A stretch of DNA of 64,000 nt, taken from IMG/VR virus record IMGVR_UViG_3300037461_001375. One strand, given 5' to 3'. The DNA is from an uncultured virus (IMG/VR IMGVR_UViG_3300037461_001375) (Duplodnaviria; Heunggongvirae; Uroviricota; Caudoviricetes). How positions within the stretch are numbered: the first letter of the stretch is position 1; the number at the start of each line of letters is the position of its first letter. The position numbers were made by a program, and so were the translations under genes. The notes under the pieces are model-generated. The model did no database searches. It worked only from the letters and a program-made list of their open reading frames with translations, and was not told the DNA's origin. Of the stretch, positions 1-64,000 are shown one piece after another.

Positions 1-210
1 GATTCAGGCCTTGACTCACGGTAAGGCTTCGCGCTAGTCGCGTTTGGGAGCCTACTCAGAAGCTTTTGTTTTATCCTGCTCTAATTTCCATAAACGTTGA
101 GCTTCCTTGAAAGTATACCCGTAACCACAAAAGCGATTCGGAGGCCACCACCAACCATCGTGATCGACAGTCCAGCCCGCTTCCAGCAACTGACGGTGAT
201 TGTTTGTCAT
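1..210 (-). CDS. hypothetical protein, partial (runs off the left edge)
   Basis: ATG at 210 overlaps the stop of the upstream ORF (ATGA); frame MTNNHRQLLEAGWTVDHDGWWWPP... is open to the window edge; read manually. Confidence 0.55.
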
Positions 211-416
211 TTACAAATCTTTACACTGCTAATTTCTGAAGCGTAATGTTCATAGCCACACATGAAAGCGAAAGCTTCGTCCACCGTATTGAATCTACCT
301 AGGGACAAACCGTTGGCCGTAAAAAATAGTATATCTTCCCTCAACTGCCATGTGACATTACAAAGTTTTGCCAATTCTTTGGTTCGTTCCCACTTTTGCA
401 ACTCATACCCGGTCAT
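207..416 (-). CDS. hypothetical protein (69 aa)
   Basis: 4-nt overlaps with both neighbours; GGAGG RBS upstream. Confidence 0.6.
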   Translation of the reverse strand: MTGYELQKWERTKELAKLCNVTWQLREDILFFTANGLSLGRFNTVDEAFAFMCGYEHYASEISSVKICK

Positions 417-826
417 TCTTTGCCTCCAAGTGTCCAGATAGACTTGATGATGTCACCACGAATTGGTGTACGAGCAAATGCAACAAGTCCATAGACTCTG
501 TGCGTACAAAAACATTCGCTAGTCTCGGCTTTCGGACTCAGCATGACCTTCCAAATCGAACGGCCCGTTGTGTATACATCGTCGACAACAAGGACAGTAT
601 CAGCGTCTGGCGTCACGTATGGTCGCAGTGCATTGGCAAATGGCAGCCCGCCACGAGGTACTCCAATCACAGAAGCGAACGGCCGAACTAGATTCCGCTC
701 GATTGCGATGTGCGCGAGACAATCCCAGTCTGCTGCCGTAAGCGAATCGCACTCGATTTTCCAACTAGCTTGTCGTCCGGAAGAAAGTTGCACGGTGCCA
801 AGACGAAACAAACTGGATTGGCTCAT
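413..826 (-). CDS. type I phosphoribosyltransferase (orotate PRT-like, short)
   Basis: PRPP-binding motif VLVVDDVYTTGRS, GVPRGG loop, N-terminal LSSG motif as in OPRTases. Confidence 0.8.
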   Translation of the reverse strand: MSQSSLFRLGTVQLSSGRQASWKIECDSLTAADWDCLAHIAIERNLVRPFASVIGVPRGGLPFANALRPYVTPDADTVLVVDDVYTTGRSIWKVMLSPKAETSECFCTHRVYGLVAFARTPIRGDIIKSIWTLGGKE

Positions 827-1083
827 ACTTCATCCAGTTTTCCGGCCCGCCAAGCACGCTGGCATTCGTCAAACTCCTCAGCTTTTGCCATGGCCGCAGT
901 AGCAGATCCAAAAGGCCCCAAGGGATTACTGCCGTCCTTAGGCCACCAGTACCAACCACAAAGTATCCGCCCTTGGGGCAAAGGCATTGGTCTAGCTTCT
1001 TCCCAACACACGCCCCCAAGCTGGGGATGAGTGTACCAACCAGCGTCTTCATGAGTCCAATTTTTATTAGTCTTTGTTCTCAT
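823..1083 (-). CDS. hypothetical Trp-rich protein
   Basis: fits the overlapping gene chain. Confidence 0.55.
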   Translation of the reverse strand: MRTKTNKNWTHEDAGWYTHPQLGGVCWEEARPMPLPQGRILCGWYWWPKDGSNPLGPFGSATAAMAKAEEFDECQRAWRAGKLDEV

Positions 1084-1579
1084 TTTTTTGTTGCTCCTGA
1101 ATCCAGCTCCCGGTTACATCCCCCAAAACCCGCACCGTCGTGTCAACTCGCACATCATCCCCGGGACAAAGAGTTATTGGAACCGGAGGGGCCAACCATT
1201 TTCCTGTAGAATAGGAATTTGGCTTTCCAACTTGGAATGCCAAAATTGCTGCTGCGTCGCTGGCCGAACAAGTTCCGTCGCCAGTTACATCGCAAGCTTT
1301 CAAGTCGACATCTCTGGATCCGACCACGGAATCCAGAATCCACGCCGCATCCAAGCTGCTGATCGAAGCGTTGACATTTGTTTCGGGGCACTCGAAAGAC
1401 AACACGCCTTCTACGCAATCATTTTCGGGAAGAGGAACAACCAAGTGATACCGCCCATGCTCATCCGTAACAGCAACCAATTGTGCAGGTTCCGGCTCCA
1501 AAAGAAGTTTTGTAACAAAAACTGCTGTTCCAATTCCCAGAGCTACAGCACCACCTGCAACTAATTTTTTCCGGTCCAT
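1067..1579 (-). CDS. membrane-anchored protein with dockerin-like Ca-binding repeat
   Basis: N-terminal hydrophobic helix; CDVTGDGTCSASDAAAIL resembles the dockerin repeat GDVNGDGxVxxxDA. Confidence 0.6.
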   Translation of the reverse strand: MDRKKLVAGGAVALGIGTAVFVTKLLLEPEPAQLVAVTDEHGRYHLVVPLPENDCVEGVLSFECPETNVNASISSLDAAWILDSVVGSRDVDLKACDVTGDGTCSASDAAAILAFQVGKPNSYSTGKWLAPPVPITLCPGDDVRVDTTVRVLGDVTGSWIQEQQKNENKD

Positions 1580-1582
1580 GAG

Positions 1583-1975
1583 CTATTCCCCTTTCCCATT
1601 TTCACGCTCATACTTTTCCGTCAGTACTCGAAACAAGCGAGAAGATCTATCAACTGCGATAAACATTGGACCACTTCTGACGACTCCTTTCTGAGGATCT
1701 TTTTCTACCTCGTAGGATGCTCTAGCCAGAGATCCAGCCAGTGGTGGGTTGCTGGCCCGATATTCCAAAAATTCTTGTGGAGTCAATCCAAGACGCTTGG
1801 CGATTACTTGGCTCTGCCATAGCGCTCGAAGTCCTCGAATCTGGCGAATTCGAATAGCTTCACGAGTAACATTTAGTTCGTCCGCCAATTCTTGGAGTGT
1901 GGTCAAACCAGAAAAATATATTGATCTCAGATATTCTCGGTTGTCTACCTTAGAAGTTCGAAATGATCTGCCCAT
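1583..1975 (-). CDS. HTH DNA-binding protein (sigma70 region 4-like)
   Basis: TLQELADELNVTREAIRIRQIRGLRAL resembles sigma region 4 (TLEEIG...VTRERIRQIE..AL). Confidence 0.65.
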   Translation of the reverse strand: MGRSFRTSKVDNREYLRSIYFSGLTTLQELADELNVTREAIRIRQIRGLRALWQSQVIAKRLGLTPQEFLEYRASNPPLAGSLARASYEVEKDPQKGVVRSGPMFIAVDRSSRLFRVLTEKYERENGKGE

Positions 1976-2298
1976 CCGTACAACACCTCCACCTCACCCA
2001 CACGCCTAAAACAAAAGACAGTCTTGTAATCGTCAGAACAGGAAAGCTTGAAAACTTCTTGGCCCTTTTTGATGCTGACACAGGAAACCATCGCAAACTT
2101 TGCAGCCGCGTCAATGTCCTTCTGCAAGTGGCCCAAGAAGATGAGGCCCATAAAGCTTTCAGCAGAATCGCAAGCCACTGTATCGGAGGAGGCTACGTGT
2201 CTCTGATTGAAAGTTTGAGGATGTACCGGACGAAAAGCAAGAAACAGAGAGAAAAGAAGTGGGATCCAAAACATTATGACAGCTCTTTCTGATAACAT
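1945..2298 (-). CDS. secreted or membrane hypothetical protein
   Basis: GGAGG RBS, hydrophobic N-terminus, several Cys. Confidence 0.55.
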   Translation of the reverse strand: MLSERAVIMFWIPLLFSLFLAFRPVHPQTFNQRHVASSDTVACDSAESFMGLIFLGHLQKDIDAAAKFAMVSCVSIKKGQEVFKLSCSDDYKTVFCFRRVGEVEVLYGWADHFELLR

Positions 2299-2363
2299 GG
2301 CACCTCCAAAAAAGAAGCCTGCACAAAAAAAATGCAGGCTTCAAACATGGTAAACAAGTTAGG

Positions 2364-2561
2364 TTACTTCGTTGCTTCTTCGAGAATTTTAAGCTCCAGC
2401 GTCTCCGGCTCAAACAAAGCGTCGACGATCGGGTTATCCGCGTCTCGGATGTCCCCGTACACCAGAAAGCAGCAGTTCTTTCTCTTCAATTCTCTAACCG
2501 GAGTGTCTGCCCAAAAAGTGAGCAGAAGCTGCACTTTCCTTCGAGTTCTCGGGCGCCCCAT
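2364..2561 (-). CDS. hypothetical protein (65 aa)
   Basis: ORF with G-rich RBS, co-oriented with neighbours. Confidence 0.4.
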   Translation of the reverse strand: MGRPRTRRKVQLLLTFWADTPVRELKRKNCCFLVYGDIRDADNPIVDALFEPETLELKILEEATK

Positions 2562-2674
2562 CTTCCCCCCACAGCATCTGAAAACCCCCAGCTTAGGGGG
2601 GAGGTACGTATACCCCCCAAAAACCCTAGGCTGAGGCGTACGTAAATTCTAGCAGGCTCTTTTCTAGCCCCCCA

Positions 2675-3139
2675 TCACCGGAATCGGCTTAGGATTTCCG
2701 TAATTCGGGGAGGGGAATGGCCCTTAGGCTTTAGAAGCTTCCCGTTTGTGTCATAATTTCGACACGGATGTTCAACTTTGTCCATATTGTTTCGGTCTAC
2801 TTCAATCAGGAAAGGCATGTCTGGAACGCCACAGGCGGAAAGGGTCCCGGTAGTAACGACCTGAACGTCACAGCATCCATCAATGATCTTCTCCAGAGAG
2901 AAAGAGCTGTTGTACGGAACAGGCGTCAGAGCTGGGGAGCCATCCTTGAGTACAATTCGATAACCGAGAGCCTCGATTGTTTCCAAGCATTCTTCCAGAA
3001 TCAAAGCTGCCCGAAGTTTTCGTGTGCCTTCAGTTGGCATTTGTGGAAAAGAGGGGACCGCTTGGCCCGATCCCCTCATGAAAGCTTCCACCCGCCGCTG
3101 ATGTGAAGACTTGTACCAAGAGCGAGGAAAAAGAGGCAT
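2675..3139 (-). CDS. MazG-like / PRA-PH nucleotide pyrophosphohydrolase
   Basis: LRAALILEECLE, IIDGCCD, EVDRNNMDK, GKLLKPKG motifs; start reassigned to ATG 3139 (TAATG overlap with upstream stop). Confidence 0.8.
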   Translation of the reverse strand: MPLFPRSWYKSSHQRRVEAFMRGSGQAVPSFPQMPTEGTRKLRAALILEECLETIEALGYRIVLKDGSPALTPVPYNSSFSLEKIIDGCCDVQVVTTGTLSACGVPDMPFLIEVDRNNMDKVEHPCRNYDTNGKLLKPKGHSPPRITEILSRFR

Positions 3140-3894
3140 TACGCAGTTCTCCAAATTCGAATGCCTTCGTCCGTGATTGTTCGGTAGCAAAATTCGATAC
3201 CCTCGTTATCCGGGTCTCGCTTAAAGAGACTGATCTGAAGCGCTACCGTTGAAGCTGTCAACTCCTCATCATCAAGCAGGAAACTCTGTCCAACCTTTTT
3301 CAGAAGTTCAAGAGGGATGCGCTTGAAAGCCCGGCGCTTTTGCTTGGGGGGAATTTCAATGTTTGCTTCAACCTCAACTTCGTAGGCCTCGTGCCTCGGA
3401 GTTCCGCCTCTTCGAGATTCCTTGGTCTCAGCCTTCTTTTCTCGGAGCTTTGCAACTTTCCCGGAAACTTCGGAAAGTGCCTGTTGGGCTCTGAGCTTCC
3501 GGACCTTCTTGGGCTTCAGGTCTTCAGAAGGGATCTCAACCTTGCGTCGAGTAGTCGTTGCAGCGCGAACAACTTTCTCGGCAACTGCGCGCCGCTTCTT
3601 CTTGGGAGGGGCCTCCTCCTCTTCTTCCTCTTCCTCTTCCTCGTCTTCCTCTTCGTCCTCTTCCTGAGCTTCCTCTACGACAACCCGGCGCTTCTTTTTC
3701 GGAGAGGGTTGATCAGCAACTGCCCGCCGCTTCTTCTTGGGAGGGGCCTCCTCCTCCTCTTCTTCTTCCTCTTCCTCGTCTTCCTCAGGCTCAACAACCT
3801 TCACCTTGGAAAGCTTTTTACGCCGGGGCTTGGTTTCTTCGTCATCACTGAAAAATTCATCCAATACTGCTTGAGCTTCAGACTTCTTTGCCAT
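3139..3894 (-). CDS. protein with acidic/basic low-complexity N-terminus and small C-terminal putative DNA-binding domain
   Basis: poly-E tracts, repeated PKKKRR; C-terminal IEIPP...VGQSF...GIRIWR pattern of small phage proteins; GAGGAG RBS. Confidence 0.7.
   Translation of the reverse strand: MAKKSEAQAVLDEFFSDDEETKPRRKKLSKVKVVEPEEDEEEEEEEEEEAPPKKKRRAVADQPSPKKKRRVVVEEAQEEDEEEDEEEEEEEEEEAPPKKKRRAVAEKVVRAATTTRRKVEIPSEDLKPKKVRKLRAQQALSEVSGKVAKLREKKAETKESRRGGTPRHEAYEVEVEANIEIPPKQKRRAFKRIPLELLKKVGQSFLLDDEELTASTVALQISLFKRDPDNEGIEFCYRTITDEGIRIWRTA
3581..3786. repeat. ~70-bp intragenic direct repeat (3581-3651 and 3716-3786)
   Basis: gcaactgc(g/c)cgccgcttcttcttgggaggggcctcctcctc... occurs twice, 135 bp apart. 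Confidence 0.85.
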
Positions 3895-4420
3895 TTGGAA
3901 CTCCTCTCCACGTTTTACCGTTTAAGATGTCTCTGACAGTTGAAGGGCTAATGTCGAAAAATTTGGCGAGCCTACGAATTGTCCAGCCTTTTGATGTTCG
4001 AATCTCTCGGATTTCGGAAGCCTCCTTCTGGGTTATTTTTGATTGGCCGTGCTTTTCACCTCTCGGAACTCGATCGGGATGTTTACGCATCCCGTTGATA
4101 TTGCCAAAAGGGCGAAAGTTTCTTTTCTTTGTAACCATATCCCGAATGTTTTCAACTTGAGTATCCAAGTATAAATGTTCGGGATTTACGCAAAGCTGAT
4201 TATCGCACTTATGGCAAACAACCATCCCGGGAGGGATTGGGCCGTTTTCAAGTTGGTACGCTACACGATGAGAAGCGAGCACTTTGTTTCCAACACCAAT
4301 CTGACCGTATCCGTCAGTCCGCACAGATGCTGTCCAAATCCAACAACCGTCGGCACTCTTGTAAACCTTAGACCAGAATCGTGATCTTAGGTTACGAGAT
4401 TTTTTGTTGAATACACCCAC
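3878..4420 (-). CDS. HNH homing endonuclease with C-terminal HTH
   Basis: CWIWT...GYG...SHRVAY...VCHKCDNQLCVNPEHL (HNH_3 pattern) followed by an HTH. Confidence 0.9.
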   Translation of the reverse strand: MGVFNKKSRNLRSRFWSKVYKSADGCWIWTASVRTDGYGQIGVGNKVLASHRVAYQLENGPIPPGMVVCHKCDNQLCVNPEHLYLDTQVENIRDMVTKKRNFRPFGNINGMRKHPDRVPRGEKHGQSKITQKEASEIREIRTSKGWTIRRLAKFFDISPSTVRDILNGKTWRGVPNGKEV

Positions 4421-4588
4421 TTACTTCTCGATAACGTTTGCGTGTAGTTGCTTGGGTTCTAGTTGGTACTCCTTGTCCTCAGCCTTCGGGCCCATAACCA
4501 TAATTTCGTAGTTCGACTTGGCTCGCAAAATGCTGAGGGGAGCATCCGTTTCACACTCAAAGGTGATTACAACAGTTCTAGGTTTCAT
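4421..4588 (-). CDS. hypothetical protein
   Basis: likely start ATG 4588 (ATGA overlap), MKPRTVVITFE. Confidence 0.5.
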   Translation of the reverse strand: MKPRTVVITFECETDAPLSILRAKSNYEIMVMGPKAEDKEYQLEPKQLHANVIEK

Positions 4589-4881
4589 TTCGAAAAACCT
4601 TTCATCCCCGCTTCCAACATCCTGTTCAGACTTGCTCGAAAATGTTTCTTGTCTTTTTGCTTGTAAGCCAAAACCATCTGCCAAGCTTCCATCCAAACAG
4701 TTCGATCAAAGCTAGTTCTAAACACAGCAGATCGCCCATCTACTTTGGCAGGAAATGTTGGGGGAGGATCGGGCTTACGAGCTTCGCGTTCCAATTCCTC
4801 TACCACTTGTGCATCCAGAATACCCCCTTTTACTTTTTTCTTGGGCTTCACTTGAGCCTCCTTTCTGCCCCATGGAAACAA
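4585..4881 (-). CDS. hypothetical protein
   Basis: ORF track; overlaps the 3' end of the resolvase gene, start uncertain. Confidence 0.45.
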   Translation of the reverse strand: MFPWGRKEAQVKPKKKVKGGILDAQVVEELEREARKPDPPPTFPAKVDGRSAVFRTSFDRTVWMEAWQMVLAYKQKDKKHFRASLNRMLEAGMKGFSK

Positions 4882-5395
4882 GGCTGGGAAGTTCTGATAT
4901 TGGAAACAAGATCAATCCAGCACTGAGGACCACGGGGCGCTTCGACTTACGGAGAAACGTTAGCATACCCGGAAAAGGTTTGCAAGCCACGATGATCGGC
5001 CAGTGATTCTTTGAGAGGAAAAGGATCGGGAACCCGGGATGCTGGGAAGCTTGACGCATCGCAGAGAGAAACAAGGCTGGCAATTTTCCAACCCAGAAGT
5101 CTCGACCCAAAGACCACGCTTCAACATTTTTGCATTCTATGCTGAACGATTGGCAAGAAGGAAAGCGCAGCAATTTATGGGCTTTGTCAGAAACCAGAAT
5201 CACATCAGTTCCAGCATGACCTGAGGGTCGAATTCGTAAATCGGGAAGTTCATTTTCGCTCACGTAGAGAGCATGGGTGTTTGGTTTCGCTTTGCATGAT
5301 CGAGCTTCGATTTTCAAATTGAAATTTACAGCAAGAAATTCGGCGACTTTCTGCTGCAATCGCATACCTTTGTTTTTCGCTGACGAAGCTCGCAT
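4775..5395 (-). CDS. Holliday junction resolvase (PD-(D/E)xK)
   Basis: SAKNKGMRLQQKV N-terminus, GTDV and SIECKNVE motifs. Confidence 0.75.
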   Translation of the reverse strand: MRASSAKNKGMRLQQKVAEFLAVNFNLKIEARSCKAKPNTHALYVSENELPDLRIRPSGHAGTDVILVSDKAHKLLRFPSCQSFSIECKNVEAWSLGRDFWVGKLPALFLSAMRQASQHPGFPILFLSKNHWPIIVACKPFPGMLTFLRKSKRPVVLSAGLILFPISELPSLVSMGQKGGSSEAQEKSKRGYSGCTSGRGIGTRSS

Positions 5396-5415
5396 TGCAA
5401 CCTCTACGTAAAAAT

Positions 5416-5643
5416 TTATTTTGTTCTGGTCTCCAGCAATTCGATCTTTCTTTGCAGATACCAGATGGCCTTTCGGTAGTCTTCGATCTCCGCGTTTTTG
5501 TGCTTAGCTCTGGCAATGTATTTAACAGCATTCCCGGTGTGAAAATCAAGATCCCAATCTTCGATGGCGCAGATTACTTCGATTGAGCCAAACGTGTAAT
5601 GGGGTGGATGGGCTACCAAGTCAGTTTGTTGAGATTTCGACAT
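5416..5643 (-). CDS. DUF3310 / T7 gp1.7-like protein (putative nucleotide kinase)
   Basis: VAHPPHY...IEVI...GNAVKYIARAKHK...EDYRKAIWYL signature. Confidence 0.85.
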   Translation of the reverse strand: MSKSQQTDLVAHPPHYTFGSIEVICAIEDWDLDFHTGNAVKYIARAKHKNAEIEDYRKAIWYLQRKIELLETRTK

Positions 5644-7516
5644 CGCTCCCTTCCTCTGTCAAGCGAATAGTCCAAATTTCATCTGGAAGCACAGAGTCCG
5701 CAAGAATTGGATTGTGTGTTATCAAGATCGCCGTTCCCCGCTTCTTGGCTTCGGACTTCATCCACTCACCAAACAGTTCTAGTCCACGAGCATCCAAACC
5801 TTCCTCGGGCTGATCGAAAATTCTGATCGGGAAGAACAAGCCAGAAGACTTTTCAGCCAGATCCTGAAGTGCGAGGAATATGGCGAGATCTACTCGGCGC
5901 TCTTGTCCCCCGCTGCCCTCGTAGTATTCTTCGGCGCCCCAATCCCATTGAGCATCTACAGTAAACTTTTCTTTCTTGTCGCCCTTAGCATTTTCGCTTT
6001 GGGGAGAAACGACAACATGAGCTTCGCCACAAGCCAAATGTTGCAAGTGATAGGCCAACCGAGAATTCAATACCTCGGAAACTCCGTCTAGGAACATCGA
6101 CCGAATTCCACGATCGCCGAAAGCCGTAACCCAGTAATCTGCTATCGCAACATCCTTCGAAGCTTTTACAACTTCTAGTTTATGAGATTTGAGTTCTTCG
6201 GTAAGTTTTGAAACCTTTGAAGTCAACTTGCGCAGAGTTTCGGCGCCATCCCATTCTTTGGAAGCGACGGAAGTTTCCAGATTGGAAAGATCTTCCACAT
6301 GCTTTCTTGCTGAGGTTACGATTGAATCTAAGAAGCGCTTCGCGTCAGGCCCGTACTTCATGCGAAGTTTCTGAACATCCTTTTCCGTAAATTCAAGCCC
6401 ATCATTTTTGATGATGTCTGAAAGTTCTGATTGGCATTTCTTTAGTTTAGCAGTTAGCAGATTCAGATTTGTTTGTATTGTTTCAAGGGGTAAGGCAATC
6501 TCGTTGAGGTGAGGTTCGAAAGCCGCCTGCACGTCTGCTTTCTGCGCCCGAGTAACAGCCGGTCGAAAGCAACTAGGGCACAAACCCTGCTGCAAAACAT
6601 TGGCTACTGAACTTTCTAGGAAATCTTTTTTAGACTTCAACTTCTCTGCATGGCGAATGAGAGTGTCAATCTGGGAAGACAGGGATTCAATCTCTGCACG
6701 CTTTGTGTCTTGAACTGAAAGCTTTCTCTTGGCAGACAAAAGTTTTTGTTCACCTTTTTCAAACTGGGCCTCTCTGCTCAAGGCCTCAGAAACTTTCTGC
6801 TTTGCCTGAGCAATCTTCGCTCGAATGTCGGAAAGTTCTTTTTCTCTGGAGTCTAGGAAAGAAGCCCTCGCTTGTTGGAGTTCGTTTATCGTTTCGGTGA
6901 TTTCTGCAATAGAGCGCTCAGTGGATTGAGACAAACCACGAATCGCTTCCAGTCCACTTTCAGCTAGCTGCCTCTTGGACTTGGCAAAATCTTGCAAGCG
7001 TTTGAAATCTACTCCAAGAATTTCATCGAAAATTTTTAGCTTTTCCGCTTGGTTAGCATCTGCAAATCTGGAGAAAGCACCTTGGCCGAAAATCATTGCG
7101 TTTGAAAAAGTTCGGAAACCAAAGCCGAGCAAGCCAGACAAAACTTGCTCGGCTTCTTGACCTGAGAATTTTACAGAGTTCCCGATCAAGGCTATCCGGT
7201 GAGGGCGTTCTCGAATAACGGTCCAGTCCCGGTCTTCCGAATCACGAAAACCAACAGACACGTAGCATTTCTTTTCTGTCGAAAAACGATTGATAACAGA
7301 GTCAGCTCTTGAGCCCTTAAACGTTTGTCCAAAAAAGCACCAGCTAAGAGCATCAACGACAAGCGTTGTTTTTCCGACGCCGTTCGAATCGGAGGAATTG
7401 CTTACTTGGTTATCCCCTCGAATGTAAACCAAACCTCGATTGGACAGTGGAACACGAACGTGTTTGCGAAATGAAATAAAGTTTTCTACTTCCAAAAAAT
7501 TTAGTTGTTTGAGCAT
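5621..7516 (-). CDS. SbcC/Rad50-like recombination ATPase (T4 gp46-like)
   Basis: Walker A NGVGKTT, Q-loop FGQG, coiled coil with CPSC zinc hook, signature SGGQ, Walker B FDQP, H-loop ITH. Confidence 0.92.
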   Translation of the reverse strand: MLKQLNFLEVENFISFRKHVRVPLSNRGLVYIRGDNQVSNSSDSNGVGKTTLVVDALSWCFFGQTFKGSRADSVINRFSTEKKCYVSVGFRDSEDRDWTVIRERPHRIALIGNSVKFSGQEAEQVLSGLLGFGFRTFSNAMIFGQGAFSRFADANQAEKLKIFDEILGVDFKRLQDFAKSKRQLAESGLEAIRGLSQSTERSIAEITETINELQQARASFLDSREKELSDIRAKIAQAKQKVSEALSREAQFEKGEQKLLSAKRKLSVQDTKRAEIESLSSQIDTLIRHAEKLKSKKDFLESSVANVLQQGLCPSCFRPAVTRAQKADVQAAFEPHLNEIALPLETIQTNLNLLTAKLKKCQSELSDIIKNDGLEFTEKDVQKLRMKYGPDAKRFLDSIVTSARKHVEDLSNLETSVASKEWDGAETLRKLTSKVSKLTEELKSHKLEVVKASKDVAIADYWVTAFGDRGIRSMFLDGVSEVLNSRLAYHLQHLACGEAHVVVSPQSENAKGDKKEKFTVDAQWDWGAEEYYEGSGGQERRVDLAIFLALQDLAEKSSGLFFPIRIFDQPEEGLDARGLELFGEWMKSEAKKRGTAILITHNPILADSVLPDEIWTIRLTEEGSDVEISTN

Positions 7517-8659
7517 CTACTTCAACCTCCGAGAGGCTGTCCAAGCTTCGAGGCCAAACTTGGCAACGTCGCGTACTGGAAGATAGTCAGGAGGGGGATT
7601 TGACAAAATGTAGTTTTTCACCAAATCCCTCTCCGACATATCGGGAGTTATCGAGGCTCTGCGCTCGGATTTTGGAGTTTGGCCTTGAGATGGCAGAGCT
7701 TCGAAAACTCGGCATTTTGATCGCTCACGCAAACTTTTTAGAATGTCTGAGCTAAACAGAGGTGGACAAACAACTCTAACAAAGTCCCCCGAAAAAGATT
7801 CCCAAGCATGGTCTTCCACTTTCGAGTTTGTCAGGTCGATAACCCTGAATCTTGGGTGTGGAGTAACCACAGGTTCAATGTGCAGGTCTACTACGTAGTC
7901 GTTGAAAAAAACCATTTCCACATACAGTGCGCCTTTGTCTGTTTCAAGCTCATCCCATCTTTGGGCATAAAGGGAGCCGGGATAAACCACGACTCCCTTC
8001 TTGCTCAAAGTAGGATCACCAAGAGTTTGACGCTTGTGAATGTCCCCGAATAAAGCTACGTCGAAGACACGCTTTCTTTGTTCGGATTTCGAAAGCCCGA
8101 AAAGCTCCATGGTCAGAGGAGCATTTCTTGGAGTGTAGTCGTGACTACCTACAGACACGCCTTCGAAGAATCCGTGCCCAACAAGTACTCTCGCCCGCTT
8201 AGCTTTGGCGTGATTCAAAAATCCGGGGAGTGCATCGGTTGTTGGTTGCCAAGGCCAAATAGCCAAAGGCACGGAAAACTTAGAGCAAAAGCCGGGACGC
8301 CAATACAATTCTGCTAGGTCCTGAAAAGGGATAATCCCGGTTCGACCATCGGAATGCACAGAAGTTCCGTCGTGACCACCATTGCCTGAAAGAATGACAA
8401 TGGGAACGGCCTTAGATACTTCGCGCAGAATTTCTAGTACGCCAGCTAGAGCGTCCTGAGGCCAAACACCTTCACGTTGTTTTAGATCGCCAGCAATTAT
8501 CAGTGGGCAAGATTTTGAGATCGCAAAGTTTGAAACAAAAGCCAAAGCGACCAGACCATCTTTCAGCCGATCTTTCCCACCGTCATTGGAACAAATTCTA
8601 TGTGGATGAATGTGAATGTCTGCGCATAAAACACAACTAAATTTTTTCTCGCTTGGCAT
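7517..8659 (-). CDS. SbcD/Mre11-like nuclease (T4 gp47-like)
   Basis: ADIH, AGDL, GNxxHD, GH, GDIH, YPGS metallophosphoesterase motifs. Confidence 0.9.
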   Translation of the reverse strand: MPSEKKFSCVLCADIHIHPHRICSNDGGKDRLKDGLVALAFVSNFAISKSCPLIIAGDLKQREGVWPQDALAGVLEILREVSKAVPIVILSGNGGHDGTSVHSDGRTGIIPFQDLAELYWRPGFCSKFSVPLAIWPWQPTTDALPGFLNHAKAKRARVLVGHGFFEGVSVGSHDYTPRNAPLTMELFGLSKSEQRKRVFDVALFGDIHKRQTLGDPTLSKKGVVVYPGSLYAQRWDELETDKGALYVEMVFFNDYVVDLHIEPVVTPHPRFRVIDLTNSKVEDHAWESFSGDFVRVVCPPLFSSDILKSLRERSKCRVFEALPSQGQTPKSERRASITPDMSERDLVKNYILSNPPPDYLPVRDVAKFGLEAWTASRRLK

Positions 8660-8677
8660 GGCTGAAATAGCCTCGGC

Positions 8678-9346
8678 TTAGTCTGGCTTCTTTGAGCAGT
8701 TAAGGTTTAGGTCTCGACATGTTAGAGCAACGCCAAACGAAGCAATAGCAAACGTTCTTGCATCGGCGTCGATTTGCATCGTGGAGGAAAAGTCCACAAG
8801 AGCCAGCAAGTAAATTGCAACTCGCAAACAAAGTTCACTGAACTTGTACGCAAACGTGTATCTCGGGGCTGAAAGTAGCTCGGGCACTCCTTTCGATTTT
8901 CCAGCAACATCAGACAAGAACGTTGTGGTGTAATACGCTCCGAGAGAGTAGGCGCTGAGTAATTGATACATCAGCAAAACAAAGGATTCCCTACTGATCT
9001 CAAATGTCTTGGGAAACTGTTTAGTGTCCGTCAATTCCGAATTACAACGTTTCAAAACTTCAGTAAACTTTTGACGAATTTCAGGAGAGATCCTATTCAC
9101 GGAGCGCTCTTCAGCTCCCAAGTTAGAAGTCAGAGAAATTGCAGAATCCGAGCTGAGAGCCCAAACCAAGCTGGCGAGTTTTCCTCTCTCGCGTTGAACC
9201 AATACAACAGGCACAGGTTTGCTCAGGAATTCTTTGATGATTTTTCTGTAGACGTCTGTAGTCTGGTCGCAATAGCGACACAAAAAAGACAAAAACTTTT
9301 CATCCAAAAGAATATCGCGAACATCTGAATTCACCTGCATTAGCAT
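8678..9346 (-). CDS. hypothetical protein
   Basis: long ORF overlapping the upstream gene. Confidence 0.6.
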   Translation of the reverse strand: MLMQVNSDVRDILLDEKFLSFLCRYCDQTTDVYRKIIKEFLSKPVPVVLVQRERGKLASLVWALSSDSAISLTSNLGAEERSVNRISPEIRQKFTEVLKRCNSELTDTKQFPKTFEISRESFVLLMYQLLSAYSLGAYYTTTFLSDVAGKSKGVPELLSAPRYTFAYKFSELCLRVAIYLLALVDFSSTMQIDADARTFAIASFGVALTCRDLNLNCSKKPD

Positions 9347-9924
9347 TCCCCCGAAGTTTCTATGATGTTCAACAGTTCAGAGATGGATCCATCGACAACC
9401 TCTTCTGCTTCTGAAATTACGTTTGGGGAGAAAAAACCTTTCAGGATACTGTAGAGCCTCGAACCGTCAATTCCCGTCAGTAGAGAAACTCGGAAGCCGA
9501 GGGCATTCACGCAACGAATTGTTCCAAGTAAAACTTTTCCGTCAATCTGAGATCTATTCAGCCTTACCGAGATAGCATCTTCATTCTCGGACGCATCTAT
9601 GTAATTCAAAATATTGTAGCAAAGGTACACACAGCTCAAAGCAAAAAGGGAAGAAATGTTCAAAAAAGATAAACTTCCGTCACATTGATCTAAAAAAAAC
9701 TTGCGCTCAGCAGATTTCAACTCCGGGCGTCCGTGAGACTCAGACAAAGCAATCGAAGAAAGATACAAAAGCTCTGCTTTGTCGTTCAGCATTGTGTTGT
9801 TCGAGTTCAAGATTTGAATCAAAGACTCCAAAACCCAAACCCACGTTTGTTTCGATTCGGTAACTACAGCTATGTTTGGATCTGGCCCAAAGCCCACTCG
9901 TTCTCTGCTATCCATAATTCCCAC
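9340..9924 (-). CDS. hypothetical protein
   Basis: ORF track; GGAGGAG RBS before ATG 9915. Confidence 0.6.
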   Translation of the reverse strand: MGIMDSRERVGFGPDPNIAVVTESKQTWVWVLESLIQILNSNNTMLNDKAELLYLSSIALSESHGRPELKSAERKFFLDQCDGSLSFLNISSLFALSCVYLCYNILNYIDASENEDAISVRLNRSQIDGKVLLGTIRCVNALGFRVSLLTGIDGSRLYSILKGFFSPNVISEAEEVVDGSISELLNIIETSGEC

Positions 9925-10994
9925 TCCTCCTTGCTTTCAAAAGAACGACCAGAAGGTTTGCCGTTTTCGCCGGGAACAACTTGAACAACCTTGCCATTCT
10001 TTTCGGCAATCAACCCTTCGGTTTGAAGCAACTCAAAAAGGCCTGCCGTTTTCGACAAGCCTTTTTGAAAGTCTAGATAGAAATGGCACTCCTTGTGCAG
10101 CGTGCTTCCAAGTTTTGTCTTTGTAATTTGGGCTCGAATCCAGAAGCCCAACATTTCGCCTTTCTCAGTGACGGCCATTCCAAGCTTTTTGCGCTGTTCT
10201 TTCGAAATCTTTACACCCGTGTATTTTCCAAAAACTTTTCCTCGCCTAGAGGGTTGAAGCATTATTTCCAGCGAGGCAAAGAAGTGTGGGGCATTTCCTC
10301 CGGGAGTTCTTTTCTTGCTCCCAAACAAAACCATGGGATCATCTCTAGTCTGATTTATCAGAACAAGGGTTGTTGGATGTCTTGCAACTTCTCGGACGGC
10401 ACGCCTAAACGAAGTACCCAAAGCTTGACTGCGCCCGCCACCATATTGAAAGCTCCCAGTGTTTGACAACTCCGTATCCATGGTTCGGGAAGGTTCCATG
10501 GCTTCGATGGAATCAACGCCCCACAGTATAGGAGCGTCAGGGGCTTCGGTTCGAATATTTTTAATGAATTCCAAGCCACTGTCAAAAGCGTGTTCGATTG
10601 ACTGAGGTGCAACTAGTAGCTGCAAAAGAGATAAGTCGAGGCCGATACGCTCCGGGAAGTAAGTGTCGCGAGTCCCTTCAGATTCTGAGCAGAGAGCAAA
10701 ACCGTTTTCCAAATTGAGTACCGAAAGAAAAGCGTGGTCCAGTATCAAACTTTTTGCTGTACTCCATTCTCCAGCAATATGAACAATACGGCCACGCTTT
10801 GGTCCTACTGGAAAGCCCCCGGGGTTGAACCCCCGACAAATTCTGTCGAGGGCCCAACTCCCGGTAGAAACCCAAAGCTCAGGAACGGAAAGAGACTCGG
10901 AGGCTACTTCGACAAGAACGTTATCGCCAAACTTTCTTTCAACAACTGAGGCAGCTTTCTGCATCAGCTTGCGTCGAATATCACTCCGAGTCAC
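9870..10994 (-). CDS. RecA/UvsX-like recombinase
   Basis: STGSWALD, GRIVHIAGEWSTAKS, VDS, INQTR, TPGGNAPHFFAS RecA motifs. Confidence 0.9.
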   Translation of the reverse strand: MTRSDIRRKLMQKAASVVERKFGDNVLVEVASESLSVPELWVSTGSWALDRICRGFNPGGFPVGPKRGRIVHIAGEWSTAKSLILDHAFLSVLNLENGFALCSESEGTRDTYFPERIGLDLSLLQLLVAPQSIEHAFDSGLEFIKNIRTEAPDAPILWGVDSIEAMEPSRTMDTELSNTGSFQYGGGRSQALGTSFRRAVREVARHPTTLVLINQTRDDPMVLFGSKKRTPGGNAPHFFASLEIMLQPSRRGKVFGKYTGVKISKEQRKKLGMAVTEKGEMLGFWIRAQITKTKLGSTLHKECHFYLDFQKGLSKTAGLFELLQTEGLIAEKNGKVVQVVPGENGKPSGRSFESKEEWELWIAENEWALGQIQT

Positions 10995-11006
10995 TGGAAT
11001 TTTCCT

Positions 11007-12140
11007 TTACTTCTTACGAGGGGAAGCTTTGGCAGCAGGCTTCGACGCCTTGGTCGGTTTGGGTGCCTGCTTCGCAGCCTTGGATCCTACAGCGCGTTCG
11101 AGTTCTTCGAAGAGATCTTCCTCGTCCGCTTCCTCTTCCTCCTCTTCCTCCTCTTCGTCCTCGTCCTCTACTTCCTCATCCTCGTCTTCGAGTTCCTCGT
11201 CATCTTCCTCTTCGTCCTCGTCCTCTACTTCCTCATCCTCGTCTTCGACTTCCTCGTCCTCTTCCTCTTCGTCGGCCGCTTCTTCTTCCTCTTCCTCAGC
11301 AACCGGCGTTTCTTCCTCGGGCTCTTCCTCGATTACGGCCTTTTTCTTTTTTGCCACGGCCTTCTTTTGCACGACCTCTTCCTCTACCTCGTCCTCGCTA
11401 TCGGAGACGACTGCATCGGAATCCGGCTCGGTCCCAAACAAAGCTTTGTAATTATCCTTGTAGGCCCGGGTATTGTCGCGAAGGAAAGCTTCCAAATCGA
11501 GAAGCCCGTCGGAGAAACCCTTCCACAAAGCCTTTTCCTTCATGGTATACAGAGGGGAGGCTTGCTTGGCAGGCTTGATGTCCCATCGACCACCCTTTCC
11601 GGCTGGCCTGCTGAAAATCAAATCGTAGCCCTCGTTGATGTCGGACACGTCCCCAAAGGCTTCGTCTTCGTCCCCGTCGCCAGTCATGATGGAAATAATC
11701 TGGCTAAATTGGGGACCGGTCAAAACAATGTAGCCAACGTCATCCATCGTTCGCTCGCCAGCTTTTCCGACAACAGCGTTGACCAGAAAAACTTCCCGAG
11801 CTTCGAGTTCATCGGCTTGGGCCTGCAATTCGGGATCGCTACTTCGTCGGAGTTCCTTGACTCTCTCGCAAAAAGGACAAGGCTTTTTCAGAGTTGCAGC
11901 GCACCATGCAGGTTGCAGTTGACCGGAAGCGTTGGTGAACCAGTGCTGCTTTGCCGGAACAAAAATCATTTCGTCTTCGTTGCTGTCCCACCGGGGAAGC
12001 AAACGAATTGTTACTTTGCCTCCGGGACGAACAACAGCCTTTGAGCCAGTAAGATCAATTCGCCGACCGTCGCCACTGAAACTGGTGACTTCCTCGGCCT
12101 TCTTGCGCATCATCTCGAAAACTTTCTTACTCAGAGCCAT
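11007..12140 (-). CDS. single-stranded DNA-binding protein (T4 gp32-like) with long acidic tail
   Basis: IRLLP, H..C...CPFC zinc site, GDVSDINEGYDL pattern; GGAGG RBS. Confidence 0.8.
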   Translation of the reverse strand: MALSKKVFEMMRKKAEEVTSFSGDGRRIDLTGSKAVVRPGGKVTIRLLPRWDSNEDEMIFVPAKQHWFTNASGQLQPAWCAATLKKPCPFCERVKELRRSSDPELQAQADELEAREVFLVNAVVGKAGERTMDDVGYIVLTGPQFSQIISIMTGDGDEDEAFGDVSDINEGYDLIFSRPAGKGGRWDIKPAKQASPLYTMKEKALWKGFSDGLLDLEAFLRDNTRAYKDNYKALFGTEPDSDAVVSDSEDEVEEEVVQKKAVAKKKKAVIEEEPEEETPVAEEEEEEAADEEEEDEEVEDEDEEVEDEDEEEDDEELEDEDEEVEDEDEEEEEEEEEADEEDLFEELERAVGSKAAKQAPKPTKASKPAAKASPRKK

Positions 12141-12153
12141 ATTCAGTACCTCC

Positions 12154-12702
12154 TTAGTTTGTTGACGTTCTTTTTGTTTTAGCCAGCTTTGCCCGAAAAT
12201 CGTTTGCTCTCTTCTTTGCCAACTCTACCCTCCCGATTGGAGTTTTCGGAACTGAAAGATTGTATTCCATTTCGGCTCGCATATTTCTCGCCAATTCTAT
12301 GAGACAATCCTTTCTTGATTGAAGAGCTTGACGACCGACAGTTATCCTTGACAAAACACTCTGCGACTTAGCAACTTCTTGCTTCAAAGCGACGTGTTTT
12401 GTATTTCGAATAATTTTTCCTTTGATCTTGTCTAGCGTTGGCTTCTTGTCTTGCTCTTGAGATAGTTTGGTTTCGTACACTTCGAAAAGCTTTGCTTCCA
12501 ACAATGCCAACTCGTTTTTCTTAGATTCTGCCTCCTCTCTTGCAGCGTTCTCAAGCATTAACCAATGTGCGAAAACCTTGGAGTGTTCAACCAAGGCTAC
12601 ATTCACAGAGTCAATATCGTTTTCAAAATGCAGTTGTGATTGAAGATCCTCAGAGTAATCTCGATCTAGTAGACGAAAAGATATTGGTTCATCTTCGATC
12701 AT
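12154..12702 (-). CDS. UvsY-like recombination mediator (putative)
   Basis: helical coiled protein next to SSB and RecA, ends ..RKDCLIELARNMRAEM; start reassigned to ATG 12702 (GAGGGG RBS). Confidence 0.5.
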   Translation of the reverse strand: MIEDEPISFRLLDRDYSEDLQSQLHFENDIDSVNVALVEHSKVFAHWLMLENAAREEAESKKNELALLEAKLFEVYETKLSQEQDKKPTLDKIKGKIIRNTKHVALKQEVAKSQSVLSRITVGRQALQSRKDCLIELARNMRAEMEYNLSVPKTPIGRVELAKKRANDFRAKLAKTKRTSTN

Positions 12703-12763
12703 TTCGACCCCCTCAAAATGCTTATCGCTGCAACCCGGATGCCTCGTGACGGTTACATAAAAG

Positions 12764-13114
12764 TTACGGGGCCGTACAAGCAGAGGTCCAAGTTCCTGAA
12801 TCCACAATCCACTTGCTATCTATCTTGCTTTTGCCTTTCAAGTCGGGCCAGAAAACAACACCACCCTCGACATTGCTATCGGTAGTAAAAAATCCCGAAA
12901 TGTATTTCCCCCCGATCCTCGTGCAAGCAGGGACGGAAAAATACGTGTCTGCGTAATTGGTTGCGTAAGCCGTCCTGCGAAGCTTTGTTCCGCCTATCGG
13001 GCAATTTTTGATCTTGGCATAGGGGCCCAAGCAATCGAAAGGGCCTCCCGGCCGCCAGCCAATGGCCCCGTTTGAAAACAAAAACATTTCTCTTGCTGCA
13101 AACTTCTGTCCCAT
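12764..13114 (-). CDS. hypothetical protein
   Basis: ORF with G-rich RBS, downstream of a promoter. Confidence 0.6.
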   Translation of the reverse strand: MGQKFAAREMFLFSNGAIGWRPGGPFDCLGPYAKIKNCPIGGTKLRRTAYATNYADTYFSVPACTRIGGKYISGFFTTDSNVEGGVVFWPDLKGKSKIDSKWIVDSGTWTSACTAP

Positions 13115-13116
13115 AG

Positions 13117-13356
13117 TCAGCCCCCTTTCTTCTTGTGTTGAGCCAATCTTTCGGCGACCAAAGAATCACAGAGCTTAGAAAGAGATTTTTGCAACGCAGA
13201 AATTTTGTCTTGAATACTGGATCCGTCTTCCGGTGAAGAGTTTTCGTTCAAATCAATTTCGTACGTGTAGCCTACAGTTACTGTCTCTGATTCGTAAGGT
13301 TTTACTTGAAACGTTCTCTTTGACTCGGCCGATATTGTTGCTTTCTTGGATCTCAT
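13117..13356 (-). CDS. hypothetical protein
   Basis: GGGGAGG RBS; first gene after promoter 13387-13415. Confidence 0.65.
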   Translation of the reverse strand: MRSKKATISAESKRTFQVKPYESETVTVGYTYEIDLNENSSPEDGSSIQDKISALQKSLSKLCDSLVAERLAQHKKKGG

Positions 13357-13386
13357 AGCCTCCCCTTTCTTTCACGAAGTCCGACG

Positions 13387-13415
13387 AGTGTATCACAGCC
13401 GAAAACGTTTGTCAA
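13387..13415 (-). promoter_or_regulatory. sigma70-type promoter TTGACA-17-TACACT
   Basis: -35 at 13410-13415, -10 at 13387-13392, extended TG, intergenic. Confidence 0.8.
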
Positions 13416-13435
13416 GCCCCCACATCCCCCGGTAC

Positions 13436-13465
13436 TAGATATACTAGTCTAGACTAGTCTATCTA
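13436..13465. repeat. 30-bp near-perfect palindrome TAGATAtACTAGTCTAGACTAGTcTATCTA
   Basis: perfect 16-bp core at 13443-13458 plus 6-bp arms, one mismatch. Confidence 0.9.
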
Positions 13466-13503
13466 TCGGCGCTTCCCACACGTCAACCGCCTACCTCAAA
13501 CGC

Positions 13504-15087
13504 CTAGCGAACAGGCATGGGTTCCAGCCCGAATATTTTAGAAGCCTCGTTGTAGTCCATCAGATTCCCCATATCTGGGCCAACTTGTAAATCTATTCGA
13601 TATGGTACGTCTGCTGTCAATCTCCAATCAAATGGAATTGCCGTACATCTGCGAGCAATAACTTTCATTACCGGCTCCAAAAATCCCGGAGCACAATCAC
13701 CCCACCCTGAGTCGTGAACTGTATTTGTATGCCAAGCCAAAAAAGGTTTACCATTAGGTCCGGGGCCTTCGTGAAATCTCCAGTTAGCTGCCTCTGGGAA
13801 CAAAACGCCGGAACGACCACCCCACATGGGAGCCGCAGACAGAGGCACGTATTCTCCGTGATACATCAAAGCAAGCATCCACAAATTATCAGTAGCCGAC
13901 ATGCTTTGAGTAGGAGTATTGGCGCAAGTATGGAAAGCGTGATCCAAAGCGCGACGGTCCTCGAAAGCGACATTCCAGATAGCTCGCCCACCACGAAATC
14001 CGATAAATCGGGCAGATTCTGGATAGTCAATCCATCGTCTACGGCCATAGCCATCTTCGCAGTAATGGTTTTTCCCGAGAAGTGCCTTGTCTAATTCCAT
14101 CAACTCGGACAACTCAGGATACCCCTCGAAAAATCTGCTGTGTCTCAATTCGGCTTCTTCATCGTCAATTCGAATACGAGCCCTATTCCACAAAGTTGAT
14201 TTTAGAGTGTAGGAGCTTCCACCATAAAGCAATGCAAAATTTGTCTGCTTGCCGACAGCATCTCGCTCGTAATCGCCCTTAGTAAATGTTCCCTCTGGGA
14301 CGCCATACAAAACAGCAGCAGTGCGAGCGTGAATATCTTTGCCGTTTCTTATGTAGTCCCACAAAGTATTGTTGCTTGTTTTGCACAAAAGCTTAGTAAG
14401 CATGGCAGCCCGAACAGCCATCTCGGCGCCCGATATATCCCACCGAAATACAGACCCATGAATTTTTGGATTCCAAGTCTCTTTGTCAGCAGGCTTGATT
14501 CGGGGGACTATGCAGGACTTCAAGGCCTTTGCAACTTCCTTGTCTGACTTTTCGGGAATTTGGTGAACAGGAGGATCGCTAGCACTAATGCGCGAAGTTC
14601 TAACGACAGCCCAGTTGAATTGGGGATGAATACAGCCGTCGGATTTGATTGCAGCATAAAAGGGAATAATGTTTGTGCTTATTGCTCTGGTCAGTGACTT
14701 GAGTTTCAAAATATCACGAACCTCTTGCAAATCATCGTCCCGGGGATTGACCAAGCAAGCGTACTCCCGAAGAACCTCAGAGCCTACGGAAGGCTGGGAA
14801 GTTTTCTCGGTAAGAACAGTGCATTCCAGATTCAAACCTTTTTTTCCGTACAAGTATTTTCGCAAAGCAGTATCGCTTGGTCGGTCTGCAATACTGAACG
14901 TCATGTCGATACCAAATCTCGAAGCCGATTCGGCAATCTGTGTTTTCAAAGCTTCAACTTCTTTTTTGAAAGCCTTGAATGTCTGAGCCAACCTATTTTT
15001 TGACATTGGAATTCCAGCACGCCGAATTGCCGACACGGCAGAATTAGCCGGAACCAGAATATTTTTGTAGTAGTCCCCGATTCTCAT
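13504..15087 (-). CDS. DNA polymerase family A, polymerase subunit
   Basis: TSRISASDPPVHQIP, motif A WDISGAEM, motif B KQTNFALLYG, motif C VHDS. Confidence 0.9.
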   Translation of the reverse strand: MRIGDYYKNILVPANSAVSAIRRAGIPMSKNRLAQTFKAFKKEVEALKTQIAESASRFGIDMTFSIADRPSDTALRKYLYGKKGLNLECTVLTEKTSQPSVGSEVLREYACLVNPRDDDLQEVRDILKLKSLTRAISTNIIPFYAAIKSDGCIHPQFNWAVVRTSRISASDPPVHQIPEKSDKEVAKALKSCIVPRIKPADKETWNPKIHGSVFRWDISGAEMAVRAAMLTKLLCKTSNNTLWDYIRNGKDIHARTAAVLYGVPEGTFTKGDYERDAVGKQTNFALLYGGSSYTLKSTLWNRARIRIDDEEAELRHSRFFEGYPELSELMELDKALLGKNHYCEDGYGRRRWIDYPESARFIGFRGGRAIWNVAFEDRRALDHAFHTCANTPTQSMSATDNLWMLALMYHGEYVPLSAAPMWGGRSGVLFPEAANWRFHEGPGPNGKPFLAWHTNTVHDSGWGDCAPGFLEPVMKVIARRCTAIPFDWRLTADVPYRIDLQVGPDMGNLMDYNEASKIFGLEPMPVR

Positions 15088-16277
15088 GGGCAGTACTCTC
15101 CCTTCTTCAGTTTCGCTTCCAATATTTTCACAAGCTTGAATGTGCTCACTGCGTCACGAACCGCACCCTCTGCAACGACAGAAGTTGGGTGTTCGGCCAT
15201 GCGACTCTTGTCAACGTCCCAGTAGGAAGATTCGTTTAGAATTTCCATCACGGCACGCTCTAGCGTATTGGAAGCCCGTCGCCCGTCACCGAGAGAAATC
15301 AGAGCCAGAAGTCCGTCTCCGGATCTGTTGTTTATTCCATCAACCCAACCCTGATAGATCAAACCTTCTTCGTCAAAATTTCCATGGAAAGCCCACTTTG
15401 GTTGAGACGACATGAAAAGTTTGTTTAGTATTCTTTTGCACTCTTCCTTGTTGTCCTCGTCGGCTTTGAAGTCGATCCAAAACCCAGAGTTTTTGTTATA
15501 GGCCACTGCAAGACCACGTACTCGAAAGTCCTTGTGAAAAGGATTTGTTGAGACAGCTTTTCTGGAAGGAGTCTCGTAGCAATCGTAAGTTTCAATATCA
15601 AAAGCAAACGTACTTCCAGACTGAACCAACAGGTCTATAACATTTTCGGCATCAGCTACTCGTTCAAATATTCCTATGGTTATGTCGGGTAAATTGTCAG
15701 ATCCTTGAACTCGTTTGCAAAAAGTGAAGATGTCTTTTTCGAATTGACGTCGCCACTCTTCAGCACCTGAACGTAGAATAGCAGCAGGATGCAGCGTCGG
15801 AAAAACTCTGCGATTTTCTGGATGGGGAGTTAGCCACCACACGCCTCTAATTTTTGTTATCTGAAGTTTTGTATCTTGAAGGATAACTTTGGCAGTGTCT
15901 GATCCCATAGCCAGAATTGGCAGAGACGGAAATTTGTTCAAGTCGGCATACATGTACTCGGAGCATCTTCGCTGAGCTTTTTTCCACGAAGAGTCAAACT
16001 TGTCTTCTATTGGTCGACATCTGGTTAAGTTTGCGTAGGCTACATCCCTCTCTGGATTTACACCTGCACGTTTTAGAGTCGACCGTAGAAGGTCCCCGGC
16101 TTTTCCTGTGAATCCGATTCCGGTGATTTCCTCAGTAGCTCCGGGAGCCAAACCTAAAGCAAAAAACTTTGGATTATTCGGAATGCAGGGTAAAACTTTT
16201 ATGTTGCTGTTCAGAGGGCATTCAGAACAAGGGCTACTTGTTATCTTCGGAGCTACTTCCGGCTTCTTTTTCGGCAT
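15084..16277 (-). CDS. uracil-DNA glycosylase-like domain fused to a 3'-5' exonuclease (N-terminal subunit of a split DNA polymerase)
   Basis: CSECPL, GLAPG, NLTRCRP, HPAAILR (UDG family 4/5); FDIETY, NFD, RDA (Exo I-III). Confidence 0.85.
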   Translation of the reverse strand: MPKKKPEVAPKITSSPCSECPLNSNIKVLPCIPNNPKFFALGLAPGATEEITGIGFTGKAGDLLRSTLKRAGVNPERDVAYANLTRCRPIEDKFDSSWKKAQRRCSEYMYADLNKFPSLPILAMGSDTAKVILQDTKLQITKIRGVWWLTPHPENRRVFPTLHPAAILRSGAEEWRRQFEKDIFTFCKRVQGSDNLPDITIGIFERVADAENVIDLLVQSGSTFAFDIETYDCYETPSRKAVSTNPFHKDFRVRGLAVAYNKNSGFWIDFKADEDNKEECKRILNKLFMSSQPKWAFHGNFDEEGLIYQGWVDGINNRSGDGLLALISLGDGRRASNTLERAVMEILNESSYWDVDKSRMAEHPTSVVAEGAVRDAVSTFKLVKILEAKLKKGEYCP

Positions 16278-16527
16278 CTCTGTCCTCCGTTAGCAACTTT
16301 TCCATTATCTCTTTTTCAACACCCACTTCGACAAAGTGTAAATACAAAGCAAAAAATCCACTCAGTAAAAATAAACAGATTAGCACAATGGAAAAAATTG
16401 TGAATGAACTTTTACACGACTGAAACAGAATGCCGAAGCAAACTCCACAGTAAAGCATTAGGCCTAAAGAAATACGTCTACTCTGCCACCACCTTTCAAG
16501 ACTCATTTGTGCTTCATCATTATCCAT
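16234..16527 (-). CDS. small membrane protein (2 TM)
   Basis: GGAGG RBS; two hydrophobic stretches. Confidence 0.6.
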   Translation of the reverse strand: MDNDEAQMSLERWWQSRRISLGLMLYCGVCFGILFQSCKSSFTIFSIVLICLFLLSGFFALYLHFVEVGVEKEIMEKLLTEDRDAEKEAGSSSEDNK

Positions 16528-16535
16528 AAAACCTC

Positions 16536-17594
16536 CTAGTAGTTGCTGATGTCTGCTGCTGGTTTTTTTCCTACATTTTTTGGGACAGAGGCTGGCTTGA
16601 TTACTCGACGATTGTTTGCGTTGCTCACAACTTCCATTCTTTGGCCGTTCGGCAAAATTCCTCTGGACATCAAATACACTGTCTGGCGCAAACCTTTTCG
16701 CGAGCGTTTCGGGAAAATCTCGCTGAGAATTTCAACGATTTCGTCTACTTCAAACCCAACACTCCCTCGCTTTAGCATCAAAGCCAAAGCTGTAGCCATT
16801 ACGCCGGGCTTTACCATGATGTGTTCTGGTGGGTGCCTGACTCCGCTACGCTTTGCCCTAGTACTATTCACTGCCGACTTTGCTGTAAGCCGAGCTTTTC
16901 GTTCTCGCTCATACTCAGCATTATACAGAGAACGTTTTATGGATTGAGGAGTCAAAGCCCTTATGATGTCTTCACGAGTCGGAATATCGTTTATCAACGG
17001 GTCGTCAAGATAGTCCTTAATTGTTGGCATTTTTTCTTCCTTGACAAAGTTTAGAACTAAAACTTTTAGTTTTCGAAATCGTGCATCAAAAACCTCTTCG
17101 TCACATTCGAGACTCAAACGAACAGCTTCCGGAAGTAGCGTCAACCAATTTCTTGTTTTCTTCGTGTCAGATAAAATACGCAGTGCGTTCAAAGTTTTTA
17201 CAGAAGGGAAAACCATTTCTTTCAGAATTTCGGAGAGGTAGTCGGGCAGATAGCTCAAAAACTTTTCTATGTCGAGAGTTGATTCCACGTCATCGATTGG
17301 GCTGAAAACCAAATCATCGTCTTGGATTTCTACGTATTCTGACGAAGACATTTTTGGTCTGGACTTGGATATGAGTTTTCTCTTTGTCGCTACAGAAGCC
17401 AATCTAAGAAGCTCGGATTTTGTCACCGTAGGGTATTCGTTCCAAAGCGCGTACAGAACTACACTGCTTTCCTGATACAAATCATCGGCGTCCAAAAAAG
17501 GATAATGTTTTGCAAAAACTTCGCACTTTCTACGAACAACTTTGGATGAAGAATTCAAAAACTGTTCGAATGTATCGAAGTATCGACTGCGCAT
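16536..17594 (-). CDS. RNA polymerase sigma factor-like protein with C-terminal extension
   Basis: DADDLYQESSVVLY (region 2-like), LSYLPDYLSEILK (region 4-like); likely start ATG 17594. Confidence 0.55.
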   Translation of the reverse strand: MRSRYFDTFEQFLNSSSKVVRRKCEVFAKHYPFLDADDLYQESSVVLYALWNEYPTVTKSELLRLASVATKRKLISKSRPKMSSSEYVEIQDDDLVFSPIDDVESTLDIEKFLSYLPDYLSEILKEMVFPSVKTLNALRILSDTKKTRNWLTLLPEAVRLSLECDEEVFDARFRKLKVLVLNFVKEEKMPTIKDYLDDPLINDIPTREDIIRALTPQSIKRSLYNAEYERERKARLTAKSAVNSTRAKRSGVRHPPEHIMVKPGVMATALALMLKRGSVGFEVDEIVEILSEIFPKRSRKGLRQTVYLMSRGILPNGQRMEVVSNANNRRVIKPASVPKNVGKKPAADISNY

Positions 17595-17613
17595 TGAACC
17601 CCCATGCAGTGGC

Positions 17614-17660
17614 AAAAAGGAAATAGGCGTCCGACAATTTTTAGTTGTCGGACGCCTATT
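17614..17660 (-). terminator. intrinsic terminator
   Basis: 16-bp perfect stem aataggcgtccgacaa/ttgtcggacgcctatt followed by TCCTTTTT on the minus strand. Confidence 0.85.
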
Positions 17661-17668
17661 GCTATTGC

Positions 17669-18607
17669 CTACGCAGCTCTCTGCTTCTTGAACTTCCGAA
17701 TTTCCTTTTCCTTGAGCAGAGAATCCAGAACGGAACTGATTTCCTCGAAGCCGGAAGCCACGGCTTGCCTTACATCAACAACCGTTTGCTTCACATCGTC
17801 GGAGTCTTTCGAGGAATATCGAATATCCTCAGGATCGAAACTTCCGAGCAAAGCCTTGGTTGCTTCGACAACAGATTCCAAGTCAGCATCGTTTGTGATG
17901 TCGCGAGTCGCGAACGTTGACAAAAATTCTTGAATTTTCTCGATCGTCGTAGTTTTGAATCGCTTGGGAACTCCGTCCTTCTCCCCGCGCAATGTCTCGC
18001 TGAAGTGATCCAGCATTTTCTTCAGGCTAATTCGCAACGTTTCACGCAGAGTGAACCAGAGATCTTCCCAGTCCTTCTTCATTGCAATACTTTGTTCACG
18101 CCAGATTTTTTCGTCGATGTCCTTCAGTTCCGGGCAAACGTCGATTGAGACAAATCGCCACTTGGCGCCAAAGGAATCTGGCAGAGCTTCAGGAGCAGGA
18201 TAGTCTGCCGGTTCAAACATTTTCCCGAGTCTTTTCTTGGCCTCCAAAACCAAGCGAGGATACTCTTCGATAAAAGCGTTGATCAAAACTTTCCGACCTT
18301 CAGAACGCTCGGTCAAATAGTCGTGAATTTTTTCAACCTGCGAAGGGTACAGAGTGTAGAAACCTCGCATACCCTCAAGGAAAGGCATACTCACTCGCTT
18401 TACATAGGTATACGTCTGGCTGTCGTAGGACTCGATTTTCTTCAACTCGGGAGAATCGATAATCTCTTTGCTCAGTCGCAGCATCGAGATGTCAACGTCC
18501 TCGAAATTACCCTCTTCAATGTCTGCCTTTCTGCTGGTTGTCGGCTTCCGAAAGTGCATAAACAGTGTGACAACATTTCCCTTCAACTCGTAACTCGTCT
18601 TGTCCAT
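17669..18607 (-). CDS. DUF3150-like protein
   Basis: LSKEIID, F...YP......K.RLG..F...DYP pattern, helical; AAGGAGG RBS. Confidence 0.55.
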   Translation of the reverse strand: MDKTSYELKGNVVTLFMHFRKPTTSRKADIEEGNFEDVDISMLRLSKEIIDSPELKKIESYDSQTYTYVKRVSMPFLEGMRGFYTLYPSQVEKIHDYLTERSEGRKVLINAFIEEYPRLVLEAKKRLGKMFEPADYPAPEALPDSFGAKWRFVSIDVCPELKDIDEKIWREQSIAMKKDWEDLWFTLRETLRISLKKMLDHFSETLRGEKDGVPKRFKTTTIEKIQEFLSTFATRDITNDADLESVVEATKALLGSFDPEDIRYSSKDSDDVKQTVVDVRQAVASGFEEISSVLDSLLKEKEIRKFKKQRAA

Positions 18608-18628
18608 TGCAAGCCTCCTTTCAAAACG

Positions 18629-18841
18629 TCAATGACTGTGATCGTGAGAGTGCGACAATCCGGTGTGAACGTGTCCCGACTTTTGCGAGCGCTTCTGTTT
18701 TGTTACTGAGCCTCCAAGTTCCTTTGCCAACATTTCAAGAAACAAATCAGCAGCTTTGTGGTTTGCCATTGAAATTTTACTGGTAGTTGTTTTGATTGTC
18801 CCGTCTTCGAGAATTTCGATTTGAAGTTCGTCAGCTTTCAT
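18629..18841 (-). CDS. DUF2997-like small protein with His-rich tail
   Basis: IEILEDGTI...LAKELGG pattern; downstream of a Ycf46-like ATPase. Confidence 0.55.
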   Translation of the reverse strand: MKADELQIEILEDGTIKTTTSKISMANHKAADLFLEMLAKELGGSVTKQKRSQKSGHVHTGLSHSHDHSH

Positions 18842-19397
18842 TGGCGCCCCCTTTTAGCTTGAATTTTCGTAAAGTGGATTGTGACAAAGACGAATCTGCA
18901 TTTGAATTGAGTAAACTCGACGTAGCGTGCAAATCAGCAATCGTTTTAACTTTTTTCTCCCTAATTTTTGAGGACCAGAATACGGCAATTAACGTAGAAC
19001 AGGTACAAGGTGCGTTGTTTCCATGAGTGCTGCAATAAACACGCACCGACCCAAGGTTGTCAAAAGGAGCAAGATAGAGGCACTTTTTCGTCCAGAAAAA
19101 GTATTCCAGCATGTCAATCGTATTGAGCGTGCTAAATGTTACTTCTACATGACCAGATCCAAACTGCTTTGAGCTTGCAGCGTAAGGCAATCTAGCAGTA
19201 ATTGTTTCTATAGGCAAAACTTCGATTGCGCTTTCATCGAAAAGCATTTCAGACTCGTAAGCTAACTCTGGCTCTGGCACATCGTTTATTGCTGCATTGT
19301 ACCTAGAAATTCTTGCCCTAGAAATTCTGGCAGACTTAGCAGACCTTTCGGTGAGAACCATTTTCACCAAAGCCGAGCGCTTCAAACCTTTCTTCAT
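18831..19397 (-). CDS. hypothetical protein
   Basis: abuts both neighbours; YCSTH...CTCS possible metal site. Confidence 0.55.
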   Translation of the reverse strand: MKKGLKRSALVKMVLTERSAKSARISRARISRYNAAINDVPEPELAYESEMLFDESAIEVLPIETITARLPYAASSKQFGSGHVEVTFSTLNTIDMLEYFFWTKKCLYLAPFDNLGSVRVYCSTHGNNAPCTCSTLIAVFWSSKIREKKVKTIADLHATSSLLNSNADSSLSQSTLRKFKLKGGANES

Positions 19398-19730
19398 CTA
19401 AATTTTCCTTAAAACAAATTTGTTCGCCGAAGTTTGCGTCACATTCCACTTGAACTTTTTTGCTGCATCTTTGACAGTGAGTTCGCTATACTTTCTTCGA
19501 ATTTCAGAAACAAGAGACTTGTTGTCGCGAGATGCGTATTGCGACGTCTGCAACACGAGGCCTTCTTGTTTGTTGTAGTACCCTGAAATGTAACTCTGTG
19601 AGTGGCGCATAGAAAATCCGGTTGGAGTTTTCTTTGTCTGAAACCCAAGAATTTGAAGCGCTGATTCAAGCCGATCAGTATTTGCAACAAACAAATCAAG
19701 CGAAGTGGTAATTATTTGATCGCAAGGCAT
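19398..19730 (-). CDS. DUF1257/Ycf35-like protein
   Basis: LESALQILGF...RRKYSELTVKDAAKKFKW pattern; directly after the AAA ATPase. Confidence 0.55.
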   Translation of the reverse strand: MPCDQIITTSLDLFVANTDRLESALQILGFQTKKTPTGFSMRHSQSYISGYYNKQEGLVLQTSQYASRDNKSLVSEIRRKYSELTVKDAAKKFKWNVTQTSANKFVLRKI

Positions 19731-19741
19731 TTTGCACCCCC

Positions 19742-21286
19742 TTATTTTGAAGAACGTTTTCTCATGCGACGCACGGCTTCCTCGTACTCAGGCATTACTG
19801 ACTTGTCCTTTTGATACGGTCCGGCATACGAAGCAGACAAATATCTTCCGTCGGCAGTATTTCTAAGTTTTTCTACTGACTGTGGATCCGAAATCATGAT
19901 GGGAACAATGTATCGGGAAACTTCAGTCAGTCGTTTTCCAAGTCTGTAAGCCAGAAAGCAACAGTTTCGAATCTCAGCTCCAGTCCAATTCGAGTACTCG
20001 GGAAGATCCTGCGCCTTTAGCCCATACTTGGACATGCAAATTTTCCAGATAGACGCTTGCTCTTGTGGGTTTGGAATATCGAAATACCAAATGCCGTCGA
20101 GAAACCGTCGTCGCAATTCTGGGGGCATGGCTTCCAACTTGTTGCAGGTCGCAAAAAAGTAAGCTTTGTTTCCACCAACAGCCAAAACCGTTTTCATCAT
20201 GGCTCGCATCTGAGCTTCAGACTGCCCAACAAGTGAGCCCTTAACTGCGCCAAGATCCATCTTGATTACTGGCACGTTAAATGTTTTCCCAACAGCCTGA
20301 GCGAACTGACTTTTTCCTGTTCCGGGAGGTCCAACGAGGATTTTCCCACAAATTTGATTGTCTTCCATTGTGCTGAGCATCACGCCGAGTTGATCCTGAC
20401 TAACGCCCGATGTGTCAGAACCAGAACCAAACGCACCAGCAAAAAGCTTTTCGATTTCGTCAATGAAGACAATACAGTTTGGCGATTGAGCGCTAGAAAA
20501 CAACGCTGCGTCGAAAGCTTTTATTTCCTCAGAACCACCGACGTCTTTGAAAGTAAACTGAGGCTCCCAGAATGTAAGTCCACGAGTTTTTTCGATGCTG
20601 GACTTTTTGCGCTTCCAAACAGAAGGCAAATTTACTCGATCGTTCTCGATGCTCATTGCAACCACTTGCTCAGCAGGAAAAGCAGGAAGACCTCGAAGGG
20701 CAGAAGCGATCTTCAAAGCGTCATCTTCTTCGATGTCGCCAATGCCAGCCGCCTCACACACCTTCGCTGCAATGTCCATCAACCTAGAATCGTCAGGCAG
20801 TTCCTCGGAAAACACGATAATGTCCTGTGCCAATTCCGGAGGGAACATGAAAGACGGCCCAAGCAATACAAGGGTTGAGCCATTGCTCTTGAACAGGTCT
20901 CGAAGGTTCCAAATGCCCTGAGAAACAGCCTCGCTCCCCTGTTGGGTAGGCTCTAAGTACCGGTGAGCGTTCAAGAAGAAAATCAGAGAATCGCCCGGAA
21001 ACTTCACCATCAAGTTAAGGGACTCAGCAGGATTGGATGTCATTGCCTGCAAGTTCTCTAAGTCGCCTCCAAATACTTGACGCAGAGCAGAAACAGCCAA
21101 TTCGTTTACGGCTTTCAGCCCAGAGATCAAGTCCCATCTAAAGACAGGAATGTTTGGTTCGACCTCGAATACAGCCTTTGTTACCTCGCGAATTGTCTCA
21201 CTTGGATCGAAAGTTTCTATGCCAACTAAAGGGGTTGATACTGATCTTGCATCTACTACCAAACGAGAAACTGGTTTTGCCTCCAT
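19742..21286 (-). CDS. Ycf46-like AAA+ ATPase with internally permuted ATPase domain
   Basis: inactive N-terminal AAA-like domain, FKDVGG, IVFIDEIEKLF, GPPGTGKS, VGQSE, FATCN, PPELRRRF; AAGGAGG RBS. Confidence 0.85.
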   Translation of the reverse strand: MEAKPVSRLVVDARSVSTPLVGIETFDPSETIREVTKAVFEVEPNIPVFRWDLISGLKAVNELAVSALRQVFGGDLENLQAMTSNPAESLNLMVKFPGDSLIFFLNAHRYLEPTQQGSEAVSQGIWNLRDLFKSNGSTLVLLGPSFMFPPELAQDIIVFSEELPDDSRLMDIAAKVCEAAGIGDIEEDDALKIASALRGLPAFPAEQVVAMSIENDRVNLPSVWKRKKSSIEKTRGLTFWEPQFTFKDVGGSEEIKAFDAALFSSAQSPNCIVFIDEIEKLFAGAFGSGSDTSGVSQDQLGVMLSTMEDNQICGKILVGPPGTGKSQFAQAVGKTFNVPVIKMDLGAVKGSLVGQSEAQMRAMMKTVLAVGGNKAYFFATCNKLEAMPPELRRRFLDGIWYFDIPNPQEQASIWKICMSKYGLKAQDLPEYSNWTGAEIRNCCFLAYRLGKRLTEVSRYIVPIMISDPQSVEKLRNTADGRYLSASYAGPYQKDKSVMPEYEEAVRRMRKRSSK

Positions 21287-21348
21287 GAAAAGCCTCCTTC
21301 CTGCCGGGGCCGACCGGCGAACACCCGGGAGATCCGAGTGATGGGGGG

Positions 21349-21377
21349 ATTATATGTAAAACGCAAACGCTTGTCAA
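21349..21377 (-). promoter_or_regulatory. consensus sigma70 promoter TTGACA-17-TATAAT
   Basis: -35 at 21372-21377, -10 at 21349-21354, intergenic, upstream of the AAA gene. Confidence 0.9.
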
Positions 21378-21453
21378 GCCCGGCTAAGTGTGCGAAATCG
21401 CTACGTTTTGTGAACCGGCCGGTCGAGACGGAGATGTGAACACGCAAACTGCT

Positions 21454-22437
21454 CTAATCAAAATTATTGAGTAAGGCTCTTACAGCATTAGAGGTTGTAA
21501 ACTGAATCAGGCTCAGAGTTGCACCGTCTCCAGCGTCCTTCGCACCAACCCACTTTCCAATGTAGGTACTCAATCCCCAAGAGCGTAGATCTTTGCAATA
21601 CTTTACTGTCTTTGAAAGAGGCTCAGTACTGTCCAAGGCCAATGTCACACTTCCCGGTTCTCGAATTGAGATCAGAGCTATTTGGCTAGCATTTATTGAA
21701 GATCCGAGCAGAGCTACGGCTTTCGTTTTAGAGTCAGAGCATCCCTGATTGAATCGAAGAGCATCGCCAACGCCTTCAACAAGAACAACGTTGTCTCCCG
21801 GATTAACTAGATCTATCAGGTACAATACAGGATTGATTTCCGTTTTCGTAATATATCGTGGTTGCTGTTGTGGGTTTATCGCTCTTGTTTGGTATCCGAC
21901 CAAATCGCCGTTCATGCGTATCGGAAAAACAAGGCGATAGCTTTCTGCGATTGTCTTGGCTCGCTCGATAAATCTTATTTCGTACTTGTCCAGCGTTTCT
22001 GGAAAAAGCCCCCACTTCACTGCTGCAAATGAACTAGCCTCATTGCTCCTAGAGGCGGGTATTGACTCGGGTAGAGAAAGAAACTCAAAAGTTTCTGATA
22101 CAGGTTTTGGCATAGAAATTTTAGCTCGATGGGAAATTCCAAAGTTGCTAAGAAGATATGCAAAAGCTTCACCCTTGGTTTGAAAGTTTCCTAGAATACG
22201 AACAAATTCAACAAAGCCTCCTCGAAGTTTTGGGTGAGCAATGCAACCTGAGTTCCAACAACCAACGACTATAGCGCTGAAATTTTTACTTTCGGGAATT
22301 ACCCACCCTCGACGCCTAGTATCGTGGCAGAAAGGGCAGTTGAAAGTATACACCCCAGAAGATCTAGGACGTACAGGAATGTTTCTTCGCATCAAGTACT
22401 TCAGAGGATCTATTTTTCGCGTCAAGTCATAGGTCAT
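21454..22437 (-). CDS. DNA primase (zinc-binding domain + TOPRIM)
   Basis: CPFC...CWNSGC, RLVFP, GYQTR, PRY, VEGVGD, ALLG, KD motifs. Confidence 0.85.
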   Translation of the reverse strand: MTYDLTRKIDPLKYLMRRNIPVRPRSSGVYTFNCPFCHDTRRRGWVIPESKNFSAIVVGCWNSGCIAHPKLRGGFVEFVRILGNFQTKGEAFAYLLSNFGISHRAKISMPKPVSETFEFLSLPESIPASRSNEASSFAAVKWGLFPETLDKYEIRFIERAKTIAESYRLVFPIRMNGDLVGYQTRAINPQQQPRYITKTEINPVLYLIDLVNPGDNVVLVEGVGDALRFNQGCSDSKTKAVALLGSSINASQIALISIREPGSVTLALDSTEPLSKTVKYCKDLRSWGLSTYIGKWVGAKDAGDGATLSLIQFTTSNAVRALLNNFD

Positions 22438-22997
22438 TGGTTAACCCATCCCGACTCATTCTGAAAGAAAAATTTAATGACTTTGAAAATTTCTGTCGTC
22501 AAGCTTACTTCTGACTCTTCTAGCTGAGATGGAGTTGGTTGAAATCGTCTGCGAACATAAAAGTTCTCATTTGAATTTTTACGGAAGAAGTCAAAAAAAG
22601 CATGGGAAAACTTTTCAGAATTCATATACACTGCGTAAACACACAGGCAGCCAGAGCCTTCCTTCAAATCAAGTATTTCCACGTAGGAATTTTTTTGAAA
22701 ATCAAAAGCCAAGCAACCAAGAAATCCGGCAGCCAAAAGAGGCTCTTGAGAGTAAGTTTTCCAGTTGTCTAATCCAGTTACCGTTGACTGAAATACTCCA
22801 GTGTTGAAATCTTCCAGAAGCGACAGAACGGAAGAGCCACAAATGGCGGATTGTGTTTCGGTTCGATACAGGAAAATCTTGAAAGCTGGAGACAATCCAA
22901 GCTCTACCTTGAAGTCATTGGCAAGATAGGACTCCAGTACCAAAATTTCTGCCAAGAAGTGCCCACCGTCAAACTCAGTAAGTAATCTGTTCTCCAT
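22434..22997 (-). CDS. hypothetical protein
   Basis: ORF in the operon. Confidence 0.55.
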   Translation of the reverse strand: MENRLLTEFDGGHFLAEILVLESYLANDFKVELGLSPAFKIFLYRTETQSAICGSSVLSLLEDFNTGVFQSTVTGLDNWKTYSQEPLLAAGFLGCLAFDFQKNSYVEILDLKEGSGCLCVYAVYMNSEKFSHAFFDFFRKNSNENFYVRRRFQPTPSQLEESEVSLTTEIFKVIKFFFQNESGWVNQ

Positions 22998-23000
22998 GAC

Positions 23001-23183
23001 TTAGCCCTCACAAAGTTTGTTGCACAACAGCTTAAACTTTTTTGGATTTTTTGAAACAACGATGTACGCAGAAATTGAAGTACCGAAAGGAAGCCAATCA
23101 GCCTCTCTTGGGAATTCGTTTTCGATGATGTACCTTGCACCATTCAAAATTTCGTTTTGTAATTCGATTTTATCGGAGTCCAT
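23001..23183 (-). CDS. hypothetical protein
   Basis: GGAGGT RBS. Confidence 0.55.
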   Translation of the reverse strand: MDSDKIELQNEILNGARYIIENEFPREADWLPFGTSISAYIVVSKNPKKFKLLCNKLCEG

Positions 23184-23730
23184 GTTTTACCTCCAGCACT
23201 GCAACTGGAATAGATTCGAGCATCGAAGAGGAATCGTCAAACGTAACGTCGAAGGCCGAAAGATTTAGTTGATTGCGTAGCATTGACAGAACGTCTGAGA
23301 TCAAGAAATCCTTTGAAGTGCCCTGTAGAAAAACACGACCGTTCAAACTTAGAGAGTAGTTTTCGCCGGATTTTTTGACTGTGAACTTTAGCCTTAGAGG
23401 GTTGTAACTTTTGCTTTCAGCTAGTCGCGACTTTTCTTCAACAATCTTGCTGGGTATCCCTTGCAATCTGGCTGGAACTTCCGGGGCTTTAGCGTGAAAG
23501 CCACAAAGCCGAGTGACTATCACTGGAACTTCTTCGAACTTTTTCTTGTCAAAAACTTTCCACGTAGGACGATCATGATTTTCTTCGCAGTGGCATCCAC
23601 AAGGTTCAATGAAAGATCTAAGATTTCCACCCCTGAAAACTTCCACTTCTTCTTCGTTAGGAAGGGCATCATCCGGTTTGAAGCCTAACTGTTTTGCGAT
23701 TGGATTTAGAAGCTCCGACATCTTTTGCAT
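23170..23730 (-). CDS. hypothetical protein
   Basis: start reassigned to ATG 23730 (AAGGAGG RBS); the track start lies inside the promoter -35. Confidence 0.6.
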   Translation of the reverse strand: MQKMSELLNPIAKQLGFKPDDALPNEEEVEVFRGGNLRSFIEPCGCHCEENHDRPTWKVFDKKKFEEVPVIVTRLCGFHAKAPEVPARLQGIPSKIVEEKSRLAESKSYNPLRLKFTVKKSGENYSLSLNGRVFLQGTSKDFLISDVLSMLRNQLNLSAFDVTFDDSSSMLESIPVAVLEVKHGLR

Positions 23731-23782
23731 AACGCCTCCTTCTGAAAACGAACTCGGTGGGGGCCGACCCACCGGTGAACGA

Positions 23783-23811
23783 AGTGTACCACAAGCGTTT
23801 TCGGATGTCAA
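23783..23811 (-). promoter_or_regulatory. sigma70-type promoter TTGACA-17-TACACT
   Basis: -35 at 23806-23811, -10 at 23783-23788, extended TG. Confidence 0.8.
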
Positions 23812-23875
23812 GCGAGAAGATGTCAGAGACTAACGGCTAAAGGTTTAGCTTAAAAGTATAAAGTACTCTAGAATC

Positions 23876-25300
23876 TTACCTAAGATCTCTCGCAGGAACA
23901 GCCTCAATGTTGGAGTCTATTCCATCTTGAACATTTCCAAACTCAGCCAAAACTTTGTCAGTCACATCCCTGAATCGCATTATCTCTCGGTCAACCTCGT
24001 AGATTCCAGCTAACTTCTCGTCTTCATCCTCTCTCAGAGCTGCAAGGTACAATGCTCGGCAGCCTGATTCTCGAAGAGGCTTGTCACCACAAATTGCGAT
24101 TGCTCCGTCCAAAACTGCAATGACTTCAAAACTTTCTGCAATGTCGGCTTTTGTTATCACAGTCTTTTCGACGGCTTGTCGGTTTACAAGAGCAGCAGAC
24201 CAAACAACAACGTTAAGTTCTCTAGCGAGTTGAGACATTTCTCGGGAAATTTGGGCTAGCTCGTGTCGCTTTTCTTTTTCTCTGGTATCTGAAGACATAA
24301 TGTTTAAGTAATCCAACACAACGAGATCTATGTCTGTTCCCTCGCCTCTGAGTTCTTCGACAACTCTGGCTGCCTCGGAACACCCATGTTTTCTCGCATC
24401 AAATTCTTGAACAACAATCTCCCCGGAACCGGCAGCCTTCATTCCCTTGATGGCTCGGCTCAAAGCAGGAAGACCATCGGAACTCTGTAGTTCATTTTTG
24501 TTCTTTCGCGAAATGTTTCTATCCATGCGCATGAGCATCTTCATCCAATTCATTTCGTAGGAAAAATATGCCACGCCATATCTTGATCGAGCTGCACCAA
24601 GCGCTGCGTTCAGTTGAAAGCCTGTCTTAGAGCCTTTTGGCTCGGCCAGAATGTAAAAAACTTCGCCTCTTGCTGGACCCCCACTAAGCTCAGCATCCAA
24701 AGTTTTTAGACCAGTTGGAATTTTTTTCCTGCTGTCTACTCGCTTCCACTCTACAGCGCGAAGGGCGTAATCTCGAATCAAAAAGCCTCGTCTAACACTG
24801 TCAGACCCGCCAACCCTCAAGGCCTCGTCTATTGTTCGACGTATAGTTTTAGAATCGGGAGGTGTGCCATTCTCCTGAGCTTCTGAAATTATTTCTGCTG
24901 CACGCATCACGGCAGTGGCGATTGCCGATTCTTGTGCAAACCTACGAACACGGTCCTTTACGTAGTTTGGGTCTGGAATTTTTATTGACCTAACAATTTT
25001 CCATTCTCGAATCAAAGCCGACGACTCATTCTTTGGCAATCGTTTTGTTTCGTACAGCACGAGATCGTCCATCGTTGCAGTTCCCGGACGTTCGTTTCTG
25101 TTTTCCTTGGAAAACTTTTCTATGATACAAGCTAAAGCTTTCCTTGGTGAGAATACATTCGAGTCCACATCAAAAAATTCCGGGCGAAAGGAATCGCTAG
25201 CAGAGCGAAGTAGATCGGATCTAACAGCCAATGCTAGTATCTTCCTCTGAAACATTTCGTTGAATTCATAGTTATTCGGCATCGCACTGGATCCTCCCAA
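23876..25300 (-). CDS. DnaB-like (SF4) replicative helicase
   Basis: IPTGLKTLDAELSGG, YFSYEM, VVLDYL, LARELNVVVW, DIAES motifs. Confidence 0.88.
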   Translation of the reverse strand: MGGSSAMPNNYEFNEMFQRKILALAVRSDLLRSASDSFRPEFFDVDSNVFSPRKALACIIEKFSKENRNERPGTATMDDLVLYETKRLPKNESSALIREWKIVRSIKIPDPNYVKDRVRRFAQESAIATAVMRAAEIISEAQENGTPPDSKTIRRTIDEALRVGGSDSVRRGFLIRDYALRAVEWKRVDSRKKIPTGLKTLDAELSGGPARGEVFYILAEPKGSKTGFQLNAALGAARSRYGVAYFSYEMNWMKMLMRMDRNISRKNKNELQSSDGLPALSRAIKGMKAAGSGEIVVQEFDARKHGCSEAARVVEELRGEGTDIDLVVLDYLNIMSSDTREKEKRHELAQISREMSQLARELNVVVWSAALVNRQAVEKTVITKADIAESFEVIAVLDGAIAICGDKPLRESGCRALYLAALREDEDEKLAGIYEVDREIMRFRDVTDKVLAEFGNVQDGIDSNIEAVPARDLR

Positions 25301-25973
25301 CCTTTTGTCTGTTGGATTTTCCCTCGATATACAGACACAAAAAGTTGGAGACTAATCGGTCTACAATTCTTTCACCGAAGTGTTTGACCAAGTTGGAAGG
25401 TGATCTGTTCATAGTTAAAATTAGACGCTTTTTATTACTAAACTGTTCTAGTATTGCGTACAAAATCGACTCACGAAAATCTGTCATTGTGCCCACGTCA
25501 ATGTCGTCGAGGATTAAAACTTCAGGTTTTCGTAAAATATCGTCGAAAGCTCGCATGTACTCCGATCCGGATGTCGTGCTCAAAGCCCACAGTCGCATAG
25601 TCAAACCAATCCAACTTTCAAACCAAACAGGAGCAATATATTTTACTTTTGAATCAGAGTCTGAAAGTTTTTGTCTAGCAGCATTTGTGGCTTTCATCCA
25701 GTCGACTGCCAAGCCATCTCCGGCAAGCGCTCGCTCACGGGCAGCAGAAACAGCTAAGCCGGTCTTGCCAACACCGGCCGGGCCAAAAAGCAAAAGTCCG
25801 GAGGGCTTTGGTTCTGGCATTGCAGTCCATGCTCTGACAAGTTTGTACGGAATACCTTTTACAATCGAGTGTGGCGTACTACAAAATGAAAAGTTTTGGT
25901 ACTGGCCCCTAATGTTTGCGGCCTCCAGCCTTTGACGCCGAAGGTCGTCTATACTAAAAACTTTGTTAAGCAT
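25272..25973 (-). CDS. DnaC/IstB-like helicase loader ATPase
   Basis: GPAGVGKT, LILDDI, ILTMN, GERIVDRL, GKSNR. Confidence 0.88.
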   Translation of the reverse strand: MLNKVFSIDDLRRQRLEAANIRGQYQNFSFCSTPHSIVKGIPYKLVRAWTAMPEPKPSGLLLFGPAGVGKTGLAVSAARERALAGDGLAVDWMKATNAARQKLSDSDSKVKYIAPVWFESWIGLTMRLWALSTTSGSEYMRAFDDILRKPEVLILDDIDVGTMTDFRESILYAILEQFSNKKRLILTMNRSPSNLVKHFGERIVDRLVSNFLCLYIEGKSNRQKVGRIQCDAE

Positions 25974-27458
25974 TCAGTGACCTCGCTTTGGAAAATTGTT
26001 TTCGATGAAGAAGTTAGCCACTGACTGATTATCGGGAGGTTCCAAGCTTTCTTGCCAAGAGTCGAAGTCTTCCCCTGTTCTGTAAATTTTAGCATTGCTA
26101 TCTGAAGCGAGGAGGGATGGTAAGCCTGTGCCTAGAACAAAGAAAATGTTTTTCATTCCACCGAAGGCACTGCCTCGGTCTTGAGCATCGGCAGCCGCTT
26201 TGCAGGCACGCCTCATATCGGGGATTGTGAATCCTTCACGTAGCCTCGCTTTCAAAAGTTTTCGCATTCGACCACCTAGCGATGTAGCAGAGCCTGTTGG
26301 CGATACTATCGTGGTCCGGAGAATTCGTTGGGCTTCGAGCAAGAACGCCACTTCTTCTGCTGGCGAAAGTTTTTGGCCTCGTGCCTTTTTCTGAATATCG
26401 GGAAAATATTCCTCCGGATCGGAGAAGTTTTCTGTTTTTTCTGCGCCCCGGCGCGAGGACGAAGGCAAAAGTGTCTGTGAATAACCGTCCTTCGCGCGCG
26501 CGCAAAAATAAAGAAAAGGTAAAGAAGAAGAGGAATCTTTGGTTTTAAGTTTTTGAGTCTTTGCCTTAGGTAGGAAGGTATTTTGACAAGAGTTATTATA
26601 ACCCCCCAGTGTTCCCCCTAAAGGGGGAACACTACCCCCCTTAGACACTTTTCCGAAAAGGCGTCCAGATTCCCCGTCGGACACTTTTGCTGCGACCGAC
26701 AAACCCTTCCCCTTCGAAACTTTTTTCAAGCCTCCGAGCTTTCCTGATTTCGTCACCTTTGCCACAACACTAACCTCCTCCTCCGGGTATAAAACTTTGT
26801 AGACAACGACTTTTTTGATTCGTTTCACCGGTTTCAGCAAACCACGAGCCTTCAACGTTTGCTTTGTCTCCGGTATGTACTGTGAACAGATTCCAGAAAG
26901 CTCGGCTAATCGTTTTACTCTAACTCTAAACTTTTTCTCCTCGTCACAAATCAAGTTTGCTACGCCGTATAGTTTTACTTCGGCAGCGTTAAAACTAGAA
27001 ATCACTTGCAGCATTTCCGGTGTTTTTGGCAATTCACAACGAAACTGAACGTTTTCGTGAATCGGGAAATGGTATTCTGAAGCTACGCCACGGCCTAGTC
27101 CCTGCTTATAAACTATCAGGTCAAGCTTCTTCAACAGGCGTATTGAGTTTCTAAGTGTTGTATCTGGTACTCCGGCTTCCTCACAGAAATCACAATGCTT
27201 GATCGTGAGGTTTCTTTCCGAGTCAGACATCAGTAGGCCGCACAAATAAACTTTTGCAGCCGTGCCTGTAAGTTCACTCCAGCCCTTTGAAGTGAATGTT
27301 TTTGAATTAAAAAGGGAAGGAGTCGGCCCAACTCCTTCCCGTAATGAGGCAGGTTTTTGTATGGTTTCAGAGCGACGTGGAGGCTTGACGTCGCTGAGTC
27401 CCACCCCATCTGCCTCACGTCTCGATTTTAGCACCTGAGACTCCCCCGAACAAGGCAT
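25974..27458 (-). CDS. replication initiator (lambda O-like, HTH)
   Basis: two wHTH-like N-terminal segments, internal repeats, C-terminal ARLREGFTIPDM helical domain; directly upstream of DnaC and DnaB genes. Confidence 0.7.
   Translation of the reverse strand: MPCSGESQVLKSRREADGVGLSDVKPPRRSETIQKPASLREGVGPTPSLFNSKTFTSKGWSELTGTAAKVYLCGLLMSDSERNLTIKHCDFCEEAGVPDTTLRNSIRLLKKLDLIVYKQGLGRGVASEYHFPIHENVQFRCELPKTPEMLQVISSFNAAEVKLYGVANLICDEEKKFRVRVKRLAELSGICSQYIPETKQTLKARGLLKPVKRIKKVVVYKVLYPEEEVSVVAKVTKSGKLGGLKKVSKGKGLSVAAKVSDGESGRLFGKVSKGGSVPPLGGTLGGYNNSCQNTFLPKAKTQKLKTKDSSSSLPFLYFCARAKDGYSQTLLPSSSRRGAEKTENFSDPEEYFPDIQKKARGQKLSPAEEVAFLLEAQRILRTTIVSPTGSATSLGGRMRKLLKARLREGFTIPDMRRACKAAADAQDRGSAFGGMKNIFFVLGTGLPSLLASDSNAKIYRTGEDFDSWQESLEPPDNQSVANFFIENNFPKRGH
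26608..26762. repeat. putative origin: four iteron-like repeats at a 36-bp period plus an inverted repeat with 12-bp arms
   Basis: GACACTTTTCC 26644, GACACTTTTGC 26680, GAAACTTTTTT 26716, GTCACCTTTGC 26752; AGTGTTCCCCCT-aa-AGGGGGAACACT 26608-26633. Confidence 0.65.
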
Positions 27459-27459
27459 A

Positions 27460-28908
27460 TCAAGACCACCTCTCTAGTACGAATCCGGCCTTGCCATACT
27501 CCTCGATTCTCTCGGTACTATGCGCACTTAGGTAGTCTTTCTTAGAGTCAATTCTACCATCAATGAAATCGTAAATTGTCGCATCCTGTTTGTCCCCCCT
27601 TGGACGCAAAGCTCGGCCGACCCACTGTAGCACGTCGATGGCCGACTTTCCACCTGTCGCAATGACCAAAACGTCGATCTCAGGAGCGTCGATTCCTATC
27701 TTGAAAATTTCAGAAGCTATTAAACAATCACCAAACTGACTACGTTTGAAAGCATCTAAGACAGCTAGTCGTTCCATTGATTTATGCTCTCCATGTAAGA
27801 ACCTACTTCCCGGTATCATTTTCTGAAGCGTTATTCCGTGAAACGTTCTTTTGCACGCAACTAGAACTCGCTTGTTGTTTTCAACTTCTCGCATGACAAT
27901 ATTTTTAATGAGGTTGTTTCTTGCTTCGTTCTGAACAATTCCTCGCTCATACGTGAGACCAAAAAGCTGCCCACCTTTTGTTGTCAGAAGTTGAGGTGAC
28001 TTTCTCCAATCCGGACAAACTGTGTCTCGAATGTTTTCGTGACTAGGATATGAAGCTCTGTCTGGTCGAAGTAAAACTATTTTCGCTCTAGCAAGGTGCC
28101 CGTCTTCTACGAGTTCATCGTGCTTCACGACGATGACAGTTGGACCAAGAGCCGCTTCTATTCTTGCATTTCGTAATGGATTTTTTGTATCCATGGTTCC
28201 AGATAATCCAACTCTGATGTTTGCATACTGGCATTTCATCGCGCATTCAAACCAAGTAGGTGCGCTAGCCAGATGAGCTTCGTCAACAATCAAACAACCC
28301 CAAGCATTCCAAAAATCTTTATCCTTTATCGAGCTGAGTGTGTTGACAATGCCGATCATCACATCCCCATCTTCAGCTTTTCCATCTCCTAGTATTCCAA
28401 CATCGCAATTTAGAACCTTTCTCAAAACTTTTCTTGTTTGATACATCAAGTCTATGCCATTGACGATCCACAAAGCAGGTACTCCAGACCGTCTAACTAT
28501 CTCTGCGCCTACTAAAGTTTTACCTCCACCAGTCGGTATCTGAAGAGCAACACCACCAAGACTTTTCATGGCAATGTTTGCAGCATTTACTTGATACGGA
28601 CGAAGATCGACATCAAAAAGATTTTCGGGAAATCTAGGTTCGCACTGCATACGAAACCCGGATAGCTGTACTGAGTGTCCGAGTTTTCTTAGTTCAGAGG
28701 CCAACCTGTAGGAAAACCCAACAGGAAAAAATCCTTTAGGGTACTTCAGAAAGTGAATTTTTCCGTCCCATCCACCACGCTTATGCTTAGCTTTGTAGCG
28801 AGCTGCCGGATGGAAGAAAGTTAGTATCTTGTCTCCCTGCAAAACAACATTTTCGGAAGCCAGAAGTTGTGCATACGTCCCGGAAATCTTTTCAATTCTC
28901 ACTGACAT
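27460..28908 (-). CDS. superfamily 2 DNA helicase (UvsW/SSL2-like)
   Basis: LRPYQ, PTGGGKT, VDEAH, LSGT, GIDAP, QWVGRALR; likely start ATG 28908. Confidence 0.92.
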   Translation of the reverse strand: MSVRIEKISGTYAQLLASENVVLQGDKILTFFHPAARYKAKHKRGGWDGKIHFLKYPKGFFPVGFSYRLASELRKLGHSVQLSGFRMQCEPRFPENLFDVDLRPYQVNAANIAMKSLGGVALQIPTGGGKTLVGAEIVRRSGVPALWIVNGIDLMYQTRKVLRKVLNCDVGILGDGKAEDGDVMIGIVNTLSSIKDKDFWNAWGCLIVDEAHLASAPTWFECAMKCQYANIRVGLSGTMDTKNPLRNARIEAALGPTVIVVKHDELVEDGHLARAKIVLLRPDRASYPSHENIRDTVCPDWRKSPQLLTTKGGQLFGLTYERGIVQNEARNNLIKNIVMREVENNKRVLVACKRTFHGITLQKMIPGSRFLHGEHKSMERLAVLDAFKRSQFGDCLIASEIFKIGIDAPEIDVLVIATGGKSAIDVLQWVGRALRPRGDKQDATIYDFIDGRIDSKKDYLSAHSTERIEEYGKAGFVLERWS

Positions 28909-29022
28909 AGGTGAACCTCTCGTAAATTTTGCCGGTTTATTTTGGACACTTTTCCCACACAAGGCTTATCGCGAGATCCACGATGCCCCCGTCGAACATT
29001 ACATATCGAGGTGCGCTCAGTC

Positions 29023-29051
29023 TTGCAGTCGTCAGCGCTGAGTGTTAAAAT
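29023..29051 (+). promoter_or_regulatory. promoter TTGCAG-17-TAAAAT (extended -10), probably leaderless
   Basis: -10 ends 7 nt before ATG 29059; no Shine-Dalgarno. Confidence 0.55.
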
Positions 29052-29058
29052 TACAGGC

Positions 29059-29571
29059 ATGAAGCTCATTCGACAGAGAGAAAGCTGGGACTGTGGTATT
29101 GCAGTTGCAGCAATGTTGACACGAAGCTCATACGATGAAGTTTTGAATGCAGCCATTTCTCTGAACGAAAATTTAGAGTGTGGTCTAACTATTTCTAACT
29201 TGCATAAGCTTTTGAAAAAGCTTGGAAAAAGTCAAAAGACTTACAGATTTGATGGCTGGAAAAAGATTAGTCTAGCCGACTGGTTTGATGACTATGTTGG
29301 TCGGGACTACATGGGTGCAGTGACACTTCTAGGTACAATGCACACCCTAACAGGTCACTTCGTAGCCATCGAAAAAAGAATGGTATACGATCCTGCTCTT
29401 GGTTGTTTCTCCATGACTGAGTATCCGAACTCTGGGTACTACGTGCCATGGTGGTTGGGCAAGACTCTGGATAGAGAAAAAATTTACGGAAGTCTGCCCG
29501 TGTTTGAATCGAAAACAGAGACAACCGAGATCGAGGTTTACGCGGGAAAGAAAAAAGCCACGAGGGCATAA
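29059..29571 (+). CDS. C39-like cysteine peptidase
   Basis: MKLIRQRESWDCGIAVAAML (QxxxxDCG), GHFVA, VYDP; only credible plus-strand gene. Confidence 0.8.
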   Translation: MKLIRQRESWDCGIAVAAMLTRSSYDEVLNAAISLNENLECGLTISNLHKLLKKLGKSQKTYRFDGWKKISLADWFDDYVGRDYMGAVTLLGTMHTLTGHFVAIEKRMVYDPALGCFSMTEYPNSGYYVPWWLGKTLDREKIYGSLPVFESKTETTEIEVYAGKKKATRA

Positions 29572-29584
29572 CCCTCGTGGCTTT
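29551..29584. terminator. intrinsic terminator between convergent genes
   Basis: 13-bp stem aaagccacgaggg/ccctcgtggcttt; A6 on plus gives a U-tract for minus transcripts. Confidence 0.85.
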
Positions 29585-29631
29585 CCACACAACAAGTGGG
29601 GGAAGGGTCGATTAAACCCTGTTGCGTGGAA

Positions 29632-29739
29632 TTACAGACCTCGCGCCCGACGAATAGCAAGAACTCGTGCGAGACGCAACAGGCGGGCCCGACGTCCTCG
29701 GGAACCACCACCACCCTTGCCTCTGTATGGAACGTTCAT
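29632..29739 (-). CDS. 35-aa Gly/Arg-rich micropeptide (not in the ORF track): MNVPYRGKGGGGSRGRRARLLRLARVLAIRRARGL
   Basis: strong SD AAGGAGGT 4 nt upstream of ATG; follows the ParB-DUF4417 stop and precedes a terminator. Confidence 0.75.
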   Translation of the reverse strand: MNVPYRGKGGGGSRGRRARLLRLARVLAIRRARGL

Positions 29740-29753
29740 GCTTACCTCCTTTC

Positions 29754-31064
29754 CTAAGATGGGTATCCTTCACCTAATCTGAAGTTGGCTGCCCGTCGTT
29801 TGGCAATCCAAGAATCCAGATAGTGAATCTTGGGTAACTTGATTTTCGGCAGTAAAGACTCAATCCAACCCCTGTGCTCTATTCCACCGTAGATCAACAC
29901 ATTCTGGGGTTCAAGCGCTTTCATCGCAGCCGTGAATCCAGTGATCCAACGCTTTCTTCCGAACTCTTTGTCGGTCTTTGTCTTCCCAAGAGACCTGCAT
30001 TGGCAGATTACGACAGGAGCGTTCTTTGGAATTCCTTCGAAAGCAAAATCGAAGGACCTCTTGTCTGCCCATGAGACATTTGGAAGAACTTTGATTCCTG
30101 CGTCTTGCCAGTACCTTGCACACCAACGCGCACGGTACACATTCCAAATCTGCACGGCAAGAGGATCGTCAGCCCACACAGAAAAATCGGGAGTTACGAC
30201 GCCACCCCATTTTGTTCTGTAAAGCTTTTCAACTGTAGCCGGAATGTTGTTCCAAATAGAATCAAAGCTTTCGTCTTCTAAGTAGAAACAAAGAACGCCA
30301 CCTTCGACGTTTTCCCGGGTAAATTTTGCTTTCCCGTGAATGAACAGCCACTTAGACGGGTCCTTGACCTGCTCGTAGGACTCACCACCATGAACTTCTG
30401 TAGGAATAACGGTCGAGAGCAACTCAGTCTTCAAATCGGGAATGCCCCATTTGTTTGACGAAGCAAAGATTGCGTCCGGCCGAAAAAAGATTGCTGGAGC
30501 TTCAGAGATTTCAGTGGAGTCCTCTAGGTCATCTACCATCGTGTTGTCTTCGGATTCATAGTAGGCGTCTGAATCTCTGTCTATAATCTTTTGAACTTCG
30601 TCCATCAGGTGAGCGTTTTCCTCCATCATGCGCTCAAAAAGTTTGTTGACGGAGGGATCGTCAATTTTCATGTCGGCAATCAAAACAGCCAAAGCCTTTT
30701 CATCGACTTCAGCAGCTTCAGCGAGCGGATCTAGCGTTGCCAGAATCGTGTTTTCCTCTTCTTCCGTCCAACTACCTATCAGAACGGGCACTTCGTCTAC
30801 GTCTAGGTTTCGACGTGCGTGACCGTCGATCAATCGCCCGGTTCGCTCGTTGTATAGCAGCGCGCCCGCCCAGCCTACGCCACGCTTGATCAGGCCTCCG
30901 AGAGCATCAACCTGAACCTTTGGATGTCGGCGCCAGTTCTTTGGATTTGGTGAAAGAGTTTTAGGATCAACCCATTCCAGACGTAAATTTCTACGTGGAG
31001 TGCCGGGGGTTTCGGTTTTCGCAGCAGAAGTTTTAGTTGTTCGTGATCTAGCCATCTCACTCAC
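29754..31064 (-). CDS. ParB/Srx-like N-terminal domain fused to a DUF4417-like domain
   Basis: LSPNPKNWRRHP...LIDGHAR; FYLED..F..IW, TPDFS, QIWNVYRARW, YWQ..GI.V.PNVSW, FAFEGIP. Confidence 0.78.
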   Translation of the reverse strand: MSEMARSRTTKTSAAKTETPGTPRRNLRLEWVDPKTLSPNPKNWRRHPKVQVDALGGLIKRGVGWAGALLYNERTGRLIDGHARRNLDVDEVPVLIGSWTEEEENTILATLDPLAEAAEVDEKALAVLIADMKIDDPSVNKLFERMMEENAHLMDEVQKIIDRDSDAYYESEDNTMVDDLEDSTEISEAPAIFFRPDAIFASSNKWGIPDLKTELLSTVIPTEVHGGESYEQVKDPSKWLFIHGKAKFTRENVEGGVLCFYLEDESFDSIWNNIPATVEKLYRTKWGGVVTPDFSVWADDPLAVQIWNVYRARWCARYWQDAGIKVLPNVSWADKRSFDFAFEGIPKNAPVVICQCRSLGKTKTDKEFGRKRWITGFTAAMKALEPQNVLIYGGIEHRGWIESLLPKIKLPKIHYLDSWIAKRRAANFRLGEGYPS

Positions 31065-31563
31065 ACAAGTTATCGGTTAGCATTGGAAACAAAGATTGAA
31101 CTTCATCAAATGAAAGAATCTCTGGAAGATATGCAGAGGATATTTGATGAATGTTTACTTCAATTTCTTCGTTTAACCAATCTTTTGTTAGATCTTCGAT
31201 TCTACGTTGTTCTGCTGCCAAACAATCGCTGAATGTTTCACGCAAAGCATTTACTTCATCATCAAAAACTTTTTGAAACTCAGGGGCGATCACATAGTTT
31301 CCGTCTAGCGAAATTTCAGGGTCGCCGCTATCCGTCTTCGAACTGTACTTCTTGCAAAGTGCCAGTCTTTGGCTCTCAAAATCCGAAAAGCCATCGACCT
31401 TGTTGTCGATGGCTGCACGAATTGCCTCGATTTCGTTGGCAATAGACTTCGAGTTTTTCACAAGTGCGTAGACAAATTTCGAATTCAGATTGCTTTTGTT
31501 TCGAAGTTTTGAAATAATAAAGTTTAGAGAAACAATATCGCGTCGAGTTATTTTGACCATCAT
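31057..31563 (-). CDS. hypothetical helical protein
   Basis: AAGGAGG RBS; coiled character. Confidence 0.6.
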   Translation of the reverse strand: MMVKITRRDIVSLNFIISKLRNKSNLNSKFVYALVKNSKSIANEIEAIRAAIDNKVDGFSDFESQRLALCKKYSSKTDSGDPEISLDGNYVIAPEFQKVFDDEVNALRETFSDCLAAEQRRIEDLTKDWLNEEIEVNIHQISSAYLPEILSFDEVQSLFPMLTDNLCE

Positions 31564-31577
31564 TTGTGGTTCCTCCT

Positions 31578-32717
31578 TTAGCTTATTTCAGCTCTTCGCA
31601 GTGACTCATTGTTGTAGTCTCTACCAGTGGCTGTTGTACCTGTGTCTGCCTTCTTTCCAGAAATGTAAAACTTTTTTAGAGTCCCACCATTTGCACTTTC
31701 GGTCCCTCCCCCTAAATTTTTTACCGTCCCGGATACTACTAGTCCGGCGCCTCCAGAAGTATAGAGGAGAATACCACCACCGGCACCCCTACCACCCGCT
31801 CCTCCAGTACCCCCAGAGGCGCCTCCCGGATAACTGCTGCCTGCCGAACCGTTAGGCTCTTCTTCGTCAGTGGCGCCACCGGATCCACCAGATCCACCTG
31901 CGTTCAAGGTTCCAGAACTTCCGGAATACCCAGACAAACGAAAACCACCGTGGCTGATTACGGACCCAGAAATTTTTATAAGCCCCAAGGCCTCGATTTT
32001 GAGGTACGCCCCTCCGGACCCACCAGCCGCCCCACCAGAGCCACCACCACCTCCTGTTATAGTACCAATAACGGTGTTTTGACCTGCACCTCCACCACCG
32101 CCCCCACCTCCCGAACCTCTAACGAGAGAAGTGTCTGTGGTTGCGTCTCCTTGCCCCTCTGCTGCGAGATACCCGCCTGCTGTACCCGAGGACCCGTTCG
32201 ACCCTCCGGAAACGCCCGGTGAGCCACCTGCTCCAGCATACGTGCCGTGGCCGGAAGCCCCGGCGCCACCCGAACCGCCTAGAGAAGCAGTGCCTGTGGC
32301 ACCGGCAGAGCCTGAGGTTCCATCAGATCCGTATCTAGAGTCGCCCCCAAGACCACCTGATCCCCCAGAACTGACACCGGCGCCTCCACCCCCGCCTCCT
32401 CCACCTCCACCAGTGAATCCGGCAAACGACCCGGAGAGGCTCCCGAGGATTTCAGCACTTCGGCATTTTACAGTGCTGTAGCCATAGGCAGACCCAGAAT
32501 AGGGCTGAACATTTACAACAACTCCGGGAGCAACATAGAAGTTCCCGACGTTTATGTGCTCTCCGGAAATAACCAAGTCAGAAGCTATGAGCCAATCTTG
32601 CCCGAAATGATTACCTCCCAGTAGGGGAGACCACTCCGACTCCGTAACTTCTGTCCCTGAGCAACTTCCATAATGAAGTCCAGAACCGTAGTTTTTTCCA
32701 GAACCGTATTTGCACAT
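31578..32717 (-). CDS. glycine-rich putative virion or fibre protein
   Basis: GGGGG/GAGG repeats interleaved with beta-strands. Confidence 0.7.
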   Translation of the reverse strand: MCKYGSGKNYGSGLHYGSCSGTEVTESEWSPLLGGNHFGQDWLIASDLVISGEHINVGNFYVAPGVVVNVQPYSGSAYGYSTVKCRSAEILGSLSGSFAGFTGGGGGGGGGGAGVSSGGSGGLGGDSRYGSDGTSGSAGATGTASLGGSGGAGASGHGTYAGAGGSPGVSGGSNGSSGTAGGYLAAEGQGDATTDTSLVRGSGGGGGGGGAGQNTVIGTITGGGGGSGGAAGGSGGAYLKIEALGLIKISGSVISHGGFRLSGYSGSSGTLNAGGSGGSGGATDEEEPNGSAGSSYPGGASGGTGGAGGRGAGGGILLYTSGGAGLVVSGTVKNLGGGTESANGGTLKKFYISGKKADTGTTATGRDYNNESLRRAEIS

Positions 32718-32792
32718 CGTCGCTGCCGTATCGTTGGTTTGCCCCGTAGTGAGTTCCTGAATTGTAGGTCGCCATGTTTCGAAGAACTAGCG

Positions 32793-33395
32793 TTAAGATG
32801 TTTGATGCTGATCCAAACTCCAACAAGGCACGCGAGCGAACCATCCAGCCGAAAACCGCTCTAGGTTTTCATTTCTTTCTATCAACTCAATCATCCTGCT
32901 AACGCGAAGTGCCCGAACTGGAGTAAGCAGCAATGAAACTGGAACTTCATTCAAGCAAGCTATGACAGCTTCGTGTGTCTTAGCACCATACTGACCATCA
33001 ACTTTCAAGTCAGACCAAAGCTTTGAGTTCTTGTTCAAGACATTCAGACTTCTCTGGAGCTGAATCGTAGCTGTTGTGGTTCCTTGGTGTACCGCGCTAT
33101 CAAACAATTCTTGAGCTACAATATTTACGGGATTCAGAGAAAGCTGCAATGGGTTCCAATAGAATTCCAAGTAAAACTTTTTTACGAGGTCTTGCAGCTT
33201 TTCATCTTTGTCCAAACAACCGGGAAATGACTTTGACCGTTTCCACGTGTCGATCAAGCTCCATCCAGCCCAATTTCCGTGGTGCTTTCTTGATACACCT
33301 CTGTACGTCTCGCCCCCGGGATCCTTAGGGTCCTTAGCGTAGCCGCCCTCGTATACCAAGACGGTTCGGTTGTATGCAGCTTGAAAGTTTGACAT
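32793..33395 (-). CDS. endolysin, glycoside hydrolase 108 with peptidoglycan-binding domain
   Basis: EGGY..DP.DPGGET..GV, LFDSAVHQG, LQRSLN, VDGQYGAKT, GWFARV. Confidence 0.92.
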   Translation of the reverse strand: MSNFQAAYNRTVLVYEGGYAKDPKDPGGETYRGVSRKHHGNWAGWSLIDTWKRSKSFPGCLDKDEKLQDLVKKFYLEFYWNPLQLSLNPVNIVAQELFDSAVHQGTTTATIQLQRSLNVLNKNSKLWSDLKVDGQYGAKTHEAVIACLNEVPVSLLLTPVRALRVSRMIELIERNENLERFSAGWFARVPCWSLDQHQTS

Positions 33396-33399
33396 GAAA

Positions 33400-33636
33400 C
33401 TACTTTTGCTTTTTGGCTAGAGCATCTTCGAGCATTTCTTGGTAGCTAGGAAGTTTCAGATCATTTAAGTTGTTACTGTTCCCCGACATCAAGTCTTCAA
33501 GAGCTTTTACTAAGGCTCTTGCGCTGATAATCGCAAACTTTGCAATGTCACTTCCGGGAGCAGCAATGTAGGCTACAGACAATAGGCTGCTGACCAAACC
33601 GAGAAGATCTTTGCCACCAAAATTAGAATCAGCCAT
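33400..33636 (-). CDS. small hypothetical protein of the lysis region
   Basis: GAGGT RBS; amphipathic. Confidence 0.55.
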   Translation of the reverse strand: MADSNFGGKDLLGLVSSLLSVAYIAAPGSDIAKFAIISARALVKALEDLMSGNSNNLNDLKLPSYQEMLEDALAKKQK

Positions 33637-33638
33637 TG

Positions 33639-34136
33639 CTACACCTCACCCCTCTTTCCAACGATTCGAAATTGTTCAGAGTTAGAACTGGAGTCTTCAA
33701 AGATTCCAAAAGTTTCTATTGCAAGTTTCAAAGCAAGGATGGAAGCTTCATAGTACTGGGTGTTTTCGAAATCCAGCATTTGCAAACCTTGAAGTTCTCG
33801 AATAAAGTTTTCAGCCACACCTCGCGCAAGTCGTATGCGCTCTTGACCAGTTTCTAACCCATCCAAAACTTCAATGGTGGAATTGTGCAATGCCGTGATA
33901 CCCGCGTCGACTTGTCGCCAAGTTTCGCAGCGAAATTCGTCACACAGGCCTTGGCTGGACTCAAGATCTAGGGGGATAAAAACTTCAGTTCTGATCGCTA
34001 AAATTTGCTCTTTGACAACTTTCAAAATAGAATACGCTGGATCGTCCTTGAAAGGCTTAGCAATATCTTGGATAGCCTGACAGCCCAGCAAAAATGCCAG
34101 CAAAAAAATAAAACTACTTTTTCGGGTTTGTAACAT
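33639..34136 (-). CDS. lipoprotein (possibly spanin-related)
   Basis: signal peptide with lipobox LLGC; AAGGAGG RBS. Confidence 0.6.
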   Translation of the reverse strand: MLQTRKSSFIFLLAFLLGCQAIQDIAKPFKDDPAYSILKVVKEQILAIRTEVFIPLDLESSQGLCDEFRCETWRQVDAGITALHNSTIEVLDGLETGQERIRLARGVAENFIRELQGLQMLDFENTQYYEASILALKLAIETFGIFEDSSSNSEQFRIVGKRGEV

Positions 34137-34159
34137 TTTAGTCCTCCTTTAGGTTAAAA

Positions 34160-34453
34160 TTATTTCCACGTAGCAGAAAAAATTGCCACAATGAGAGAAA
34201 GTCCAGCAGCAATCAAGCTTGTAACTACCTGCCAACGTCTTACTTCCTGTCTACTAGAATCAGCGTGCAAACTTTCTACCGCTCGTTCAAGCAACGCCAC
34301 CCGTGTGACGAGGGATCCAGTAGGATGTCCATCCCCATCTCTAACAATTCTTGTCAGTTGAGATATTGTTGTGTTAAGTCCTGCCATTTCAACCCGTAAG
34401 GATACAAGGTCAGAATGCAGCGCGTGTAAATCATTCGGGAGGGGAGGAGTCAT
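34160..34453 (-). CDS. coiled-coil protein with C-terminal TM (holin/XhlA-like)
   Basis: LVTRVALLE coil plus terminal hydrophobic helix. Confidence 0.55.
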   Translation of the reverse strand: MTPPLPNDLHALHSDLVSLRVEMAGLNTTISQLTRIVRDGDGHPTGSLVTRVALLERAVESLHADSSRQEVRRWQVVTSLIAAGLSLIVAIFSATWK

Positions 34454-34964
34454 CGAAGCGCACTCCGTATTTGATTGCCATTTGCGCTCGACATCGACCG
34501 CAGTCCTCTTCTATGCGGAGCAGCTTTTGTTTTACCTCTTGGGAGTGTTCCCATATTGACTGCTCAGTAGGCCACAACTTGAGTCGTGGGATTGCTTCTA
34601 TGGCAGAGGAAGCTGCCCATACAGAAAAAATTACCCGTACAAGAACGGCTACTGATCTAACCCAATGTATCAGAGACCACTCAGTATTCCCGTGCAGTAA
34701 GTTCCAATAAATAAAACCAAGAGAAAGCTGGCAGGCAGCATCTGAAAAAAGAAAAAGGCCGAGAGCCAAAAGTGCAATTCCAATATCGTTTGGCCCACGT
34801 CTAAGCCATCCAGCATACAACAATACTAAGGCTACAACGAAACATGCAGTACCACTAAGCCAATAGCTTCCGAGTGTGATGCCAAACCAAGGAGGAGGAA
34901 GATCTACAGGAAAGTTAACAGCAGCACTAGACGACGACACTTCAATAAACATATTACCGTTCAT
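34431..34964 (-). CDS. 3-TM membrane protein resembling an ethylene-receptor-type sensor domain
   Basis: three TM helices ending SVWAA..AI..IP.L..WPT followed by a coil. Confidence 0.5.
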   Translation of the reverse strand: MNGNMFIEVSSSSAAVNFPVDLPPPWFGITLGSYWLSGTACFVVALVLLYAGWLRRGPNDIGIALLALGLFLFSDAACQLSLGFIYWNLLHGNTEWSLIHWVRSVAVLVRVIFSVWAASSAIEAIPRLKLWPTEQSIWEHSQEVKQKLLRIEEDCGRCRAQMAIKYGVRFDDSSPPE

Positions 34965-35206
34965 TGTAGTCCCTTGTGCTTATCAGTTTCGCTTGGAGAT
35001 TGCATGTTTTTGTCTCCAGCGTGAATCATTCCGGCCAAACCAAGTAGCAGAGGCAAAACCCACCTTGGAGCTTCGGGAAAAGAATCAGCAACAATTCCGG
35101 CAGAAATAAGTAGTATAGATCTGGCGATGCGCTCAAAAAACGATTGGTTAGACCACAGGCGTAAAAGAAATTCGTACATTTTTAGCCCTTGAACCAATGA
35201 TAGCAT
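34961..35206 (-). CDS. small 2-TM holin-like protein
   Basis: two hydrophobic helices, charged C-tail, start of the lysis cassette (start possibly 35179). Confidence 0.5.
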   Translation of the reverse strand: MLSLVQGLKMYEFLLRLWSNQSFFERIARSILLISAGIVADSFPEAPRWVLPLLLGLAGMIHAGDKNMQSPSETDKHKGLQ

Positions 35207-35231
35207 ACATAATAAAGCAAGGAAACAACAT

Positions 35232-36419
35232 TTATAGAATTTCTCGCCAACCGATACAGCCTAAAGCGTCAGCGTTCACTGAGCCAGAACCAAGAGGCAT
35301 AAAACACAAAGCTAAAATATCAGCAGTTCCATCAATTTTTGCTCCAGCTCGCAATGTTGACTTAAAGTTTAATTGCCCAGATACAGCCGATTGCATGTAC
35401 CCATATTGTCCGTAAATATCAACACCTCCTGTTACAGTATTAGCAGTAGCACCAACTGTAGTTTCAACACAAGAGTTTGCTTTTGATGTCCAGCTTGGTG
35501 TGCCAGCAATAGTTGGGTTCAGAAGCAAAGACCAAAAAAAGTTATCATTCGTCAAAGAAATCACACTAGCAGATTGCAGTGAAATAATTCCGTCTAAGTG
35601 TGTTGACTTCAGTCTGATTGCAGCAAGCAAATAGTTTGTTCCAGCAGTAGTAGCATCTACATGTGTAATTCCATTGGAGTGAAATCGGAGAATTCCAGTT
35701 TCATCCGTGCCACCTTCCGTAAAACATCCACAACAAATCTGCGTCATTGAGCCTGCGCCACCAGTCGACTCAATTTCGTAGCGCAGTGGGAGATTCGACC
35801 TGAGCATGTAAGGTCCAACTTCCCGATTTGCGTGTAAATTTTGATCTAAGTAAAAAGGTTGACCGTCAACGTTCACACCCCAACGTACTCGGCCCAAAGC
35901 TAAGTATTGAAAGTCAAAAAACAAGATTTGGCTCTTTGTCCAATCAATAATCACCGGGTCTGTAAATCCACGAGAAATACTTTCGGCGTATACCGCAAAT
36001 GGATTCAATTCTGTGTAGCTATCAACGCCACCTTTGCGAATGAACCCAAAGGCAGCTCCGTCTCGCATTTCAAATCCAATTCCATTATTCGCATCGAAGT
36101 AGCCACAACGTTTTATTACGCCGTCTTCTGGTGCAAGAGTACCTGTCATTTCTATGAGTTTGCTCTTACCGGGTTGGTACAGAAAGCGCATAAAAGTTTG
36201 TCTGACAACGGAGTCTCCCGATTCAGTAACACTCATGGTTACTTCGGAATCGGAAACAACTGAAGACGCCCCAGAACCCGTTACTACCTCATCCCAAAAA
36301 AGAGGTTGCTTGTCATGAGACATCTTCGAATCAAAGTCAGTGTTGTTGCTGGAAATGCGCAGTCGAGAAAATGCGTCAACATTTGGTCCGTCAAAAAAAC
36401 TTACAGCTTGAACTGACAT
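35232..36419 (-). CDS. putative virion structural protein (beta-rich)
   Basis: DAFSRLRIS..., VRQT...YQPGK, RVRWG, NLPLRYEI motifs of a conserved phage protein; GAGG RBS. Confidence 0.65.
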   Translation of the reverse strand: MSVQAVSFFDGPNVDAFSRLRISSNNTDFDSKMSHDKQPLFWDEVVTGSGASSVVSDSEVTMSVTESGDSVVRQTFMRFLYQPGKSKLIEMTGTLAPEDGVIKRCGYFDANNGIGFEMRDGAAFGFIRKGGVDSYTELNPFAVYAESISRGFTDPVIIDWTKSQILFFDFQYLALGRVRWGVNVDGQPFYLDQNLHANREVGPYMLRSNLPLRYEIESTGGAGSMTQICCGCFTEGGTDETGILRFHSNGITHVDATTAGTNYLLAAIRLKSTHLDGIISLQSASVISLTNDNFFWSLLLNPTIAGTPSWTSKANSCVETTVGATANTVTGGVDIYGQYGYMQSAVSGQLNFKSTLRAGAKIDGTADILALCFMPLGSGSVNADALGCIGWREIL

Positions 36420-36440
36420 TTTGTTTCCTCCGAATAATCT

Positions 36441-38930
36441 TTAGCCTGTCGGGAGACAGACCGCGTTGTCAATCAGCTCGCAGCCTTCCGGACACGTCCA
36501 CGGCGGGTCCTGTAGCGACGGGTCCACGCAGTCGGCCCCCGTGCCGCAATCGCAACAGCCGAAGAGCGGCGTTGGCGTCAACGTGGGCGTCGGAGTTGCA
36601 GTCTCCGCTGGCGTGTCAGTTGCCGTGGCCGTAGCGGTCGGCGTGTTGGTCGGCGTTCCAGTGTCCGTTGGCGTTGGCGTTGGCGTTGGCGTGGCCGGGA
36701 AATACCACACGTCAAGCCGTGGGGCCTTGGTGGGCGTTCGCACTCCCTCGAACTGATAATTCGACACGTCAGCGTACCACCCAGAGTACTCGTCGTTCTC
36801 GTGACTGACACGAAAGCGCGTATACCCAGTCCTGCTCACATGATCGTCTGCATCGGCCAAGCTCAGATGCACGGAACCAGTGTCCCACAGCCACTTTGAG
36901 TCAACTCCGGCGTTGGCGTCCGCCGGTGCGTCATCGTCCCACGATAGCCCTGCGTCACAGGTCCCGCCCCAGTCGTGCCAGTCGGCGATAACATCATGGC
37001 CGGGAGCCGGAACAAATCCACTCGCATAATGATCGCCGTTCAAAGCGGCCCCAGTTACGGTTGCGTCGTCAGGTAGCGCGGACGTGTCGAACTGGGCCAG
37101 CAGGTTGTGAATGAAGTCCGAATACGAGATGAAGTTGTTGAACCCGCGCAGCGCCGAGATGTAGTTGGAGGACGGAGTTGGCTCACAGTATGGCGTATTC
37201 TCTGGCTCAGGGGGGTAGGGAGTAGCCCACCCACTCTTGACAACAACCCGCAAATCGCCAAGCGCAGCGAAGAATGAAGTTTTCGTCCCCTCCGGCGTGG
37301 GGGTGATCGTCCACGTCGGAGTATCGGTCACGGTTGGCGTGACCGTGGGCGTATGCGTCAGCGTGGCGGTGGGCGTGTGGGTCGGCGTGGCGGTGGGCGT
37401 GCGGGTCGGCGTCGAAGTAGGCGGCACGACCTCGATGCACAGCTCAAGTTCGTGAAGATTGTTCTGCACAGAGTCTTGCGTGAGGCACATTGCGTGCCAC
37501 TGCGAGGTTGGCGCCGAGTAGTCGCTAGACCTGAGGCCGAACCGAAACCTGTTCAGGCTCCCGGGAGTCACGAGCGACGGGTCGAGGTCGAAAATCTGGA
37601 CCGTATAGTTTGTCAGCCCCAGCACACTCCACGAATCGTCGTAGCCCGGATTTATCGCTCCAGAGTAGTCCGAAGTGTCCGCAGTCCCTCCCCAGTCGTA
37701 AACGTCAACGCCCAGCACGTTGTCGGGACAAGTGGAGCCCATAGTCGAACAGGAGATTCGGCCCACGAAATACGCCTTCAGAACGGTTAAGGACGAGGCG
37801 ACTGAGGTTGCATCGAACTCGAATAGGGCCTCCCTTACGGAATAGGTCCCGGACACGTAGTAGTTGAGATTCGGTACGCCGAAGCCGTGGTTTCCGAACG
37901 AGTCGTAAGGGCAATACACGTCGCTCGGGTAACTGTCGCCTACCGAACTGGCGGCCGGTAGATATGTGGACCCGTCGCCACGCACCCAACCGTAATCGCT
38001 CACCGGGAAGCAGTATTGGCTCGCCCCCGCGTTGACTGGCGTATGCGTACGGGTGGGCGTGCTGGTTTGGGTCGGCGTGATCGTCGGCGTGGGCGTGATC
38101 GTCGGCGTGGGCGTAATCGTCGGCGCAACTTCGGTGCGAACGCATTCGCCTTCCGGATCGTAACAGGGCTGAGGCGTCGGTGTTGGAGTTAAGGTCGGGG
38201 TGTTCGTTGGCGTTGGCGTGCAGGTTTGGGCCGGAGGAGTCCAAATTATCCGCAGCTTCACCTCGTCCGGGGTCCCGGCCAGTGGACCTCGGAAGTTCTG
38301 ATCCTTTTCGGGCGTTGGCGTCGGGTTGGGCGTCCGGTCGTCCACCTGCCACAACTTGATCCCAATCGGAGTCGTAGTTGCGATTGGGAGAAGGCCTTCG
38401 ATCGACGTGACGAGATCGGCCGTTTCGCCCCAAGCCGTGGCTACGAAATTCCCAACCGCGCTCGGTCCCGTGAAAGCAGACGTCGAGTTTGCAACGCAAG
38501 CGGGACCTCCGGGGGAGGCCCACGCCAAGGTAGCCTCACCTATGCAGTGCGACCACGTTGCGTATTGCTCCGAATAGTAATCAAGGCACTCCGTCCACCG
38601 GCACGCATAATTCGAGGAGGCACCCCCAGTGACCGTGCTCACGTCTGGCACCTGAAGCTCAATCAACGTGATATTTGCCCCGCAGGGGATGGCCGAAAGG
38701 TTGAACGTCGAAAGGGATCGGTAAGTGGAAAGCCCCCCGTTTTTCGTGTCCGGAGAAACCCCGACGTCAATGGTGGTCATACTGTTCGAGGAGGTCCCCG
38801 CGTTAAGCAGTAGGGAGCTTTCCTTGTCGGACGTGAAAGTTTGCTCCGCAGCTCGCACGTCGGCCCTCAGCACGCACAGTGCAATCCAAACCAGACAGAC
38901 AGTCTTAGTCGTGGAGGACCTGAACGACAT
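36441..38930 (-). CDS. exported multidomain protein with three DNRLRE-like beta-sandwich domains and Pro/Thr linkers
   Basis: signal peptide; FNLSAIPCGANIT, FDATSVASSLTV, FDTSALPDDATVT; (TP)n linkers; Cys-rich C-terminus. Confidence 0.7.
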   Translation of the reverse strand: MSFRSSTTKTVCLVWIALCVLRADVRAAEQTFTSDKESSLLLNAGTSSNSMTTIDVGVSPDTKNGGLSTYRSLSTFNLSAIPCGANITLIELQVPDVSTVTGGASSNYACRWTECLDYYSEQYATWSHCIGEATLAWASPGGPACVANSTSAFTGPSAVGNFVATAWGETADLVTSIEGLLPIATTTPIGIKLWQVDDRTPNPTPTPEKDQNFRGPLAGTPDEVKLRIIWTPPAQTCTPTPTNTPTLTPTPTPQPCYDPEGECVRTEVAPTITPTPTITPTPTITPTQTSTPTRTHTPVNAGASQYCFPVSDYGWVRGDGSTYLPAASSVGDSYPSDVYCPYDSFGNHGFGVPNLNYYVSGTYSVREALFEFDATSVASSLTVLKAYFVGRISCSTMGSTCPDNVLGVDVYDWGGTADTSDYSGAINPGYDDSWSVLGLTNYTVQIFDLDPSLVTPGSLNRFRFGLRSSDYSAPTSQWHAMCLTQDSVQNNLHELELCIEVVPPTSTPTRTPTATPTHTPTATLTHTPTVTPTVTDTPTWTITPTPEGTKTSFFAALGDLRVVVKSGWATPYPPEPENTPYCEPTPSSNYISALRGFNNFISYSDFIHNLLAQFDTSALPDDATVTGAALNGDHYASGFVPAPGHDVIADWHDWGGTCDAGLSWDDDAPADANAGVDSKWLWDTGSVHLSLADADDHVSRTGYTRFRVSHENDEYSGWYADVSNYQFEGVRTPTKAPRLDVWYFPATPTPTPTPTDTGTPTNTPTATATATDTPAETATPTPTLTPTPLFGCCDCGTGADCVDPSLQDPPWTCPEGCELIDNAVCLPTG

Positions 38931-39645
38931 CGCGAATTGAAAAGCCTGCGTCCAAGTAGGAATCGTGCGCGCTCGAATCTATCACCAGCCGACGAGCCCG
39001 CTGGACGTACCGGGACCCGAAGCTGTCGTTGAACTCCGCGCCGGGACCCAACGTCTTCCGAATTGTCACTCCGTCCGGCATATAGCTGTGGATGATGTTG
39101 ACGAGGGTGGGATTATTTTCACCGACGTCTAGATGCACTCGACGCACCCCTAGCTCTCGCCCCTTCTTCCCGGCCGCGAAGACGAGCACCCCAAGCGCAA
39201 TGATCTTGTCGAACCCATGCAAGTCGTTCGCGCGGATAACGCCCATCTCCAAACGGAACCCGTCCGGGTCTATGGTCTGATTCTTGGCCGCACTTCCCGG
39301 TGGACCAAGGTCGCCAATCGAGATGAACCCCATCGGCTCGTCACGCAGCAAGACGACCTGCGAATTAAACCACTGCTCCAGCAGTCCGCGCATCTGCTCC
39401 ACGGAAATCGGCCGGGAGTTTTCGATGCCGTGCGGGAACACTCCCAACGCTCGCGTCTGCTCGTAAGCGGCGGCCAGATACGGAGCGTCAGCCTCGGGCT
39501 GCACCGTGCGAAAGGACCAGTCCCGGCGCGGCGAGTAGCTGCCTCGCGGGACCTGCGCCCACGTGATCCACGGCGCCGTCGTTGTCGCAATCACGGCACC
39601 AGTTGCGGTCCTCAAAAAGTCGCGCCTGTTCATATCAGCCTCCAA
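38905..39645 (-). CDS. Tat-signal protein with degenerate GNAT-like fold
   Basis: MNRRDFL twin-arginine motif; RELGVRRVHLDVGENN GNAT-like C-terminal strand. Confidence 0.55.
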   Translation of the reverse strand: MEADMNRRDFLRTATGAVIATTTAPWITWAQVPRGSYSPRRDWSFRTVQPEADAPYLAAAYEQTRALGVFPHGIENSRPISVEQMRGLLEQWFNSQVVLLRDEPMGFISIGDLGPPGSAAKNQTIDPDGFRLEMGVIRANDLHGFDKIIALGVLVFAAGKKGRELGVRRVHLDVGENNPTLVNIIHSYMPDGVTIRKTLGPGAEFNDSFGSRYVQRARRLVIDSSAHDSYLDAGFSIRDVVQVLHD

Positions 39646-39649
39646 TGCG

Positions 39650-41164
39650 TCACGAGCTGCACGTTGGAATTGCCGTAGGCGTCGGGATCGGAGTCGCGTA
39701 CGTCACGTAGTCGATGCTGAGGTAGGGGTTGGAAGTGGCCCGAGTCCATCCCACGTACTCGGTAACTCCGTCTGTCGGATCTGTACCGGCAAGGTCCCTC
39801 GAAGAAACAAGAACGAGCTGGTTCCGGAATGAGATATTTGACGCGCCGGTCATCGGACGAAAATATGCCGTGTCCAACGAGATCGAGTTCCAGCCTGAGA
39901 CAATCGACGACGTGGCAAAACTCGCCGCCGGGTTGGTGCAGTTCACGCTGTAAAGCGGATGAACGAAGTGTGCGTCGCACGCATCGCCAGTTGACGTGGA
40001 AAGAGGCCCGAATTGCGCCACCGCCACGCACATATTGAAGTCCGTGGTGCTGTTGTCGGTGTAGAGGTAAAGGTACAGGGTTACAGCGGTTGGAAGGTAT
40101 GCGAGGAAGTCTTTCGAGGCCAGCTCGAAGTTCAAATACCCACGATTGACAGTGCGGGTCGTACCGGACCTGTTCATCCCCACGAAGACGTAGGTCGTGC
40201 TGGCCCCTCCGTCACAGACCGTTCGAGCATTAGCCAACGTGCCTTGGCCATAAATGTACCCGGAGTAAGTGTTGACCAGTTGCGTGAACGTCGGGTCGAT
40301 CACGTACGGATACGCTTCGGCCGGAAGCGCCGAGTCGTCGACGTCGATCGCGTAGCGCAGCGGCGACGTCAGCACGGTCCACTGAACCGCCGCGTCAGGT
40401 ATAGGAAGTTTATCTGCCCCGAGGATAACTGGCCGGGACATACGCCAGCCGTTCGGTGCGACGAGATCACCGCTTCCCTCCTCGACGACAGCGGCTTCCA
40501 TCGTGCCCAGAAGCTGCACCGGGAAGCTGTACCGCTTCGGCCCACGGGATGCCGTCACCGGGTCCGAGCGCAGCTCGACTGAATCCGGCCTGATAATCCA
40601 GTGCCAGTCCAGAGACTGGCGCGTCACGGTGCAGCGATGGGTCGCCAGATTGCAATCTGGCCGGGACTGCTCCAGCCACCGAACGCCCCAGCCCTCGTCC
40701 CGGTCGCCAATCGCAATGCCGTTGTCGCCGATGCGGAGGTCGTACAGAAGCCGATCGTACCGACGTTCTGCTCCATCGAGCCGAGACTGCAATCTGGCCC
40801 TACGCCAGATGTTTCGCGCCTTGTCGCGGTAGTTGGTTGGTCCAGCAGAAAAGATGGCCCGACGGGCACGATCTCCGCGCCGCTCAAAGACGTACGAGTT
40901 TTCCTCGCGATACTCGGGCAGCTCGTCCCACTGCCCGTCTTCCATCTGGTATTCGCTTGGCGCGACCGTTGGTTCCGAGTCGACCTCCGGCGTGGGGGTG
41001 GGAGTCGACTGGGCGACGCTCAGCAGCGGCACCAGCAGAGCGCAGACAGGCAGAACAGTACGGCAGAACCGAAAAAAAAGATCAAAGGTTCCAGATGTGC
41101 GCCGTGAAGTTTCATGTGAGGATTCCATTCTCCCCCCGGTTGAGGCCCGCTCCCCAGCAGGCAT
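39650..41164 (-). CDS. exported protein with WapA/RHS-type N-terminal region and DNRLRE-like domain
   Basis: hydrophobic signal LLVPLLSVAQ, YPYVIDPT, RGYLNFEL; paralogous to 41167-42852. Confidence 0.65.
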   Translation of the reverse strand: MPAGERASTGGRMESSHETSRRTSGTFDLFFRFCRTVLPVCALLVPLLSVAQSTPTPTPEVDSEPTVAPSEYQMEDGQWDELPEYREENSYVFERRGDRARRAIFSAGPTNYRDKARNIWRRARLQSRLDGAERRYDRLLYDLRIGDNGIAIGDRDEGWGVRWLEQSRPDCNLATHRCTVTRQSLDWHWIIRPDSVELRSDPVTASRGPKRYSFPVQLLGTMEAAVVEEGSGDLVAPNGWRMSRPVILGADKLPIPDAAVQWTVLTSPLRYAIDVDDSALPAEAYPYVIDPTFTQLVNTYSGYIYGQGTLANARTVCDGGASTTYVFVGMNRSGTTRTVNRGYLNFELASKDFLAYLPTAVTLYLYLYTDNSTTDFNMCVAVAQFGPLSTSTGDACDAHFVHPLYSVNCTNPAASFATSSIVSGWNSISLDTAYFRPMTGASNISFRNQLVLVSSRDLAGTDPTDGVTEYVGWTRATSNPYLSIDYVTYATPIPTPTAIPTCSS

Positions 41165-41166
41165 TG

Positions 41167-42852
41167 TTATGCTTCACCTTCGTAATAGATCGTCGCCGTG
41201 GCCGTGACAGCAGGAGATGGCGTCACCGTTACGCACTGATAAGCTGGCGTCAACGTGAACGACGGCGTAGCAGTGAAAGTTGGCGTTGATGTCGGCGTTG
41301 GCGTGGCCGTGAACGTGGGCGTGAACGTGGCCGTACTCGTTGCCGTGGGCGTGATCGTAGGCGTTGGTGTAATCGTTGGCGTGTGAGTCGGCGTGGCCGT
41401 TGGCACCCCAGTCCATGTCGGCGTAAACGTGGGTGTTTCGGTCGGCGTCCGGGTTGGCGTTGGCGTGTGAGTCGGCGTGGCCGTTGGCGTTGAGGTGGGG
41501 GTAGAGGTGGGAGTCGCCGTGGCCGTGGGCGTCGGCGTGTCGGAAATCGTGTACTCCAAGATGAGCTGCGGCTCAGTGTAGCTGGCGTGATCGTACGAGG
41601 CCCACCGCACCTCGGTAGTTAGCGACTGCTCGTTGCCCGAGATGTGACTCCGGAGATACGTCGTCCCAGTCCGGGACACGTACGTGTCCCCATTGCTCAA
41701 CGTGAAATCGTGACTGCCGGTCGGAAGGTCCACAACGGCCGTCCCGGAATGCGCGTTCGTGCCAGCCGTGGCTGTGAAGTCATCGCTACCGCACGATGCG
41801 CCCCAATCGAACCAGTCCATCGTGATGGAACGGCTGGAGCCGTAATCAACTCGCGTCAGGATGTAGACCCGCAACGTGGCCGACGAGATCGTTGCGCCAT
41901 CGTCGAGGCCAGACGTGTCCCACTTCATCAGCCCGCTCAGAGCGTAGTAGTTCGGCGCCCCGTCCAGATACTTTTCCGTGCGCACCTCGGTCCCGGTAGA
42001 CCCCACGCACTGGTAGTAAGACACGGGCCACGAGGACCCGCGACCCATCACCGTGTTATCGTCCGCGCTGGCAGAAACGGAAAACGTCGTCGATGGGTCG
42101 ACTTCATACGGATACGCCTCTGGCGGCAAGGCCGAATCGTCGAAGGTCCAAACCAGCTCGCCAGCCGACATCTCCCAGCCGGAATCTTCCGGCGTGTAGT
42201 CGCGGCCGTTGGCGCCCGTCACGGTCGGCGCTGAGATGCCGAATGCGGTCGCCCTGACGCCACGTCCGGCTCGACGCAACGCCCCGGGAGAGCCGAACGT
42301 CTTGAACCGCACCCGATACGTGTGGATCCCTCGCGGCTCCGCGATCTCGCAGGACCAACGCAGGCCACGCCGCGTGAGGTCGTATCGGCAAGGCACGTCG
42401 CCGTCCCGATACGACGCTCGCGCGCCAGATGCGGTCGGCCGTTCGCCGAGGAGGTAGACGATCCCGGCCGTCTGCGCGCGGTCTGCCACGGCCACGCATC
42501 CCGCCACTCCGGCACGGACCGGACACGGCCCTTGCCCTGCGCCGAGCAGTCGAGCCCGGAACGGAAGCTCGTCGGCCGCGTCTTCTCCGTTCGCCTTCTT
42601 CGCCCACGCGAGCCGCGGCTTCTGCCACTGCCCGGTCTCGTCCTTGAAGTGCAGGTCGGAACCGAACACGGTGCGGCGTCGGCCTTCAGCCAGCCAGTAC
42701 GTAGCAGAGTCTCGCGTGCGCAGGCTCACGATTTCCTCTGGCTCGTCTTGTGGCTGGCCGAGCGCTCGATGCACAGCAAGTGCCACCAGCCCTCCAAAAA
42801 GAAGGGCAAGCACCACAGTAGCCACAACATTTCGGAACTGGACTTCACTCAC
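41167..42852 (-). CDS. exported protein with WapA/RHS-type N-terminal region, DNRLRE-like domain and long Pro/Thr tail
   Basis: signal peptide, EIVSLRT..S.TY, HFKD...[37 protein letters not shown]. Confidence 0.7.
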
Positions 42853-43462
42853 CCTCTACCTCAAAAGTCCAAATTCCGGCGTCGCGGCCAGCTTCGAGCA
42901 TTCGATTTTGATTTTCTTCTAACGTAGATATTCGAGAGTGAATATATTCAGCTTCTGCTGACGTTGCATCTCTAAAGCTTTCGAGAGAATCTGAAGTATC
43001 AGAACACGAAGCCAAAAAAATTAAACAAATTGTTGCCAAACCAAGAGCTAGTCGCAAGTAGTCAATTATATCTGAATTCCATAAAAGTTCTAGCTCTAAG
43101 TAGAAAGCAACGGTTAGACCGGCTTTCTCGCTTTCACTATCGGAGATGGAGGCCCCTTCCTCGACGTAGATTCGCAATTCGTCTCCATCATGCAATCCGA
43201 CAGTGCCACCTTCAGTCAAAGTTCGTGTAGTTGTAGCTGATATGTTTGAGTAACCAGTAATGTCAGTCCACTCTGCATCGTCTCTCGTACGTCGCTGTAC
43301 TCTAAACGTTGCAGTTCCGGATCCTCGCACGACGTGTTCAATACGTCGAAGTCTCGCCTTGTGCCCCTCCGCGACCGGAATGAAAATAGCTTGAGAAGCA
43401 TAGTCGGCCGGATTGCCAACGAGCAGCAAGGACCGGCCGTGCTGGAAGGTCAGAGCGCTCAT
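42845..43462 (-). CDS. tail-fibre-associated hypothetical protein
   Basis: N-domain (GDELRI) resembles the C-domain of 46878-47642 (GDVLRL); internal hydrophobic helix. Confidence 0.55.
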
Positions 43463-46400
43463 TAGTTTGTCTCAATCGTCTTCACTGTACCGTTGGAAAA
43501 ACGAATTTTCAGATCCCCATCGGCTACGTCGACGTAGATCTTATTGAAACCGATAATGTCCGTTGATGGAGCAGTCATGGCAGGAATGGCAATACAACCA
43601 TTCACCTGACAGGCCACCGTCGAGTCAGGATTGATTCCAATTCCGAGACGACTGCTAATCCGAGTAGATTCTCCGTCGATGGCAAGTCGATTGTTTGTCC
43701 CGACCGTAGACGACTCAGAGACAACGAACTTGTCGCCGTCGCTGTTGTCGATCCCTACACTCCAACTTTTTGTTCCTGACAAAAGAAAGTGAATGAAAGA
43801 ATCGCCATCATTATCGTTCTCAATTTGCATCCAAGCATTCTGCCCAGAAGTGTCACGATACAGATGCAAAAGCGACGTAGGAGTCAGAGTTCCAGTTAAA
43901 ATTGTTGTGTCACTCTCCGGACTCAAAACCAGCGTACTTCGCAGAAGGTTTGCGGGAGTAACCGAAGTCATTGGAGCATAGTTTTCAAACAAGCCCCAAG
44001 CTCCATAATCTACACTTCCTGCGGCATCCACGTTTGTACCAAAAGAGATTGCTTTGATTCCGATAGCTGCACCACCAGAGCCAGAAGGCGAGTGATCAAC
44101 GCTAAATATGCCCCCCTGAAGCCAACCGACGTCCCCTTCGTTATTGTTTGTGATTTGTGAACTACTTGCGGTTATTGAGCCCCAAGTACCAACCGAGTCT
44201 TGCAAGAAAACGTAGCTTAACAAACCAAAAACACTTTGACTGATACCAGCAGAACAATCACTAGTAGCTTGAACTTGAAATCTACCACCATAAAGTTGAT
44301 AGGCCCATGTAGATGACAATTCAATGTTTTGAACAACGTCCAAGGATCTTGCGATTGCCGTGCCAGAACCAGTATTGGTAGACGGAGTAATCGTAACGTA
44401 CCCACTGTAGTCATGGGTCATACGAGAATCAGCCGTGATTTGTGGTCCAGTTCCGTACTGTTTTACGATAGAATTGGCAGTGAACGTGCCAACATTTCGC
44501 GGTGTTAACCAGTACTCTGTTGCAGTCTCAAACTGAGCGTTGATCCAGCCAGTTGATCCGCGATACAGCCGGACGGCCGAGTTTGGATTCACAGGCGTAG
44601 TCGCAGCATTGGTGATCCACTCCAAAGCAACAGTCGATGTGTCACAAATCAAATTCGCACGAAGAACGTCGTCCTCTTTGAAGGCAATCGCAACAGCATT
44701 GTCGGCCGTGTCAATCGTAAGCTTTCCACCACTCGGTCCACCGTATGTTCCGGAGAAGTCGAAGTTTACGCTGCCACCCTTGACGCGCAAAGCTTCTGTG
44801 CCACCAGTATCAGCTACCGTTAGTGCCGGATTGCCTCCCGCTGCAACAGAAATGCTTGCCGTTGTCGAAGTCAGTGCGAGAGTAGATGTTGCAACCCATG
44901 AAGATCCGGACCACCGCAAAGTATCATTGGTAGTTGCAGATCCGGGAACTGCTCCACCACCTCCGGTGCCAAATGGACCGATAACGGTGCCACCGGAAAG
45001 TTTGCAGTAAAGCCCGTCAGAAAGGGCATAAAAGTATTGATAGCCAGGATCAGGATTGCCAGAAGGTGACGCTGAACGTTCTACGATTACAAATTCATTG
45101 GTGGCATTTACTGCAAACTGAACTCCAGCAGTGTTGGTGAGAAGCAAAGTTTCCGCAGTTCCATTGTTTACCAATGCCATCAAAGGCGCAGCGTCGGAAG
45201 TGCTCGAATTGTAGAACACAGCTACTGGAGACAAACCAGCACTGCTAGTCTTAACGGCAACGATAGCTTGCCCATCTCCGGTAGTGCAGTAAATTGCTTC
45301 ACGAGAGGAGGAAAAAGCGAGAAGCCCACGACAAGTATCTGTGGCGTAAAAATAGCCTGCGTGAGTGCCAACGGAGCTTTGCACATGTAGAGCTGCATTT
45401 TTGTTGATTATAGCGTCATTTTCAATGTTTACAACACCGTAAGTATTTGTCGTGTAAATTTGAAGACGATTTTCTGAAGCATCAACAAAAAATAGTGGAT
45501 CGGCGGCTGTGTCAGCCCAGATTTTGAAATCTACGGTTGCCAACTGCTCAGGGTTGATTTCAAACAGACTGGTAGTAAACTTTGCTAGACTGGTAGTACC
45601 AGACAGAAAGTTTAGCAGCGTTCCACCAGACGTAGCTTGCTGAAGATGTAAAACAGGACCACCGGAGGATCCAAGTTCTGTTGCAAGAAAAACAGGTTCT
45701 GCCGTGGAAAGTGACGAGTTTCGCGAAAATCGTCCTGCACGTCCACTTGCAGCTCCAACAGCATAGATGCAATCAGTAGCAGCAGACGTTGCATAGATTG
45801 CATGGCCGCCAACTGTTGCTGCTTGTTGGAGAAACAAACAAGCTTGAGTTGTAGCGTCCATCGTAGAAATGAACAAACGATAGATCGACGAAGGCTCAGC
45901 TCCCATCCCGATTGAGTTGTACCCAGCGTCAATCGAAAAGAGATAAGCGTTTGTGTCGCCTTCAATGCGAAAATCGTAGTCTGCTCCGGAGTCGTTGATT
46001 ACCGTGTTCCGATCCGGTTGTCGCAAAACGTATTGTTCGTGATCATCCACATCTAAATTTAGCAGCGATGAGTGATCGCTCGTTCCACCACCTGTGCCTG
46101 CATCCCACGTTAAATTTCCAGATCCGTCAGTTTTTAAGTAATAATTTGCTGTCGGTCCTGCACTGGGCCAAGTGTATGTGTACGAACCAGATCCAGTATA
46201 CTTGTGTCTTGAATAGCCAGAGCCTGCAACATTATACAGAATCAAATCTGCAAGCTGAAGATCGCCAAACCCTGTGTCGCCATCCGTAATCTTTAGCTCA
46301 CCAGTATTTCCACGAATCAATCCAATATCTGGGAATCCGGAAGCTACACTGCTCGAATTGTTGAACAAAATTTCAACGGCGTCAGCAAGAAGCATTCGCC

Positions 46401-46872
46401 CATTGCTGCCACCAATATCGATACGGATTACCGGCGTTGCAACAAGCTTTATGTCTAGTCCTTGAACATTCGTTAAGCTCCAAGATCCAGTAACCACTTC
46501 AGGAGAAGCCAACCGAGCCAAAATCGAGCCATCGGCAATGTCAGCTTCCTGAATTGCGCGAAAGGCGGCTGCCGTAGAACTGGAGGCAATCAGTGCATGG
46601 TTGGCTGTCAATCCTGTGTAAGACAACTTGGAGTGAGCCAGCGAATTTAAGCTAGTATTTGAATGTTTGTGTCCGGGATCTACGCTAGACGAATTTTTAA
46701 GAAGATAGTCTAAACTTGTGGTAACAGCAGAACTGTTGACGCCAACCTTGGTTTGCAACGCAACAATCGCATCTTGGGGATCGTTAATGTGTTCAGCCAG
46801 AATTTCAGTTCCACCCGGATCATTAACTTTAGTGGAATAACTGTCAATCGTAGTGGGAAAATTGGTTGCCAT
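43462..46872 (-). CDS. tail fibre protein
   Basis: MATNFPT...HIND.QDAIVALQTKVG N-terminus, LKTDGSGNLTW, LGIG motifs; 1136 aa, after the tail tip. Confidence 0.75.
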   Translation of the reverse strand: MATNFPTTIDSYSTKVNDPGGTEILAEHINDPQDAIVALQTKVGVNSSAVTTSLDYLLKNSSSVDPGHKHSNTSLNSLAHSKLSYTGLTANHALIASSSTAAAFRAIQEADIADGSILARLASPEVVTGSWSLTNVQGLDIKLVATPVIRIDIGGSNGRMLLADAVEILFNNSSSVASGFPDIGLIRGNTGELKITDGDTGFGDLQLADLILYNVAGSGYSRHKYTGSGSYTYTWPSAGPTANYYLKTDGSGNLTWDAGTGGGTSDHSSLLNLDVDDHEQYVLRQPDRNTVINDSGADYDFRIEGDTNAYLFSIDAGYNSIGMGAEPSSIYRLFISTMDATTQACLFLQQAATVGGHAIYATSAATDCIYAVGAASGRAGRFSRNSSLSTAEPVFLATELGSSGGPVLHLQQATSGGTLLNFLSGTTSLAKFTTSLFEINPEQLATVDFKIWADTAADPLFFVDASENRLQIYTTNTYGVVNIENDAIINKNAALHVQSSVGTHAGYFYATDTCRGLLAFSSSREAIYCTTGDGQAIVAVKTSSAGLSPVAVFYNSSTSDAAPLMALVNNGTAETLLLTNTAGVQFAVNATNEFVIVERSASPSGNPDPGYQYFYALSDGLYCKLSGGTVIGPFGTGGGGAVPGSATTNDTLRWSGSSWVATSTLALTSTTASISVAAGGNPALTVADTGGTEALRVKGGSVNFDFSGTYGGPSGGKLTIDTADNAVAIAFKEDDVLRANLICDTSTVALEWITNAATTPVNPNSAVRLYRGSTGWINAQFETATEYWLTPRNVGTFTANSIVKQYGTGPQITADSRMTHDYSGYVTITPSTNTGSGTAIARSLDVVQNIELSSTWAYQLYGGRFQVQATSDCSAGISQSVFGLLSYVFLQDSVGTWGSITASSSQITNNNEGDVGWLQGGIFSVDHSPSGSGGAAIGIKAISFGTNVDAAGSVDYGAWGLFENYAPMTSVTPANLLRSTLVLSPESDTTILTGTLTPTSLLHLYRDTSGQNAWMQIENDNDGDSFIHFLLSGTKSWSVGIDNSDGDKFVVSESSTVGTNNRLAIDGESTRISSRLGIGINPDSTVACQVNGCIAIPAMTAPSTDIIGFNKIYVDVADGDLKIRFSNGTVKTIETN

Positions 46873-46877
46873 TTGTT

Positions 46878-47642
46878 TTACTCCCCCGCGGTCTTGCTGA
46901 TCGTGCAGATAACGTACAAATCGTTACCACCGGGTGTTGTGCTGCCAACACTTGTCACATCCAGCCGAAGAACGTCTCCAGCGTTTAGCTCCAAAGCTGT
47001 AACCGATTCGTTGATATATTTTGAGCCACTGGCGATAGTTGCTGTTCTAGTAGCATCAACAACATCAGTTCCATCAGGAGGCGAAGTAAGCTCCCCGGGC
47101 AATCTGGAAATTCGTACTGTCAGGCCGGAACCAACAGGAGCAGTGAGAACTCGTGCTCTAATGTTTGTTAAATATCCACTACGGTCCAAAAGTCTGCCCG
47201 CGTAGTTGTCCGTTACAGTCAGAGAGCCCTGAACCATGAACACTACCGTTGGAGGTAGTAAGTTTTCGTCAACGTAGCCTTTTGTGGCTACCTCCATAGA
47301 ATCGGAGGGTTCATCGTCCATCGTGAACTGCTCTAAAGCTGTTCGGTTGCCCCCAGTAAGTGAAAGCTTATCATCGAGTAAATCTTGGAAGTCTTCAGTT
47401 GGAGTTCCATCACTTGTAGCTAGATCAATCCAATCCGTCCCATCCCAAACTTTTAGAATCCACGGTGACGAGGACGTGTCCCACCACATCGTTCCGTCTA
47501 CAAAGTCGATTTCAGGAGTAATATTTTCAGGAGACGTTGGCCCAGCGAACAAAGAATAGCAAGACTTCAGAGCATCAATGAGCATTGACGCAAAAGCGTC
47601 GCCATTCAAACTTTTGTCTAAGGCTGTAGAGTTTTGAGCCAT
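46878..47642 (-). CDS. tail fibre/baseplate-associated protein
   Basis: GTMWWDTS...LKVWDGTDW and ATKGYVD fibre motifs. Confidence 0.7.
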   Translation of the reverse strand: MAQNSTALDKSLNGDAFASMLIDALKSCYSLFAGPTSPENITPEIDFVDGTMWWDTSSSPWILKVWDGTDWIDLATSDGTPTEDFQDLLDDKLSLTGGNRTALEQFTMDDEPSDSMEVATKGYVDENLLPPTVVFMVQGSLTVTDNYAGRLLDRSGYLTNIRARVLTAPVGSGLTVRISRLPGELTSPPDGTDVVDATRTATIASGSKYINESVTALELNAGDVLRLDVTSVGSTTPGGNDLYVICTISKTAGE

Positions 47643-50600
47643 TAGTACCCTCTAGCAAACCATTCGACATCGCGGGAAACGTAAGAGCCAAATACGTCTA
47701 GTACCCTGACATCAAATGATGATTCCGTAACGTTCGCTACTTGAGCCCGGTCGCCTACATTCGCATCCTGAACCGAAACTACGATTTTTGGGTTCGAATT
47801 GAATGTGAAACCTGTTCCATAGGCTACCGTAACATAGGCACCAGTGGTGGCTATTGTCGTCACTGTGCCTGTTCGGGTTACGTCTGGAACGTCGGCTGTC
47901 CATCTGAATTTCGAGAGGATCGCGAATATGTTAGCACGTTTGCTTTGAAGCCTGAAGCGAACTTGGAAGGCTATTCCCAACAAAGCGACAGGCGAGGCCA
48001 TGGATGACCAAGGATTCCATTTTGCAAGTAGTCCTTGTCCCCTAGAGGAGGCAGCCCCATACGGAATTGTCTCCTCGATGTAGATGATTCCCCGGTCTCC
48101 GGAAAATCCGGCAATGGTGAAAGTGCCATTCAGCTCGAAGGCATCAAAGCCAGATACCTCGATTGAGTCTCCAACTTGGAAGCCTTCATCAAATGAATCT
48201 CCGTAGATGAAGAATCCGGTTGCAGGATTGAAGTACAGATCACCAGAAAAAAATGTTGATGCAGCTCTAACTTGAGGTTCGCCTTCAACAAACTCTGCCA
48301 CACTAGTTCTTCCGATTTGACCAACTGTCTGAATTTGCTCCAGTTCAGAAAATCGGGATGTGGGTAGAGCAATCAAATCAAAGTCTGAGCTGAACGAGAT
48401 AACTTCGTTTGAAGTTAGAATCAAAGTATTATTGGCTGTTGGGTAGTAGAAGCCTTCCTGATTGGGATAACACTTTACGTATCCCTCAGGTGTAACTTCA
48501 AGGTTCACCAAACCATTGTACGTCAGAGCTACCTCTGCAAGTTTTCTGACGTTGTAGTAAGGTAGTTCAAGATTTTCATTGTGAAATGCAATCTCGTCGA
48601 TCACACCCTCGAAGTAGTTGGAGCCTTTTCGGCCAATCCAAAGAGTGTCAATGTCGGGATCTCCCAGTTCTGAAGCTTTATCGACTCCAAACGTATACAG
48701 ACCAAAGCGTCGTCCATTCAAGTAAACAACGAAGAGGCCGCCCCAACTAGAATCGTGGCTTGCGAAGAAGTGATACTTTCTGTCCGCTTCGATGACCACA
48801 TCGGAGATGACGAATTCATGCTTTGTTCCTGATTCATCGTAAGCATCGACTGCCAAATTATTCGAAGCATTGACCCTAACATACAAAGCAACCTTAGAGC
48901 CACCGTCTTGAAAAATGTAAACAAGAGGATCTTCAACGTCTTCCCGATGTCGCCGAAAAATAAAGGAAATGCTTTGGTAGTCTTCGTTAACTAAAGTACT
49001 TGAAGGCCAACCCATATACATATACTGATTAACGCCATCAAAAATTCGTGCGCCGTCGTCGTCGTTAGGAATCAGCGACGACGTTAGCGTCAACTCTGTT
49101 GGATCCATCAAGCCACGAAGTCCGTTACCAGAAACTTCGGGAAGATCTAACGTACCACGTTCGGCCAACTCAATAAATATAGAACAATAGTAACTTTCTA
49201 TGAAGCTATAGTAAGCTTTTGGATCTGAAATAAAGTTTCCCGTTGCAGCATTCCACAGCGATTGAACAAGGGCTAAATTATTGAAGTTGTAGATTGTGTG
49301 ATACGAAAATCCAAAAGCATATCCGGAAAAGTGATCAGTAAGGTCAGAGTTGCTCCCGATGATAATTGTTCCATCTTGAGGTGTATACTCAACATTTTCA
49401 AAAGCTTTTACAAGGGAGGAACTAACGTAGATTTCTAAACGCTTTGTGTTTCCATTGTAGGAGAACACAAACATATAGAAAGGAATTGAGGCAGGAACAT
49501 TCGTTGGCAAGCCAAGCCCAGAAATTACTCCCGTAGAATGAGTTACAGAGTCGCTATCGGTAAAGCTTATCCCAGAAACTGAATCATCGAAGTGAAAAAG
49601 CTCGCCACCGGGGAGTGAAAAAAGTGGACCCTGTGCTGTGTCAGAAACCCAAAGCACAAATGTCCACGAAGGAGACATTTCCACATTTGGCAGCTCTATG
49701 TGCAAACCATTTGCGGGAAGCGAAAAGTTATCAACTTTCAAACAGTATTGGTTTGTCAGAGAAAGCGGGGCTCGGGTAGATCGAAACTGAATTTCTGCTG
49801 GAACGCCATCAACAACGTAAGCTCCAGATGGATAGGAGTCCTGTGTGATTCTATCGTAGACTTCTGGAAATTTTCTTGGAAAGTTACCTAGTCTTTGATA
49901 CAGAAACACATCAAAACTTTTAATTAGAGACTCGTAGTCGCACGATCCGGAATCAGCCGAGAATGGGATTTCTGTATTCGAAACAAAAATGTTTTCAATA
50001 AAAGCTTCCGAGTTTTCAATCGTAACTGAAGACTTTGGACCGTATCTTGAGGGACGACCAGCAACGTCTGCTTCAGTAGCGTCAACCGGATCGCCACAGC
50101 GAATTGCTATCAGATAAATGCCGTCTCCCTGAACTACGGCACGCTTCTCTCGCGTGTAGGCAATGGGAGAAGCAACCGACCAGAGAGCCGTAAGATCATC
50201 AGGGTCCAAATCTGGATAGATGTCTAGCAGAATGCTTGGAAGCTCAAGAGGAGCTTTTCGAATTTCGTAAATTTCGTCTGCTAGAATAACATCCTCAGGA
50301 TTCCACGTCAGAACAAGTTCGCGTCTACGAGCTGCCGCTGCGCTGAACATGAACGAAAAGTTATTGACAGCGGGAACACCTTTGCAAAAAACATCCCCAG
50401 TTACACGAAAATAATGGGTGGGAACATCAGACTCTAGCTGAACGTTTACGCCATAAATATTGTAGCTCAAAAACTTAAATTGTAGATTCCGTTCAGTCAG
50501 GGCTCTAGTAACTTGCATCTTCAAAATATTGGTTTGTGCCTCAAAAAAGAAACCAAGTGATGCGAAGTAACTTCCGACGCGAACAGGTGCTGGCGTAGTT

Positions 50601-52576
50601 CCAAAAGCGCTGCGATAGACAGGGCTAAGGTCGTAAGTGTTTCGTCCGCTAGAGTCGGTGGATACTAGAGTGGCTGTTTCGTAGGAAACAATTTCGTAGT
50701 TTCCTGCGAAGCCTAAAAAGTAGGGATTCCGAAACAGTGCAGCGTCTTCTTGAGAATAGTTGGAAAGCTGAACGTTTGGACGCGAAAGAGTAACTCTCAA
50801 AGGATCATTCGTGCGAGTAACCGTACGAGTACCAACCGAAAATTGTTCCGTCGACGAGGTATATGCCGTTGTAACAGTACCAATCTGTGTTGCAGCGTTT
50901 CTGACATTGCCAATGTATCGGAAGGTCTCGCCACCGTCTTCCGACATCAAGACACGCGCGCCACCCCAGTTTCGGTTACTGGATGTGCCCATCAACCAGA
51001 AAGAGAAAAAGCCTTGAGCCAAGCGATACGTAGGTTCAAAGATCAAAGCTACTTGAACATTTCCCGGATCAGCTAGAACATCGGGAAGATCAAATTCAGG
51101 AGGTTGGTGTTCGTATACAACCTCAGTACCAATGTTCGTGTGGTACTCTTCGAATTCAAATTGAAGTTTTCCGTCTTCAGACTCTTCGATACTTTTTACA
51201 CGAACAAGAGTTTCAGATTCCTCAAACTCGGCATGAGTAAGTGTTACAAAGTCTTCTGGATCCAGCAACACAAAGCGCCAGCCAAGAATGGCAGAGTACC
51301 GATTCTTCTGTGTCGTCTTTTGTTGCGCGATAAGTGTTAAAGCCCGACGCGCCACTGTTCCGTCGCAAAAAACTTTTCCATCAATGCTAGGCGCGTCTCG
51401 TCTTCCGATAGTCGCTACGCTGGCTTCGTCCGTGTATTCAACAGTGGCACTGGAATAGTCCAAAGCCCTGTCGGAAAAGTCCATCGTGAAAACATTGTAA
51501 ATATCTTCGGCTGCCGTTGAAGATTCTCGGGAGAATGATTCAGCCTCAAAGTCGTCCTCATCCAAAGAATAGATTACTTCAATTTCTCCGTCAGAGTTAA
51601 AAAATTGAGGGACATATCTCCTAGATCTTGCGTACAAAATGTTTGAATACTGAGGCGTAAAATCATACTGAGCAGGAGAATCCGTTTTTGGAATTATTTT
51701 CAGAAAGCCCTGTGTAAAAACTGCGTCAGAGTTTGTTGCCTCAAGGATCTCAGAGATTATTGACAACGTAGTAACTTGGTCATCAACAAGTAAATTTATA
51801 GGTAAGTCGTAGGCTAAAACAAAGTCGGAATACTTTGAAAAGCTTCCAAAATGCTGAAGCATTTGTGGCACAGAGCCGTAGATCGGATTCCCGGTAAGAA
51901 ACAAAATAACATCAGATGCGTCAACGCCAATGACGTCGCCAAGTGTGTATTGTGTAGCTGGCGTAATCAAAAGATCAGTTGTTGCTAAACCTTCAGCCTC
52001 AAAATTAAAATTTGGCATCTGAGGCTGATTGGAAAGAAAAATTGCCGATTTGCCAAAGTAAGCGGTGCGCTTGTATGCCAAGGGAAGCGAAGGGGGTGGA
52101 AACCACAAAACGCTAGCCCAAGGCAATGCAAAGCCAACACCGATAGTTTCGTTGTATGGAGTTTGCTCGTTGGTGCCTCTGGCGTAAAAAAAGTCAGTGC
52201 GCCCGGCTTCTGTTTCCACGAACGCATCAATGATTGAGTTTTCTGTTAGGACAGATTCAAGATTTGGATACTTCAAAATATAGCCGGAGCTTGCTTTCCA
52301 AATTAAGCGAAGACGACGAATTGGCCCCTCGCAAAGGCCCACCATTGCACTGACGATGTACTCTTCCTGAGTCGATGATGGAGTCCCACCAAACACAGGC
52401 TTTTCGACATCACCAATCAAGTATGACTGAGCATTGGCAATCCAGATAAAGTTTCCGGAAAGCCGTGTTCGCCCAAAAACTAAGGCAATAGGTCGACCAA
52501 GAGCCGAAGTCGAAATTTGAATTCCGGAAGGCTTTGGTGCTTCTGAAGATACGGGCGAGCTAAACAGTCCACTCAT
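47642..52576 (-). CDS. tail tip / host-specificity protein (phage-tail_3 type) with LamG insertions
   Basis: GRPIALVFGRTRLSGNFIW, GLCEGPI, PNFNFE, FKFLSYNIYG; two LamG-like segments; start reassigned to ATG 52576. Confidence 0.85.
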   Translation of the reverse strand: MSGLFSSPVSSEAPKPSGIQISTSALGRPIALVFGRTRLSGNFIWIANAQSYLIGDVEKPVFGGTPSSTQEEYIVSAMVGLCEGPIRRLRLIWKASSGYILKYPNLESVLTENSIIDAFVETEAGRTDFFYARGTNEQTPYNETIGVGFALPWASVLWFPPPSLPLAYKRTAYFGKSAIFLSNQPQMPNFNFEAEGLATTDLLITPATQYTLGDVIGVDASDVILFLTGNPIYGSVPQMLQHFGSFSKYSDFVLAYDLPINLLVDDQVTTLSIISEILEATNSDAVFTQGFLKIIPKTDSPAQYDFTPQYSNILYARSRRYVPQFFNSDGEIEVIYSLDEDDFEAESFSRESSTAAEDIYNVFTMDFSDRALDYSSATVEYTDEASVATIGRRDAPSIDGKVFCDGTVARRALTLIAQQKTTQKNRYSAILGWRFVLLDPEDFVTLTHAEFEESETLVRVKSIEESEDGKLQFEFEEYHTNIGTEVVYEHQPPEFDLPDVLADPGNVQVALIFEPTYRLAQGFFSFWLMGTSSNRNWGGARVLMSEDGGETFRYIGNVRNAATQIGTVTTAYTSSTEQFSVGTRTVTRTNDPLRVTLSRPNVQLSNYSQEDAALFRNPYFLGFAGNYEIVSYETATLVSTDSSGRNTYDLSPVYRSAFGTTPAPVRVGSYFASLGFFFEAQTNILKMQVTRALTERNLQFKFLSYNIYGVNVQLESDVPTHYFRVTGDVFCKGVPAVNNFSFMFSAAAARRRELVLTWNPEDVILADEIYEIRKAPLELPSILLDIYPDLDPDDLTALWSVASPIAYTREKRAVVQGDGIYLIAIRCGDPVDATEADVAGRPSRYGPKSSVTIENSEAFIENIFVSNTEIPFSADSGSCDYESLIKSFDVFLYQRLGNFPRKFPEVYDRITQDSYPSGAYVVDGVPAEIQFRSTRAPLSLTNQYCLKVDNFSLPANGLHIELPNVEMSPSWTFVLWVSDTAQGPLFSLPGGELFHFDDSVSGISFTDSDSVTHSTGVISGLGLPTNVPASIPFYMFVFSYNGNTKRLEIYVSSSLVKAFENVEYTPQDGTIIIGSNSDLTDHFSGYAFGFSYHTIYNFNNLALVQSLWNAATGNFISDPKAYYSFIESYYCSIFIELAERGTLDLPEVSGNGLRGLMDPTELTLTSSLIPNDDDGARIFDGVNQYMYMGWPSSTLVNEDYQSISFIFRRHREDVEDPLVYIFQDGGSKVALYVRVNASNNLAVDAYDESGTKHEFVISDVVIEADRKYHFFASHDSSWGGLFVVYLNGRRFGLYTFGVDKASELGDPDIDTLWIGRKGSNYFEGVIDEIAFHNENLELPYYNVRKLAEVALTYNGLVNLEVTPEGYVKCYPNQEGFYYPTANNTLILTSNEVISFSSDFDLIALPTSRFSELEQIQTVGQIGRTSVAEFVEGEPQVRAASTFFSGDLYFNPATGFFIYGDSFDEGFQVGDSIEVSGFDAFELNGTFTIAGFSGDRGIIYIEETIPYGAASSRGQGLLAKWNPWSSMASPVALLGIAFQVRFRLQSKRANIFAILSKFRWTADVPDVTRTGTVTTIATTGAYVTVAYGTGFTFNSNPKIVVSVQDANVGDRAQVANVTESSFDVRVLDVFGSYVSRDVEWFARGY

Positions 52577-53042
52577 GAGGCACTCTCGGGGCCCAAATTG
52601 AATCCAACGTACACGAAGGAATTCGCGTGTATTCAGATTCAATTACACACTTAATGTTTTGGTATGCGTGAATTACTCGCGGCCAATCGGAAACCAAAGC
52701 GCCATGTGTTGCTCTAGCACGATCGCTCTTATGAGAAAGTTTAACGTTGAAAACTACAACGTCCCCCGGTGCGGGAGTGGGGTAGTCGGCTTCATCACAA
52801 AGCGAAGCAATGATTTTTCTGTATAGTTTTTGACCGCGAAGCAGCATTCCAATACCTTCCCGATAAGGCTGTATGGGAAGGTCGCCAATCAGCCCAACAT
52901 TTTGGTATACACGAACCAGCAAATATGCGCAGTCAACGCCGGAACCTTTTACGCCAGCGCAAGCGTGATACGGAGTTCCCAACCAAGAGCGTGCTTCGGA
53001 AACAAGAAGCGGACGAACGGCATGGTCACGAGCACAAGTCAT
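52560..53042 (-). CDS. NlpC/P60 tail peptidase
   Basis: ARSWLGTPYH...GVDC, PGDVV, HGA, IHA. Confidence 0.9.
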   Translation of the reverse strand: MTCARDHAVRPLLVSEARSWLGTPYHACAGVKGSGVDCAYLLVRVYQNVGLIGDLPIQPYREGIGMLLRGQKLYRKIIASLCDEADYPTPAPGDVVVFNVKLSHKSDRARATHGALVSDWPRVIHAYQNIKCVIESEYTRIPSCTLDSIWAPRVPHEWTV

Positions 53043-54706
53043 ACGATCGCAACCATAGAATCGTTGGGTGGCGTCAGAGGAAAACCACGAAAGTTTGCAG
53101 AGTTGTTAAATTTAGAACCACAGGTTTCCAAACGTTTGTCACAACCCGGATAAAAGTATACCAGAGTTCCATGTTCCGGTTTTGACGGCAGAGGAGAAGC
53201 AAGCGTTACTCGGCCAGCGTCGCTTGATTTTATGGGTCGGCGCAGACCACGCATAAATCCATCACCAATTTCAATGTAGCCCAACGTGAAGAAATCTGCG
53301 CGAGAAGGAAAGCCAACAAACTGTGTACTTGGATACAAAACAGTTTGTGTGCTTGAAAAAGTTATTCGCTTTGTCCTGACGTGGGATTCACGAGCAACCC
53401 CACACCCAGTGCCGTACAATTCCCAGCCACAACCTGCCCGATACAAATTTCGAGGCGTAGGGGCTTCCAAAAGAGCCAGAACGCTTTTCACTTCCAGCTC
53501 TAGCCTACCGGGACTTGATTCAACAGTATTTACAAAACCGGAAAACCTTTTAAGCGTTCCAGTCATCGGAAGTATTGGGCCGTGTGTTCCAACTTGAGAA
53601 ATATCAAAAATAACAGGAGACGGAGTTTCCCCTTCTGGAGCAGGCCAAGCAGGATTCGGAGGAGAGAACGCTCTGTATAGGTCTACGGTTGCATTCTCTA
53701 AGTAGTGGCCTTTGGCTGCCGCCATGTAGGAAATACCAAGGGATGAAATTGTATCCTCTAGCGTTGGATACATAATCATTTGAAGCGAAGAAACTTCAAG
53801 TCCTGTCTTTTCCGAAATCACTGAGCGTTCGACTGGAATGGAAGATTTTACAGAAAACACGATTCCTGTGCGAGCAGCATAATGGCGAAGGATAGTGGTT
53901 TGAGACAGAGGATATGGATACACAGCAACATGAGCCATTCGTCCAACAGCTCTGAGGCTTCCAGAGCCACCAAGCTCAAATGTTGGATCCGTATCTAGTA
54001 AATGTTCTTCAATGCCAGAAACTGACTGACAAAGTTCGCCATCCAAGTACAGAGACAGGGTGTATCCATCCCAAGTACAAACGATATGGTGCCAAACACC
54101 AGAAGTAGCCTTAGCAATATTTCCGATCACCTTGTGTGTGGCCGCAAGAGTATCTGCCACAGAAAAATGAAAGCCCCCGTCACTCAGAGGGTCAGTATCC
54201 CACCATAGCTGGAAAAAGCCATTCGTGTTTCTGAGTAACAAGTTATCCAAAGCGCCACTTGGTGCTGAGTTGGCATAGAACCAACACTCATAGGAAAACG
54301 CACGAAGAACTCTGAATTTTTGTTCTTGTCCTAGAGTGAACGAAGTATTCGGAGAAAGCTTAAAATTCCCGTCAAAGTCAATGCTTGTCTCGGAGGAGTA
54401 ATCACCATCCGAAATTGGGGAGGTTGCTGAATGTTGAATCGTTCCAACTACACTTAGGTTGATTCCTCCCGGTAGCTCATCTGTAGCCCAATCATCAACG
54501 TCAGGAACCTTGCTCAAGGGATAGTAAGCTATTGGGTGATCCCCGATAATCACATCACGATAGTTTTGACGAATACTGACGTCTCCGGATACGAGCAAAA
54601 TTTCTTGCCCTGAAACCAACAAAATGCGATACAAGTCCGCCATGAAGAAATCATTGTAGTCGGATCCTGTAAGTAAGGAAACAAGTTTTCTTGAAGCTAA
54701 CTTCAT
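53039..54706 (-). CDS. baseplate hub DUF2163/BR0599 with LamG insertion
   Basis: C..LY..GC and PGCDK..ETC..KFNN..NFRGFP; WHHIVCTWDG..LYLDG; start ATG 54706. Confidence 0.88.
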   Translation of the reverse strand: MKLASRKLVSLLTGSDYNDFFMADLYRILLVSGQEILLVSGDVSIRQNYRDVIIGDHPIAYYPLSKVPDVDDWATDELPGGINLSVVGTIQHSATSPISDGDYSSETSIDFDGNFKLSPNTSFTLGQEQKFRVLRAFSYECWFYANSAPSGALDNLLLRNTNGFFQLWWDTDPLSDGGFHFSVADTLAATHKVIGNIAKATSGVWHHIVCTWDGYTLSLYLDGELCQSVSGIEEHLLDTDPTFELGGSGSLRAVGRMAHVAVYPYPLSQTTILRHYAARTGIVFSVKSSIPVERSVISEKTGLEVSSLQMIMYPTLEDTISSLGISYMAAAKGHYLENATVDLYRAFSPPNPAWPAPEGETPSPVIFDISQVGTHGPILPMTGTLKRFSGFVNTVESSPGRLELEVKSVLALLEAPTPRNLYRAGCGWELYGTGCGVARESHVRTKRITFSSTQTVLYPSTQFVGFPSRADFFTLGYIEIGDGFMRGLRRPIKSSDAGRVTLASPLPSKPEHGTLVYFYPGCDKRLETCGSKFNNSANFRGFPLTPPNDSMVAIV

Positions 54707-55344
54707 GGCTTGACCGAGATGAGCTTTATTTCGCCAGAGCGCCAAACTTTTGGAAGTAGTTGTGTCACAGTGTATTCGTTTTCGTCGAATCGCACACGGT
54801 AGTAGAAGTCACAGCTTACAGTGATTAGTCCTACGGGGGAGGAAGTAAACGTTATGATTCCATTATTTTCCGTCCAGTTTGTGTTTACAACAGGACCAGT
54901 GCCGGGATCTACTTTAACAACCAAGCCACCAGCTCCGGGGGTTCCACCATCCTTTATCTCGTAGATTGGCTCGACATTGAGCGAGCCCATTGTTCTTACG
55001 ATTTGGAACTGAGGATTTGTTCCAGAGCCATCCCATGTAGCGATAGGCTGATCAGTCAAAGTTTTATCATGAGTATCTTGAAATAAAAAAGTTTCAAATG
55101 AGCCCTTGTGCAGAGTGTAAAAGCCCAAGATCGCATCAAGCTGACGCCCGAGAGTCGCGTCATCATACAGTACGGGGAAGCGAACCGTGAAGTGCCATAC
55201 CGGGAAAACAACTTCGGCGATTCTCGATTCCCGAAACGAAGATGCACGATGCACCTTGGTTGAGAATTCTGGATACTTTGAGTTGCTCCAAGAAAATTTA
55301 TTCTCAAGAGAAACTCCAACAGGTGGAAACACACGATCGCTCAT
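54703..55344 (-). CDS. distal tail protein DUF2460-like
   Basis: PEFST......RE.R, F...KG.FETF.F.D, F...VRFD pattern. Confidence 0.8.
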   Translation of the reverse strand: MSDRVFPPVGVSLENKFSWSNSKYPEFSTKVHRASSFRESRIAEVVFPVWHFTVRFPVLYDDATLGRQLDAILGFYTLHKGSFETFLFQDTHDKTLTDQPIATWDGSGTNPQFQIVRTMGSLNVEPIYEIKDGGTPGAGGLVVKVDPGTGPVVNTNWTENNGIITFTSSPVGLITVSCDFYYRVRFDENEYTVTQLLPKVWRSGEIKLISVKP

Positions 55345-58300
55345 CTTGTTTTTCCAGCAAAATTCCGTGCATCAGGATTAAACTTTCTGTATTGATTCCT
55401 AGATGCACGAATAATTGCAGATCCATTTTGATTGACAAACTTCTTTACATCCTTGGAGTCCCAAGCTTGAATTATCACAGTCGAAGGTCCAGACTCAGAA
55501 CGTTGGGTATCGTATACATCAAACTCAGGTCGAACGACTGACTTTTCCGTAATCAGTCGACGAAGACCACTGGAGATTTGAGGAGGCAGAACCATCTCGC
55601 CCTTGTGGGCCATGAGCAGAGTGTCCGATTCCAGAAAAGCCCCTCGTCGAGCTAGAGGTGCAGCACTGAAGGAGGAAATCGCAGCAGATACAGCTCCGGC
55701 TGCCGCTATTGCAAGCGCAGGACCAACATAGGGAATACCAGCAACCGCAGAGGCAGCTTGAGCAATGGCAGCCGACCGTGCAGCTAAAGCTAACGTTATG
55801 AAGGCTGTTGCCAACGCTGCAACGGCAGCAGCAGTAGCCAACAAAACTGGGACTAAAATTGGAATGGTAGCAGTCATAACCGCAGTGAACGCAAGCATCA
55901 GAGGCAAGGCTACTAGGAGGCCCAAAGCCATCAGTGAAAAACCAACTCCTGCCGTAATCGCTGCGAATCCAACAACAAGAGATACGGCAGCAAGGGCTGC
56001 CATTTTTGGAATCAGTGTAAGTGATGTGGTCAAACCAGCAGTAAGCTTTGCAGCCTCTCCAGTTACAAAGGCGACCACTTCGGACATTTTTGCCCCGATA
56101 GAAGTTGCGGCCTCCTCGGCGGCGATTCCCTGACGCACGCCAGAACCAGCGGCCGTAGCAGAGGACTTCGCGCCTTCCCCTGCTACAGTAATGCCAGTTT
56201 CGGCAGCCTTAAAGCCAAACAGAGAAGCAAGCATTTCGCTTTGAGCCAAAGCAGAAATTGCTTGGATCTTCAGCCATCCTATGGCTGCCTGTATGGCTAA
56301 CTGAGCCATGGTGTTTATCCAAGACAAAACTAAGTTCTTCCCTAAGTTTCGGAAGGCATCTTCGAGTGTTAGAGTTCCTGTGATTATCCCTTCGACAGAT
56401 TGATTAAAGGTACTCGTTATCGCCGAACTTGTTGCGTCAAAAAGAGAACCAAAGCCTTCAAGGGTAGAGCTAAAATTTTGTAGAGCATCACGTTGGTCTA
56501 TCCAAGATTGACGAGTATCCGCACCAACATTCTTGTTCGCAAAGCTATCCTGAATAGCTTTGTTGTAAGCATCGGTATCGCTTTTAAGCTTTTGAAGACC
56601 GTCACCCGATTGTCCAAAAACGTCTAAGCTGTAAGCAAGTGACTTGTTTAAGTTTTTCGTTATGTCTTCAAGCTTTTCGTAGCCCTCTTCTTCTTCAATA
56701 AGCTTTAACTGAACACGTAAAAACTTTAACGAAGTTTCCAAATCTCGAATCTGATCAGCCGTTAGCTTGGCACGATACTGTTTGTCCCTCAAAGCTTTTT
56801 CAAACTCGCCAATAACGGCCCCAACTCGTTCTGAAGTCTTTTCATAAACGTTTAAGCCGTAGCCTATTTCACTCAGCCCTCTAGAGAGTTGATCTGTAGC
56901 ATTGTCAAACGCTCTGAAAGAAGCAGCCCAAGCTTTTACTTGTGCGTCATCAACACCACGAATTTTAGACAGAGCAAGTACGGCATCGGAATATGCAGAA
57001 GCCTTTGCTTCGTTTACATCAAAAATTTCGCCCAGTAAAGTTTGTCGAACTTCAACTTCTCTCAAAGCTTCGTTCAGTCGCTCAAAAACTCTAACGTCTT
57101 CCTTGACCTCAGATTTAAGCTCTTTCTTCGCTTCCTTCAGAGATTCAATTTGATTTGACAAAGCCAAGAATCGTGCTTGAGCATCCTTGACTGCACTGTC
57201 ACTTAGGTCTACTAAATTTTCTTCGTAGATTCTCAACTCTTCCGTAACATTACTTAGTTGTTGCTGAAGAGCTTCAAGCTGATTTGTAGCGGGGATGTAC
57301 GATACTTTGGAGCCAGCCAATCGACCCTGTTCTTTTGCCGTCAGATTAAGCTGAGTTCTAACGCTATCGAGAGAAGAAGAATATTCATCGCCAGAAACAA
57401 CCAGAACGTCCAGCGATCTTCGTAAAGCTTCAACACGAATTCTAGCTGCCCCAGCAGTGTCACCAAATTTAGCCTGAATTAGAGCTGCCTTCGAAAATTC
57501 CTTTGACAGATCTCTAAGAGCATTAGCCGCATCTTGGCTTTGAAGAATATCATTTATGGCTGTGATTATGCCACCAAGTTCAGGATCCTGTAACGCTGCA
57601 CTCAGGTTCTCTTCAGACGCTGCAAGTTTATCAATGAGAGTACGACCTGCGGAAGCTAGAGCACCCTCAAGGTCAAAATCTTTTATTACTGATGCTTGGT
57701 TTGCGATAACTTCAAGCTCTCTACGATACTCACCAAGCGCAACAAGTCCACCTTCGCTCAACTCAAAAGCAGATTCTAAGCTTTGTTTGATCTTACGCGA
57801 GCCTCCGGTAATTTCGTCTACCACGTCAGGCATTATGGATGACATGACGGAAAGAAAAGTTTCTGGGCCGAGCGTAAAAATATCTATGGAAGACAAATTT
57901 AGATTTTCAAGAAAAGATTGCCCCCGACCCATATTCTCAGATAGCTGCTCTAGCGAAGCACTGCCACGAGAAGCGGCCACGCTAAAGTTTTCGTAACCAT
58001 TAGCTACAGCATAAAGTTGAAGTTTTAAGTCATAAAGTTGTTCGATTTGGAACTTAGTGTCGGAAGCAAACTGCGAACCAAAAACTATGTGGCGTGCTGC
58101 GGTTCTGAGAAATCGAGTTAGATAGCTGTCATTTTCGTTCACAGCCATACCAAACTCAGCAGCGGCAATTCGTGATCTAACAAGACGCTCTGCAAGTTGC
58201 CCAGTTCCAGTTGTGATTGCAGCAAAAATTGCAGCAAGGCCGGCAAAAACGGCAATGGTCGATAAAACTGCGGCAATACCTGCTGCAATGACAGTAAGAC

Positions 58301-59633
58301 CTGTGGCAACAGCCGCAGCGGCAGCAGCAACGCCACCCATGACAACAACCATAACAGCAAAAGCAGCCGCAAGGATTCCAACTAAAACTGCGAGTGGTAA
58401 TATTTTTGCAAAAGATACAGCAAACTTTTTAATAAAACCTTCAGACTGTATTGCAGATTGTTGCATGTCACCGAAAGCAACCAACAGGTCTCGGATACTG
58501 TCAACAATGGAAGTTAATATCGGAAGGATTTCCAATCCTAGAATAACTTTAAGGCGCTTAAAAGCATTCGACAAACGGGTAACTGAGTTGGTAAATGTTT
58601 TGAACTGTAAATCGGATTCACGAAGTAAGTCTTTTTCAGACTTAATCGCGTCTTCGGCATTTTTAATGTTTTCTCGAAGTTTGTCCATGGCACCTGCTGT
58701 ATTAAGCAGAGCCATACGAACACGAACGTTTGTGAAAACGCCACCAAGAGCTTGAAGCGTTGGAAGTGCGCCACTGGCCCGGTGTTGTAAGTTATCCAAT
58801 CCCTCCAGAAAATCGATAAAGCCTTTGCTTGGGTCTGAAGCAAAAATTTTCTTAAAAGATTCCCCGGTATCATAGCCAGCAGTCTTAGCGAACAGTTCCA
58901 GTTTTGCTGAAGACTTTGATACTGCCTGAGAAATTTCAGCAAAAACCGACGACATTGCCGAACCACCGGCTTCGACAAGAACACCGGTTTCCGACATTGT
59001 TGCAGCTAGGGCTAAAACAGTGGAGTCTGTAATGCCCACCTGCGAGGCCGCAGCGCCCATCCGAAGCGCCATTCTTAAAATGTCGCGCTCGGTCGTTGCT
59101 GTAGTGTTTCCTAAACGGACGATGGCCGAAGCCAACCGAGGAGTGGATTCCTCCGTACGCCTAAGAACAGTGGTTAGCTTAGCCAACGCTGTTCCGGCTT
59201 CCGTTGCGGAAATGTTTGTAGCTACACCAAAACGAATCATCGTTTCGGTGAGCTTTGGAATGAAGGCTGCCTTTACGTCCAACTGACCAAGAACCGCTGC
59301 AACCCCTGTAATTTCTCGGTTGCTTACTGGCAGATCAGTTGAAAGCCGTAAAAGTTCTCCACGAAATGCTTCGAGGCCAGACTCAGAAAACGAGTCTGCG
59401 GTTGTTTTCTTTACGCGAGCAAATTGTTGCTCAAATCTAGCAGCTTCTGAAACACTGCTCTTTAGCGCAAACGCAATACCAGCAATCGAAGCTGTGCCAG
59501 CTACTGCAACCTTTCCCAATGGAGTTTCAAGGGCTTTTTTGAAGCTGGTGCCGACTTTCTCAAGCACCTTGAAAATATTTTCAGCTCGTAGGCTTAGCTT
59601 GAGAAGTAATCCACCAGTAGCTAGAACGCTCAT
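55341..59633 (-). CDS. tape measure protein (TP901 type)
   Basis: FEQQFARVKK, LGNTTATTE, EAGGSAMS; 1430 aa helical with TM segments. Confidence 0.92.
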   Translation of the reverse strand: MSVLATGGLLLKLSLRAENIFKVLEKVGTSFKKALETPLGKVAVAGTASIAGIAFALKSSVSEAARFEQQFARVKKTTADSFSESGLEAFRGELLRLSTDLPVSNREITGVAAVLGQLDVKAAFIPKLTETMIRFGVATNISATEAGTALAKLTTVLRRTEESTPRLASAIVRLGNTTATTERDILRMALRMGAAASQVGITDSTVLALAATMSETGVLVEAGGSAMSSVFAEISQAVSKSSAKLELFAKTAGYDTGESFKKIFASDPSKGFIDFLEGLDNLQHRASGALPTLQALGGVFTNVRVRMALLNTAGAMDKLRENIKNAEDAIKSEKDLLRESDLQFKTFTNSVTRLSNAFKRLKVILGLEILPILTSIVDSIRDLLVAFGDMQQSAIQSEGFIKKFAVSFAKILPLAVLVGILAAAFAVMVVVMGGVAAAAAAVATGLTVIAAGIAAVLSTIAVFAGLAAIFAAITTGTGQLAERLVRSRIAAAEFGMAVNENDSYLTRFLRTAARHIVFGSQFASDTKFQIEQLYDLKLQLYAVANGYENFSVAASRGSASLEQLSENMGRGQSFLENLNLSSIDIFTLGPETFLSVMSSIMPDVVDEITGGSRKIKQSLESAFELSEGGLVALGEYRRELEVIANQASVIKDFDLEGALASAGRTLIDKLAASEENLSAALQDPELGGIITAINDILQSQDAANALRDLSKEFSKAALIQAKFGDTAGAARIRVEALRRSLDVLVVSGDEYSSSLDSVRTQLNLTAKEQGRLAGSKVSYIPATNQLEALQQQLSNVTEELRIYEENLVDLSDSAVKDAQARFLALSNQIESLKEAKKELKSEVKEDVRVFERLNEALREVEVRQTLLGEIFDVNEAKASAYSDAVLALSKIRGVDDAQVKAWAASFRAFDNATDQLSRGLSEIGYGLNVYEKTSERVGAVIGEFEKALRDKQYRAKLTADQIRDLETSLKFLRVQLKLIEEEEGYEKLEDITKNLNKSLAYSLDVFGQSGDGLQKLKSDTDAYNKAIQDSFANKNVGADTRQSWIDQRDALQNFSSTLEGFGSLFDATSSAITSTFNQSVEGIITGTLTLEDAFRNLGKNLVLSWINTMAQLAIQAAIGWLKIQAISALAQSEMLASLFGFKAAETGITVAGEGAKSSATAAGSGVRQGIAAEEAATSIGAKMSEVVAFVTGEAAKLTAGLTTSLTLIPKMAALAAVSLVVGFAAITAGVGFSLMALGLLVALPLMLAFTAVMTATIPILVPVLLATAAAVAALATAFITLALAARSAAIAQAASAVAGIPYVGPALAIAAAGAVSAAISSFSAAPLARRGAFLESDTLLMAHKGEMVLPPQISSGLRRLITEKSVVRPEFDVYDTQRSESGPSTVIIQAWDSKDVKKFVNQNGSAIIRASRNQYRKFNPDARNFAGKTR

Positions 59634-59642
59634 TTAGCACAC

Positions 59643-59912
59643 TCACAAATTTTGCATCGCTTGTTTTCGTCGTTTGTAATCCAAACGAGCTTTGAGCGTA
59701 TCAATCTTTGACACATTCTCCTGTGCAGTGGGTTGGGGTTTCCATTGTCGTAGAAGTTTCTTCGGAGACATGCCCTTCTTGACGTGTGGTGATATGATTG
59801 TGGCGCAAATTAGGGCCCTATCGTGTATCCGATGATCTTCACGCCAGTTGAAGCCCTCTAGCATATCTGAAAGCTCCCCAGGCGTTAAGCGATAAAACTC
59901 CCAAGGTTTCAA
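59643..59912 (-). CDS. tail assembly chaperone, C-terminal (gpT-like) frame
   Basis: LKPWEFYRLTPGEL motif; frame is open upstream to 60011. Confidence 0.75.
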   Translation of the reverse strand: MKPWEFYRLTPGELSDMLEGFNWREDHRIHDRALICATIISPHVKKGMSPKKLLRQWKPQPTAQENVSKIDTLKARLDYKRRKQAMQNL

Positions 59913-59977
59913 TGCAAGTGGACCATAGGCAGCAGATTTTGCTTTTTCTATCCACGCTGCAAAGGTTTGGGGGAGAC

Positions 59978-60343
59978 TCAGGTTTGAGTCTCCCCCTTCG
60001 GAGGGATCACGTCAGATTCCTCACTGTCAGCTTGCTGCACCCGAATCACACCGGAGGAGTTCAGGGCTCGCGAAACAGGCTCCATGAGACCTTCGAGAGA
60101 TCCGCCCTTCTCAATGAAGGTTTCGATAAGGTCCCCAACCCGTTCGGGAGTAAGCCTTTTATCCTCCCAACGAAGACCAGCCCAAAGAAGGCCGCGAATG
60201 GTGAGGAAACCAACGCGGCCTTCTTCAAAAATTTGAGCTGGACCGATCCCGAGGTGTTGTTCGAGATCGGCCAGCGCATTGATGGAAAATCTGAGATTTC
60301 GAGGCTTGTCAAGCAAGTCGAAAGGTACTGCTGGAGATGGCAT
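59978..60343 (-). CDS. tail assembly chaperone (gpG-like)
   Basis: LRFSINALADLE...IRGLLWAGL; between tail tube and tape measure. Confidence 0.8.
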   Translation of the reverse strand: MPSPAVPFDLLDKPRNLRFSINALADLEQHLGIGPAQIFEEGRVGFLTIRGLLWAGLRWEDKRLTPERVGDLIETFIEKGGSLEGLMEPVSRALNSSGVIRVQQADSEESDVIPPKGETQT

Positions 60344-60372
60344 CTGTGTGCTCCTCTAAGTTTTGTTAGATG

Positions 60373-60840
60373 TTAGTAAGACGGATTGTCACCCGAAGCC
60401 AGCGTGCCCTTGGTCAGAGCGCCTACGCCAAGAATCTCGATGCTGATGATTGCGGCGTCGTCGTTAGGACCACCAAGCTCCCACGAAGTGATGATTCCCA
60501 AGCCTTCAAACTTTTCATGCGTGCTCGTTGTTCCAAGCTTGCCTTCAGGAACAAAACGCATATACAAAGTATTGGGAGAAGTGGTTGGGAGAATCTTGGT
60601 ATACAGGAGATCTTGAGCCGTATCGCTGTGAATATACAAAGCTTCAGCAGACGCAGACCATTGAGCCAGACCCAAAATGTTATCCTTCCACCCGTCACTC
60701 GTGTGGCTGGAAGCATCGATGGTATCACGTTCAATAGTCAGAGTGACATCTCGAAGCTCTGCAATGTGAGAATAGGGGGCAACCCCATCCGAATCCACAT
60801 ACAGCATCGCTCGATACCCAGGAATTGCACTCGTAGCCAT
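60373..60840 (-). CDS. major tail tube protein
   Basis: TIDASSH...GWK..I.GL..WS.S.E, G.G.IT, G.GAL pattern. Confidence 0.85.
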   Translation of the reverse strand: MATSAIPGYRAMLYVDSDGVAPYSHIAELRDVTLTIERDTIDASSHTSDGWKDNILGLAQWSASAEALYIHSDTAQDLLYTKILPTTSPNTLYMRFVPEGKLGTTSTHEKFEGLGIITSWELGGPNDDAAIISIEILGVGALTKGTLASGDNPSY

Positions 60841-60864
60841 TATTACAATCCTCCCGATTAAAAA

Positions 60865-61242
60865 TTACAGACGAGGGGCCAGAACCCAAAACTTCAAATC
60901 GGTAGTTCCACCAGCCCCAATGTCGATGTTGACTGTTCCGTCACTCTGATTGAAAGCCGCTGCGGCAAACGGCCCTGCAATGTACCTCCCACTGATAGGT
61001 ACGGTGATTATCAGATCGCCTGTGCGTCCGTAAGAATCGGCTACGGATTTAACGGTAAAAGCTCGTGTGGCGCCAGCGTTGGTATTGAAAGCCAGCAGCA
61101 TAATCTTGCCACTGGTGTTAACAAAATAGTTTCCGTTGGTCTCATCAGAAGATGTTTGACCAGTCTCGCCCAACGTAATATTTAGAGCCCCACCAACGCC
61201 AGCGAGAGGAACGTTAGTAATAGGAATATTTGTACGCGGCAT
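60865..61242 (-). CDS. virion structural protein (hypothetical)
   Basis: beta-rich ORF in the tail operon. Confidence 0.6.
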   Translation of the reverse strand: MPRTNIPITNVPLAGVGGALNITLGETGQTSSDETNGNYFVNTSGKIMLLAFNTNAGATRAFTVKSVADSYGRTGDLIITVPISGRYIAGPFAAAAFNQSDGTVNIDIGAGGTTDLKFWVLAPRL

Positions 61243-61245
61243 GGA

Positions 61246-61488
61246 TCACTCCTGAGATTTGTCGAATGAAAATTCAGATTGAACGCTAGGGCTCTCTTCA
61301 GGAGGCTCAGGATTGGGCTCTTCAGGAACAAAACCTTCAGGAATCAAGTTACCTGCTGCTACGTATTCTTCAGCTTCCTTTACATCAAAGAGGTAGAAGC
61401 AACCTTTGGAAAAAGTTTGTGAGGCGCCTCCAAACAAAATTCGAGTAAAGGCCTCTTTGCATTCGTAGCGTTTGATTTCTTCAGCCAT
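61246..61488 (-). CDS. hypothetical protein
   Basis: GGAGG RBS. Confidence 0.6.
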   Translation of the reverse strand: MAEEIKRYECKEAFTRILFGGASQTFSKGCFYLFDVKEAEEYVAAGNLIPEGFVPEEPNPEPPEESPSVQSEFSFDKSQE

Positions 61489-61537
61489 TTATGGTCCTCC
61501 CATAGTATCCGAGTTGAAGGGTAAACAGAAGAGCGAA

Positions 61538-61984
61538 TTACAAAGGGTCATCGGCAGCTAAGACACGGAAACGCATAGATATGTGCCGAAGATCTCCAGA
61601 GCTGCCTTGAAGTTGTTCTGAGAACTCCAGTCGAATTTCGAACTTGTAGTTATCCTGAGTTAAAACTTGTTTATCCAACAAGGTGCAAACTCGGGCACTG
61701 ATTTGATCGAGAAGATCCCAAGATTCTGCGGCATCCCATGCGCTGATATACACCGTAACATACTCGATAGTTCCTGTGGACTCCCGAGTCAGCATCGGAG
61801 ATGTGGACATCCTCTCAATTTCAAGCAGAGGATAGGGTGTATTCTGAGCACCCTGATTCAAAACGCGACTTTGCACCAAGGACATCAAATTGGAGTCTGA
61901 CGTCAACTTGGAAAATATTGCCACTTGTAGTGGTTTGTAGGCTTTTCCCATTTCAGTCACTTCAGAAAGTTCTGGGACCACCAA
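61538..61984 (-). CDS. tail terminator/completion protein (DUF3168-like)
   Basis: LQVAIFSKL.SD..L..LV..RV, PYP, RH..MRFR. Confidence 0.75.
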   Translation of the reverse strand: MVVPELSEVTEMGKAYKPLQVAIFSKLTSDSNLMSLVQSRVLNQGAQNTPYPLLEIERMSTSPMLTRESTGTIEYVTVYISAWDAAESWDLLDQISARVCTLLDKQVLTQDNYKFEIRLEFSEQLQGSSGDLRHISMRFRVLAADDPL

Positions 61985-62501
61985 CTCTGCGATAGTTTTT
62001 GTAAAGAGTAGTTCGTGCTAAATTGTTTAGATGCTCAGAACTTGTATACATTTCGGCTGCTGGACGAAAAAAGGGTTTAGCTACAGTTCCAAATTTGAAA
62101 ATATGCTCAGCCAAATCTTCCGGCGTCCAATTATGGTCATCGGCCCAGTTGGAAATTGCGCCAATAGGAGGCCAGTGTGGTCGACCTCCAAACTCTACAG
62201 GCAAGGCGTAGGGCGCAGTTACAGCTACTATCTTTCCGCCGTAGGCAACCTCTTTACCAGAAGCTGGAATGTCGGTTACGACGATGCTGTCCCGAAGTTG
62301 TCCAGTCCATACCGGACAGCGATTACGCGCTTCTTCAGCGATAGCTTCAGCCGTCTCTGCAACAAACGTTTTATGTGTGGCAAGCACAATTAGATCAATA
62401 ACTCTTCGAAGTCTACGTAAAAAGTTATCTAGGCTTCTAACATTTTGATACGTATTCAATATGAAGAGAGATCGAGCCATTATCGAGTATCCTCGGAGCA
62501 A
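61962..62501 (-). CDS. HK97 gp10-like neck protein
   Basis: CPVWTGQLRDSI, YA..VEFG, AKPFFRPA. Confidence 0.85.
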   Translation of the reverse strand: MLRGYSIMARSLFILNTYQNVRSLDNFLRRLRRVIDLIVLATHKTFVAETAEAIAEEARNRCPVWTGQLRDSIVVTDIPASGKEVAYGGKIVAVTAPYALPVEFGGRPHWPPIGAISNWADDHNWTPEDLAEHIFKFGTVAKPFFRPAAEMYTSSEHLNNLARTTLYKNYRRVGGPRTF

Positions 62502-62866
62502 ACCGCTTTAGCAATCTTGTTTGGAAGCTTGATTAAACTTTTAATGCACCAAACACGATCATCGGGAGTTCTGAGCTTGTAGGAAGCCTCGATAGACCTT
62601 GGGTGTTCTTCAACAAAAATATGCGACAGCTCGCCACTTTCGACAGCTCCAGCCATAAAAACTTCAGTAGGAGCTGTTATTGGAATACGATAGCCTCTTT
62701 GTGTTTCAGAGGCCTCCGCGTAAGACATAGTGAAGCCACCCATGCCATCCGATCGGGAGGATGGAATCAAAATGCCAATTTGTTGGCGTAAAAGAGTTCG
62801 TGCGCCACTCATATAACGCTCGCGTAGGAAGACCGAATCAGATGCGAAACTTTGGTCAGAACCCAA
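62480..62866 (-). CDS. head closure / head-tail adaptor
   Basis: SDGMGG motif and position; start probably 62812. Confidence 0.65.
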   Translation of the reverse strand: MGSDQSFASDSVFLRERYMSGARTLLRQQIGILIPSSRSDGMGGFTMSYAEASETQRGYRIPITAPTEVFMAGAVESGELSHIFVEEHPRSIEASYKLRTPDDRVWCIKSLIKLPNKIAKAVCSEDTR

Positions 62867-63438
62867 GCTGGAACCGACTTTTCGATGTACTCTTCTCTGA
62901 AAGCGTTGGAGAGAACAACAGCTTCTAGGTGAACCGATAGACCTCGCCTATGCCAATAGGCAGCCAAGTCTTTTACAGCGTCTAGGAAAGCAGGATCCGC
63001 AGTACCAATAACTGTTTGCGTAACTGCATACGTGATCGTAACGATTGAATACTCGGATTCTCGCCAAGAAAACCAAGGAGCCGGAGGGCTTTGTGGGGGA
63101 AAGAGAGTCCCCGCATCTGGAGTTAGGATGATAACGCCTTCGTTTGAGCTAATCAGATCAACGTTAAGAGTAGTCTCAGTTGTTCCCCCGAAAAGTCGGC
63201 CAACTGAAGACGTAATCGAAGAAACCGGACGATAGGTGAGTGTAAGCTCGTCGCCAAGCTGCACTCGCGTAAACGTATCCACCTTAGAGCTAACACCAGC
63301 TAGATCATACCGACAACGCCGAGCCAAATATGATTCGGCAGCATCCAATGCCGACTGAATCGAAACGTCTTCCGACGTATCCGAAGATGGCAAATCCAGT
63401 CTAGCCTTTGCGTCGTTGAGCGTCACAAGAAAAGACAT
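62809..63438 (-). CDS. head-tail connector (gp6/gp15-like)
   Basis: LVTLNDAKARL....ED..I...LDAAE, PVSSITS. Confidence 0.75.
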   Translation of the reverse strand: MSFLVTLNDAKARLDLPSSDTSEDVSIQSALDAAESYLARRCRYDLAGVSSKVDTFTRVQLGDELTLTYRPVSSITSSVGRLFGGTTETTLNVDLISSNEGVIILTPDAGTLFPPQSPPAPWFSWRESEYSIVTITYAVTQTVIGTADPAFLDAVKDLAAYWHRRGLSVHLEAVVLSNAFREEYIEKSVPAWVLTKVSHLIRSSYASVI

Positions 63439-63462
63439 TTAACTTTTGCCCTCTTACGGAAG

Positions 63463-63493
63463 AAGGGTGGCGGGAACGACCCAGCCACCCTTC
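63463..63493. terminator. intergenic hairpin (possible terminator or processing site)
   Basis: agaagggtggc...gccacccttct inverted repeat; U-tract weak. Confidence 0.45.
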
Positions 63494-63517
63494 TAACCCA
63501 GTCGATACGATTTCCTA

Positions 63518-64000
63518 TTAGCCAACAGCCAAAACAGAAACCGTAGTTGTGGTAGCCCAATCGACCGAACCACTGTTATCCAGAGTGACCAGACCGGAAG
63601 CCCCAATCGTAGCTACACCATCCCAAGCAATGGCTGCACCCGTAGACGTTGTGTAAACATGCACGGATACAAATACGGGAGTGAATGCGAACACGAAGTG
63701 GAGATTTCCGAGGGCAACCTCAGTGGCGTCAGGAACCCGGGAGCTTTTCGCCAACTGAAGCCCACCGGCTACAGCACCCCCATAGGTTTTTGTGTAAGCC
63801 AACTCGTTGTTGGTTCCAGCCAAGGTTTCGGCACAAGTGATTTCTACAGGGCCCGGACCATCAACCTTGAGCAAAATTTCATTTGCACCAATGTCGATGG
63901 CCGTAACGGGCTCAGTTCCACTTGCATTGATTGCCGCAATGAGAGCATTCGTTGCGTTTGCGGGAGTATCATCGGCGTGGCCGGTTACAGCAATTCGGCC
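63518..64000 (-). CDS. head-region structural protein, partial (starts beyond the right edge)
   Basis: frame is open from 64000 (GRIAVTGHADDTPANATNALIAAINASG...) into the track ORF. Confidence 0.6.
   Translation of the reverse strand, partial: GRIAVTGHADDTPANATNALIAAINASGTEPVTAIDIGANEILLKVDGPGPVEITCAETLAGTNNELAYTKTYGGAVAGGLQLAKSSRVPDATEVALGNLHFVFAFTPVFVSVHVYTTSTGAAIAWDGVATIGASGLVTLDNSGSVDWATTTTVSVLAVG

What the first reader, a model, noticed from the sequence alone, without database searches (positions are those of the whole stretch)
19742..21286. AAA+ ATPase with Walker B encoded before Walker A (internal segment swap)
Seen: the order is FKDVGG, then PNCIVFIDEIEKLFAG...SGVSQDQLGVMLSTMED (Walker B, 20456-20473), then GKILVGPPGTGKS (Walker A, 20309-20332) with the pore loop KGSLVGQSE, then sensor 1 FFATCN and PPELRRRF. 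Established: classical AAA and Ycf46 domains run Walker A, pore loop, Walker B, sensor 1, SRH. All motifs are intact in one frame, so two adjacent blocks have swapped places inside the domain; this is not a simple circular permutation. Inference: a topologically rewired but probably active P-loop ATPase.
Basis: partly seen in the sequence, partly recalled or inferred. Interest (0 to 1): 0.85.

Follow-up and report, generated by a model that had tools for sequence, protein, structure and literature searches.

The report
Phage AAA ATPase with swapped core blocks
A phage gene encodes an ATP-driven AAA motor protein in which the piece carrying the catalytic Walker B residues is encoded before, instead of after, the ATP-binding Walker A piece, a natural rewiring that a very large phage and prophage family keeps with every catalytic residue intact.

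Summary
Window 19742-21286 (- strand) encodes a 514-aa protein with the order FKDVGG, Walker B (IVFIDE, 20456-20473), Walker A (GPPGTGKS, 20309-20332), pore loop, sensor 1, PPELRRRF.

It is not a misassembly. Per-run contigs of four runs span the gene without a difference. All 266 homologues tested keep the order, as do 79 of 80 bacterial-genome loci.

Normal-order relatives show that one 40-47-residue unit (strand 3, pore loop 2, helix 3) moved from behind helix 2 to in front of strand 1. Examples are Rhizobium phage L338C gp050 and Mycobacterium phage Corndog gp96.

A tree supports a single origin. K325, E277, N382 and R394 are invariant in 335 of 335 sequences. The AlphaFold2 model is confident (pLDDT 94), and covariation places the moved block beside its usual neighbours.

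The protein has a degenerate D1-like tier plus the permuted active tier. It heads a promoter-to-terminator operon with DUF1257-, DUF2997- and DUF3150-like genes. Biological role is unknown.

I found no paper describing the swap. This scan has met the same family on other DNA at least eight times.

The parts
19742..21286 (-). CDS of the 514-aa permuted AAA ATPase (P0001)
   Evidence: ORF. Pfam AAA 65.6 bits against a cut-off of 21.2, matched in 2 stretches. AlphaFold2 model pLDDT 94.1, pTM 0.88.
20582..21286 (-). Residues 1-235: degenerate D1-like AAA tier with no P-loop lysine (PLVGIETFDP in place of Walker A, NAHRY in place of Walker B)
   Evidence: VIA-align matches the whole model 3-506 to p97 D1+D2 209-775, Z 19.0, rmsd 4.8, 407 aligned. 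Foldseek hits to p97, Rix7 and NVL span 560-620 columns. The sequence is read.
20351..20491 (-). Block B, residues 266-312: strand 3 with Walker B (D276, E277), pore loop 2 (Gly/Ser-rich, D291 G294 S296) and helix 3. This is the relocated unit.
   Evidence: Aligns to L338C gp050 353-392 and Corndog gp96 375-411. The block-B HMM hits normal-order proteins behind block A. Strand E271-275 and helix H295-309 in the model.
20168..20350 (-). Block A, residues 313-373: strand 1, Walker A GPPGTGKS, helix 1, strand 2, pore loop 1 KGSLVG, helix 2
   Evidence: K325 is present in 335 of 335 sequences.
20072..20167 (-). Block C, residues 374-405: strand 4 with sensor 1 N382, PPELRRRF with the Arg finger candidate R394, and strand 5
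   Evidence: N382 and R394 are present in 335 of 335 sequences.
19847..20071 (-). Residues 406-480: helical lid subdomain
   Evidence: Helices H407-420, 436-449, 453-459 and 463-478. Aligned to the p97 D2 and Vps4 lids.
21349..21377 (-). Promoter-like site TTGACA-17-TATAAT, 12 of 12 matches, 63 nt upstream of the ATG
   Evidence: This is a consensus match only. The total of 2 sites in the region is not above the shuffles (mean 3.7).
19398..19730 (-). 110-aa DUF1257 (Ycf35)-like protein
   Evidence: An iterated HMM finds the family in 77 of 83 loci. 25 of 57 members hit Pfam DUF1257, best E 5.6e-12. The window's own copy does not reach Pfam. The Atlas structure search gives TM 0.73 and 0.69 to DUF1257 clusters.
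18831..19397 (-). 188-aa ORF with no relatives in the related loci; an insertion into the module in this phage
   Evidence: 0 loci hit. No Pfam or PHROG match.
18629..18841 (-). 70-aa DUF2997-like protein
   Evidence: An iterated HMM finds the family in 75 of 83 loci. 34 of 63 members hit Pfam DUF2997, best E 1.1e-17. The window's own copy does not reach Pfam.
17669..18607 (-). 312-aa DUF3150-like protein
   Evidence: The HMM finds it in 76 of 80 IMG/VR loci and in Tunturi_3. It is on the same strand as the ATPase in 61 of 61 BLAST-linked loci. 25 of 65 members hit Pfam DUF3150. Atlas features 0.97, structure TM 0.75. Model pLDDT 90.1.
17622..17660 (-). Terminator-like hairpin (16-pair stem, 8 G-C pairs) followed by a T run, 9 nt after the DUF3150-like stop codon
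   Evidence: This is a pattern match only.

Best explanation
The gene encodes a two-tier, Ycf46-like classical AAA ATPase of a tailed phage. The N-terminal tier (1-235) is a degenerate, nucleotide-blind AAA-like domain. The C-terminal tier is a catalytic AAA domain whose chain order is alpha0, [strand 3-Walker B, pore loop 2, helix 3], [strand 1-Walker A, helix 1, strand 2, pore loop 1, helix 2], [strand 4-sensor 1, helix 4-Arg, strand 5], lid. One strand-helix unit of about 45 residues was moved once, in the ancestor of this clade, from behind helix 2 to in front of strand 1. All strands of the 5-1-4-3-2 sheet are parallel, and each strand-helix unit starts and ends on the same edge. The three new connections therefore shift by only one or two strand positions and stay right-handed, so the usual fold and active site can form (inference from the established AAA+ topology). 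The protein most likely forms a ring that hydrolyses ATP and remodels or unfolds a protein substrate through its pore loops. It probably works with the co-transcribed DUF1257-, DUF2997- and DUF3150-like proteins, as adaptors or substrates, during the DNA-metabolism phase of infection. Shown: the order, its conservation, the single origin, residue conservation and the module linkage. Inferred: the retained fold, activity, ring assembly and role.
For: Order and transposed alignments.

Family-wide order: 266 of 266 homologues are B-A-C, against 120 of 120 of the L338C family that are A-B(-C), scored with the same block HMMs. Of 146 viral and phage loci with both block hits, 91 are B-A-C and 55 A-B-C. 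79 of 80 bacterial-genome loci are B-A-C; the remaining one had no call.

Family size: 1134 clusters at 50% identity with E<=1e-30, and the best 150 are all single full-length stretches.

Assembly: contigs of 4 runs span 19600-21400 with 0 differences and 0 gaps. They may come from the source samples. An identical protein is in a second record.

Single origin: on a tree built without block B (83 rows), the B-A-C rows are one side of a branch with SH-aLRT 100 and need 1 change; the shuffled mean is 27.

Catalytic residues, n=335: K325 335, E277 335, N382 335, R394 335, G322 335, D276 318 D plus 17 E.

Fold: pLDDT 94.1, with five strands at 271-275, 313-318, 340-343, 375-381 and 399-401. p97 D2 (3cf0_A) gives Z 16.1, rmsd 2.5, with 202 residues aligned within model 235-482; about 46 are unaligned, the size of block B.

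Covariation (Meff 266): among the top 45 couplings are F274-A329, C271-G371, I278-A379, I275-F377, E279-P321, T306-L368, T306-M364, D298-E357 and L300-P388. So strand 3 sits beside strand 4 and the P-loop, and helix 3 sits between helices 2 and 4.

Module: 74 of 80 swapped IMG/VR loci carry all four families. A promoter-like and a terminator-like site bracket the five genes.

Context: of 139 flanking proteins scanned, 27 had a PHROG hit, and 15 of the 19 with a named category are DNA, RNA and nucleotide metabolism. The window gene lies between the primase and the split polymerase.

Inteins sit in three family members. By recalled knowledge, inteins are typical of conserved sites in needed proteins.
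Against: No coordinates of the model were available to me. The position of strand 3 in the sheet therefore rests on secondary structure, covariation at modest depth (Meff 266 for 171 columns, with no structure to score precision against) and topology reasoning. It was not measured.

AlphaFold2 and the covariation analysis use overlapping alignments, so they are not independent.

Pore loop 1 has Leu at the aromatic position in 258 of 335 sequences; Phe or Tyr occur in 30. This differs from the classical unfoldases that I recall.

No expression, ATPase or oligomer data exist here.

The contigs laid are assemblies, not raw reads, and may come from the source samples.

The small-protein HMMs were iterated on the same loci, and the window's own DUF1257-, DUF2997- and DUF3150-like copies do not reach Pfam on their own.

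Most flanking genes are unannotated: 112 of 139 had no PHROG hit.
Confidence: 0.8

Rival explanations
1. Assembly or annotation artefact: the swapped order results from a chimeric contig or a local rearrangement in one assembly.
For: The window comes from a metagenome. The four runs that hold it may be its own source samples, and only contigs, not raw reads, could be laid.
Against: Four per-run assemblies agree with 0 differences. Hundreds of diverged homologues (33-53% identity) from independent sources keep the same order: 266 of 266 proteins, 79 of 80 genome loci including the complete Nitrospira moscoviensis chromosome, and the isolated Tunturiibacter phage Tunturi_3.
Confidence: 0.01
2. 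The fold is kept but the enzyme is dead: a pseudo-ATPase scaffold, in which the swap crippled hydrolysis and the family persists as a nucleotide-binding or structural partner of the DUF proteins.
For: No activity data exist. The protein already carries one degenerate tier. The pore-loop aromatic is mostly Leu.
Against: The Walker B glutamate, sensor 1 Asn and the Arg-finger candidate are each invariant in 335 of 335 sequences, at about 40-50% overall identity. This would not be expected without selection for hydrolysis. Normal-order relatives have the same motifs.
Confidence: 0.1
3. The upstream block does not fill the strand-3 slot of its own domain. It packs elsewhere, for example onto the D1-like tier or into a neighbouring subunit as a domain swap, giving a truly different architecture.
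For: I could not inspect coordinates. Sequence-order aligners leave about 46 residues of the D2 range unaligned. The block follows directly on the inter-tier linker.
Against: Covariation links block B to helix 1, the P-loop, strand 4, helix 2 and helix 4 of the same tier. pLDDT is 95-97 for strand 3 and helix 3, with a DSSP strand call at 271-275, and dips to 83 only in the loop at 281-290. Covariation cannot by itself tell intra-subunit from inter-subunit contacts.
Confidence: 0.07

Closest known systems
Normal-order Ycf46-like two-tier AAA ATPases of phages (JGI name 'SpoVK/Ycf46/Vps4 family AAA+-type ATPase'), e.g. Rhizobium phage vB_RleS_L338C gp050 (AHC30467.1) and Mycobacterium phage Corndog gp96 (NP_817947.1)
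   Same: Same length class, the same degenerate N-terminal tier and the same motifs, including the GDSGVSQ pore loop 2 and the MQD/E helix 3 (24% and 23% identity). L338C has DUF1257- and DUF2997-like genes downstream. 9 of 55 normal-order IMG/VR loci carry the full DUF1257/DUF2997/DUF3150 module.
   Different: Their order is Walker A, pore loop 1, Walker B, sensor 1: 120 of 120 proteins. They keep the F..G...PKG linker before strand 1, which block B replaces in the swapped clade. L338C and Corndog lack a DUF3150-like gene anywhere in their genomes.
Type II classical AAA unfoldases p97/VCP, Cdc48, Rix7, NVL (D1+D2), and Vps4/spastin (single tier)
   Same: Best structural matches: p97 D1D2 with Z 19.0 and 407 aligned; p97 D2 with Z 16.1 and rmsd 2.5; Vps4 with Z 16.9. 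They share Walker A and B, sensor 1, SRH-type arginine and pore loop 1 in the KxxVG.SE context.
   Different: In those proteins the chain order is collinear and D1 binds nucleotide; here D1 has no P-loop. Sequence identity is only 14-22%.
Circularly permuted GTPases (YlqF/YjeQ type) and the repositioned lid of the MCM/MoxR/dynein AAA+ clade (both recalled, not tested here)
   Same: These are natural rearrangements of chain order in P-loop NTPases that keep the active site.
   Different: The first is a cyclic permutation of the whole G domain. The second moves the lid, not a core strand. Here, two internal neighbouring blocks of the core sheet are exchanged, which a cyclic permutation cannot give.
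Cyanobacterial and plastid Ycf46, and the DUF2997-Ycf35(DUF1257)-fed7 gene cluster
   Same: The family names are shared: DUF1257 is called ycf35 and lies next to a DUF2997 gene in cyanobacteria (passage read in PMC4284462).
   Different: I did not compare a genuine Ycf46 sequence. No function is known for any of these proteins in the papers I saw.

Membership tests
Classical AAA ATPase domain (Pfam PF00004) | Profile score above the curated cut-off | tested here: met
   65.6 bits against 21.2, but matched in 2 stretches; best stretch 316-366 to profile 2-52
Classical AAA ATPase domain (Pfam PF00004) | Walker A GxxxxGK[ST] | tested here: met
   GPPGTGKS at 319-326. K325 in 335 of 335; S/T326 in 335 of 335
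Classical AAA ATPase domain (Pfam PF00004) | Walker B hhhhDE | tested here: met
   IVFIDE at 272-277. E277 in 335 of 335; D276 is 318 D plus 17 E
Classical AAA ATPase domain (Pfam PF00004) | Collinear order: Walker A, pore loop 1, Walker B, sensor 1, SRH | tested here: not met
   Walker B lies 42 residues before Walker A. Transposed alignment to VAT D2 and to normal-order relatives
Classical AAA ATPase domain (Pfam PF00004) | Sensor 1 polar residue on strand 4, and arginine finger(s) in the second region of homology | tested here: met
   N382 in 335 of 335; R394 in 335 of 335; R393 in 315 of 335. The roles are assigned by alignment, not by assay
Classical AAA ATPase domain (Pfam PF00004) | Pore loop 1 with aromatic-hydrophobic-Gly | tested here: inconclusive
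   L352-V353-G354. The position is Leu in 258, Ile in 24, Phe in 17, Tyr in 13 of 335. Corndog gp96 has KYVGESE
Classical AAA ATPase domain (Pfam PF00004) | Five-stranded parallel sheet 5-1-4-3-2 with a helical lid | tested here: inconclusive
   Five strands and a lid in the model. p97 D2 Z 16.1 with 202 aligned. Covariation fits the canonical neighbours. No coordinates were available to read the strand order
Classical AAA ATPase domain (Pfam PF00004) | ATP hydrolysis and ring assembly | not testable with these tools
   No biochemical data
Ycf46-like two-tier phage AAA ATPases with the DUF1257/DUF2997(/DUF3150) module | Degenerate N-terminal AAA-like tier shared with L338C gp050 and Corndog gp96 | tested here: met
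   Collinear alignment of residues 51-260 with both. Model 3-235 aligned to p97 D1
Ycf46-like two-tier phage AAA ATPases with the DUF1257/DUF2997(/DUF3150) module | Neighbouring DUF1257-, DUF2997- and DUF3150-like genes on the same strand | tested here: met
   Window genes at 19398-19730, 18629-18841 and 17669-18607. Family links. 74 of 80 swapped loci have all four. The window copies themselves are below Pfam thresholds
Ycf46-like two-tier phage AAA ATPases with the DUF1257/DUF2997(/DUF3150) module | Homology to genuine cyanobacterial or plastid Ycf46 | not tested
   No Ycf46 sequence was fetched. The link rests on JGI's names for the normal-order relatives

The most novel reading that the evidence does not exclude
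This is a natural, ancient, single-event, non-cyclic permutation of the catalytic core of an AAA+ ATPase that is fully active. The Walker B strand, pore loop 2 and helix 3 are now wired directly to the inter-tier linker. The D1-like tier, or the DUF1257/DUF2997/DUF3150 partners bound to it, could therefore gate hydrolysis and pore-loop-2 movement through the chain itself. That would be a regulatory coupling impossible in the canonical order. It would also show that the AAA+ chain order, treated as invariant in the classifications I recall, is not required for the fold.
Probability: 0.3. Interest if true: 0.85.

Novelty: new variant of a known kind. Interest (0 to 1): 0.72.

Why it matters
AAA+ motors are among the best-studied enzymes, and in every classification I recall their motif order (Walker A before Walker B) is treated as fixed. 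Here, more than a thousand protein clusters exchange two core blocks yet keep every catalytic residue. This is a ready-made natural experiment on how far chain connectivity can change without losing a fold or an active site, and on how such a change arises, because living normal-order relatives in the same gene module exist for direct comparison.

It also has a practical side. Collinear profile methods split or under-score these proteins: Pfam matches in two stretches, and structure aligners skip about 46 residues. The family is therefore annotated only as 'AAA family ATPase' or 'hypothetical'.

The four-gene module (AAA, DUF1257/Ycf35, DUF2997, DUF3150) is common in phages and prophages of soil and freshwater bacteria and has no known role. 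A copy in a cultured strain, Nitrospira moscoviensis NSP M-1, and one in an isolated phage, Tunturi_3, make it testable.

Tried and rejected
- **Binding of the ATPase to the DUF3150-like protein:** score 0.00 in both runs, with the verdict 'no answer'. This is no evidence either way.
- **Fold of the DUF3150-like protein:** Foldseek against PDB gave no match at E<=0.001. VIA-align wide gave only generic helical bundles for residues 165-311, best Z 9.9, below the level that means anything for helical proteins. The profile against PDB sequences gave only chance-level hits, best E 0.0068.
- **Intermediate forms with two Walker B blocks (B-A-B-C):** none among 386 proteins or in the loci. This does not exclude them elsewhere.
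- **DUF3150 as a partner specific to the swapped clade:** suggested by its absence from the whole L338C and Corndog genomes. Rejected, because 9 of 55 normal-order loci have the full module and 7 more have a DUF3150-like gene.
- **A hidden canonical Walker B behind Walker A:** strand 4 follows helix 2 directly. The only conserved acidic residue there, D344 at the end of strand 2, is also present in the normal-order relatives.
- **BLASTP dot-plot with default HSPs:** it did not report the transposed piece, which lies inside a gap. A block-wise Smith-Waterman alignment was used instead.
- **The window's own assembly:** it is not held. The nearest record, G001, was used.
- **Literature searches for the permutation or the module:** searches found no description. 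They cover open PMC and bioRxiv only.
- **tRNAs:** none in the window.
Full report
**1. The observation**

Window 19742-21286 on the minus strand is a single 514-codon ORF with a strong Shine-Dalgarno sequence (GGAAGGAGG) before its ATG.

Its translation reads, in order: FKDVGG (246-251), CIVFIDEIEK (271-280), a Gly/Ser-rich loop, VSQDQLGVMLSTMED (295-309), GKILVGPPGTGKS (314-326), KGSLVGQSE (349-357), FFATCN (377-382) and PPELRRRF (388-395).

Pfam's AAA model matches well above its cut-off, but in two stretches. phmmer against solved structures aligns the protein to the D2 domain of the archaeal VCP-like ATPase in transposed pieces: query 314-368 to chain 322-376, query 266-319 to chain 376-428, and query 379-445 to chain 428-500. 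The motif order seen by eye is therefore a real rearrangement relative to a canonical AAA domain.

**2. Not an artefact**

- The per-run contigs of four sequencing runs each span 19600-21400 in one piece, with no difference, gap, joint or loose end. These are assemblies, and the runs may be the window's own source, so on its own this is weak.
- A second viral record holds the identical protein.
- The decisive evidence is comparative. The best 120 hits among 5.8 billion proteins are 41-53% identical over 90-99% of the length.
- An exhaustive profile search of 1.84 billion cluster representatives finds 1134 at E<=1e-30, and the best 150 all match in essentially one full-length stretch.
- I built HMMs of the three blocks: B = 266-312, A = 313-373, C = 374-405. 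All 266 of these proteins read B-A-C.
- The same holds for 79 of 80 loci from bacterial genome assemblies. These are mostly Acidobacteriota, Nitrospirota and Armatimonadota MAGs, and include two copies in the complete Nitrospira moscoviensis NSP M-1 chromosome.
- It also holds for the isolated Tunturiibacter phage Tunturi_3 gp103, at 37% identity.

**3. What moved**

Two annotated phage proteins are distant relatives with the normal order: Rhizobium phage L338C gp050 (24% identity) and Mycobacterium phage Corndog gp96 (23%).

In a joint alignment they share the whole N-terminal half, the Walker A block and the sensor-1/arginine block with the window protein. Their stretch 'CVVMLDEVDKAF..GGDSGVSQRILGLILTHMQE' sits between helix 2 and strand 4, exactly where the window protein has nothing ('VLAVGG-NKAYFFATCN'). 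The window protein carries the homologous stretch between alpha0 and strand 1, where the normal-order proteins have the short 'F..G...PK' linker.

Block-wise local alignment confirms this. Block B maps to gp050 353-392 and gp96 375-411 (z about 16; 0 of 200 shuffles as high). Block A maps in front of it (298-354; 315-372) and block C behind it (398-445; 415-470).

The same block HMMs read A-B(-C) in 120 of 120 members of the L338C family; the weaker C model falls below threshold in 57 of them.

The moved unit is strand 3 with Walker B, pore loop 2 and helix 3. Exchanging two internal neighbours cannot be produced by a cyclic permutation.

**4. One event**

I removed block B from every protein so that the remaining columns are collinear. 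I dropped proteins over 700 aa (intein carriers), proteins lacking a block-B hit and exact duplicates, and sampled 35 of the swapped loci at random. The result was a maximum-likelihood tree of 83 rows: 36 swapped including the window, and 47 normal-order.

The swapped rows form one side of a branch with SH-aLRT 100 and need a single change of state; the shuffled mean is 27, and 0 of 500 shuffles were as low. They sit in an unresolved comb among several normal-order groups.

Polarity follows from the fact that every other AAA domain is normal-order. The root itself was only a midpoint. No protein with two B blocks was seen.

**5. Is the fold kept and the enzyme alive?**

*Residue conservation.* In 335 aligned family members, K325, E277, N382, R394 and G322 are invariant. 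D276 is D in 318 and E in 17. R393 is R in 315.

*Model.* AlphaFold2 with a 120-row alignment gives mean pLDDT 94.1 and pTM 0.88. The catalytic tier has five strands (271-275, 313-318, 340-343, 375-381, 399-401), and only the pore-loop-2 region dips, to 83.

*Structural matches.* Foldseek and VIA-align put the whole chain on the D1+D2 pair of p97/Cdc48, Rix7 and NVL (Z 19.0, 407 aligned). They put residues 235-482 on p97 D2 (3cf0_A: Z 16.1, rmsd 2.5 Å, 202 aligned) and on Vps4 (Z 16.9). About 46 residues of that range stay unaligned, which is the size of block B and what a sequence-order aligner must do.

*Covariation.* I had no access to coordinates, so I asked the alignment itself. Mean-field covariation was run on 171 columns (335 sequences, effective number 266). 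Its 45 strongest pairs include:
- F274-A329 (strand 3 with helix 1)
- C271-G371 and N270-G372 (start of strand 3 with the end of helix 2, which are chain neighbours in the normal order)
- I278-A379 and I275-F377 (strand 3 with strand 4)
- E279-P321 (Walker B with the P-loop)
- T306-L368, T306-M364 and D298-E357 (helix 3 with helix 2)
- L300-P388 (helix 3 with helix 4)

These are the neighbours that block B has in a canonical AAA domain. The depth is modest, and I could not score precision against a structure.

*Topology (inference from the established 5-1-4-3-2 parallel sheet).* Every strand-helix unit begins and ends at the same edge. The three new links are alpha0 to strand 3, helix 3 to strand 1, and helix 2 to strand 4. 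Each moves by only one or two strand positions in the same direction as the old ones, so all crossovers stay right-handed.

**6. Architecture and context**

Residues 1-235 align to the D1 tier of p97 but have no P-loop lysine or Walker B acids. The protein is thus a two-tier ATPase with a nucleotide-blind first tier, as are its normal-order relatives.

The window is a tailed-phage genome with nearly all genes on one strand. It encodes tape measure, tail and head proteins, SbcCD, UvsX, SSB, a split family-A polymerase, primase, DnaB, a DnaC-like loader and helicases. The ATPase lies between the primase and the polymerase.

Downstream on the same strand, almost without gaps, are four genes:
- a 110-aa protein
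- a 188-aa ORF unique to this phage
- a 70-aa protein
- a 312-aa protein

The 312-aa family is found in 76 of 80 related IMG/VR loci. Three of the four misses have under 1.5 kb of downstream sequence. It is on the same strand in 61 of 61 BLAST-linked loci. 25 of 65 members reach Pfam DUF3150, and the protein atlas agrees.

Iterated HMMs find the 110-aa and 70-aa families in 77 and 75 of 83 loci. 25 of 57 and 34 of 63 members reach Pfam DUF1257 and DUF2997. The window's own copies do not reach Pfam alone, but the 110-aa model resembles DUF1257 clusters with TM 0.69-0.73.

All four families are present in 74 of 80 swapped viral loci, most often in the window's order (38 loci), and in 58 of 80 genome loci.

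The module predates the swap. 9 of 55 normal-order loci have all four families and 20 have DUF1257 plus DUF2997, although L338C and Corndog lack DUF3150 genome-wide.

A perfect TTGACA-17-TATAAT lies 63 nt before the ATPase start, and a 16-pair hairpin with a T run lies 9 nt after the DUF3150-like stop. These are pattern matches only, but they bracket the five genes.

Of 139 genes flanking the module in related loci, 112 have no PHROG. Of the 19 with a named category, 15 are DNA, RNA and nucleotide metabolism.

**7. Mechanism, with odds**

- Most likely (about 0.8): an active ring-forming AAA ATPase with the canonical fold reached through a different chain path.
- Moderately likely (about 0.5): it threads or remodels a protein through its pore loops. 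Pore loop 1 is mostly Leu-Val-Gly rather than aromatic.
- Probable, but unshown: the three DUF proteins are its adaptors, regulators or substrates. The one complex prediction gave no verdict.
- Its role in infection is unknown. The neighbourhood points to the DNA-metabolism period.

**8. Known or new**

Full-text searches for permuted AAA or P-loop cores, for Walker B preceding Walker A, for Ycf46 in phages, and for DUF3150, DUF1257 and DUF2997 found no description of this rearrangement or of the module's function. I saw listings and abstracts, plus passages of PMC10853773, PMC4284462 and bioRxiv 10.1101/2025.10.13.678797. Subscription journals are not covered.

Non-cyclic permutations as a class are known (abstracts of PMC2096629 and PMC10085705). 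Circularly permuted GTPases and the repositioned lid of some AAA+ clades are recalled, not tested.

This scan has already reported the same family on at least eight other genomes. I reached the same reading independently. What I add here: the covariation test of block placement, the operon boundaries, the count of normal-order loci with the full module, and the prophage copies in a cultured Nitrospira.

I file it as a new variant of a known kind.

Noticed in passing
window 13504-15087 and 15084-16277 (- strand): The family-A DNA polymerase is split into two ORFs that overlap by 4 nt. The upstream ORF matches phrog_17 positions 491-787 and the downstream ORF matches positions 846-1239. This could be a genuinely split polymerase or a frameshift.
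   Followed up: no
proteins P0143 (861 aa), P0189 (896 aa), P0250 (846 aa), relatives: Three members of the swapped family carry inteins (Hint, intein splicing and LAGLIDADG domains) inserted within the catalytic tier. P0342 and P0351 of the normal-order family also list Hint or intein Pfam domains.
   Followed up: partly
window 18831-19397 (- strand): A 188-aa ORF sits between the DUF1257-like and DUF2997-like genes. It has no relative in any of the related loci and no Pfam or PHROG match. It looks like a recent insertion into the module.
   Followed up: partly
L174 and L180 (NZ_CP011801.1, Nitrospira moscoviensis NSP M-1, about 1.45 Mb and 2.95 Mb): A cultured nitrite oxidiser carries two copies of the swapped ATPase, each 44% identical to the window protein, presumably in two prophages.
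   Followed up: no
L061 and L073 (IMG/VR contigs of 388 kb and 364 kb): The swapped ATPase and its module also occur on jumbo-phage-sized contigs.
   Followed up: no
window 29754-31064 (- strand): A 436-aa protein combines a ParB-like or methyltransferase-like N-terminus (phrog_620, phrog_498) with a nuclease family (phrog_940).
   Followed up: no
L001 9600-10628 (Tunturiibacter phage Tunturi_3 gp96): The DUF3150-like partner in this isolated phage is annotated 'HNH endonuclease' in GenBank. My profile matches it at E 1.2e-89. Nothing in my searches supports a nuclease, so the annotation is probably wrong.
   Followed up: partly
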